Part shown: positions 1 to 31,002 of the stretch, one piece after another
Layout: each line of letters opens with the position of its first letter
How positions within the stretch are numbered: position 1 is the first letter of the stretch
DNA from: a virus
Taxonomy: Duplodnaviria; Caudoviricetes
Virus record (IMG/VR): IMGVR_UViG_3300005611_000133
Span: 1 to 31,002 of that record
Strand: one strand, 5' to 3'
Length of the DNA stretch: 31,002 nt
The notes under the pieces: generated by a model
Databases searched by the model: none
What the model was told of the DNA's origin: nothing
What the model saw: only the letters and a program-made list of their open reading frames with translations
Made by a program: the position numbers and the translations under genes

Positions 1-452
1 ATCAATTCAGTTCTATATTTTCCCGTTTGACTTTTTAAAATAGATGACTCATCAAGCACAATGCCGGTGAAATAATCAATATCAAACTTGTCAATCATTT
101 CATAGTTTGTTATATAGATGCCTTTTTGCACACCATCCATATTGCGCTTATACTCGATCTCAACGCCGAACTTTTTAGCCTCTTTAACCGTTTGATGTGC
201 AACTGCTAATGGGGCTAAAATCAATACAGGCTCATCCGTGTGGCGATTAACGTGGTGCGCCCAGGTTGTCTGCATCGCTGTTTTGCCAAGGCCGGTATCT
301 GCAAATACCGCTGCCCTGCCTTTTGCCAGTGCCCATTTAATGATCGATTTTTGGAAGTCAAACAGCTTAGGATTTAAGTCATCCAATTCAATATCAAACC
401 CTGACACGACATCATCAAATGATTTTTTTTCTAAAAATTCATCATAGTCCAT
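1..452 (-). CDS. SNF2-like/superfamily II helicase, N-terminal part (runs off the left edge)
   Basis: Hand translation from ATG at 452 (not in ORF track): MDYDEFLEKK...LFDFQKSIIKWALAKGRAAVFADTGLGKT (motif I)...LILAPLAV (Ia)...ITNYE...IVLDESS (motif II); GGAG upstream. Confidence 0.85.
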   Translation of the reverse strand, partial: MDYDEFLEKKSFDDVVSGFDIELDDLNPKLFDFQKSIIKWALAKGRAAVFADTGLGKTAMQTTWAHHVNRHTDEPVLILAPLAVAHQTVKEAKKFGVEIEYKRNMDGVQKGIYITNYEMIDKFDIDYFTGIVLDESSILKSQTGKYRTEL

Positions 453-457
453 TTTTG

Positions 458-907
458 TTACTCCATTATTTTTTGTTTGTTTCGTTCGTTCGCTATGGAC
501 TGCATTTTCATTGTTATTAGTGCTGATTCTGATTTGTTTTTTTCAGTCTCAATAATCGGTTGATTTCTGCTTAACTTTAAAGCACGTTTTAATTTTTTAT
601 CGGCTGAGTTCATATAAGATTCTATATATTTTGCGTTCTCACTGGGTAATAAAATTTTGTAATCGCCTTTATATTGTGTAAATGCCTTGCCCTCCCCTAA
701 TAGTACGTTTCTCACATAATCCGTTACAGATAACATCTGCAAATCAACATCCCTGAATTGTTGATGCGTTCCAATCTCCGGATACTCAACACCTATGACG
801 TTTTGGATTTCCGATGCTGGGATTACAGAACCGTAATCCGTCAGTCCTTTTGATCTGAGATAGGATAATAATTCCTTTCCTATCTGTGTTGCTGTCTTTT
901 TTTCCAT
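458..907 (-). CDS. Hypothetical protein (149 aa) directly downstream of the pentamer array
   Basis: ORF with AAGGTG upstream, in line with neighbouring minus-strand genes; no family recognised. Confidence 0.75.
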   Translation of the reverse strand: MEKKTATQIGKELLSYLRSKGLTDYGSVIPASEIQNVIGVEYPEIGTHQQFRDVDLQMLSVTDYVRNVLLGEGKAFTQYKGDYKILLPSENAKYIESYMNSADKKLKRALKLSRNQPIIETEKNKSESALITMKMQSIANERNKQKIME

Positions 908-939
908 TTTTTTACACCTTTTAAAATTGTTTATAAAAG

Positions 940-1336
940 TCGTTTCTTTGCGCTGCTATACGGTGCTTTGCTTTGCTCTGCTTTGCAGTGCCTTGCTTTG
1001 CATTGCGTTGAAGTCTAAAAAACTTCGCTTAACCCACTATTACTAATGGGTTAAACGCTGTTCTTTGCTTTGCTTTGCTCTGCTCTGCTTTGCGGTGCGT
1101 TGCTATGCACTGAAGTTTAAAAAACTTCGCTTAACCAACTATTGCTAATTGGTTAAACGCTGTTCTTTGCGGTGCGGTGCTCTGCTTTGCAATGCTCTGC
1201 GATGCAATGCAATGCTCTGAAGTCTTAAAAAACTTCGCTTAACCCACTATTACTAATGGATTAAACGCTGTTCTTTGCTTTGCATTGCTCTGCCTTGCAG
1301 TGCTCTGCTTTGCATTGCTCTGCACTCTGAACTTAA
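940..1336 (-). ncRNA. Putative structured multi-unit guide-like RNA encoded by the array
   Basis: The linker folds on the minus strand as UUAACCCAUUA-GUAA-UAGUGGGUUAA. Copy 2 has a compensatory pair change and a GCAA loop; copy 3 has a C-G to U-G wobble. A second hairpin GAAGU...ACUUC follows. Transcription is inferred, not shown. Confidence 0.7.
949..1325 (-). repeat. Array of four (NN-GCA)n pentamer tracts separated by three conserved 57-58 bp linkers
   Basis: Plus-strand TGCNN tracts at 949-1008 (12 units, one TAC variant), 1066-1110 (9), 1168-1217 (10), 1276-1325 (10); near-identical linkers at 1009-1065, 1111-1167, 1218-1275. Confidence 0.97.
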
Positions 1337-1927
1337 TCAGTCAAAATCTACTAATGCCCTGCCGAAAGTAGGCCGGAAGTCACCAAACCCGCCATATTTA
1401 CAAGCACGCTCCAGCATTATTTTTAAATCCCTTTCGGTTGTTACACTTTCATCAAATTCAAGTGACGATTCAAAACTCCAGTCGTGGAAAATAGGGAAAT
1501 ATTTTGCCAATCGTACCTGCCCTTGAGGCAAAATCATTTTGTGTCTAAACTCGTTATTTTTAACAACATCAACTGGCGATTTAACCATTGATTTGTTTCT
1601 GTAATTTAATTTTATCTTTGGTTCACTCATGAACAAGCACCCGCGCATAGCTGACTTGCTTACTTTTGATACGCTAAAGCTAACTTTGTTAATTGCGGCT
1701 TGCACCCATGTTGATGGGATATATATTCCTAGTTCATCATCCCAGTAAATTTTTGATCTGATTTCTAGATCAGCCAGTTCGGCGTGATCTTCGTCAGTCT
1801 TAATCCTTTTTGAGGTAATTGGTTTTTTCAATTTAGTATATTTATTTAATGGATCAGCACATTGCGGGTTGTTTAATAATAAAGGTGCAAACCCCGTTAT
1901 TTTAAATTGCATTTCTGATATAGCCAT
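1337..1927 (-). CDS. Stand-alone RAMP-superfamily (Cas7-like) protein, 196 aa
   Basis: N-terminal strand FKITGFAPLLLNN, GIYIPSTWVQAAI (compare the RAMP YIPGSSxKG motif) and C-terminal glycine-rich loop GGFGDFRPTFG; AGGAG RBS. The CDS is secure; the fold call is by eye. Confidence 0.7.
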   Translation of the reverse strand: MAISEMQFKITGFAPLLLNNPQCADPLNKYTKLKKPITSKRIKTDEDHAELADLEIRSKIYWDDELGIYIPSTWVQAAINKVSFSVSKVSKSAMRGCLFMSEPKIKLNYRNKSMVKSPVDVVKNNEFRHKMILPQGQVRLAKYFPIFHDWSFESSLEFDESVTTERDLKIMLERACKYGGFGDFRPTFGRALVDFD

Positions 1928-1988
1928 TTTTTAACACTCCTTTTTGTTTAATAAAATAACCTTAGTATTAAGGTTAAGTTTTTTAATA

Positions 1989-2819
1989 CTATGCGGACTT
2001 AATAGTCCATACCTCAGTATCCTTTTTCCTGTAGTCATTCTCATCTATATTATACACATTAAAGGCAAGCTTATAATCAACCGATCCTTTCCGAGTTGAT
2101 TTCTTCAAAACAGCATTACCAATTACACCTGGCTCGCCTTTTAAATGATCTTTAAACTCATCCATTAATTGTTTTTTTTCTGCCGTCAAATCCTTTATTT
2201 GCTGCTCAATTTTAAAATAGCGATTGGTTTTCCTTTTCATCCCGTCGGTTTTTGTTTTTATGTGCATATCCCATATTTTTTTAAGTTTCGGCAGATTTTC
2301 GTCTAGCCAGTCACCATCGATATTGACAATCTCAAGTTTACCTTTGCCGTTCGCATACTGATAAAAATACACGCTATCAAACCCAGCGCAACACATTTCT
2401 ATCTGCATTTGTGCATAATAGTGCGGTTGTTCGGCTGCTGACTTAAACTGCGGGGCTTCTTCATCACGCAGACTCCACGGACATTTAATCTCACATAAGG
2501 CAGACGGGAACCCTTCATCCGTCATCATAAAACCATCAGGCGACGCACCTAGCCAATTGCTGTATTCATAAAATCCGCTTTCTCTAACTTGCATTCCAGT
2601 TTCAAGAGCAAGCATCTCTATTGCGTGCGGCTCCATTTCTGTGCCGTATCTAAAGATCACATCTCTTGTAAACGCGTCCGGCTCAGCAGGGTTTTTTAAT
2701 TCCCTGATTGCTTGCTGCTGTGTTTTGTATGGCGACAAGCCAAGCAGTGCACCGGCTACACTTCCCGTTATCCTGCCTTCTCTTTGTTTGTGCCATTCTG
2801 GCGTTCTTTGTTGTATCAT
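1989..2819 (-). CDS. YqaJ-like / lambda-exonuclease family recombination nuclease
   Basis: QRTPEWHKQREGRITGS, GTEME, LGASPDG, EIKCP, YYAQMQ motifs. Confidence 0.92.
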   Translation of the reverse strand: MIQQRTPEWHKQREGRITGSVAGALLGLSPYKTQQQAIRELKNPAEPDAFTRDVIFRYGTEMEPHAIEMLALETGMQVRESGFYEYSNWLGASPDGFMMTDEGFPSALCEIKCPWSLRDEEAPQFKSAAEQPHYYAQMQIEMCCAGFDSVYFYQYANGKGKLEIVNIDGDWLDENLPKLKKIWDMHIKTKTDGMKRKTNRYFKIEQQIKDLTAEKKQLMDEFKDHLKGEPGVIGNAVLKKSTRKGSVDYKLAFNVYNIDENDYRKKDTEVWTIKSA

Positions 2820-2866
2820 TTTAAATCCTTGCAGGGCATCGCGGCCCTGCGGTGTATTGGTAGCAA

Positions 2867-3388
2867 TTAAAAAGGAATATCCGAATCAATATCAACGGCG
2901 GCAGTTTCCTGCACTGGCTCTGACTTCGGTATTTCAATATTGGCCGCTGCTGCCTTTGCTTTAGCACTAACAGCACTTATCCAGTTGCCTGTTTTAACAC
3001 CTTCATATTTAGTGTTCATTTCCCACTTCATAACTTTAATACCCATCATGGCTTTAGATAGCCCTACAACTAGATCGGACTCACTCGGATCACGATCCTT
3101 CGGTAGTTTACCGCCGTTGTTGTGGTCAATGGCCGCAAGCATCCTGATTGCCCTTTCCTGCTTCATTGGATCAGTATCGAAGATCCTTACCTTTTGAAAA
3201 ACTACACGATTTTTATAATTCTCTGGCTTTAAAATCTGCCATTGGATATTTACATAACTATCGCCTTCATATTCTTTGATACCGACGTCTTTGATATAAG
3301 CGATGCAGTTGGTATTATCTGGTATCGGCTCGCCGCCTCCAGCTTCAAAATTTCCATCTGTATTGCCTGCTTTATCCCAAATACTCAT
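2867..3388 (-). CDS. Phage single-stranded DNA-binding protein (DUF669-like)
   Basis: Acidic C-terminus DIDSDIPF; position between Sak4-like ATPase and exonuclease. Confidence 0.8.
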   Translation of the reverse strand: MSIWDKAGNTDGNFEAGGGEPIPDNTNCIAYIKDVGIKEYEGDSYVNIQWQILKPENYKNRVVFQKVRIFDTDPMKQERAIRMLAAIDHNNGGKLPKDRDPSESDLVVGLSKAMMGIKVMKWEMNTKYEGVKTGNWISAVSAKAKAAAANIEIPKSEPVQETAAVDIDSDIPF

Positions 3389-3390
3389 AA

Positions 3391-4143
3391 TTATTTTTCC
3401 TCTTTGATTAAATTAATAAATGGATTAACACCTTTTTCAACAATAATATCGTCTGTTATTCCGTAGCGGTTTTTACTTACATTGGCCGCAGTGGTGTAAC
3501 AAACAGCGACACGAGTGCCATCAGATATGGCTTTCTTTCTTTCGCCATCGCCGAATGTGTGCATTTCTAGTTTAATAAATGCAACCAGATCGCTATCATC
3601 AACATAAGGCGCTTGCGATTTCTTTCCTAATCTTAAATTATATCTTGTATAAGGATCGCTATCTGGCAGCTCTATTGTTTCAGTGTCGGCATGAGCCACG
3701 AATATGACGTTCATGTTTTTCTGCTCGTTCAGGATGCCGCACGCTTTACGCACGCGGTGGTGCATTGCACCAACGGCAGATAATCCAGCGCCATAACCAC
3801 CTAAAGCCTGGCTGATGCTGCGGGGGTTTTTGGGATCGTTGTCAACAATATGCTGTATAAAAAGCCGCTCAATAGCGGTGATTGAATCAATCACAAGTGT
3901 TTTGTAATTGTGATCCTCTTTGATGAGTGCGGTAAGTTGCTCCCATAAATCATCAGGCGATGATAACAATGGGAACGCATCAGGCATATTGCCTTCAATG
4001 GATTGAAGCCCATCTTCACCTCTGATTACGATTGCATCGGGAAAGGTACATGCTAGGCTTGTTTTGCCTATGCCACTATCGCCGCATATTGTGGCGATTA
4101 AGGCGCGTTTTTTTGGTTTTGATGCTGTGTCTAGTATAGACAT
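3391..4143 (-). CDS. Sak4-like AAA ATPase / single-strand annealing protein
   Basis: Walker A GDSGIGKT, Walker B TLVIDS, VAH and KNRY motifs; next to SSB. Confidence 0.88.
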   Translation of the reverse strand: MSILDTASKPKKRALIATICGDSGIGKTSLACTFPDAIVIRGEDGLQSIEGNMPDAFPLLSSPDDLWEQLTALIKEDHNYKTLVIDSITAIERLFIQHIVDNDPKNPRSISQALGGYGAGLSAVGAMHHRVRKACGILNEQKNMNVIFVAHADTETIELPDSDPYTRYNLRLGKKSQAPYVDDSDLVAFIKLEMHTFGDGERKKAISDGTRVAVCYTTAANVSKNRYGITDDIIVEKGVNPFINLIKEEK

Positions 4144-4172
4144 GTTGTTTTCTCCTTTTCTCTATTCAACGG

Positions 4173-4206
4173 TTGATATGTTATTATAAATAATGTTAGA
4201 ATGCAA
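4173..4206. promoter_or_regulatory. Candidate overlapping divergent sigma70-type promoters
   Basis: Plus: TTGATA(4173)-N18-TAGAAT with extended -10 TG. Minus: TTGCAT-N17-TAACAT. Lies between the divergent gene blocks. Confidence 0.45.
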
Positions 4207-4250
4207 GCGTTGATTTAATTTTTTTTTAATTTTTTTTAACGGAGTGTGAA

Positions 4251-4490
4251 ATGTCAAAAAAACAAGAATGGAAAATACAGCAAAAATTAGCATTGGATAT
4301 GCTGATTATGTACGCGGGTGATATACCCAGTCTAGGCAAACTACTGGAAACCGACTCAACCGCTATCATCCATAGCTGGCTGAAACGGGGCCGCATATCT
4401 GCAACTTATGCAATTATAGCGCATGAGAAGACAGGAGGAGTAATCACTAAACAACAACTTAGACCGGACGTACAAAAATGGATAAAATAA
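4251..4490 (+). CDS. Cro-like HTH DNA-binding protein
   Basis: 79 aa, first gene of the rightward block; IIHSWLKRGRIS and LRPDV are typical of Cro/YdaS-like proteins. Confidence 0.75.
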   Translation: MSKKQEWKIQQKLALDMLIMYAGDIPSLGKLLETDSTAIIHSWLKRGRISATYAIIAHEKTGGVITKQQLRPDVQKWIK

Positions 4491-6772
4491 TAAACCAAGC
4501 AAAAAACTTCCTATCTGCAGGATATAAAATATTTCCACTCCACCCATTTAAAGATGGTCAATGCCTATGCGGCGATCCCAGTTGCCCGGCAGCAGGTAAG
4601 CATCCCATTGTTAGCGCATGGAATAAGGTTCCGATCTGGTCAGATGAGCAAATGGAAGTCATGATCGAAGTTGGCGAGTTCAGTCACGGTTATGGCGTAC
4701 TCACTGAAAAGCTGCTAATCGTTGATATAGACGTGAGAAATGGCGGCGATGAAGCAGCTTTACCAGATGATTTACAATCGGGCTATGTGGTGGCCACTGG
4801 CTCAGGAGATGGCAGTACGCATCATTATTTTAAAATGCCGGAAAGCATCGCGACACATAAAACCCTGAAAGCATACCCAGGTATAGATTTTATAACATCA
4901 TCCAAATATTTTGTCGTGGGGCCATACTCAAAGCACAAATCAGGTGGTGAATATAGGGTTATATCGGGCAGTATAGGCGAGATCGAAGATGCGCCGGATT
5001 GGTTGATAGACCTGATTAAAAAGCCGGACAGGGTTAGGATTAAAGACGATATAACTGGATTTGTAGACATCTCCAGTGATGAAATTGATAGCTGTGTAAT
5101 GGCGATCCCAGATTATGACGATCGTGAGGTATGGTGCAGGGTGGGGATGGGCATCCATAATGCCCTTGGTGAAGACGGATTTAAAATCTGGTCAAAATGG
5201 TCAAAGCAGTCCGATAAGTTCAACATTGAAGATCAGTACAGGGTATGGGCTTCTTTTGGTGACGATCCAAACCCCATAACATTTGCCACTTTAAAACACA
5301 TGGCAATGCAGAACGGATGGATCGAGCCGGTTACTTTTGATATGGATGATACTGACGCAACAATCCCCATCCCAACGACGCAATCCACTAATGGATTACC
5401 GTTTAAAGTCAATGATCTGGATATGCTTAGGCCGCCTGGGTTTGTCGGGGAGGTAACTGACTTTATAAACTCACAGTGCATGTACCCGCGCGAACGTCTG
5501 GCGGTTGCATCGGCATTGTCGGCAGTGGGGGATATAGCCGGATTAAGAACGGTACTCGACGACAATATGACGCGCTCCAATACTATATTTTTCTGCGTAG
5601 CCGGATCAAGCACTGGGAAAGAAGCTGTATTGCAATCAAGGTTTGAGCTTTTACGGGCCGCTGGCATTTCACAGGTCCAGCACGGCAAGTGGAAATCAGA
5701 ACAGGAAATTATTAAAAACTTGCTACGCCACGATCAATCCAGTTATGTTGTTGATGAAATCGGAATACAAGTTGCCAAGATAACAAGCGCAATCAAAAGA
5801 GGCGGAGCCATCTACATGGAGGGGATTATAGGGGAGATCATGAGCATATTCTCAAAGTCTTTAGGGATTTATTCCATCTCAGGTGATTTAAAAGACGATG
5901 TGAAAGCAGACATTAACGCACAAATTAAGCGTGTAAACGCGCTCGCAAAAAACGGTGAAATAACTGACGATGAAGCAGTAAAGCAAATTGATCAATTAAA
6001 ACATGATAGAGAATCAATCAGCGGCGGAATCTTAAACCCTTTTTTATCCATTATCGGATTTACAACGCCGTCCACTTTTGAACACATGATCAGCTACGAT
6101 AATTTAACCAATGGCTTTTTAGCCAGGGCTTTTATTGTTGATGAAGTGGATACCAATCCCAGGCGAAAACACCGATTTAAACGTCCACCTATGCCGCTTG
6201 GATTAAAAAACACATTGATGAACTTGCACTCCCCCGGGAACTTTGATCAATGCTTAGATAGGAAAATAAAAGCGCCACACAAACTGACCACGATTGACAG
6301 CACAGACGAGGCTTTAACCTTTATTGAGGCTGTATATGAGTACCAGTACGAACAGGCGGAGAAAGAAAAAGAATCCACGGGATTTGAAGTGCTATGGCGA
6401 AGACTGGAGGAGATGGTAAACAGGATTAGTCTAATACTTGCCATTGGATCAGAACTTAGAACAGGCGATCATGTTAGGTGGGCGTTTGAATACTGCCGGC
6501 GCAACATCCAGCGTAAAATAGAGATGGCTACATCCAGTGGGGATAAAGAAATCAATGTTGGCAAGGCGGATCAGTTGCTGGGGCGCATATTATCAATGCT
6601 TGATGAAAACGGCGAAACGATTGGAACCATCGTTAATCGCTGCCGCAAGTTTAAAAAAGAAGATGTTTTAAAAGCTGTATCCATTTTGGAAAGTGATAGA
6701 AAGATTGCTTCTGAAATCACTCAACATAAATACAATAAAAAAGAGATAAAAAAATATAAGCGATTGTATTGA
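4478..6772 (+). CDS. Bifunctional primase-polymerase with PriCT-like domain and C-terminal helicase-like domain
   Basis: CLCGDPSC..GKHP, IVDIDVRNGG, TGSG..HHYF (Prim-Pol); DREVWCRVGMGI..WSKQSDKF (PriCT-2-like); AGSSTGKE P-loop, VVDEIG, GFLAR. Confidence 0.9.
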   Translation: MDKIINQAKNFLSAGYKIFPLHPFKDGQCLCGDPSCPAAGKHPIVSAWNKVPIWSDEQMEVMIEVGEFSHGYGVLTEKLLIVDIDVRNGGDEAALPDDLQSGYVVATGSGDGSTHHYFKMPESIATHKTLKAYPGIDFITSSKYFVVGPYSKHKSGGEYRVISGSIGEIEDAPDWLIDLIKKPDRVRIKDDITGFVDISSDEIDSCVMAIPDYDDREVWCRVGMGIHNALGEDGFKIWSKWSKQSDKFNIEDQYRVWASFGDDPNPITFATLKHMAMQNGWIEPVTFDMDDTDATIPIPTTQSTNGLPFKVNDLDMLRPPGFVGEVTDFINSQCMYPRERLAVASALSAVGDIAGLRTVLDDNMTRSNTIFFCVAGSSTGKEAVLQSRFELLRAAGISQVQHGKWKSEQEIIKNLLRHDQSSYVVDEIGIQVAKITSAIKRGGAIYMEGIIGEIMSIFSKSLGIYSISGDLKDDVKADINAQIKRVNALAKNGEITDDEAVKQIDQLKHDRESISGGILNPFLSIIGFTTPSTFEHMISYDNLTNGFLARAFIVDEVDTNPRRKHRFKRPPMPLGLKNTLMNLHSPGNFDQCLDRKIKAPHKLTTIDSTDEALTFIEAVYEYQYEQAEKEKESTGFEVLWRRLEEMVNRISLILAIGSELRTGDHVRWAFEYCRRNIQRKIEMATSSGDKEINVGKADQLLGRILSMLDENGETIGTIVNRCRKFKKEDVLKAVSILESDRKIASEITQHKYNKKEIKKYKRLY

Positions 6773-6812
6773 TAATTCCATTTTTTGGGAGTAGTATTGT
6801 TAATGTGTTGTT

Positions 6813-7167
6813 TTTTCTTGCGTTTCTACCGCAAGAAAAGTACTCAGTAACTGAGTACTAACAATAAGTAATTGAAAATTCAATAGATAGTACAAAGTTC
6901 CCAGTTAGACATAAAAAATCAAAAAACACAATATAATTGTGTCTAACTGTGTACTATATACTATATAATAGTTATTATATATATATTTATATATATATAA
7001 TAATGTAATAAAATCAAAAGCTTATAAAATAATCCTAAGAAATCACTTTAAAAAAAAGTACTCAGTTAAAGCTTAACTTAGTACTTTTTTAGCATTTTTA
7101 AAAATCCCTTTCGTTTCAATACCTTACCGATTGAAAGTACATCGTTTTTTCTTTGGGGATGTACTTT
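6813..7167. other. AT-rich non-coding region with clustered inverted repeats; probable replication origin
   Basis: Palindromes at 6813-6839, 6839-6859, 6902-6949, 6972-7003, 7052-7090, 7134-7167; recurrent GTAC cores; follows the primase/helicase gene. Confidence 0.6.
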
Positions 7168-7267
7168 TTTTCTTGTTTTTTTATAATAACAGTTTTTTAA
7201 TGTTACCTTGCTTGTTTATAATAATCTTGTATAATAACAACCAATTATTATTTAACTGGACAAGGCA

Positions 7268-7429
7268 ATGGCCACAAACAAAGAAAGACAGCAGGAATTC
7301 AGAGAACGACAAAAGGCACTGGGAAGAAGCCAAAAAATATTTTGGATGACGCATGACGAGTGGGAAAAAACAAAGAATTTTATTAAGTCTGTCTTAAGAT
7401 CGAATGAATCTAGCAAAGAATTACGCTAA
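7268..7429 (+). CDS. Small basic protein (53 aa, MATNKERQQEFRERQKALGR...), not in ORF track
   Basis: Hand translation; purine-rich RBS; overlaps the start of the next gene. Confidence 0.65.
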   Translation: MATNKERQQEFRERQKALGRSQKIFWMTHDEWEKTKNFIKSVLRSNESSKELR

Positions 7430-7592
7430 GACTTATTTCACAAAGATAAAGGCAGACATAAAAACCCACGGCAAAGAAAAGGCTATGGAAATGTGGCGGG
7501 AACATAAAAAAGAACTTGCCCAAGTGCACACTGCGGCATTTATGGAAAAGATAAAGGCCGAATTTGAGTTATTAAAAAAAGGACAATCATGA
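7404..7592 (+). CDS. Hypothetical protein (62 aa)
   Basis: ATGA overlap with the following gene. Confidence 0.65.
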   Translation: MNLAKNYAKTYFTKIKADIKTHGKEKAMEMWREHKKELAQVHTAAFMEKIKAEFELLKKGQS

Positions 7593-7957
7593 GCAGATTT
7601 GACGCATTAACACCACCTGAAAAACCCAGCTTTAACGAACTGGAATACCAGGTTAGACACTGGGCTGAAAATAAGGGCATTTTTGACAAATCAACCGCGT
7701 TAAAGCAGTTTGAAAAAACGTGCGAGGAAATGAGGGAACTGGAGGAAGAGTTATGGGCAATGAGTAAGGGTATAGGTGATATGTATGATTTGCTTAGTGA
7801 AACAGGCGACGTACTCGTAACGCTGATTAATATGCTCGCGCTGACAGACGATAAGTTCACATTAACCGACTGCCTTGAAATTGCGTATAACAAGATCAGC
7901 AAGCGCACGGGGGCAATGGTGGATGGTAAATTTGTTAAAGATGGCAAGCAGGCGTGA
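7589..7957 (+). CDS. MazG-like nucleotide pyrophosphohydrolase
   Basis: KTCEEMREL, ETGDVLVTL, CLEIAYNKISKRTG..DGKFVK. Confidence 0.85.
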   Translation: MSRFDALTPPEKPSFNELEYQVRHWAENKGIFDKSTALKQFEKTCEEMRELEEELWAMSKGIGDMYDLLSETGDVLVTLINMLALTDDKFTLTDCLEIAYNKISKRTGAMVDGKFVKDGKQA

Positions 7958-8505
7958 AAGTTACTATCCAAAAAATATATCCTGAATGGTTGCCAAACCG
8001 TATGGCAGAGATGACGACCCACGGAAAGGTAGTTAAAGCACCCAAATCGTTTTGGTTTAAATCCGAGCATAGTCCGATTCGTGGTTTTGAGTATTGGATT
8101 GAGTTTCACGACCTGCCGACTTTTGTATCTGTTCATTTTGTGCGCCATAAGTTCGGCGTGGAGCATTTTGTTAAAAGCAATCGTGATGATTTGTACCTGG
8201 ATAAGCATGTTGTGATTGACCGTAACAGCCCTGTAAACCATGGAATGAAGATTAATGCACAGGCTTTGATCACGATGGGGCGTAAAAGACTATGCTATAA
8301 AGCCCATATAAAGACCGTAGCGGCATTTAGGAAGATGGTTAAAGGGTTGGGTAGGGTTGAGCCTGAAATCGCTAAATACATCGTTCCTGAGTGTGTTTAT
8401 AGGGGGTTTTGTCCAGAGGGTAAGGAATGTAAGCCTGGCGTTGAAAAAGTTATGCGGGCTTATGCGGATTATCCGCCCAGGCCTTTAGAAAAGGGGATAA
8501 AATGA
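7954..8505 (+). CDS. thyX: FAD-dependent thymidylate synthase-like protein
   Basis: EHSPIR, VSVHFVRHK...SNR, NAQAL, RLCYKA, PECVYRGFCPE. Confidence 0.75.
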   Translation: MKVTIQKIYPEWLPNRMAEMTTHGKVVKAPKSFWFKSEHSPIRGFEYWIEFHDLPTFVSVHFVRHKFGVEHFVKSNRDDLYLDKHVVIDRNSPVNHGMKINAQALITMGRKRLCYKAHIKTVAAFRKMVKGLGRVEPEIAKYIVPECVYRGFCPEGKECKPGVEKVMRAYADYPPRPLEKGIK

Positions 8506-10061
8506 GAGTTTTAAGTTTATTTGATGGTATATCTGCTGGACAGCTTGCTTTAAAAAGGGCGGGGATTACCGTTACAAAATACTATGCAAGTGAGATTGAT
8601 AAGCACGCGATAGCCATTACACAATACAACTTTCCTGAAACTATCCAGCTGGGTGACGTAACTAAGTGGCAGGATTGGGATATTGATCAGCCGGACATTC
8701 TACTTGCCGGATTTCCGTGTCAAGCGTGGTCAACAGCAGGCAAGATGCAGGGAGATAACGATCCACGAGGCGCATTGGTGCATGACTTGATTGCGGTGTG
8801 GAATCACTATAAACCAAAGTGGTTTTTGTTTGAAAATGTCAAGATGAAAAAAGAGTTTATGACATACATCAATGATTTGTTTGGTGTGGAAGGATACCTG
8901 ATTAATTCTGCGTTAGTAAGCGCTCAAAACAGACAGCGTTATTACTGGTTTGGAACAACTACAAAAAAACATATTTTTGATTTTGAAATTTTAGATGGTG
9001 AAAAGCGTGACACAAAAGAGATCGGAAGAATACAAAATGAATCACAGGATTCGAGAGAAAGCGAGATACTGGGAGAAGCACAAGGACGATACTGCTATTT
9101 GCAAGATTTGTGGGAAGGAATATCTGAAGATAAACCGCAAGGGAACTACAAAGACATGCTCAGAAAAATGCTCTATTCAAAACAAGAAATTGACAGACAA
9201 AAATCGGAACAAGAAAAAACGGGACGAATATCAGAAGAAATACAACTTAAAAAACAAAGAAAAAATACTTGCCTATCAAGCGAGGTACAGAAAGTCAGAA
9301 AAAGGCAAGGAGGTTATGCGAAAAATGGATGCACAACCTCACAGGAAAATAGCAAAAAGCATGAGAACCCATGCAAGGAGGCAGATTTCTGGGCTGTCAA
9401 ACAAAAAAATAACAAGGGAAGATATAGAGACAATACTAAAGATGAAGTCGGAATGTGTAGTATGCAAGACAAAGAAGGATTTATGTATAGATCATGTGAT
9501 TCCACTATCTCTAGGTGGAACGAATTGCTTGAACAATCTACAAATACTTTGCAGGGCGTGCAATTCATCGAAAAAAGACAAAACAATGGACGAATTTATG
9601 GTTTATTTGAGTACAACATAGAAAGGATAGAGTTAGAGCAACCAGAAGATAAAGGGATTTTATTAAAGGATGTTGTCGAATGTGATGCTGTTAGAGATAA
9701 GTCAAAGACGGTTCGAGTTGGTGGACGTGGTTCACCACAAAATTCTAAACAGGAATGGGATGGGGTTGAGTATGTTGACAGAGATAAATCATACTGCATT
9801 GATGCCAACTACCACAAAGGCGGCAATCCTGAGCAATATTTTACAAAGAAGCGCAGACAATTGGTGTTTAAGAATCCAAAGGTATTGGTAGATAATCCAA
9901 GAGTTAAAGGGGTTACCGAGGATGAGCGAGGCTTTAGACCGCATAGAGGAGATTCAAGAAAAAGTGGGGTATCAGAAATTGGAAGAATATTAAAGCCGTC
10001 TGCGGATAAGACGGACACGTTAATAGCGTCACATCAACCAAAGGTATTAATAGATGATTAA
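8502..10061 (+). CDS. C5-cytosine DNA methyltransferase, N-terminal part (motifs I-VIII, long insertion, variable region)
   Basis: LSLFDG (I), GFPCQ (IV), ENV (VI), QNRQRYYW (VIII); motifs IX-X missing from this ORF. Confidence 0.9.
   Translation: MRVLSLFDGISAGQLALKRAGITVTKYYASEIDKHAIAITQYNFPETIQLGDVTKWQDWDIDQPDILLAGFPCQAWSTAGKMQGDNDPRGALVHDLIAVWNHYKPKWFLFENVKMKKEFMTYINDLFGVEGYLINSALVSAQNRQRYYWFGTTTKKHIFDFEILDGEKRDTKEIGRIQNESQDSRESEILGEAQGRYCYLQDLWEGISEDKPQGNYKDMLRKMLYSKQEIDRQKSEQEKTGRISEEIQLKKQRKNTCLSSEVQKVRKRQGGYAKNGCTTSQENSKKHENPCKEADFWAVKQKNNKGRYRDNTKDEVGMCSMQDKEGFMYRSCDSTISRWNELLEQSTNTLQGVQFIEKRQNNGRIYGLFEYNIERIELEQPEDKGILLKDVVECDAVRDKSKTVRVGGRGSPQNSKQEWDGVEYVDRDKSYCIDANYHKGGNPEQYFTKKRRQLVFKNPKVLVDNPRVKGVTEDERGFRPHRGDSRKSGVSEIGRILKPSADKTDTLIASHQPKVLIDD
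8995..9621 (+). CDS. HNH endonuclease nested in the +1 frame of the methyltransferase
   Basis: CVVC...IDHVIPLSLGGTNCLNNLQILCRACNSSK; N-terminal CKIC...CSEKC Zn-finger-like region. Confidence 0.88.
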   Translation: MVKSVTQKRSEEYKMNHRIREKARYWEKHKDDTAICKICGKEYLKINRKGTTKTCSEKCSIQNKKLTDKNRNKKKRDEYQKKYNLKNKEKILAYQARYRKSEKGKEVMRKMDAQPHRKIAKSMRTHARRQISGLSNKKITREDIETILKMKSECVVCKTKKDLCIDHVIPLSLGGTNCLNNLQILCRACNSSKKDKTMDEFMVYLSTT

Positions 10062-10377
10062 AGACAAATCTCAAACAATACTCGCAACAATTTACAAAGA
10101 AAATGCAAAATCAATGATTAAGCGTAAGAAATGGGGGTTATTAGTGCCAGATGAACTAGAAGAACTTAAATACAGAAAATTAACACCTATAGAGTGTGAA
10201 AGATTACAGACGATGCCGGATAACTATACGGCTATGGGTAATTATGATGGTGTTATTAAAGAGGTGAGCAATACTCAGCGCTATAAAGCTATTGGGAACT
10301 CATGGACGGTTGACGTGATAGCGCATATATTCACATCATTATCAGAAATGTTGACAAATGAAAAAAAGAAAGCATAA
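10054..10377 (+). CDS. C5 methyltransferase C-terminal part (motifs IX-X)
   Basis: RKLTPIECERLQTMPDNYT and RYKAIGNSWTVDVIAHIF; 8-nt overlap with the upstream ORF. Confidence 0.88.
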   Translation: MIKDKSQTILATIYKENAKSMIKRKKWGLLVPDELEELKYRKLTPIECERLQTMPDNYTAMGNYDGVIKEVSNTQRYKAIGNSWTVDVIAHIFTSLSEMLTNEKKKA

Positions 10378-10400
10378 GCTAGTCGATAAGTGTACACGAT

Positions 10401-10433
10401 GCGAACGGGTACAGCACCCGCTTTGCGTTTTTT
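10401..10433 (+). terminator. Candidate intrinsic terminator
   Basis: CGGGT-acagc-ACCCG stem (extendable) followed by a T-rich tract, at the end of the replication/metabolism block. Confidence 0.45.
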
Positions 10434-10548
10434 GTGGGGCTAAGAATGGGTTTAAGTTATTTAAGCAAATAGCGGATAAATAAAAAGTTGATAAAAGGTT
10501 GACTATAATTTAAAATGGTGGTAATAAATAATTTAAGGCTAACTAATT

Positions 10549-10893
10549 ATGGGTAGAAAAGAGATACCAATTGATATAGATACGGTTAGAAATTTAGCAT
10601 CAAGGGGATTGACTCACGAACAAATAGCCGCAGCACTGGGCATTAATCCTGAAACTTTATACGCTAGAAAAAGAAAATATTCCGAGTTTGTCGATGCAAT
10701 TAAAGAAGGTCAGGGCAAAGGACTTGCGGATATAAGTAATGCGCTGTATGAACAGGCTATGGGCGGAAACACTTCAGCGGCAATATTTTATATGAAAAAT
10801 AGAGCAGGCTGGAGAGATAGACCAGCGGAGGAAAATCTAGTCGGCGACATGGCGCAGGCCTTGAGTAAAATCGCAGACAAATTACCGGATTGA
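10549..10893 (+). CDS. terS: Terminase small subunit (HTH)
   Basis: HTH GLTHEQIAAALGINPETLY, AAIFYMKNRAGWRD; upstream of the large terminase. Confidence 0.8.
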   Translation: MGRKEIPIDIDTVRNLASRGLTHEQIAAALGINPETLYARKRKYSEFVDAIKEGQGKGLADISNALYEQAMGGNTSAAIFYMKNRAGWRDRPAEENLVGDMAQALSKIADKLPD

Positions 10894-10895
10894 TT

Positions 10896-11039
10896 ATGAC
10901 ATATTGTAATGGATCATTATGTAAGATGCGTAAAGAGTGCCGATATTGTTTGCCCGAAGACATTCAGCGCGAGCGACGTGCAAAAGGTGAGCGGTTTAAA
11001 TCTGCTAAGCGTCAGCCTTGTTTTGTTGAGGAAAAATGA
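10896..11039 (+). CDS. Small Cys-rich protein (47 aa, MTYCNGSLCKMRKECRYC...), not in ORF track
   Basis: Fills the terS-terL gap exactly; ATGA overlap with terL. Confidence 0.55.
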   Translation: MTYCNGSLCKMRKECRYCLPEDIQRERRAKGERFKSAKRQPCFVEEK

Positions 11040-12355
11040 TAGCTAACCCACAATTACAACGTGAATATGATAGATGGTATCCTTTGCTAGATATACCCTC
11101 ACAAAGATCATTAGTGGAGGAGAAAAAAAGATTTCCTGTTGTTGTAGGGGGGCGCAGATCAGGCAAGACCGAGAGAGCAAAAAGGTTTATTGTTAAAACA
11201 GCTTTAGCAAATCCTAATAGAAATTATATTTGCGCCGCACCAACATATAACCAAGCTAAAAAGATATTTTGGGACGACTTGAAATTATTAAGTTTTTCTT
11301 CGACCCACCCAAAATCCCCCAGCGAATCAGAATTAATTATTTACCTACCTAACGGTAGTAATATTTACGTGATGGGATTAGAAAGACCAGAAAGAGTGGA
11401 AGGACGTTTAATACATGGGATGATTATTGATGAGATAGCAGACATAAAAGAGACTGCCTGGCAATCAAATATATACCCTGCTTTAAATACTGTTCATCCT
11501 ACTGAGCCAAGCTATAGGGCTTTTTGTTGGCTAACCGGCGTTCCTAATTTAGGGGTATCATCTTTATATTATGACTTAGCAATGTACGCACAATCAGCTA
11601 ACGATCCTGATTGGGGTTATTACCATTGGACAACGGCCGAAATATTTCCAGAAATGGCTGCCGAAGCTAAAAAAGTTATGTCTGAAAAACAGTACAAAGT
11701 TGAGTTTGAAGCAAGCTTTGAGACTGTTTCAGGGCGTATATATGAGGATTACGGCAACCGCAATCATACAGATAGAGTTATACAACCGCATGAGCAATTA
11801 ATGTTTATGCACGATTTTAACTATACTCCGCTAAGTTCAGCTATTGGCGTACGTGAAAATGATAACTTATATCTGCTTGATGAAATTATATTAACTTCCG
11901 CCGTGGCTAAACAATCCGCGCTTGAGTTTGTAGAAAAGTTTAAAAATCACAAAAATAGACATGTATTATTATACGGTGATCCAGCTGGCAGGGCGGGAGA
12001 AAAACACGGGCACGATTCAGACTACACGGACATGGAAGGAGTGCTTAGAAGTAATGGGTGGAATGTAGAACGTAGAGTTAAAAAGAAGCATCCTGCCATA
12101 AAAGATAGACAAAACGCCGTTAGAAAGAAAATACTTACAGCTAACGGAAATACTAGTTTATTTGTAAATCCCAAAACTGCTGAATGGTGCGATAAAGGGT
12201 TAAGAACCGTTCAGTTAAAAAAAGGCAGTACGTTCCAAGAAGAACAAGCAGATAATGATTATCAGCACATAACAACCGCAATCGGATATTGTGTTGATTA
12301 TGAATGGGCGAATGACACGCTTATATTTACTAATGAGATAGGTTACGCACTATGA
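11036..12355 (+). CDS. terL: Terminase large subunit
   Basis: GGRRSGKT Walker A, IIDE Walker B, nuclease-domain DFN and GDPAG. Confidence 0.95.
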   Translation: MIANPQLQREYDRWYPLLDIPSQRSLVEEKKRFPVVVGGRRSGKTERAKRFIVKTALANPNRNYICAAPTYNQAKKIFWDDLKLLSFSSTHPKSPSESELIIYLPNGSNIYVMGLERPERVEGRLIHGMIIDEIADIKETAWQSNIYPALNTVHPTEPSYRAFCWLTGVPNLGVSSLYYDLAMYAQSANDPDWGYYHWTTAEIFPEMAAEAKKVMSEKQYKVEFEASFETVSGRIYEDYGNRNHTDRVIQPHEQLMFMHDFNYTPLSSAIGVRENDNLYLLDEIILTSAVAKQSALEFVEKFKNHKNRHVLLYGDPAGRAGEKHGHDSDYTDMEGVLRSNGWNVERRVKKKHPAIKDRQNAVRKKILTANGNTSLFVNPKTAEWCDKGLRTVQLKKGSTFQEEQADNDYQHITTAIGYCVDYEWANDTLIFTNEIGYAL

Positions 12356-13737
12356 GCATAGATTTTAAATGCGATGAATACGTGGATAATGTTGATGACT
12401 GGATAAAAGTCGATGACGTTATCGAAGGCAATAAAAACAATAAAAAGCGGATTAACAATCATATCCGTTTTTTAAACCCAGATGATAAATCAGCGCAAAA
12501 TTTAAAAAGAAATCAGCAATACCGTGATAGTGCTGTATTTTATAACGTGCCGAAATACACGCTTGATGGTTATACATCGTTAATGTTTAATAAGCATCCA
12601 AAAATAGACCTGCCCGCGCAACTTGAATACTTGATTGACAACGCAAATGGCGCAGGCGTGGGCTTGACGCAATTGGCAAAAACAATCGCACAAGAAGTAA
12701 CCAAAAAAGGCCGGTGCGGGTTGTTTGTTTCGTATCCAAAAACCGAAGGCAGCGTTTCACGCGCACAAATGGCAAACGGATTTGTGTCAACAATTCATCA
12801 AATAGACGCAGAGCGCATTATAAACTGGCGTACCAAGCTGGTCGGCTCGAATGTTATCCTAACCCTGGTTGTTATCAGCGAAACTGTGGACAAAATAGAC
12901 GGCTACAAAACAACAAAGGTACAGCAATATAGAGAGCTCGCACTGGAAAACAATATTTTTATTGTGCGCGAATGGCAAAAAGACAAGGCCGGAGATTGGA
13001 CTGTTGTTGATGAATCAATCCCGACAAACGCAACAGGCGCACCGTGGACTGAAATCCCGTTTGTCTTTATTGGCTCGTCATCAAATACGCACACAGTTGA
13101 TCAATCACCGATGCTTGATTTATGCAGTGTATCAATCGGGCATTATCGCAACTCGGCGGACTATGAAGAGAATCTATTTTACGCTGGCCAGGCGCAGCCG
13201 TGGATGAGTGGGCTTACGCAATCGCAAGTTGACATGATGAAAGAAAACAAAGTTTATATAGGTTCGCGTAACTTGCTATCTGTGCCAAGCGGCGAGCGGT
13301 TCGGTTTTGAATCAGCCCCGGAACGGCCAAGCGTGCTGAAAGGCATGGAAGATAAGCGCGACATGATGATCGCTTTGGGCGCACGATTGATACAAGAAAC
13401 AGGGAAAATAAAAACTGCAACAGAATCTTCATCGGATGACACGTCAAGAAACTCAATCCTGATTGCTATAGCGCAGAATGTATCCGATGCACTGACCCGT
13501 GCTATAAATTTTTGTGGCCAGTATATGGGCGCATCAACTGAAGCTGAATATGAGTTAAGTACAAACTTTGTAAATCCTAATGCTACAGCACAAGAACTGC
13601 AGGCGATGGTATCGTCGTTTATCCAGGGAGCAATCCCGCAATCCGATTATTTTAGATGGTTAAAACAGCGTGATTTAGTTGAACCAGAAAAAACACTTGA
13701 CGATTTTAATGATGAGTTAAACATTAACCAGATATAA
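12352..13737 (+). CDS. Portal protein (DUF4055-like)
   Basis: Follows terL; AVFYN, IINW, IPFVFIG, HYRNSADYE, MIALGARL motifs. Confidence 0.9.
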   Translation: MSIDFKCDEYVDNVDDWIKVDDVIEGNKNNKKRINNHIRFLNPDDKSAQNLKRNQQYRDSAVFYNVPKYTLDGYTSLMFNKHPKIDLPAQLEYLIDNANGAGVGLTQLAKTIAQEVTKKGRCGLFVSYPKTEGSVSRAQMANGFVSTIHQIDAERIINWRTKLVGSNVILTLVVISETVDKIDGYKTTKVQQYRELALENNIFIVREWQKDKAGDWTVVDESIPTNATGAPWTEIPFVFIGSSSNTHTVDQSPMLDLCSVSIGHYRNSADYEENLFYAGQAQPWMSGLTQSQVDMMKENKVYIGSRNLLSVPSGERFGFESAPERPSVLKGMEDKRDMMIALGARLIQETGKIKTATESSSDDTSRNSILIAIAQNVSDALTRAINFCGQYMGASTEAEYELSTNFVNPNATAQELQAMVSSFIQGAIPQSDYFRWLKQRDLVEPEKTLDDFNDELNINQI

Positions 13738-13740
13738 ATA

Positions 13741-14799
13741 ATGGCTGAATCTCAACTTATCGAAATAGCGACCCGGCATCAAGCACACATTGAACGCTTT
13801 AAAGCAAACGAGGTGAAAGTTTTCACCTCGTATCTTAACGCAATGATTAAAAATACGCAGTTTGAATTGGCCACTAATGATGAATTGACGGAATTAAATC
13901 GCCGTGATTTACAAAAGCGCATAACTGCAATTAAGCAGATTGTGAATGATGGATTTACAGAGTTTAAAGCTGAGTTCGACCAGATTGTTTTAGATTTTGC
14001 AGAATATGAAGCCGAGTTCGAAAAAAAATCATTAGAATCCGTAGTTAAATATGATTTTGCAATGCCTTCATCCCAGCAAATTAAAACAGCGGTTTTTACT
14101 AGCCCGTTTGATATTAAAGGCCCAGACGCTGGCAGCTTGATAGACGGGCTTTATAAACGATGGACGACAAATGAAGCGTACCGCATCGGCAATTATATTC
14201 AACTAGGATATGCAAACGGAAAAACAAACAAGCAAATTGAGCAAGAGATTATCGAACTAGGCTACGGGGTTTTAGGCCGTAATATTCAATCACTCATACG
14301 AACGACAGTACAGCATGCGGCAAATGTAGCACGACAAGAAACATGGAAGGCCAATTCAGACATTGTTAAGGCGTATGAATGGGTATCCACACTTGATACA
14401 AAAACATCACAACTTTGCCAGGCGTTAGACACGCAAAAATTTAAAATTGGTGACGGGCCATTGCCACCAGCCCATGTAAATTGCCGGAGCAGTACAGTTC
14501 CTGTTTTAGATAAAAGCTTTGACATTCTTGATAAAGGTGCAACACGTTCAAGCCGTAATCCTGAAACGGGCAAAGTTGAATCAGTATCAGCCAAAAAGAA
14601 TTATTATGACTGGTTGAAAGACCAGCCAGCAGAAGTGCAGGACTCAATCATTGGCCCGACGCGCGGAAAGCTACTGAGAAATGGTGGGATAACTACTGAA
14701 CGCTTTGCAAAATTACAATTGAATAAAAACTTTAAACCATTAACACTCGCAAAAATGCGTAAACTTGAGCCTGCTGCGTTTATGCGGGCTGAAATTTAA
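13741..14799 (+). CDS. Minor head morphogenesis protein (SPP1 gp7/Mu gpF-like)
   Basis: WVSTLDTKTS..C..LD and PPAHVNCRS. Confidence 0.9.
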   Translation: MAESQLIEIATRHQAHIERFKANEVKVFTSYLNAMIKNTQFELATNDELTELNRRDLQKRITAIKQIVNDGFTEFKAEFDQIVLDFAEYEAEFEKKSLESVVKYDFAMPSSQQIKTAVFTSPFDIKGPDAGSLIDGLYKRWTTNEAYRIGNYIQLGYANGKTNKQIEQEIIELGYGVLGRNIQSLIRTTVQHAANVARQETWKANSDIVKAYEWVSTLDTKTSQLCQALDTQKFKIGDGPLPPAHVNCRSSTVPVLDKSFDILDKGATRSSRNPETGKVESVSAKKNYYDWLKDQPAEVQDSIIGPTRGKLLRNGGITTERFAKLQLNKNFKPLTLAKMRKLEPAAFMRAEI

Positions 14800-14820
14800 A
14801 ACTAAAGAGGATGAATAAAA

Positions 14821-15483
14821 ATGGAATTTAACGAAGAAAATTTTAATAAACTATTAGCGCAATCTGAAAAGCTTGCAGAATCTGTTAAAAAGTTAGAAGA
14901 AAATAACAAGTCTTTGCTTAGCGAAAAAGCAGCGGCTAAAAAGTTAGCCGAAGAAGCAGAGCAACAAGCAAAAGAAAAAGAGGAGGAATCGCTTAAAAAA
15001 TCTGGTGATGTTGAAGCTTTATTGAAATCACATAAAAATGAGATAGCCAGATTAAAAGCAGATTATGAAGCAAAATTGCAAACAGAAAAAGAAAAACATG
15101 AGAATGATGTTAAAGAGCTTACAGTTGATAAAGCAGCATCATCACTTTCACATGAAATTGCAATGCCAGGCTATGCACGCTTTCTTGAAGCCGATATTAA
15201 GAAAAGATTAATCAACGAAGGCACAGACATAAAGATACTAGATAAAGATGGCAATCCGACTTTTCTTACAATGGATGACCTTAAACAAGAAATAATTAAT
15301 AATCCAGAATACGAGCGGTTACTCGTGGGCACTAAAGCCAGTGGTGCAGGGGTGATCAGTAACAATGCATCACCAGCCACAAGCAAGGGTTTTGCTGAAA
15401 TGACTAGCATGGAACTGGTCGAACTTAGGAAGACAAACTCTGAAAAGTATGAGCAGCTTAAAGCTGAATATTACAGTAAATAG
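14821..15483 (+). CDS. Head scaffolding protein
   Basis: Charged coiled coil with ASGAG near the C-terminus; lies before the capsid gene. Confidence 0.8.
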   Translation: MEFNEENFNKLLAQSEKLAESVKKLEENNKSLLSEKAAAKKLAEEAEQQAKEKEEESLKKSGDVEALLKSHKNEIARLKADYEAKLQTEKEKHENDVKELTVDKAASSLSHEIAMPGYARFLEADIKKRLINEGTDIKILDKDGNPTFLTMDDLKQEIINNPEYERLLVGTKASGAGVISNNASPATSKGFAEMTSMELVELRKTNSEKYEQLKAEYYSK

Positions 15484-15512
15484 TTTACAATCACATAATA
15501 TTGTGATAGATT
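15484..15512 (+). promoter_or_regulatory. Candidate capsid promoter with palindromic spacer
   Basis: TTTACA-N17-TAGATT with ATCACA-taatat-TGTGAT across the spacer. Confidence 0.4.
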
Positions 15513-15633
15513 AAAACCATTATAAATTTTTAGTTGGTTTTGCAATCAGCTTAAAATGAGTTCTGCAACTCACAAATAATTATTTTTGGGGGTTGCTATA
15601 CCTCCTATAAACAATATACGAGGTATAAAACTC

Positions 15634-16641
15634 ATGGCACTAACGCAATTATCAGACATCATTGATGTCACAGTATTTCAAGACCTTCCGGCGAACAACT
15701 CGCCTGAAAAAACCGCTTTATTCCAATCTGGCGTAGTAACACGCAATCCTTTATTGGACACGCTTGCATCTTCATCGGGCAAAACCGCAGAACTACCTTT
15801 CTGGAACGATATTGATGGTTCGTCAGAAGTCAACTATTCAGATGACAGCGAAAATTCAGCGACTCCCGTTAAAATCACACAAGGCGAGCAGATTGCACGC
15901 AAAGCTTTTATTAATAAAGGCTTTAAAGAGGCTGACTTGGCCGCTGAAATCGCGATGGGCGGCGATGCACTTACACATATCCGCAATCGTGTTGATACAT
16001 ATTTTACTCGCCAATGGCAAAGACGCTTAATCGCAGCAGCAAATGGCGTTTTAGCTGATAATGTGGCCAATGACTCGGGCGATATGGTGATCAATGTTGC
16101 TTCAGAATCCGTTGCCGGACAATCAGCAACTACACTTTTCAACCGCGGTAGTTTTACAGACGCAGTTTATACTCTGGGTGATATGGCTGACCAATTAACT
16201 ACAATTGCAGTACACAGCTCAGTTATGGCACAAATGGTTAAAAACGACGATATTGATTACATCCCTGACTCCAGCGGTCGTATGACTATCCCAACTTATA
16301 ACGGTTTGCGCGTTGTTGTTGATGACGGTTTAACAGTTACCGCAGGATCAACCGATGGCTTTAAATATACGTCTGTTTTGTTTGGCCAGGGCGCGTTTGG
16401 TTACGGTGAAGGCACTTCTAAAGTTCCTGTTGAAGTTGAACGTGAAGCGGCGCAAGGAAACGGCGGCGGCACTGAGGCGTTATGGGTTCGTAAAACATGG
16501 ATATTGCACCCTTTCGGCTTCCAACAAACTAGCGCACCGTCTGGCGACTCATTCACGCTTACAGAGTTAGCAACTGCGGCTGTTTGGGATCGTGTTGTGG
16601 ATCGTAAAAATATCCCGCTTGGTTTTTTAATCACTAACTAA
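15634..16641 (+). CDS. Major capsid protein (likely start ATG 15634, MALTQLSDII)
   Basis: GAGG RBS before 15634; LPFWNDIDG, VHS, LHPFGF, WDRVVDRKNIPL; gene order. Confidence 0.9.
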   Translation: MALTQLSDIIDVTVFQDLPANNSPEKTALFQSGVVTRNPLLDTLASSSGKTAELPFWNDIDGSSEVNYSDDSENSATPVKITQGEQIARKAFINKGFKEADLAAEIAMGGDALTHIRNRVDTYFTRQWQRRLIAAANGVLADNVANDSGDMVINVASESVAGQSATTLFNRGSFTDAVYTLGDMADQLTTIAVHSSVMAQMVKNDDIDYIPDSSGRMTIPTYNGLRVVVDDGLTVTAGSTDGFKYTSVLFGQGAFGYGEGTSKVPVEVEREAAQGNGGGTEALWVRKTWILHPFGFQQTSAPSGDSFTLTELATAAVWDRVVDRKNIPLGFLITN

Positions 16642-16712
16642 GTAACTTTTTTGCCGCGTTGATTTTTCATCATCCTTTTTGCAGCGCGGCAAATCTATAA
16701 AGAGGTTCAAAG

Positions 16713-16886
16713 ATGGCAACTAATCAAGATGGATTACAACCAGGTCAGACGGTTGATTTTGAAACAGTAAAGCGGATCGAAAATGAAAGACGAATTACAG
16801 AAAGAGAGCCAAAAACTAGCAGAGCCAAAAAGCCTGGCGTTTCAAGCGTACCTGAAGCAAAAGAAAAGAAAAAAGCGCAAAGATAA
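16713..16886 (+). CDS. Small protein after the capsid gene (57 aa, MATNQDGLQPGQTVDFE...), not in ORF track
   Basis: GAGG RBS; hand translation. Confidence 0.65.
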   Translation: MATNQDGLQPGQTVDFETVKRIENERRITEREPKTSRAKKPGVSSVPEAKEKKKAQR

Positions 16887-17020
16887 TCAGGAAATCTAGT
16901 GGGCTACAAAACGAATTTTTTACAATCTGATTTATTGACAAGCGATAAGGTTGGCCAGCGTGCGTTGAAAACTTCAAGCGGCGCGGGTGATTGTGTGGTC
17001 GAAATGGGCGAGCAAATATA

Positions 17021-17530
17021 ATGGCATTAATAGTTGAAGACGGTTCTCAGGTAACAAATAGTAATAGCTATTCTACCCGCGCGGAGTACATTGCTTATGC
17101 TGCATCTATAGGCGTGACAATAGCGGATACAGTTGCCGCAGATGAGCAGTTAATTAAAGCCGCGGGCTATATAGACAACCATGAGCAGAACTTATCTGGC
17201 GTGCGGGTTGAGCGTGATCAAAGTATGGCATATCCGCGATCTGGTTTATATATCAGCGGCTGGTATTGGAGTACGTCTGAAATACCAGGAGACGTTAAAA
17301 AATGCCAGTTGTTGTACGCGCTTTCTATTAATGACGGTGAGGATTTATACAATCGCACATCGAGCACAAACGCGCCTGTTAAGCGTGAAAAAATAGAAGG
17401 CGCGGTTGAAGTTGAGTATTCGGTCAATGAAAAAACATTATCGAGCGCAACAAAAAATCTTGAAGCAGATTTTATTTTAAACAAATTGCTTAAAAGTGGC
17501 GGGATAGCAGTCCAGTTGGTTAGAGCATGA
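17021..17530 (+). CDS. Head-tail adaptor (DnaT-like family; likely start ATG 17021, MALIVEDG)
   Basis: MALIVEDGS..NSY, QSMAYPR, VKREKIEGAVEVEY. Confidence 0.85.
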   Translation: MALIVEDGSQVTNSNSYSTRAEYIAYAASIGVTIADTVAADEQLIKAAGYIDNHEQNLSGVRVERDQSMAYPRSGLYISGWYWSTSEIPGDVKKCQLLYALSINDGEDLYNRTSSTNAPVKREKIEGAVEVEYSVNEKTLSSATKNLEADFILNKLLKSGGIAVQLVRA

Positions 17531-17880
17531 GCGGGTTTTATGGACGTTTTGCGCTTATAGCCGTCCGGCTAATGGGCAAATATGGACAGACCGTTTTTAT
17601 TAAGCGAACCGACGGGATTAGTATTGACCCGGTAACGGGTGTTGAATCGGGAACTGAATCGGTGCTGACAACAACGGGCATTTTAAAGATATATCCTGAC
17701 AATTTAATTGACGGAACACGCATAACATCGGGAAATAGATTATTAGTATTGACAAGCGAGGTTGAGCCACTAATCACGGACAAAGTAAGTTTGCACAATG
17801 AAGACTGGAACATTGAAGAAATACAGACAGTTAGCCCTGCCGGCACTGACATTGTTTATATGGTTAGGGTAAGCAAATGA
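17527..17880 (+). CDS. Head closure / head-tail joining protein
   Basis: Size, position, IDGTRI..G motif. Confidence 0.7.
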   Translation: MSGFYGRFALIAVRLMGKYGQTVFIKRTDGISIDPVTGVESGTESVLTTTGILKIYPDNLIDGTRITSGNRLLVLTSEVEPLITDKVSLHNEDWNIEEIQTVSPAGTDIVYMVRVSK

Positions 17881-18245
17881 GTTTTAGCGTAAATATTCTT
17901 GAATTTGCGAAAGCAACGGGAAAAAATATTGATGAAGTATCACGAAATATTAAATTAAATTTGTTTAAGGGTGTTATCAAAGACACTCATGTTATATCAG
18001 GAAGACTTAAAGGAAATTGGCAAACATCAACAGGCAGCCCTAAAACTGGAACAATAGCGCGACTAGATAAAACAGGCTCACTTGCTATAGCCGAGGCTGA
18101 AAGAGTTGTGAAAGGTGATACAAAAGATTATATGGTAAATAATCTCCCATATGCACAAGTTAGAGAAGAAAACGACGGCATGGTAGCCACAAACATGGCC
18201 AGGATTGAAAGAAACATAAAAGAGGCGGTATCCAGTGTCAGTTAA
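17877..18245 (+). CDS. Neck protein (HK97 gp10-like)
   Basis: SGRLKGNWQ and NNLPYA motifs. Confidence 0.8.
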   Translation: MSFSVNILEFAKATGKNIDEVSRNIKLNLFKGVIKDTHVISGRLKGNWQTSTGSPKTGTIARLDKTGSLAIAEAERVVKGDTKDYMVNNLPYAQVREENDGMVATNMARIERNIKEAVSSVS

Positions 18246-18633
18246 AATTGACCAAGCTTTCATACAGGCTTTTATAAACGGTGGATTTGGCCTTGATATA
18301 GCACATGAAAATTTAAGCTATACCCCGACGGCAGGGACTGAGTATGCACAACTGATTAACCTGCCGAACGATGTTACACCGCTATCATTAAGCGGAAGTG
18401 ATGAAACGGACGGGGTATTCAGAATTATTTTGTATTGGCCAGCTAACCAAGGAGCAATACAAGCAAAATTAAAAGCGGATGAGATTATATCTGCTTTTAA
18501 GATTGGCACACAGGTTTGTTATTCTGACCAGTGCGCCACAGTAAAACGGACAGCCAAAGTCCAGGGGGTTCCCGAAGACGGTTGGTATAAATTAGTAATC
18601 AGCATTAGTTATCATTCAATATTGACGAGGTAA
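18235..18633 (+). CDS. Tail terminator/completion protein
   Basis: Position before the tail tube; IAHEN..YTP and GVFRI motifs. Confidence 0.7.
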   Translation: MSVKIDQAFIQAFINGGFGLDIAHENLSYTPTAGTEYAQLINLPNDVTPLSLSGSDETDGVFRIILYWPANQGAIQAKLKADEIISAFKIGTQVCYSDQCATVKRTAKVQGVPEDGWYKLVISISYHSILTR

Positions 18634-18639
18634 AAACAA

Positions 18640-19098
18640 ATGACAGCAAATAACGTAATTATGAGCGTTGGTACAGTTATCAGCGTATCCGCAGCACAAC
18701 CAGCAACAGAAAATCAGGCCGGTTATGAAGCATTATCATTCACTGTAATCGGTGAAGTTACCAATATTGGCGAAGCGGGCGGAACTGCACAAGTGCAATC
18801 ATTCACGCCAGTCGGGTCAGGTATCGTACATAAGCGAAAAGGCTCAATTGACTACGGCACACAATCGCTTACAATCGCTAAAGATGCGGCAGATGCAGGG
18901 CAAGTATTATTGCAAGCAGGCTTTGATGGCGCAGCAAAAGATACAATCCACTCTTTTAAAATCGCAGAGCCAAACAGCGGGGATGTTGCCTATTTCCAGG
19001 GGTTAATCTCTAGCTTTACTACTCAGCGTGGTGACGCGAATACAATTTTAAGCCATAATTGTAATGTTGATCGCACCAGTGCAACAGTAGTTGTTTAA
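18640..19098 (+). CDS. Major tail tube protein
   Basis: IGEVTNIGEAGG, KRKGSIDYG, DAGQVLL. Confidence 0.85.
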   Translation: MTANNVIMSVGTVISVSAAQPATENQAGYEALSFTVIGEVTNIGEAGGTAQVQSFTPVGSGIVHKRKGSIDYGTQSLTIAKDAADAGQVLLQAGFDGAAKDTIHSFKIAEPNSGDVAYFQGLISSFTTQRGDANTILSHNCNVDRTSATVVV

Positions 19099-19128
19099 TT
19101 AGTAACACATCAAAAAGGATAAATAAAA

Positions 19129-19536
19129 ATGGATTTAGCAGAATTAGAAATACCCGAAACAGTTCAAGTTCATCTTGAGTTCCCAAACCCTAAAATCGGC
19201 AAGCTTTATGATGACAAAGGAAATGCAATGACTATTGATTTATATAGTCCTGCATCAAATATTGTTGTAGCCTATAAACACAGATTGCAGCGTGAAATGT
19301 CCGTAAAAGTTGGCCGTAAAGGCCTAAAAGGCTTTGCTGATATAACGCCAGAGGAACGGGATAAACAGGAAGTTGAGCGCTTGCACGTTTTCACAGCGTC
19401 GGTTAATAATGTTGTGTTTAATGGTAAGAAAGTTACGACTGAAACGATTAAAGAAATTTACGCCGATCCTCGCTATGGCTGGATATGTGATCAGCTTAAA
19501 GAAAAATTGGGGAGCTGGGAAGATTTTTTATCATAA
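19129..19536 (+). CDS. Tail assembly chaperone (gpG-like)
   Basis: Between the tail tube and tape measure genes; ends with a slippery T TTT TTA. Confidence 0.75.
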   Translation: MDLAELEIPETVQVHLEFPNPKIGKLYDDKGNAMTIDLYSPASNIVVAYKHRLQREMSVKVGRKGLKGFADITPEERDKQEVERLHVFTASVNNVVFNGKKVTTETIKEIYADPRYGWICDQLKEKLGSWEDFLS

Positions 19537-19955
19537 TGGTTGACGCGGCAGCCGAGTTTTTAAGATATGAAGCTTGGCTGAGTGCGAAACCAGAAAAAAC
19601 AGAAACAACCAGGCGAGAGCAGTACAAAGATACTGTTTTTGTCGGGGCAGAGCCTAAACCTTACGCGCAATGGCTTTTAAATGTGATGTATGAGGTGGGT
19701 TTATATAGTCCTGCTGCTAATGGGATGGCTCCTATAACATGGGGCGAGATCAAGCACTGGCAGGAAATAACCGGCCACTGGCCATGGCTAGCTAAAGTAG
19801 TAAAAAGGCTATCAAGTGAGTATGTTAATGAGTATTATGCGGCCAGTGATGTTAATCGGCCTTCACCATTGCAAGCGCATATTGACTTAAATGAACAAAG
19901 AAAAGTAGTTTCACAGCAATTTCAAAATATTTTTGGAAAGAAGAAAAATGACTGA
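19536..19955 (+). CDS. Tail assembly chaperone, second ORF (gpT-like)
   Basis: In the -1 frame relative to the upstream chaperone; PITWGEIKHW motif. Confidence 0.75.
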   Translation: MVDAAAEFLRYEAWLSAKPEKTETTRREQYKDTVFVGAEPKPYAQWLLNVMYEVGLYSPAANGMAPITWGEIKHWQEITGHWPWLAKVVKRLSSEYVNEYYAASDVNRPSPLQAHIDLNEQRKVVSQQFQNIFGKKKND

Positions 19956-22900
19956 CAAAGCACGATTAGTTATCGAAGCAGACGCGACACAAGTTAAAAA
20001 AGCACGCGGCGAGTTGAACCAGTTCGCACAAGAATCCGGCAAAACTGAACGCGCAGCAAAAAGTCTTTCGGACGGCTTTGCGTCAATGTCAGGGGTTTTA
20101 AAAACACTCGTGCCGCTTGCAGGTGCGCTAAGCTTTGCAAGCATAACGGGCGAAATGGTGCGGGTTGCTCGCGAAACTGAAAACTTCAAAGCGCAATTAA
20201 AAACTATGACGGGCAGCATGGATGCGGCGGGTGCTGCGTTTGACCGATTAAACGAGTTTGCTAAAACCACTCCTTACACTTTACAGCAATCGATCGAGGG
20301 CTTTGTTAAATTAAAAGCATTAGGACTTGACCCTTCCGAACGTGCTATGCGTGCTTATGGTAATACCGCGTCTGCTATGGGTAAATCCATGATTGATATG
20401 ATTGAAGCTGTGGCCGACGCATCGACCGGTGAAAATGAAAGATTAAAGTCTTTTGGTATTACTGCATCAAAAGCTGGCGAAATGGTGACATATACTTTTC
20501 GCGGCGTAGATACTACTATGAAGGCCACATCAGCGAATATTCAGCGATACTTAATGAATATCGGCGAAACTGATTTTGCCACAGCTATGGCGGATAGGAT
20601 GGATACTATTGATGGGCAACTGTCAAATCTTGAGCAGTCATTTAATGATTTACTCGGATCGATGAATGAGCTTTTTGGCGTTGGTGAAATTGTCAAATCA
20701 ACATTAGAAGGAATTTCAAGTGCCGTAAATGATTTAACAATAGCTTTAAAATACTATCATAGCGAGCGAACTAAGGGGGATAAGCTGTGGGCTGAACATG
20801 TGAAGGAAATGAATAGCGAACTAGGTCAAGCAAAGCTGAAACTTGAGGCCATGTTATCTGGATATGAATCAATTTTAGAAGCGTTTAAAACCGATGCGTC
20901 AGAAGGTGGTAGGTTTATCACTGAAAGAGAGCAGGAAGTTTTAGACAATATGAACAAAGGCATACAAGAGCAATCCGAACTATTAGAAAAGCTTAAAGTT
21001 AAAACCAAAGCAGCCAGCACGGAAACCAAAAAACTGGGTGAAAGCACTGGTGTAAAAGGGGCAGCCGGTGGCGTTAAAGAATTGACTGATTTTCAAAGGC
21101 AGTTGATCGAAGTCATGGCGGAATCAAATGAAATGTTATGGGACGAAGAACAGCGAGTCAAAAGCCTTTACAGAACATTAGAAACCCCGCCAAACGAATT
21201 TCCAAATTGGCTGACGGGAATCGCTGACGATATAAACGAATTGAGGAAAGAAACCAACACACAAACAACACAATCAATAGAATCAGACTGGGATAAACTG
21301 AACGATAACATCCAAGCCGAATTTATTAACTCTTTTACGGATATGCTACTTGGTGCTGAGGACAGCTTTAAAGATTTCGCTAAAAACATCCTCAAAATGT
21401 GGGTTAATACATCAATGAACATGGCTTTTAATCCTCAGATGTCCGCCAGTGGTGGTAGTGGTGGCGGGGCTAGTATGGGTGGCATAGGCATTGATTCCTT
21501 ATTAAATCCAATGTCATTAATGAGTGGCTCAAGTATATTAGGGCATGGTTTTACAGCGCCGATGTTTGCTAAATTAAACGGCATGACGGGTTCAGCGTCG
21601 TTTGTCGGCGGAAGCCCGATGACCTCGGGACTGGCAGGGCTTGGGTATGGGATAGGTGGCTCATTTATCGGCGGGGCTATATCAGATAATAAATACGGGT
21701 CTACGGCTGGCGGTATAGGTGGGGCGATAGGTGGTACATTAGCTGCTGGATCAACGTCTGCATTATTTACAAGTATGGGCATGGCAGCAGGCCCAATAGG
21801 GATGGTAATTGGCGCTGTTTTAGGAGGCGCTTTAGATAAAGTTTTTGGAGATAAAGAAGCAGAAACAAATATAGGTGCGGCATCTCACATGGGCGACCGC
21901 ACGCACTGGGCGAAAGCGTTCGCAGAATCGCAATTAGGGAATATAAACATTGGCATCCAGCACACGGGCAAAGAAGGCCAGATGAGCGATGAAGATGCAG
22001 CAGCTTTTATGCAGCAAATGCAGCTTAGGGCAGATGCAGTGGCAGCTATCGACATGGCTATCATAACAGCTACTGACATGAGTGACAGCGTGATAGCTGA
22101 AATCTCAGCAATGGAAACGCATCTACAAACAGGTGAAGCTGATTTAACTGAGTTCTTTAAACAACGGTACGGAAAGATTGCGGATGTTGTTGGCGGCCAG
22201 TTTAATCAAGTTTATGACTTCTTTATCGAAGCGGGTGAAACAGCAGAGCAAGCCGCGATCGCTGGCGTTGCATACATATCTGCAAGCAAAGAAATAAAAG
22301 AAATTTACGATTTGCTTGCTAAGTCCGGCGAGCATACATCGACAGAAATGATGGGTATGGTCAAAGATTTTACTATTGTGCAATCTGCTTTCACATCGAT
22401 TGGCTCGCAAATGGTTGATTTATCAACAAGTGGCTTTACTCTTGCTCAGTCGTTAATTGAAGCGGCTGGTGGCGTTGAAAATCTGGTGGGTATGCTGGAC
22501 TTCTTCTATTCAAACTTTATGACGACTGAGCAACAGACAGCCATCAGAAAACAAAACGCATTAAGCGTGTTTCAAGGTTTACAAGATAAGTACGCAGCGC
22601 AAGGTTTTAACATTCCGAACTTTACTAGTCGAGGTGAGGCGGGGACTTTCATATCAGAAATGTATGGGATGTATGGCTCAGACTCAGAAATTGTTGCAGA
22701 TTTAGAAAAGTTAATGATTGCAGTCAATAATTACTTCCCAGCCATTAACGACACAACAAACGCCGTTAAGTCAGCTACTCCAGCAATACAAGACCTCGGC
22801 GGTGCGGTTGATGAGATAACGCCACAGATAAACGCGTTAATCTCGGCATTTGAACAAGCGATGGGCGGGATAAAATCACTCAGACAAGCAATCAGAAATG

Positions 22901-24183
22901 ATATGTATGGGTTTGGCGCTGATAAAAATTACAACCTAATATTATCTGATTTGCGAAGCGGATTAACCGGCGGGGCAGGCGATATAGCGATATTTGATGC
23001 GATACGCCAGACCACAGTTGATATGTACAATGACCAAATCAACTTAGCAACAGAACTACACAACAAAGATTTAGGCAATCGTCAAGAAATATATGATAAA
23101 GCTTTAGCGCAACACGAAGAAGAAAAAGCGCACGCTGAAAACTTAAATGCAGCGTATAAATCAATTAGTGAGTATGCCAAAGCATTGGGCTTGTCTAGTC
23201 TATCCCCATATAACAGTTTCGATCGTCTGCGTGCTGCTCAAGGCATGTACGGCTCGACACTACTTAAAGCACAATCAGGTGATCTAGATGCGCTAGGTAG
23301 TGTCACAGGTGCGGCAGATGATTACTTGACAGCTAAACTAGGTACAGCTAAAAACAGTTTTGAGTATCGCAAGATATTTAATCAAGTGCGCTCAACAATG
23401 GGGCTGCTTGGCGGTACCGTTGCGAATTATTCACCGTTTGAAATGGAACTAATCGATCTACAACAAGAACAAGCAAAACTTGATAAAACGATAGCAGACA
23501 TACAAAGCGAGGCAGTTAAAGCCTTAAAAACTTTAGATGGTGAAGTTGTTAATTTACAAGATAAACTGACGCAAGAATTTGAGCAGCAAACAACTGACTT
23601 AATCACTCAAATGTCTGGTGATACTACCGCAATAGTTAATGCAATAAGCGCACTTTTATCAAGTATCAACACAGCTCCGGCAGGTAGTACGCCAGTGACA
23701 GCGGTAAATCCGTACACGGGCGAAGTAGTGACAACACCCGCTGGCACGGGTGGGCCGTCTTTTGTTAAGCCGACTTATACGACGCTTGACGCGCAGCAAT
23801 CAACAGTTGCAGAAATGTATAGCAAATTCGGAGTAACTCCAGATGCGGCGGGCATGGACTACTGGGTTAATGAATCAGGATTGTCTGGGGATGCTTTAAG
23901 AAATGCAATGATTGACAGCGCACAAGCTATTGATCCGGTTAAATATGGTAATATAGCCAAGTACGACACAGGTGGGGTTATTCCGCGTGATGGGTTTATC
24001 ATGGCGCATGAAAAAGAACGCGTATTAACAGCAAGCGATAATAAAAACCTACATGAAGAAATACGCGCACTACGAGAAGAAAACAGAGCTTTGCAAACAT
24101 CGATTATCAAAACAAATCAGAAAATGAAACGGGTGTTTGATAAGTGGGATAATCAAGGCATACCAGCCACGAGGGTTGCATAA
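19948..24183 (+). CDS. Tape measure protein (likely start ATG 19948)
   Basis: About 1410 aa, Ala/Gly-rich and helical; FAKTTPY, GENERLKSFGI; C-terminal GGVIP...AHEKERVL. Confidence 0.93.
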   Translation: MTDKARLVIEADATQVKKARGELNQFAQESGKTERAAKSLSDGFASMSGVLKTLVPLAGALSFASITGEMVRVARETENFKAQLKTMTGSMDAAGAAFDRLNEFAKTTPYTLQQSIEGFVKLKALGLDPSERAMRAYGNTASAMGKSMIDMIEAVADASTGENERLKSFGITASKAGEMVTYTFRGVDTTMKATSANIQRYLMNIGETDFATAMADRMDTIDGQLSNLEQSFNDLLGSMNELFGVGEIVKSTLEGISSAVNDLTIALKYYHSERTKGDKLWAEHVKEMNSELGQAKLKLEAMLSGYESILEAFKTDASEGGRFITEREQEVLDNMNKGIQEQSELLEKLKVKTKAASTETKKLGESTGVKGAAGGVKELTDFQRQLIEVMAESNEMLWDEEQRVKSLYRTLETPPNEFPNWLTGIADDINELRKETNTQTTQSIESDWDKLNDNIQAEFINSFTDMLLGAEDSFKDFAKNILKMWVNTSMNMAFNPQMSASGGSGGGASMGGIGIDSLLNPMSLMSGSSILGHGFTAPMFAKLNGMTGSASFVGGSPMTSGLAGLGYGIGGSFIGGAISDNKYGSTAGGIGGAIGGTLAAGSTSALFTSMGMAAGPIGMVIGAVLGGALDKVFGDKEAETNIGAASHMGDRTHWAKAFAESQLGNINIGIQHTGKEGQMSDEDAAAFMQQMQLRADAVAAIDMAIITATDMSDSVIAEISAMETHLQTGEADLTEFFKQRYGKIADVVGGQFNQVYDFFIEAGETAEQAAIAGVAYISASKEIKEIYDLLAKSGEHTSTEMMGMVKDFTIVQSAFTSIGSQMVDLSTSGFTLAQSLIEAAGGVENLVGMLDFFYSNFMTTEQQTAIRKQNALSVFQGLQDKYAAQGFNIPNFTSRGEAGTFISEMYGMYGSDSEIVADLEKLMIAVNNYFPAINDTTNAVKSATPAIQDLGGAVDEITPQINALISAFEQAMGGIKSLRQAIRNDMYGFGADKNYNLILSDLRSGLTGGAGDIAIFDAIRQTTVDMYNDQINLATELHNKDLGNRQEIYDKALAQHEEEKAHAENLNAAYKSISEYAKALGLSSLSPYNSFDRLRAAQGMYGSTLLKAQSGDLDALGSVTGAADDYLTAKLGTAKNSFEYRKIFNQVRSTMGLLGGTVANYSPFEMELIDLQQEQAKLDKTIADIQSEAVKALKTLDGEVVNLQDKLTQEFEQQTTDLITQMSGDTTAIVNAISALLSSINTAPAGSTPVTAVNPYTGEVVTTPAGTGGPSFVKPTYTTLDAQQSTVAEMYSKFGVTPDAAGMDYWVNESGLSGDALRNAMIDSAQAIDPVKYGNIAKYDTGGVIPRDGFIMAHEKERVLTASDNKNLHEEIRALREENRALQTSIIKTNQKMKRVFDKWDNQGIPATRVA

Positions 24184-25112
24184 TGGCGATAATTGTTAAT
24201 CCGCACAGCATTATTTTAGCATCGAGTAACGTTACGGCTTCCGCATTGTCTGAGTATAATTCTGGCACAGCTTACACAGCAGGTCAGCAAGTTAAAGTTA
24301 GTTTTGAATCAGATGGTACAACACCACGCACGCCAGTTTATGAATATGAAGCAGTCGGGGGTACTACAGGGAATTATCCACCCAATGATGACGGCACAAA
24401 CTGGACGCTAATTGGGGCTTCAAACAAATGGAAAATGTTTGATAGCTATGTGAGCAGTCAGACAGAAAATGCAGACACAATTGAGATTGAACTAACTGTC
24501 ACTAAAGCAGATAAATTATATTTGCTTAACGTGCAAGCTGACGAGATACGAGTAGTTTGCAAAGAATCAGATTTAACGCCGATCTCAGATGAAACTATAG
24601 CTATGTCTGATACGAGTTCAGGCAGCTGGAGTGAATACTTTTTCGGGGATTTTGAGTTTAAAACTGTACTGGCGTATGATTTACCTGGGTACTATACTAA
24701 TATGTCAGTTACTATCACGATTGATAAAACTGGCGGCACGGCTAAATGCGGTCATTGTGTCATAGGCAAGAAAATTGAGATCGGAACTACCGAGTACGGC
24801 ATAAGCGTGGGTATTCAAGACTACTCAGTTAAAGAAACTAATGATTTCGGGGAAACGACTTTTTTGGAACGAGCGTTTGCGAAAGTGATAGACGCGGATT
24901 TGTTTATACAGCACGATACCACAGGCAGCGAGTATGATAGAATACAACGAGTGTTATCGTCTATCCGCGCCACACCGTGCGTGTATGATTTTAACAACAA
25001 CGGGAGCAGCACAGGCTCTTTTGTTGCGTTCGGCTTTTTTAAAGATTTTGATTTAGTTGCACGTTATGCGACAATAACACATTGCAGTCTTAGCATCGAG
25101 GGACTAATTTAA
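24183..25112 (+). CDS. Tail tip / distal tail structural protein
   Basis: Follows the tape measure gene; NKWKMFD, GIQDYSVKETNDFG. Confidence 0.7.
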   Translation: MAIIVNPHSIILASSNVTASALSEYNSGTAYTAGQQVKVSFESDGTTPRTPVYEYEAVGGTTGNYPPNDDGTNWTLIGASNKWKMFDSYVSSQTENADTIEIELTVTKADKLYLLNVQADEIRVVCKESDLTPISDETIAMSDTSSGSWSEYFFGDFEFKTVLAYDLPGYYTNMSVTITIDKTGGTAKCGHCVIGKKIEIGTTEYGISVGIQDYSVKETNDFGETTFLERAFAKVIDADLFIQHDTTGSEYDRIQRVLSSIRATPCVYDFNNNGSSTGSFVAFGFFKDFDLVARYATITHCSLSIEGLI

Positions 25113-26956
25113 TGACAATATCACAAGTAATCACAGATTTACCAACACCACCGAGCAGGGCGGACAGTTCAACTTTTGACACAAGGGCAGATGCTTTTCT
25201 AGGGGCTTTAGATGATTTAGCAAGCCAGATAAATACTTGGGCGGGTGAAGCAAATAGCACGGCTGGCACGGTTAATACGGATGCAAACGCAGCGGCAATA
25301 TCAGAAACTAATGCCGCAACCAGTGCATCAAATGCAGCCACCAGTGAAACCAATGCTGCAGCAAGTGCAGCCTCAGCTGCCACAAGCGAAACTAACGCTG
25401 CCGCCAGTTATGACGCTTTTGATGACAGGTATTTAGGTAGTAAAGCCAGCGATCCTACTTTAGATAATGACGGAGATGCACTTCTAACAGGGGCTATTTA
25501 TTGGAATACCGCTGTTAGTTCATTAAAGATTTATGACGGTGCAGCGTGGCAGTTGGCAGCATTTGATACTTCGGGGGCATTGATAGCCACTAATAACCTG
25601 TCTGACTTAAACGATGCAGCAACAGCACGGATTAACTTAGGTATTACAGTAGTAACTATTAGTGGCTCATCATCAATCTATGTAACAACAGATAACGATT
25701 ATACAATCACTAATTACGATTCATTTTCAACTTATTCACAATCTGTATCAAGCGGCTCAGTGTCAAGAACAGGTGACACAATAACTGTAACAGCACCAGT
25801 CAGTGCCGGAGATATAACGCTGACAGTTACTAAGGATGATGTTAGTACAGACTTTACTATCACAGTACTAGCCGCAGGGATAGCAACACCAACAAACACA
25901 AGCCCTACTAATGGGGCTAGTGATCAAGGTGAATCAACCGAACTAACATCCAGTGCGTTCAGTTGGTTAGGTGTGAGTGATACTCATGCTTCCTCTGATT
26001 GGCAGATAGCTACAGATAGTGGTTTTAGTAATATTATTGATAGCACTACAACAGATGCAGTTAATTTAACCACTTGGACACCAACGGGATTAGTCGTATC
26101 ACAAACGTATTACTGGCGGGTAAGGCATACAGGAGCAAGTAATGGGGCAAGTGAGTGGAGTAGTGCAACTACGTTTACCACTAAGGCATCTTTCGATCCA
26201 ATACCTGGAACGCCGAGTGTCTTTGAAAGTGCTTATTCAGACTACACATCAGTAACCACTTTAGACTCTACTAAAGCAATAGTGACTTATAGGGATGATG
26301 GTAACTCAGGCTACGGTACAGCCTGTGTTTTAAGCATATCTGGTACAACTATAACTGCTGGTACTCCTGTAGTCTTTGAAAGTGTTAATTCACAGTACAT
26401 ATCAGTAACCACTTTAGACTCTACTAAAGCAATAGTAACTTATAGGGATGATGGTAACTCATACTACGGTACAGCCTGTGTATTAAGTATATCTGGCACT
26501 ACTATTACAGCAGGGACACCAGTGGTATTTGAAAGCGCTGAAACAGCTTACATATCAGTAACCACATTAGATTCTACTAAAGCAATAGTGACTTATCAGG
26601 ATTTTGGTAACTTAGGCTACGGTACTGCCTGTGTATTAAGCATATCTGGTACTACTATAACTGCTGGTACTCCTGTAGTCTTTGAAAGCGCTACTTCAAC
26701 CTACATATCAGTAACCACTTTAGACAGTACTAAAGCAATAGTAACTTATAGGGATGTTGGTAACTCAGACTACGGTACAGCATGTGTTTTAAGTATATCG
26801 GGCACTACTATAACTGCTGGTACTCCTGTAGTCTTTGAAAGTGCTACTTTAACCTACATATCAGTAACCACTTTAGACTCTACTAAAGCAATAGTAACTT
26901 ATAGGGATGGTGGTAACTCAGGCTACGGTACAGCAAATACAATTTCAGGATTATAA
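25112..26956 (+). CDS. Tail fibre / receptor-binding protein with Ala-Ser linker, FN3-like domain and five 51-aa repeats
   Basis: SETNAA repeats, NNLSDL..AATARINLG, TYYWRVRH..SEWS, tandem C-terminal repeats. Confidence 0.8.
   Translation: MTISQVITDLPTPPSRADSSTFDTRADAFLGALDDLASQINTWAGEANSTAGTVNTDANAAAISETNAATSASNAATSETNAAASAASAATSETNAAASYDAFDDRYLGSKASDPTLDNDGDALLTGAIYWNTAVSSLKIYDGAAWQLAAFDTSGALIATNNLSDLNDAATARINLGITVVTISGSSSIYVTTDNDYTITNYDSFSTYSQSVSSGSVSRTGDTITVTAPVSAGDITLTVTKDDVSTDFTITVLAAGIATPTNTSPTNGASDQGESTELTSSAFSWLGVSDTHASSDWQIATDSGFSNIIDSTTTDAVNLTTWTPTGLVVSQTYYWRVRHTGASNGASEWSSATTFTTKASFDPIPGTPSVFESAYSDYTSVTTLDSTKAIVTYRDDGNSGYGTACVLSISGTTITAGTPVVFESVNSQYISVTTLDSTKAIVTYRDDGNSYYGTACVLSISGTTITAGTPVVFESAETAYISVTTLDSTKAIVTYQDFGNLGYGTACVLSISGTTITAGTPVVFESATSTYISVTTLDSTKAIVTYRDVGNSDYGTACVLSISGTTITAGTPVVFESATLTYISVTTLDSTKAIVTYRDGGNSGYGTANTISGL
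26207..26935 (+). repeat. Five tandem 153-bp coding repeats (last one truncated)
   Basis: GTxTTTGAAAG anchors at 26219, 26372, 26525, 26678, 26831. Confidence 0.97.
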
Positions 26957-26958
26957 CT

Positions 26959-27546
26959 ATGTATATAGCAATAGATAAGCAAACAAAGAAAGCATATTAT
27001 AAAGGTGATCTTGAGATGCGTGAGTATCTACACGGTCACGACTTTATTGACACCCGTATGACACCTGATAATTGTGAGTTAATCCCGTTGACAGGTGATA
27101 ACAATCCTCAATATTGGGTAGGTGGGGGCAAGTTAGTTTACAACGACAGTACCTTTGATTTAACACCTGAAGGTGAATCAGAAGTATTGTTTAACTTAAA
27201 GAAATCTAAACGACAGCAAATCAAAGACAAGCGTAATGAAATGCTTAATGGCACAGTTACAGTTAATTTATCAGGCACTGAATATACACTTGATTGTGAT
27301 TTAGTTAGCAGATCATCTATACACCAAGCAATCGACAATGGTACTAATGCAGGACTACCCGAAACCGACACAGTCAGTTGGAAATTAGCAGATAATACAT
27401 ACCATGATTTTACTTATGCAGAACTTAAAATGATAGCTATCCAGATGGCAATGTTTATTCAAGCACAGTATAACATTGAGCGTGATAAGTCTATTGAAAT
27501 AGATAATGCAACAATCAACACAATAGGCAATATAAACTGGGAGTAA
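26959..27546 (+). CDS. Tail-fibre-associated protein (DUF4376-like C-terminus)
   Basis: IKDKRNE, WKLADNT..FTYAEL; follows the fibre gene. Confidence 0.7.
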   Translation: MYIAIDKQTKKAYYKGDLEMREYLHGHDFIDTRMTPDNCELIPLTGDNNPQYWVGGGKLVYNDSTFDLTPEGESEVLFNLKKSKRQQIKDKRNEMLNGTVTVNLSGTEYTLDCDLVSRSSIHQAIDNGTNAGLPETDTVSWKLADNTYHDFTYAELKMIAIQMAMFIQAQYNIERDKSIEIDNATINTIGNINWE

Positions 27547-27551
27547 ATAAG

Positions 27552-28154
27552 ATGAAATTTCCACCCGTAAATTTATATGTTGTAATGTCCGCAGGGGCAT
27601 TCATGCAATTACAGGGATGCGCTTCAGTTGAAGAAATGCAGATGGGCTATCAAGCGCAAGCGGCCATCGTTGCCGCACAGACACAAGCACATCAAGCACC
27701 GCTTTTTAGCCTCAAGTGTGGCAGTGAGAAAGACGCATGTAAAGGGTTAGCCTTTGAGTATAACCCTGCTAAACCACCTGTAACAGTGCCGAAAGTTACT
27801 AACACTAACGACACTATTCTAGGTGTAGCAGACCCAATCGTCACAGGTGTTGGCTATATTGTCGGGGGTGTTACAGCAATTAGATTAGCAGATAAAATTA
27901 TGGATAATGTAGGTAATGGGAATGTTCACACTACTAGCGTTACAAGCGTTGTTGGCGATAATAATGATACATCTAGTAACCCGGTCATCAGTAAACAATC
28001 ACACGATGGCATTACTGATAGTCACGATGTTTCTAATACTGATAACTCCACTACTGATAGTCACGATGCTACTTCAACTCCTACAGTAGTAACCCAGCCG
28101 ACGCCTGTTATCGTAAAGCCTGAGATTGTTAAACCGGAGGTTGTACTACCATGA
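27552..28154 (+). CDS. Putative lipoprotein
   Basis: N-terminal hydrophobic stretch ending LQGC; low-complexity C-terminus with SHD repeats. Confidence 0.55.
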   Translation: MKFPPVNLYVVMSAGAFMQLQGCASVEEMQMGYQAQAAIVAAQTQAHQAPLFSLKCGSEKDACKGLAFEYNPAKPPVTVPKVTNTNDTILGVADPIVTGVGYIVGGVTAIRLADKIMDNVGNGNVHTTSVTSVVGDNNDTSSNPVISKQSHDGITDSHDVSNTDNSTTDSHDATSTPTVVTQPTPVIVKPEIVKPEVVLP

Positions 28155-28507
28155 ACAAAGCTTACCGATCTAAATTAGAAGTCAGTCCGTTATACGATGG
28201 TAAAACATGGGAAGTGACAAGCCCTTTTGAATTTATAGCCTATGGCCAAAAGTTCGTGATACCCGTTGGATTCACATTTGATTTTGCAAGTATCCCTGTA
28301 GCTTTCCGCTGGTTGTTTCAACCTGCAACAGGTAAATATAGAATGGCTGCTTTATGTCACGATTATCTTTATACAACAAAGACATTCAGTCGTTTGTATG
28401 CTGATAATTTCTTTTTGGATATGATGAAACAGGACAGAGTAAACTGGCTTAAGCGATACACAATCTACTGGGCAGTGAGATTAGGTGGCGGGAGTTATTA
28501 CGGATGA
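28151..28507 (+). CDS. DUF1353-like protein
   Basis: IPVGFTFDFASIP, AALCHDYLY, AD..F, YWAVRLGG. Confidence 0.85.
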   Translation: MNKAYRSKLEVSPLYDGKTWEVTSPFEFIAYGQKFVIPVGFTFDFASIPVAFRWLFQPATGKYRMAALCHDYLYTTKTFSRLYADNFFLDMMKQDRVNWLKRYTIYWAVRLGGGSYYG

Positions 28508-29085
28508 GTATATTTGGCCCATCGCATCTTGATAAGATGCAGAACAAGATTGAGCTACTCACATCAACTGTAAATGCGTTGCATACAAACTTAGTTAAGC
28601 ACATGGAGCATGAAGAAGTGTTAGATAAACAAAAAATGATAAGTCAAGCAGAGATGATGGGTAAGCTTGATAAGCTTTTTGATTCTTTTTCTGCACACAA
28701 GACGCTATCTGAACAGCGGCATAATGAGTTAAGCCTTAAGCAAGTGCAAGGGATTGCTGACTGTCAGAAAGAAATGAAACAATGGATTAAAGATGACTTT
28801 GTTACAAAGGATGAAGCCAAGATATTAAAAGACGATGTGCTGATAAAAGCGGCACTGGAAAGACAGCGGGACTTAGAAAATTACGCAAGTAAGAATGACC
28901 TACAAATATGCTCACAGCAGATTCTAAGTCAGACAAAAGAAGACCGCTTAACTTATGGTAAAGCTATGCGTGAAGATATTGAAGCCGATCTTTTGAAGCG
29001 GGTTAATATGCTTAAGTGGATTGGTGGTGCGATAACACTTGCTATCCTGTTTTTTTCAAACTTTAAATTTACAGGTGCAATGTAA
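28504..29085 (+). CDS. Hypothetical coiled-coil protein with C-terminal transmembrane segment
   Basis: WIGGAITLAILFF at the C-terminus; precedes the endolysin. Confidence 0.7.
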   Translation: MSIFGPSHLDKMQNKIELLTSTVNALHTNLVKHMEHEEVLDKQKMISQAEMMGKLDKLFDSFSAHKTLSEQRHNELSLKQVQGIADCQKEMKQWIKDDFVTKDEAKILKDDVLIKAALERQRDLENYASKNDLQICSQQILSQTKEDRLTYGKAMREDIEADLLKRVNMLKWIGGAITLAILFFSNFKFTGAM

Positions 29086-29429
29086 TGTATTTTAAGCGTA
29101 GTGAGTTTAAATGTCGCTGTCTCGAGTGCGGTGGAGATACCGTTGATTTTGAGTTAATGGATGTATTAAATGAATTAAGGGAATACTTTAATACACCTGT
29201 TTTTATCACATCGGGGTTTAGATGCAATGATAGAAATATATTGGTTGGAGGCTCACCTAACAGTCAGCATTTAACGGGCAAAGCAGCTGATATTATTGTC
29301 CAGGGTATAACACCAGAAAAGATATACCGCTATTTAGATCAAAAGTATCCAGACAAATACGGGATGGGTAATGCAAAAACATTTACACACATTGACGTAA
29401 GAAACACTAAAGCCCGATGGGCGTATTAA
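29085..29429 (+). CDS. Peptidase M15A-family endolysin
   Basis: FKRSEFKCRC, ITSGFRC..N..VGG..SQH..GKAADI, FTHIDVR. Confidence 0.9.
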   Translation: MYFKRSEFKCRCLECGGDTVDFELMDVLNELREYFNTPVFITSGFRCNDRNILVGGSPNSQHLTGKAADIIVQGITPEKIYRYLDQKYPDKYGMGNAKTFTHIDVRNTKARWAY

Positions 29430-29442
29430 ATTAGAGGTAAAT

Positions 29443-29856
29443 ATGAACAAATTAGCAGAAGAACTTAAAAAAGCAGACTATGCGGGTTTAACAGATCAGC
29501 AATGTTTTGATTTGTTGACAACCAGAAATATTACTGTAAAAACATCAATCCAGACACACGATATACAAAAGTATCTAATGCTTAAAGGCAAGCTACTTGC
29601 GATTGAGTCAAGCGATTTACTGTCTGCTAAAACAGCAGTTCGAGCAATGGAGTTGTTCAATACGTTTGATATTTCAGATGCAGAAATTGATGCAACACTA
29701 ACAGGAACGCTAGATGCGTTAATAGCAGATTCACTAATAGATGCAAATGATAAAACGGCTATTTTAAGTATGGGTGAGTCTTTAAAGTCTAAAGCAGAAA
29801 TTGAAGGACTAGGACGCGTATTGTTCGGACATATAGCAAGAGCAAAGGAGCTATAA
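29443..29856 (+). CDS. Hypothetical protein (137 aa)
   Basis: GAGG RBS; operon continuity. Confidence 0.75.
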   Translation: MNKLAEELKKADYAGLTDQQCFDLLTTRNITVKTSIQTHDIQKYLMLKGKLLAIESSDLLSAKTAVRAMELFNTFDISDAEIDATLTGTLDALIADSLIDANDKTAILSMGESLKSKAEIEGLGRVLFGHIARAKEL

Positions 29857-29859
29857 GCG

Positions 29860-30267
29860 ATGGCTACAATAAAGCAGGTATATGACGCAACAGCCAACAC
29901 GGCTGGCTCATGGAGTACATTACTTGATGGGCTAACGTCGGGCAGTGTTTCAACTTCTGGCGCAGAAGATAACTCAACTAACAAATTTTTAGCTATGGAT
30001 TTAGAAATCAAAGTCGTCGCCGGAGCAGGGCATACGAGCGGCACGTTTGATGTATACCTCGTGCGTTCAGCGGACAACAGCGATTTTTCAAGCGATCCAT
30101 TATTTTTAACCAGCGTGATATTAGCAGCGTCAACAACATCAACAAAAGTTATTCGTGTTGAGCAACTTCCGAAGTATTTTAAATTTTATGTTGATAATAA
30201 TTCAAATGACGCACTGGGCACAGGTAGCGCATTAGTTTACTACGGCGTGGATTTAAGCAATGCCTAA
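29860..30267 (+). CDS. Hypothetical beta-rich protein (135 aa), possibly a virion accessory
   Basis: Operon continuity; Ser/Thr/Gly-rich. Confidence 0.7.
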   Translation: MATIKQVYDATANTAGSWSTLLDGLTSGSVSTSGAEDNSTNKFLAMDLEIKVVAGAGHTSGTFDVYLVRSADNSDFSSDPLFLTSVILAASTTSTKVIRVEQLPKYFKFYVDNNSNDALGTGSALVYYGVDLSNA

Positions 30268-31002
30268 TAAGCCTATTGGCCAAGTAGAAATTGATTGGGG
30301 TCATCCTTTAGCGGAGGGGCTAAGGGGGTGTTATCTATTTAATGACACTTATGATTTAGTCAGTCACGAAAAAGTGACTTTAAGAGGGGATTCGATATTA
30401 GATGGCACTGGTAATTTAGTTGTAGATTCTTCGCTGTCATTTCCAATCAATGACGGTGCATATACATCAACTAAAAGTGTGCATAATGGCGAGCTATCTG
30501 TAGTAGCAGATATAACTTTAAGATCATCAGGACTAAATCAACAAATATATTCTGCTGACAGCAATGACTCCAACAAAAGGGAATGGCAATTTAGAATATC
30601 AGGCACTAATAATGTTCAGTTTATACCGTTTGTCAATAATTCTAATGATCCTGCAACAGGATCAACAGCATTAACCGTAGGCAACAGGTACACAGTCGGC
30701 TGCACACACAATAAAACATTAAGTACAAATAATGTAGTTGTGTATTTAAACGGTATGCAAGATGGCGTGGATACTAAACCCGGCAGCTTAGATGATGATG
30801 GGGCATTGAAATGTATCGGCATACGAACCAAAACAATCACACCAACAATATTTACAGAGGCCGCATCGCATAAGTTTAATTATATTTATCATTGGGATAG
30901 AGCCTTATCAGCAGAAGAAATCCAATCACTACACCAAGACCCCTATCAATTCCTAAAGCCCGTAAAGACCGTACAAGAGCAAGCTTATGCAGCGTTGTTT
31001 AG
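30260..31002 (+). CDS. LamG/concanavalin A-like domain protein (runs off the right edge)
   Basis: Hand translation open from ATG 30260 to the end: IDWGHPLAEGL..., VYLNG, WDRALSAEEIQSL. Confidence 0.75.
   Translation, partial: MPNKPIGQVEIDWGHPLAEGLRGCYLFNDTYDLVSHEKVTLRGDSILDGTGNLVVDSSLSFPINDGAYTSTKSVHNGELSVVADITLRSSGLNQQIYSADSNDSNKREWQFRISGTNNVQFIPFVNNSNDPATGSTALTVGNRYTVGCTHNKTLSTNNVVVYLNGMQDGVDTKPGSLDDDGALKCIGIRTKTITPTIFTEAASHKFNYIYHWDRALSAEEIQSLHQDPYQFLKPVKTVQEQAYAALF

Follow-up and report, generated by a model that had tools for sequence, protein, structure and literature searches.

Structured tails of probable vrRNAs in a GCA/NN pentamer array at a phage VIPR locus

In a fragment of an uncultured phage (31-kb; the whole stretch of 31,002 nucleotides is hereafter called the window), a non-coding array of 390 bp lies between two minus-strand genes and consists of pentamer tracts separated by three structured linkers (Table 1). 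We consider it highly probable that these linkers are structured 3' tails of vrRNAs, likely serving as filament caps and guide boundaries, in a phage VIPR system. VIPR, first described in 2026, is presented in the discovery preprint as a CRISPR-like, RNA-guided silencer of DNA (10.64898/2026.04.26.720920), and the VIPR preprints give its make-up as two genes carried by phages, one of which encodes the RAMP protein Vipr (10.64898/2026.04.26.720920, 10.64898/2026.04.26.720927). According to the discovery text, vrRNAs are about 100 nt long and comprise 9-16 pentamers, with GGY fixed and NN variable, and end in a structured 3' tail that does not vary (10.64898/2026.04.26.720920). There is one Vipr protomer per repeat in these descriptions, and the NN bases pair with dsDNA, one base being skipped per unit (10.64898/2026.04.26.720920, 10.64898/2026.04.26.720927).

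The gene that precedes the array on the minus strand, ORF196, had been called RAMP-like in a preliminary description of this DNA, and the comparison with solved structures confirmed it: the product is a sequence homologue of the 'SUSP1 Vipr protein' (PDB 36pp_D; phmmer E = 3.4e-31, residues 6-194 against 4-188). The family profile matched the same protein with E = 1.4e-66, and the glycine-rich loop GFGDFRP of ORF196 aligns with GVGDWRP of SUSP1. ORF196 also belongs to PHROG 4652 (E = 7e-58), a family annotated as of unknown function, and had no match in Pfam or NCBIfam. Its relatives are numerous, with 1,645 of the representatives at 50% identity matching ORF196 at E <= 0.001. The window further shows the minimal two-gene layout of VIPR loci, with an adjacent accessory gene (ORF149). 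Because ORF196 matches the solved SUSP1 Vipr protein, the locus, judged by its defining features at the sequence level, is a VIPR system. Neither cas genes nor a CRISPR repeat-spacer array were found at the locus; Rfam 15 gave no match at E <= 1 in the whole window on either strand, and no CRISPR repeat family either; a blastn search of the array against phage genomes returned no match.

Table 1. Positions of the genes, pentamer tracts and tails at the locus, numbered along the window.
Feature	Position	Strand	Remarks
vipr gene, 196 aa, RAMP protein	1337..1927	-	phmmer match to PDB 36pp_D and family profile; clade of GCA/NN arrays
vrRNA1 repeat tract, 10 GCANN units	1274..1323	-	NN = GA AT AA GA CT AG GA AT AA AA
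Tail 1 (linker 3 of the preliminary description)	about 1215-1275	-	covariance-model match 60.7 bits, E = 6.6e-16
Tail 1 hairpin 1	1236-1267	-	14 bp, GUAA loop, extra U.G
Tail 1 hairpin 2	1219-1236	-	
vrRNA2 repeat tract, 10 GCANN units	1166..1215	-	
Tail 2 (linker 2 of the preliminary description)	about 1108-1167	-	covariance-model match 62.9 bits, E = 1.4e-16
Tail 2 hairpin 1	1128-1159	-	A-U replaces C-G, GCAA loop
Tail 2 hairpin 2	1112-1128	-	
vrRNA3 repeat tract, 9 GCANN units	1064..1108	-	
Tail 3 (linker 1 of the preliminary description)	about 1006-1065	-	covariance-model match 66.5 bits, E = 1.1e-17
Tail 3 hairpin 1	1026-1057	-	
Tail 3 hairpin 2	1010-1026	-	
Fourth tract, 12 units (one GUA), tail-less	947..1006	-	runs into ribosome-binding region of next gene
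Accessory gene, 149 aa, vap1-like	458..907	-	constant vipr partner in clade

The GCANNGCANNGCANNGCA pentamer pattern occurs 26 times in the window, in every case on the minus strand (26/26) and within 964-1323, with none expected from 100 shuffles, and Tandem Repeats Finder gave the composite unit of the array a period of 102-108. Only GCA is fixed in the tracts of the window and NN are variable. That the tracts between the linkers are the guide segments had escaped the preliminary description. Among 56 segments of the family, the distance from tail to tail has a median of 110.5 nt (IQR 107-116.5), the most frequent number of pentamer slots is ten (18/56), and GCA occupies 70% of the slots in register. 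The unit size of about 100-110 nt proposed earlier agrees with these values, with units of ~102-108 nt in the window, and with vrRNAs of ~100 nt in VIPR. Elsewhere in the window, at 26219-26934 on the plus strand, there is a tandem repeat with a 153-bp unit in 4.7 copies (86% matches), within an ORF of 614 aa (25112-26956) in the structural-gene region.

Positions 1009-1275 hold three near-identical copies of an element of ~57 nt with a strong fold on the minus strand. RNAfold gave minus-strand energies of -23.5, -21.1 and -20.9 kcal/mol for linkers 1, 2 and 3 (z = -7.5, -7.4 and -6.4), with 0/200 shuffles as stable, and plus-strand energies of -12.9, -12.2 and -6.7 kcal/mol (z = -3.4, -2.9 and -1.6), a comparison of both strands that supports the fold proposed beforehand. 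The sequence detail reported for the linkers was likewise correct: on the minus strand linker 1 reads UUAACCCAUUA-GUAA-UAGUGGGUUAA, linker 2 replaces one C-G by A-U and has the loop GCAA, linker 3 replaces one C-G by U.G, and the copies of the second hairpin, GAAGU...ACUUC, vary only between the arms. The stem of hairpin 1 is present as reported and is longer than had been written, with 14 bp (CGUUUAACCCAUUA/UAGUGGGUUAAGCG) and a U.G pair in all three copies. The description of the tract flanks holds as well: AAGAA follows every tract and UUCA stands directly before tracts 2-4, which continue in NNGCA register, while in tract 1 the UUCA is followed by one irregular 7-nt unit. RNAfold prefers an outer helix, AAGAAC/GUUUUU, in the tails of the window, in competition with hairpin 2. 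Taken alone, the three copies contain one compensatory change and one wobble change only, and the weight of the case for RNA structure rests on homologous tails in other phages.

A covariance model built from 21 tails (R1) and run at E <= 0.01 against 76 sources (334,865 bases) recovered 123 tails, all of them on the vipr strand (123/123). In the window it matched three tails and nothing else in the 31 kb, and it found no tails in the three GGY-type loci searched. Over the 106 distinct rows of the model-fitted alignment, 94.0% of the pair cells hold standard pairs, whereas shuffled controls reach 69.6% and slid partners 28-54%; compensatory changes affect 17/18 tail pairs (433 cells vs 121 in shuffles), and the covariation score is 0.667 vs 0.217 in shuffles. 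This alignment leans towards structure because it is fitted to the model. RNAalifold run on a plain MAFFT alignment of the 21 tails predicted hairpin 1 independently, with 14 pairs of which 10 show double changes, and the U.G of hairpin 1 was present there in 21/21 tails. In the larger set the same U.G, at tail columns 20-35, is invariant (105/105) and forms the third pair below the loop-closing pair of hairpin 1; G.U or U.G pairs are frequent at several stem positions as well (for example, 40 and 30 of 106). Such pairs point to an RNA of the vipr strand because the other strand would have A.C mismatches. Selection at the RNA level on the minus strand, which had been proposed for the linkers, is thus borne out by covariation over 123 homologous tails, an outcome fixed in advance as the test, and the covariance-model check across homologous loci that had been called for returned strong covariation, with 17 of the 18 pairs compensated.

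The conserved shape of the tail comprises hairpin 1 of 13-14 bp, hairpin 2 of 5-7 bp, and three base pairs that join the leader to the hairpin-2 loop. All five pairs of hairpin 2 show double changes across homologous tails, with 94% of cells paired. In the third element the leader pairs with the start of the loop, 88% of cells are paired vs 31-50% in slid controls, and all three pairs covary (AU/CG/UA; GC/GU/UA; CG/AU). In most relatives the length of the hairpin-2 loop would let this pairing make a pseudoknot; the loop in the window has 3-4 nt, so that there the leader pairing and hairpin 2 exclude each other and no pseudoknot would form. One feature of the preliminary description was not sustained by the homologues: the GNRA loop cannot be counted as a conserved feature because the hairpin-1 loops vary widely among the 106 distinct tails (GCAA 14, GAAA 7, CAAC 7, CAU 7, and others).

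The position of the tail relative to its tract can be read from the arrays of relatives. Upstream of vipr, tract and tail are repeated and the last tail stands before vipr (for example, in L140, L143, L168, L216 and L217); this order of tract-tail, tract-tail, vipr fits a 3' tail. Downstream of vipr, as in the window, the final tract is tail-less and runs into the leader of the accessory gene, an arrangement shared by the window with L139, L137, L151, L152 and L187. The assignment to 5' or 3' in downstream arrays rests on analogy because a hairpin module precedes the first tract in some relatives, namely Listonella phage phiHSIC (L137) and Vibrio phage 1.266.O (L136), and in arrays downstream of vipr the tail modules might also be 5' handles. 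The closing stretch of the tail-less last tract (GCACC GUAUA GCAGY GCAAA GAAA) is nearly identical in the window (947-971, minus strand) and in Vibrio phage 1.266.O (L136:2955-2985, plus strand); it precedes the accessory gene in the former and vipr in the latter, and its NN positions are conserved although the two Vipr proteins are only 52% identical. A further array of a different build, in the IMG/VR contig 3300020120_000066 (L036:1501-2454, plus strand), has twelve short GCANN tracts of 5-12 units joined by a recurring GGCAGGA-type junction, not by hairpin tails, and gave no match to the tail model.

Extending the SUSP1 system to the window, a filament of Vipr would assemble on each GCANN tract with one protomer per pentamer, and each protomer would hold the fixed triplet and present the NN bases. 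These would pair with the dsDNA of a competing phage or satellite, one base being skipped per unit, and the pairing would silence transcription of the target. The tail would cap the 3' end of the filament, as it does in SUSP1, whose tail sequence differs, and would mark the boundary between successive guides of ~105 nt. Transcription would run through vipr and the array in one piece, and the tails would be the sites of later cutting or of partial termination; a single transcript is favored because the units abut without a promoter-like site between them, none having been found between units on the minus strand in the promoter scan of the window. The hairpins, described earlier as linkers or handles of the array, would in this case be more than linkers, although the view of them as selected RNA structures stands.

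It is unlikely that the hairpins act as processing sites only, with no role in the mature RNP, such that hairpin 1 is recognized, and the RNA cut near the UUCA after hairpin 2, by an RNase of the host or, in the manner of Cas6, by Vipr or the accessory protein. The direct abutment of units without a promoter-like site on the minus strand would agree with processing, as would the YUCA(A/G) motif found before each tract in the window and in relatives, the invariant U.G, which looks like a recognition mark for a protein, and the arrays shown in the discovery preprint whose processed vrRNAs directly adjoin, each starting where the one before it ends (10.64898/2026.04.26.720920). However, the SUSP1 tail stays on the mature vrRNA and caps its 3' end in the cryo-EM map described in the preprints (10.64898/2026.04.26.720920, 10.64898/2026.04.26.720927), and processing concerns how the ends are made, which is compatible with the tails being part of the finished vrRNA.

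The structure of the tails in the window also resembles intrinsic terminators, in which case hairpin 1 and a run of six U would make each vrRNA a transcription unit of its own or would attenuate the array stepwise; we regard this as very unlikely. A loose consensus scan flagged all three minus-strand copies, with a 14-bp stem and then AAGUUUUUUA, and the region has 6 terminator-like sites vs 1.6 expected. Yet the U run is specific to the lineage of the window, its positions correspond to the 5' arm and loop of the covarying hairpin 2 in the 123 homologous tails, three non-U bases separate it from the stem, and no promoter-like site follows from which transcription could restart. A GC-rich stem directly joined to a U run, and conserved as such, was not found in the homologues.

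The array stands among replication and recombination genes (AAA_24, an SSB-like gene, a YqaJ exonuclease, a DEAD helicase and Prim-Pol), but that it is a DNA-level element, such as an origin or iteron array bound every 5 bp by a replication protein, with inverted repeats that form cruciforms, is scarcely credible given that G.U and U.G pairs, which are mismatches on the other strand, are kept in the stems, that 123/123 tails lie on the vipr strand, that vipr and the accessory gene, and not replication genes, accompany the array, which lies among head genes in phiHSIC, and that vipr is homologous to a solved RNA-guided protein. Two other ideas were dropped when ORF196 was found to match Vipr: an array of primase sites or an origin, and a sponge RNA for a TRAP-like ring protein, with GCA every 5 nt around a ring of about ten subunits. 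The analogy with TRAP lay behind the latter.

The variability of the NN bases agrees with their reading as guide positions. Their entropy is 3.87 of 4 bits in the GCA family (948 units) and 2.78 bits in the guides of the window, where AA fills 13/38 units, a low complexity; these guides could be decayed or slipped. In L001/L139, with a Vipr 93% identical to that of the window, GCA is kept and the tails are near-identical, while the NN sets are quite different (AA/GA-rich in the window vs AG-rich in L139). NN positions would thus seem to behave as guide positions, and the pattern resembles that of conserved repeats with variable spacers. Perfect repeats with the same pentamer pattern, (GCACA)n, (GCAGA)n or (GCAGC)n, occur in many viral contigs (L057, L022, L052, L065, L105 and others); these are simple microsatellites and not arrays with variable NN.

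Searches for targets gave no excess over controls. Apart from the array itself, the guides of the window have no self-target in the window. Under the rule of one skipped base, vrRNA2 has 0 exact matches in viral contigs and vrRNA1 has 20, with 11/20 in one near-identical gene family; the vrRNA1 matches were taken as chance because the control with reversed order gave 17. Likewise, 68 guides of the clade showed no excess at skips of 0-3 in 0.72 Mb of the collected loci. In three contigs (L226 at 1501-1529 on the plus strand, L228 and L231) vrRNA1 matches at 20/20 NN bases and in codon phase. These matches sit inside a small coiled-coil ORF (for example, L226 1213-1608), and matches of 18 bases are about as many in the reversed-order control.

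Compared with VIPR type II, represented by SUSP1 and a prophage of Pseudomonas fulva, the locus likewise belongs to a phage, encodes a RAMP protein of the Vipr kind (~200 aa) and has a small accessory gene on the vipr strand that is distantly similar to the gene after vipr in the Felixounavirus wV8. Its guides, predicted as transcripts here, are also ~100 nt and consist of pentamers (9-12 in the window) with a fixed triplet and NN, followed by a structured 3' tail. The hallmarks of type II given in the VIPR preprints are the Vipr phylogeny, a vap1 predicted to bind DNA, GGY/NN vrRNAs and a pseudoknot tail (10.64898/2026.04.26.720920, 10.64898/2026.04.26.720927). The fixed triplet is GGY in type II whereas it is GCA in the window, which has no GGY/NN array. 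The SUSP1 tail is a pseudoknot whereas that of the clade of the window is two adjacent hairpins with the invariant U.G; it has no sequence likeness to tails of the wV8/SUSP1 type, although the 3-bp leader-loop pairing covaries. Unlike in type II, vipr and the accessory gene flank the array, whose units abut. ORF196 itself is 34% identical to Felixounavirus Vipr.

The likeness to Class 1 CRISPR crRNA concerns the Cas7 backbone, as a RAMP protein likewise polymerizes on a guide RNA at a fixed period, and the arrays, as a conserved hairpin likewise bounds each guide in a co-directional array (10.64898/2026.04.26.720920, for both points, as discussed in that preprint). The spacer of Class 1 CRISPR is a contiguous 32 nt, whereas the guide bases of the window are interleaved at a 5-nt period; and Class 1 systems have cas genes and a repeat-spacer array, whereas the window has neither of them, nor an Rfam CRISPR repeat family.

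Variants of the repeat have been described before. The text of the discovery preprint gives NNNGG, YNNNG and NNNNG (10.64898/2026.04.26.720920), and the Evo-PIN preprint reports 21 clusters with non-canonical triplets, of which its text names GAC/NN, CAC/NN, WGT/NN and TGH/NN (10.64898/2026.10.21.760802). The Evo-PIN arrays also have pentamers with a non-GGY triplet, about 10 units, and a position beside a Vipr-like fold (10.64898/2026.10.21.760802); the passages of the Evo-PIN text on such arrays describe neither tails nor a link between triplet and residues (10.64898/2026.10.21.760802), both of which are seen in the clade of the window, the link as a correlation. GCA/NN is unnamed in the Evo-PIN text, whose Fig. 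S10A, listing all patterns, may include it (10.64898/2026.10.21.760802), and it does not appear in the text of the VIPR preprints or the discovery supplement, though Fig. S17 of the discovery preprint and the data tables may show it. A literature search for GCA/NN pentamer arrays returned unrelated papers only. Relative to the texts of the VIPR preprints, the fixed triplet, the residues that contact it and the tail are different, and the figures and tables may already include the clade. All VIPR cases worked out so far use GGY/NN guides.

GCA/NN arrays were also found in the cultured phages Vibrio phage 1.266.O and Listonella phage phiHSIC, with Vipr identities to ORF196 of 52% and 49%; relatives at 31-34% identity, including wV8, carry GGY/NN arrays. 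GCA is the leading fixed triplet on the vipr strand in 39 of 81 further loci (L139-L219), among which distant loci have GGC or GGT, and one (L192) has GAA. Residues were compared with triplets in an alignment of 75 Vipr ORFs, at the positions that contact the triplet in SUSP1. Positions 19, 74 and 144 align with SUSP1 H17, M72 and R138, which contact G1, Y3 and G2, respectively, in the structural preprint as described (10.64898/2026.04.26.720927). The loci with GCA arrays have W74 (36/36), N19 (33/36) and no R144 (36/36), position 144 being F in 18, A in 11, M in 3, C in 3 and V in 1; GGY loci have H19 and R144 in 13/13 and W74 in 0/13. ORF196 differs from SUSP1 at 6/9 triplet contacts (H17>N19, E71>T73, M72>W74, R138>F144, C173>G179 and 175>F181), with W178 replaced by F184 as well, and D177 and R179 kept; both the first triplet base, G, and its aspartate contact are retained. 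The fixed triplet appears, as a correlation across sequences, to track the contact residues of Vipr. A large natural clade would in this way pair another fixed triplet with matching changes in the triplet-holding residues known from SUSP1, and the pairing would be a specificity code for the choice of RNA by Vipr and a possible route to orthogonal pairs of Vipr and guide.

These observations could be joined in a more speculative reading, which we hold to be possible though doubtful: a VIPR lineage not yet described that uses GCA instead of GGY, with a swapped pocket and a different cap, guides unusable across types and a tuned accessory gene. In such a lineage the pocket would have changed by coordinated swaps (H>N, R>F/A/M, M/Y>W and V/I>F), the 3' cap would be two stacked hairpins with a short leader-loop pairing, and the invariant U.G would be a mark for loading or processing. 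The accessory gene would be tuned by Vipr bound to its 5' leader, where the tail-less last tract would offer an inherent binding site. If so, guides of GCA-type and GGY-type phages would be mutually unusable.

The accessory gene has no family in Pfam, PHROGs or NCBIfam. With a profile of the ORF149 family, 62 of 86 vipr loci gave a matching ORF on the vipr strand, mostly as the gene next after vipr, and the distant GGY-type loci gave none. In a comparison of ORF149 with the gene after vipr in Escherichia phage wV8 (gp095), hhalign gave a probability of 76% and E = 2.3e-5 over 89 columns. The AF2 model of ORF149 has a pLDDT of 86.1; Foldseek found nothing in the PDB at E <= 0.001, and its weaker matches are mostly winged-helix DNA binders (best E = 0.069), and the wide VIA search reached a top Z of 8.8 for a generic C-terminal helical hairpin only. 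Given these weak or generic fold matches, we call ORF149 vap1-like, with DNA binding as a possible function.

Another locus of the survey looks like a further non-canonical VIPR variant. It lies in the IMG/VR contig 3300017598_000221, where a Vipr homologue that is 44% identical to ORF196 and has I144 and N179 is followed by arrays (L192:2659-2950, plus strand) with the fixed triplet GAA, 40 units in runs, and no match to the tail model of the GCA clade.

The tail model, with its 123 copies, invariant U.G and covarying leader-loop contact, names candidate nucleotides for vrRNA processing and filament capping and could be used to search for arrays missed by current annotation, such as that of phiHSIC. 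In that phage (NC_006953), the array is flanked by ORF22, the vipr homologue, and ORF20, the vap1-like gene, and the annotated ORF21, on the opposite strand and exactly over the GCA/NN array (L137:3614-3895), is probably a spurious gene call.

Follow-up and report, generated by a model that had tools for sequence, protein, structure and literature searches.

The window, by which we mean the whole 31,002-nt stretch of DNA analysed here, is a 31-kb record of a tailed phage with a completeness of approximately 69% (the tool's estimate). It encodes a recombinase, a primase-polymerase, MazG-like and Thy1-like proteins and a methylase, followed by terminase, capsid, and tail genes; the methylase is the final gene ahead of the terminase small subunit gene, which comes directly after it. 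The Thy1/ThyX-like protein is short (183 aa; 7954-8505), its gene overlaps the methylase start by 4 nt, and its Pfam match (E 4e-4) is under the cut-off. An antisense ORF of 233 codons (minus strand, 7540-8241) that runs across the MazG-like and Thy1-like genes is probably a shadow frame. The methylase locus and its immediate downstream region contain the following features:

8502..8948, + strand: N-terminal host part of a C5-methyltransferase, motifs I-VIII (FDGISAG, catalytic GFPCQ, FENV, QNRQRYYW; Pfam PF00145)
8949..9006, + strand: 5' flank of an insert; as methylase-frame sequence, it forms the outgoing strand of a predicted beta-stalk (residues 145-162; junction compared with empty alleles, AlphaFold)
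8995..9621, + strand: nested HNH endonuclease gene in the +1 frame, 208 aa from ATG 8995 or 204 aa from GTG 9007 (Pfam HNH_5/HNH)
9006..9584, + strand: methylase-frame reading of the HNH gene, approximately 193 aa, stop-free and predicted to be disordered (stop count; AlphaFold)
9585..9638, + strand: 3' end of the insert, the returning strand of the predicted beta-stalk (residues 365-375), overlapping the HNH C-terminus and stop (AlphaFold; junction comparison)
9639..10061, + strand: host sequence resuming at QPEDKGILLKD, then a variable (target-recognition) region of shuffled modules; ORF1 stop at 10061
10054..10377, + strand: ORF2, completing the variable region and carrying motifs IX-X (RKLTPIECERLQ, YKAIGNS; Pfam PF00145 positions 248-323)
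10406..10430, + strand: hairpin resembling an intrinsic terminator, upstream of the terminase small subunit gene (consensus scan only)

Layout of the methylase and its nested gene

ORF1 (8502-10061; 519 aa) matches Pfam DNA_methylase (E 8e-37). Its N-terminal part has a DNMT3-like fold (Foldseek E 1e-15), and the closest empty, i.e., insert-free, allele to this part is that of L004 (73%). Motifs I, IV (PC), VI (ENV), VIII, IX, and X of C5-methyltransferases are all found, with IX and X located on ORF2 and not on ORF1. The first-pass annotation had described the methylase as uninterrupted; this is correct across the insert, where the frame is open, but not for the gene as a whole, since motifs IX-X lie on a separate ORF (10054-10377).

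The insert measures approximately 670 nt and is located directly 3' of motif VIII. In the window, 230 residues separate motif VIII (R.R.YW) from the QPEDKG block, vs 6 to 8 residues in empty methylases (77 readable loci), so that the 2 blocks are indeed nearly adjacent in relatives, as had been anticipated. From this gap and a comparison of the junctions with those of empty alleles, the insert therefore extends from about 8949, which is 46 nt ahead of ATG 8995, to a 3' boundary between about 9612 and 9638. Of 263 related methylase loci, we considered the best 80: one belongs to a variant of the window phage, and the insert is absent from all 77 readable loci among the other 79 (the junction of L005 is diverged; L010 and L013 are truncated at contig ends).

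The ORF at 8995-9621, in the +1 frame inside the methylase frame, encodes an HNH endonuclease as originally proposed (HNH_5, E 7.5e-13), without a single methylase-frame stop over 208 codons; its PHROGs match is endonuclease VII/HNH. The protein has an N-terminal CxxC...CSxxC zinc motif, a basic middle part, and a C-terminal HNH core (DH...N...N, CRxCN). Core residues are invariant in 7 of 7 copies, and both the catalytic residues and the DNA-binding extension are intact in the window copy. The same HNH protein is also encoded by contigs L084, L087, and L093, which argues against an assembly artefact. While 8995 to 9621 correctly delimits the HNH ORF, the element is larger than had been suggested, given that the insert starts at about 8949, and judging from the sequence the HNH start may be GTG 9007 instead of ATG 8995. 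This alternative start agrees with the N-termini of homologues, has a candidate Shine-Dalgarno-like word (GGTGA) upstream of it in the 5' flank of the insert, and adjoins base 9006, where the predicted disorder begins. No sigma-70-like promoter was found on the + strand within the insert (8949-9621); the region has 9 such sites, vs 6.7 +/- 2.8 in shuffles. In L083 (947-1642), there is no ATG at the usual HNH start and the HNH frame is open upstream across the flank and motif VIII; an earlier start may be used there.

The variant of the window phage, L001, agrees with the window from 8344 to 9795, after which the variable-region modules diverge. In both variants, ORF1 terminates at a common short block and ORF2 begins with the identical ATGATTAAA, with an AAGGT word ahead of it, despite different frame relations between the 2 ORFs (+1 with an 8-nt overlap in one, -1 with an ATGA overlap in the other). 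Since the frame relation is not the same, a programmed frameshift fusing ORF1 and ORF2 is disfavoured, and the common ORF2 start fits better with a small subunit translated on its own, as in M.AquI. From the gene layout, ORF2 is likely the small subunit of a two-chain methylase, and the enzyme of the window phage probably consists of chains of 519 and 107 aa. M.AquI, according to the part of the source that is accessible (PMC3404938), has motifs I-VIII as well as a portion of the variable region on one of its chains, and the remainder with motifs IX-X on the other, and C5 methylases accept breaks in the proximal variable region, with fragment complementation. The chain division of M.AquI corresponds to that predicted from gene layout for ORF1 and ORF2. 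A difference is the nested nuclease of the window, as none is described in that part of the source for the two-chain C5 enzymes M.AquI and M.EcoHK31I. Target-recognition modules are rearranged between the otherwise identical phage variants (window 9800-10200 vs L001 1450-1850); the module junctions carry a 27-nt repeat (9876/10038), and ORF2 of L001 encodes 134 aa.

It is unlikely that the window methylase is instead a pseudogene in decay, with a break ahead of motif IX and an open frame that was recently inherited, within a family that is otherwise as described below. All its catalytic motifs are intact, 2 variants with different variable regions have kept the ORF2 start and AAGGT word in different frame relations, and M.AquI, in the accessible part of PMC3404938, is a natural two-chain C5 enzyme divided in the same region. 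What speaks for decay is that ORF1 is without motifs IX-X, while in the close relatives P0002 and P0003 motif X is part of a single methylase chain, and that one copy of the element, L096, shows that the methylase frame can break.

Splicing signals, stop codons, and the translated insert

The observations that the insert lacks intein splice residues and that its flanks are too short for a group I intron core both hold up. Around the HNH gene, the insert has flanks of 46 nt (5') and <20 nt (3'), too little space for an intron core; the HNH stop of L089 and L090 is followed directly by the host QP codons. Rfam gave no match at E<=5 over 8400-10600, the insert region folds no better than shuffles (z = -0.51), and the consensus energy from RNAalifold is just -11.9 kcal/mol, to which covariation contributes unfavourably. 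A group I/II intron was rejected for these reasons. Inteins have C/S as first residue and N/Q as last, followed by C/S/T (PMC11855218). The junction residues do not follow these rules and the methylase-frame reading of the insert has no match to any family above the cut-off and no Hint/intein domain, so that an intein was rejected as well.

A stop appears in the methylase frame wherever T, as the last base of an HNH codon, is followed by a codon starting with AA, AG, or GA. None of the 55 stop-risk positions in the window copy ends in T, vs 20.9 expected from the window codon usage (P 3.6e-13); the stop-codon avoidance that the first-pass annotation had proposed to look for is therefore pronounced. 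T is not depleted at the non-risk HNH sites (39/84 vs 32.6 expected). Over the 208 HNH codons, no stops are observed, whereas 2000 synonymous recodings averaged 20.6 and never had fewer than 8; the third frame across the HNH region has 19 stops, and 20 window genes read in equal frame geometry have 11.4 stops per 100 codons, with a longest open run of 97 codons. The recodings and control genes together rule out that the open frame is a by-product of codon usage. Six other full-length copies, with HNHs that are 52-63% identical to that of the window, contain 0, 0, 0, 0, 0, and 1 stops, vs approximately 18 expected. The methylase frame across the insert is kept open by selection.

Nucleotide identity at the three HNH codon positions is 0.69/0.75/0.47 (7 copies), i.e., the HNH frame carries the main constraint, and the methylase frame is therefore overprinted on the HNH gene and not vice versa. 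The dual frame is real, but the earlier description of an HNH gene overprinted in a methylase needs to be reversed. Identity in the methylase frame is 0.36 vs a null of 0.31, an excess that is confounded by incomplete synonymous saturation. A conserved QF column is a product of the search pattern (ascertained) and was hence excluded as evidence.

In the AlphaFold model of window ORF1 (53 sequences), the motif VIII strand is prolonged to residue 162 and a strand returns at 365-375; residues 169-361 are disordered, with pLDDT <50 across nearly all of them, and the returning end of the insert has block means of pLDDT of 65-87. The insert (approximately 225 residues) is thus predicted to be a disordered loop on a beta-hairpin stalk. 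Of 46 inserts, 40 have two CxxC motifs, one located in the 5' flank and the other in the methylase frame. The first precedes the HNH start in the DNA copies with a clear start, and the second is formed in the methylase frame from the codons of the HNH's own CxxC. The final methylase-frame Cys is kept in 6 of 7 DNA copies, with a variable overlapping HNH residue (N, P, S, F, N, A; five types), and L090 retains the methylase-frame CxxC though its HNH has lost a Cys there. The 6 inserts in which both CxxC are missing are the window copy, P0002-P0004, and 2 deletion forms; in the insert/HNH tree, the full-length ones trace to a single event, and this tree is compatible with gain of the clasp as well as with loss. 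A model of P0005 has knuckle-like beta-bridges at both CxxC, where confidence is modest (pLDDT about 57-71). The CxxC/CxxC pair is probably a four-cysteine clasp in most relatives, though not in the window lineage, and would bind zinc.

The stalk and the methylase-frame cysteines are of use only in an insert that is translated and retained, which supports translation of the insert. Together with the absence of an Rfam match, a conserved RNA structure, and an intein domain, they agree with the initial inference that the host gene is spared without splicing. It is very unlikely that the insert is removed by unrecognised RNA splicing, protein splicing, or ribosomal bypass with the open frame being incidental. 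Such removal would bring to mind the HNH ORFs that occupy insertions in conserved genes as part of phage group I introns; in addition, six bases of the W codons are paired with the QP codons across the insert in RNAalifold, the insert begins near a Cys in some relatives, and P0036 has a weak intein match, at another place in the gene. Besides the Rfam, folding, consensus, Hint, and 46-nt flank results above, however, an RNA intron or bypass has no need for stop avoidance over 200 codons or for cysteines in the methylase frame.

Distribution and mobility of the family

With the methylase-frame insert as query, 44 proteins were recovered: the window phage's own variant, 40 other methylases with the full insert at the identical site, 1 N-terminally cut piece, and 2 in-frame shortened forms. 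Such protein matches necessarily lack stops. With a DNA pattern for the HNH end, itself designed from methylase-frame proteins, we obtained 14 loci across three collections, representing 8 distinct elements. All 14 sit in a C5 methylase at the same insertion site, and the methylase frame is stop-free in 13 of them (7 of 8 distinct elements). Homologous inserts that routinely carry methylase-frame stops, named beforehand as an observation contrary to read-through, are thus not what is seen. The one exception, L096, has a single TAA (1762-1764) in the methylase frame, with an intact HNH and diverged methylase motifs. A downstream ORF of 345 aa could begin at GTG 1816 in L096, and the enzyme there may be two-piece or dead.

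Shortened forms occur as well. In L088 (about 810-1000), the nuclease was lost via two separate frame-keeping deletions, with the stalk flanks retained and both CxxC pairs gone. P0043 and P0044 are mini-elements with an in-frame nuclease deletion and retained stalk flanks, and P0043 also retains both CxxC. The catalytic G.PC is present in 40 of 44 invaded N-terminal parts (strict pattern). An HNH profile search found only 3 called proteins at E<=1e-20, vs 41 methylase-frame proteins with the full insert, and gene callers therefore overlook the nested gene. Scans of IMG/VR with the HNH alignment, P0046, and P0047 gave no further family member; in the weak matches L101, L102, and L002, the equivalent frame contains stops. 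In the annotated phage collection, no cultured carrier was found, since the long methylase has no match with 80% coverage and every HNH match has <60% identity. Among the invaded methylases, P0036 has its weak intein/LAGLIDADG match in the N-terminal part (residues 80-389), and P0038 and P0041 have long N-terminal extras too.

A quick-search tree of the host N-terminal parts (54 empty and 40 invaded) requires 5 changes of the invaded state, with 32 of the 40 invaded methylases on one branch; the empty alleles in our trees were drawn from the vicinity of the window phage only. In a subset tree (14 invaded, 20 empty), the window methylase clusters with the empty alleles L004/L005 (99/96), and a single clade of invaded methylases is rejected (p-AU 8.7e-5), the rows having been selected after the first tree was seen. 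The window insert clusters with those of P0002-P0004 (support 99), whose hosts are placed elsewhere in the host tree. Near-identical inserts (99-100%) are found in hosts that are just 69-83% identical; in 2 such pairs, the hosts are fully identical over the final 26 residues ahead of the site, as co-conversion would give, though this stretch is conserved anyway. Lower divergence in the insert than in the host, together with scattered spread, is what homing would predict. The patchy tree could also come from repeated precise loss of the insert. Insert and host identities are correlated (Spearman 0.64), and this and the 32 of 40 on one branch indicate that much of the history is co-descent.

Long co-descent of insert and host within one large branch would also suit a domesticated HNH that acts as a partner of the methylase, in a restriction-modification-like or addiction pair that is linked by nesting and does not home. 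Two HNH homologues carry the source label "McrA", which is a generic name for HNH proteins of such type. We regard such a pair as quite unlikely. The same HNH is found with different target-recognition regions (window vs L001; P0008/P0011), i.e., the nuclease stays constant while the specificity modules vary, and this counts against a cognate nuclease/methylase pair, the alternative that the first-pass annotation had put forward. Moreover, the nuclease has been deleted and the methylase kept in L088, P0043, and P0044, and related methylase loci that are readable at the site (77, from the best 80 of 263) are insert-free.

The family combines a dual frame, a fixed insertion site, selection against stops, and scatter among empty alleles. 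The last two fit the idea, raised from the window alone, of a homing-type element that spares its host through a stop-free frame, and we consider it likely that the insert is a splicing-free homing HNH insertion behind C5-methyltransferase motif VIII that is read through as a loop. The HNH would be translated on the methylase mRNA from an internal start of its own (ATG 8995 or GTG 9007) and, in co-infection, would cut insert-free methylase alleles near the motif VIII codons, with repair copying the insert in. The site would be tolerated because it is at the entrance to the variable region, where, in the accessible part of PMC3404938, C5 enzymes accept breaks. In the methylase frame, the ends of the insert may have been adapted so that they close the loop, by the beta-stalk (two copies modelled) and, in most relatives, the zinc clasp. 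After nuclease decay, in-frame deletions would shrink the loop, giving forms such as P0043, P0044, and L088.

Relation to other out-of-frame nucleases

A hidden out-of-frame HNH, the ShiLan domain, has been described in the gp65 methylase of Mycobacterium phage ShiLan (Arsenault, Gosselin, Gogarten 2025, PMC11855218); an earlier source also treats ShiLan-type hidden HNHs (Gosselin 2023, PMC9957025). The traits of the ShiLan type, an HNH ORF in another frame, a stop-free host frame, no intron or intein signature, and disjunct spread, are all found in the window. Both HNH ORFs are on the same strand as the phage DNA methylase and fill an insertion in it, and both host-frame peptides are predicted to be unstructured and away from the core. 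The two layouts are also alike in being known from computation and not from laboratory work. By contrast, the ShiLan host is an N6/N4 methylase (PF01555) and that of the window a C5 methylase, the HNH frame is +2 in ShiLan and +1 in the window, and the HNH type is HNH_3 vs HNH_5. BLASTP of the ShiLan HNH against that of the window aligned no more than a zinc motif of 28 aa (E 0.009). Homology to the ShiLan HNH, a +2 frame, and an N6/N4 host, which mark the ShiLan family proper, are thus all lacking, and given the other methylase class, frame, and HNH type, the window element represents an independent lineage. By its sequence features, it works like ShiLan but falls outside the ShiLan sequence family.

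Other cases share parts of this arrangement. Pacc40 gp60 has an out-of-frame endonuclease ORF in a phage methylase gene (PMC11855218), but it is a fusion of a helicase and an N4/N6 methylase with the insertion in the helicase part and a +2 frame, vs C5 and +1 in the window. Another such ORF is reported for Applejack gp54/gp55 (PMC12613952), and its likeness to the window concerns this layout. Inteins with out-of-frame or antisense homing endonucleases exist as well, as stated in a preprint (bioRxiv 10.1101/2025.01.02.630785). They resemble the window in that the insert is translated and stop-free and conceals the endonuclease in another frame; those inteins, however, excise the insert by a splicing domain, and none was found in the window insert.

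In the literature searched, which included few subscription papers, we found no C5 hosts or cysteine clasp, and the read-through strategy appears in a 2025 computational paper and a genome announcement, both on mycobacteriophage methylases; the ShiLan GitHub supplement may list C5 hosts. PMC11855218 contains no statistical stop-avoidance test, host-frame cysteine clasp, or deletion forms, all of which the window family provides. New relative to that paper are therefore the statistical test of host-frame selection, the amino-acid-level constraint on the passenger frame, and the natural deletion forms.

We give an even chance to a broader interpretation, in which a third route beside introns and inteins exists for a gene-sparing homing endonuclease. 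The passenger frame would be a self-closing module, made of a stalk and mostly a four-cysteine zinc clasp that derives partly from the nuclease's zinc-finger codons read one base off. A full cycle of invasion, decay, and mini-element would take place in C5 methylases, near-invisible to gene callers, and the clasp-less lineage of the window would show that the stalk alone can suffice. If the read-through strategy holds for this lineage, selfish drive can give rise to dual-frame coding across 200 codons in AT-rich phage DNA and let it persist, an unannotated nuclease lies concealed in many "long" C5 methylases of phages in databases, and large fusions to a C5 methylase have a natural position at the insertion site. 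With its empty, invaded, and deleted alleles and its clasped and clasp-less forms, this small system makes the absence of splicing directly testable. In ShiLan itself (gp65/gp67; L097 4786-8059), the methylase looks split too: a separate downstream ORF carries the sequence that matches the N6_N4_Mtase profile in its C-terminal part.
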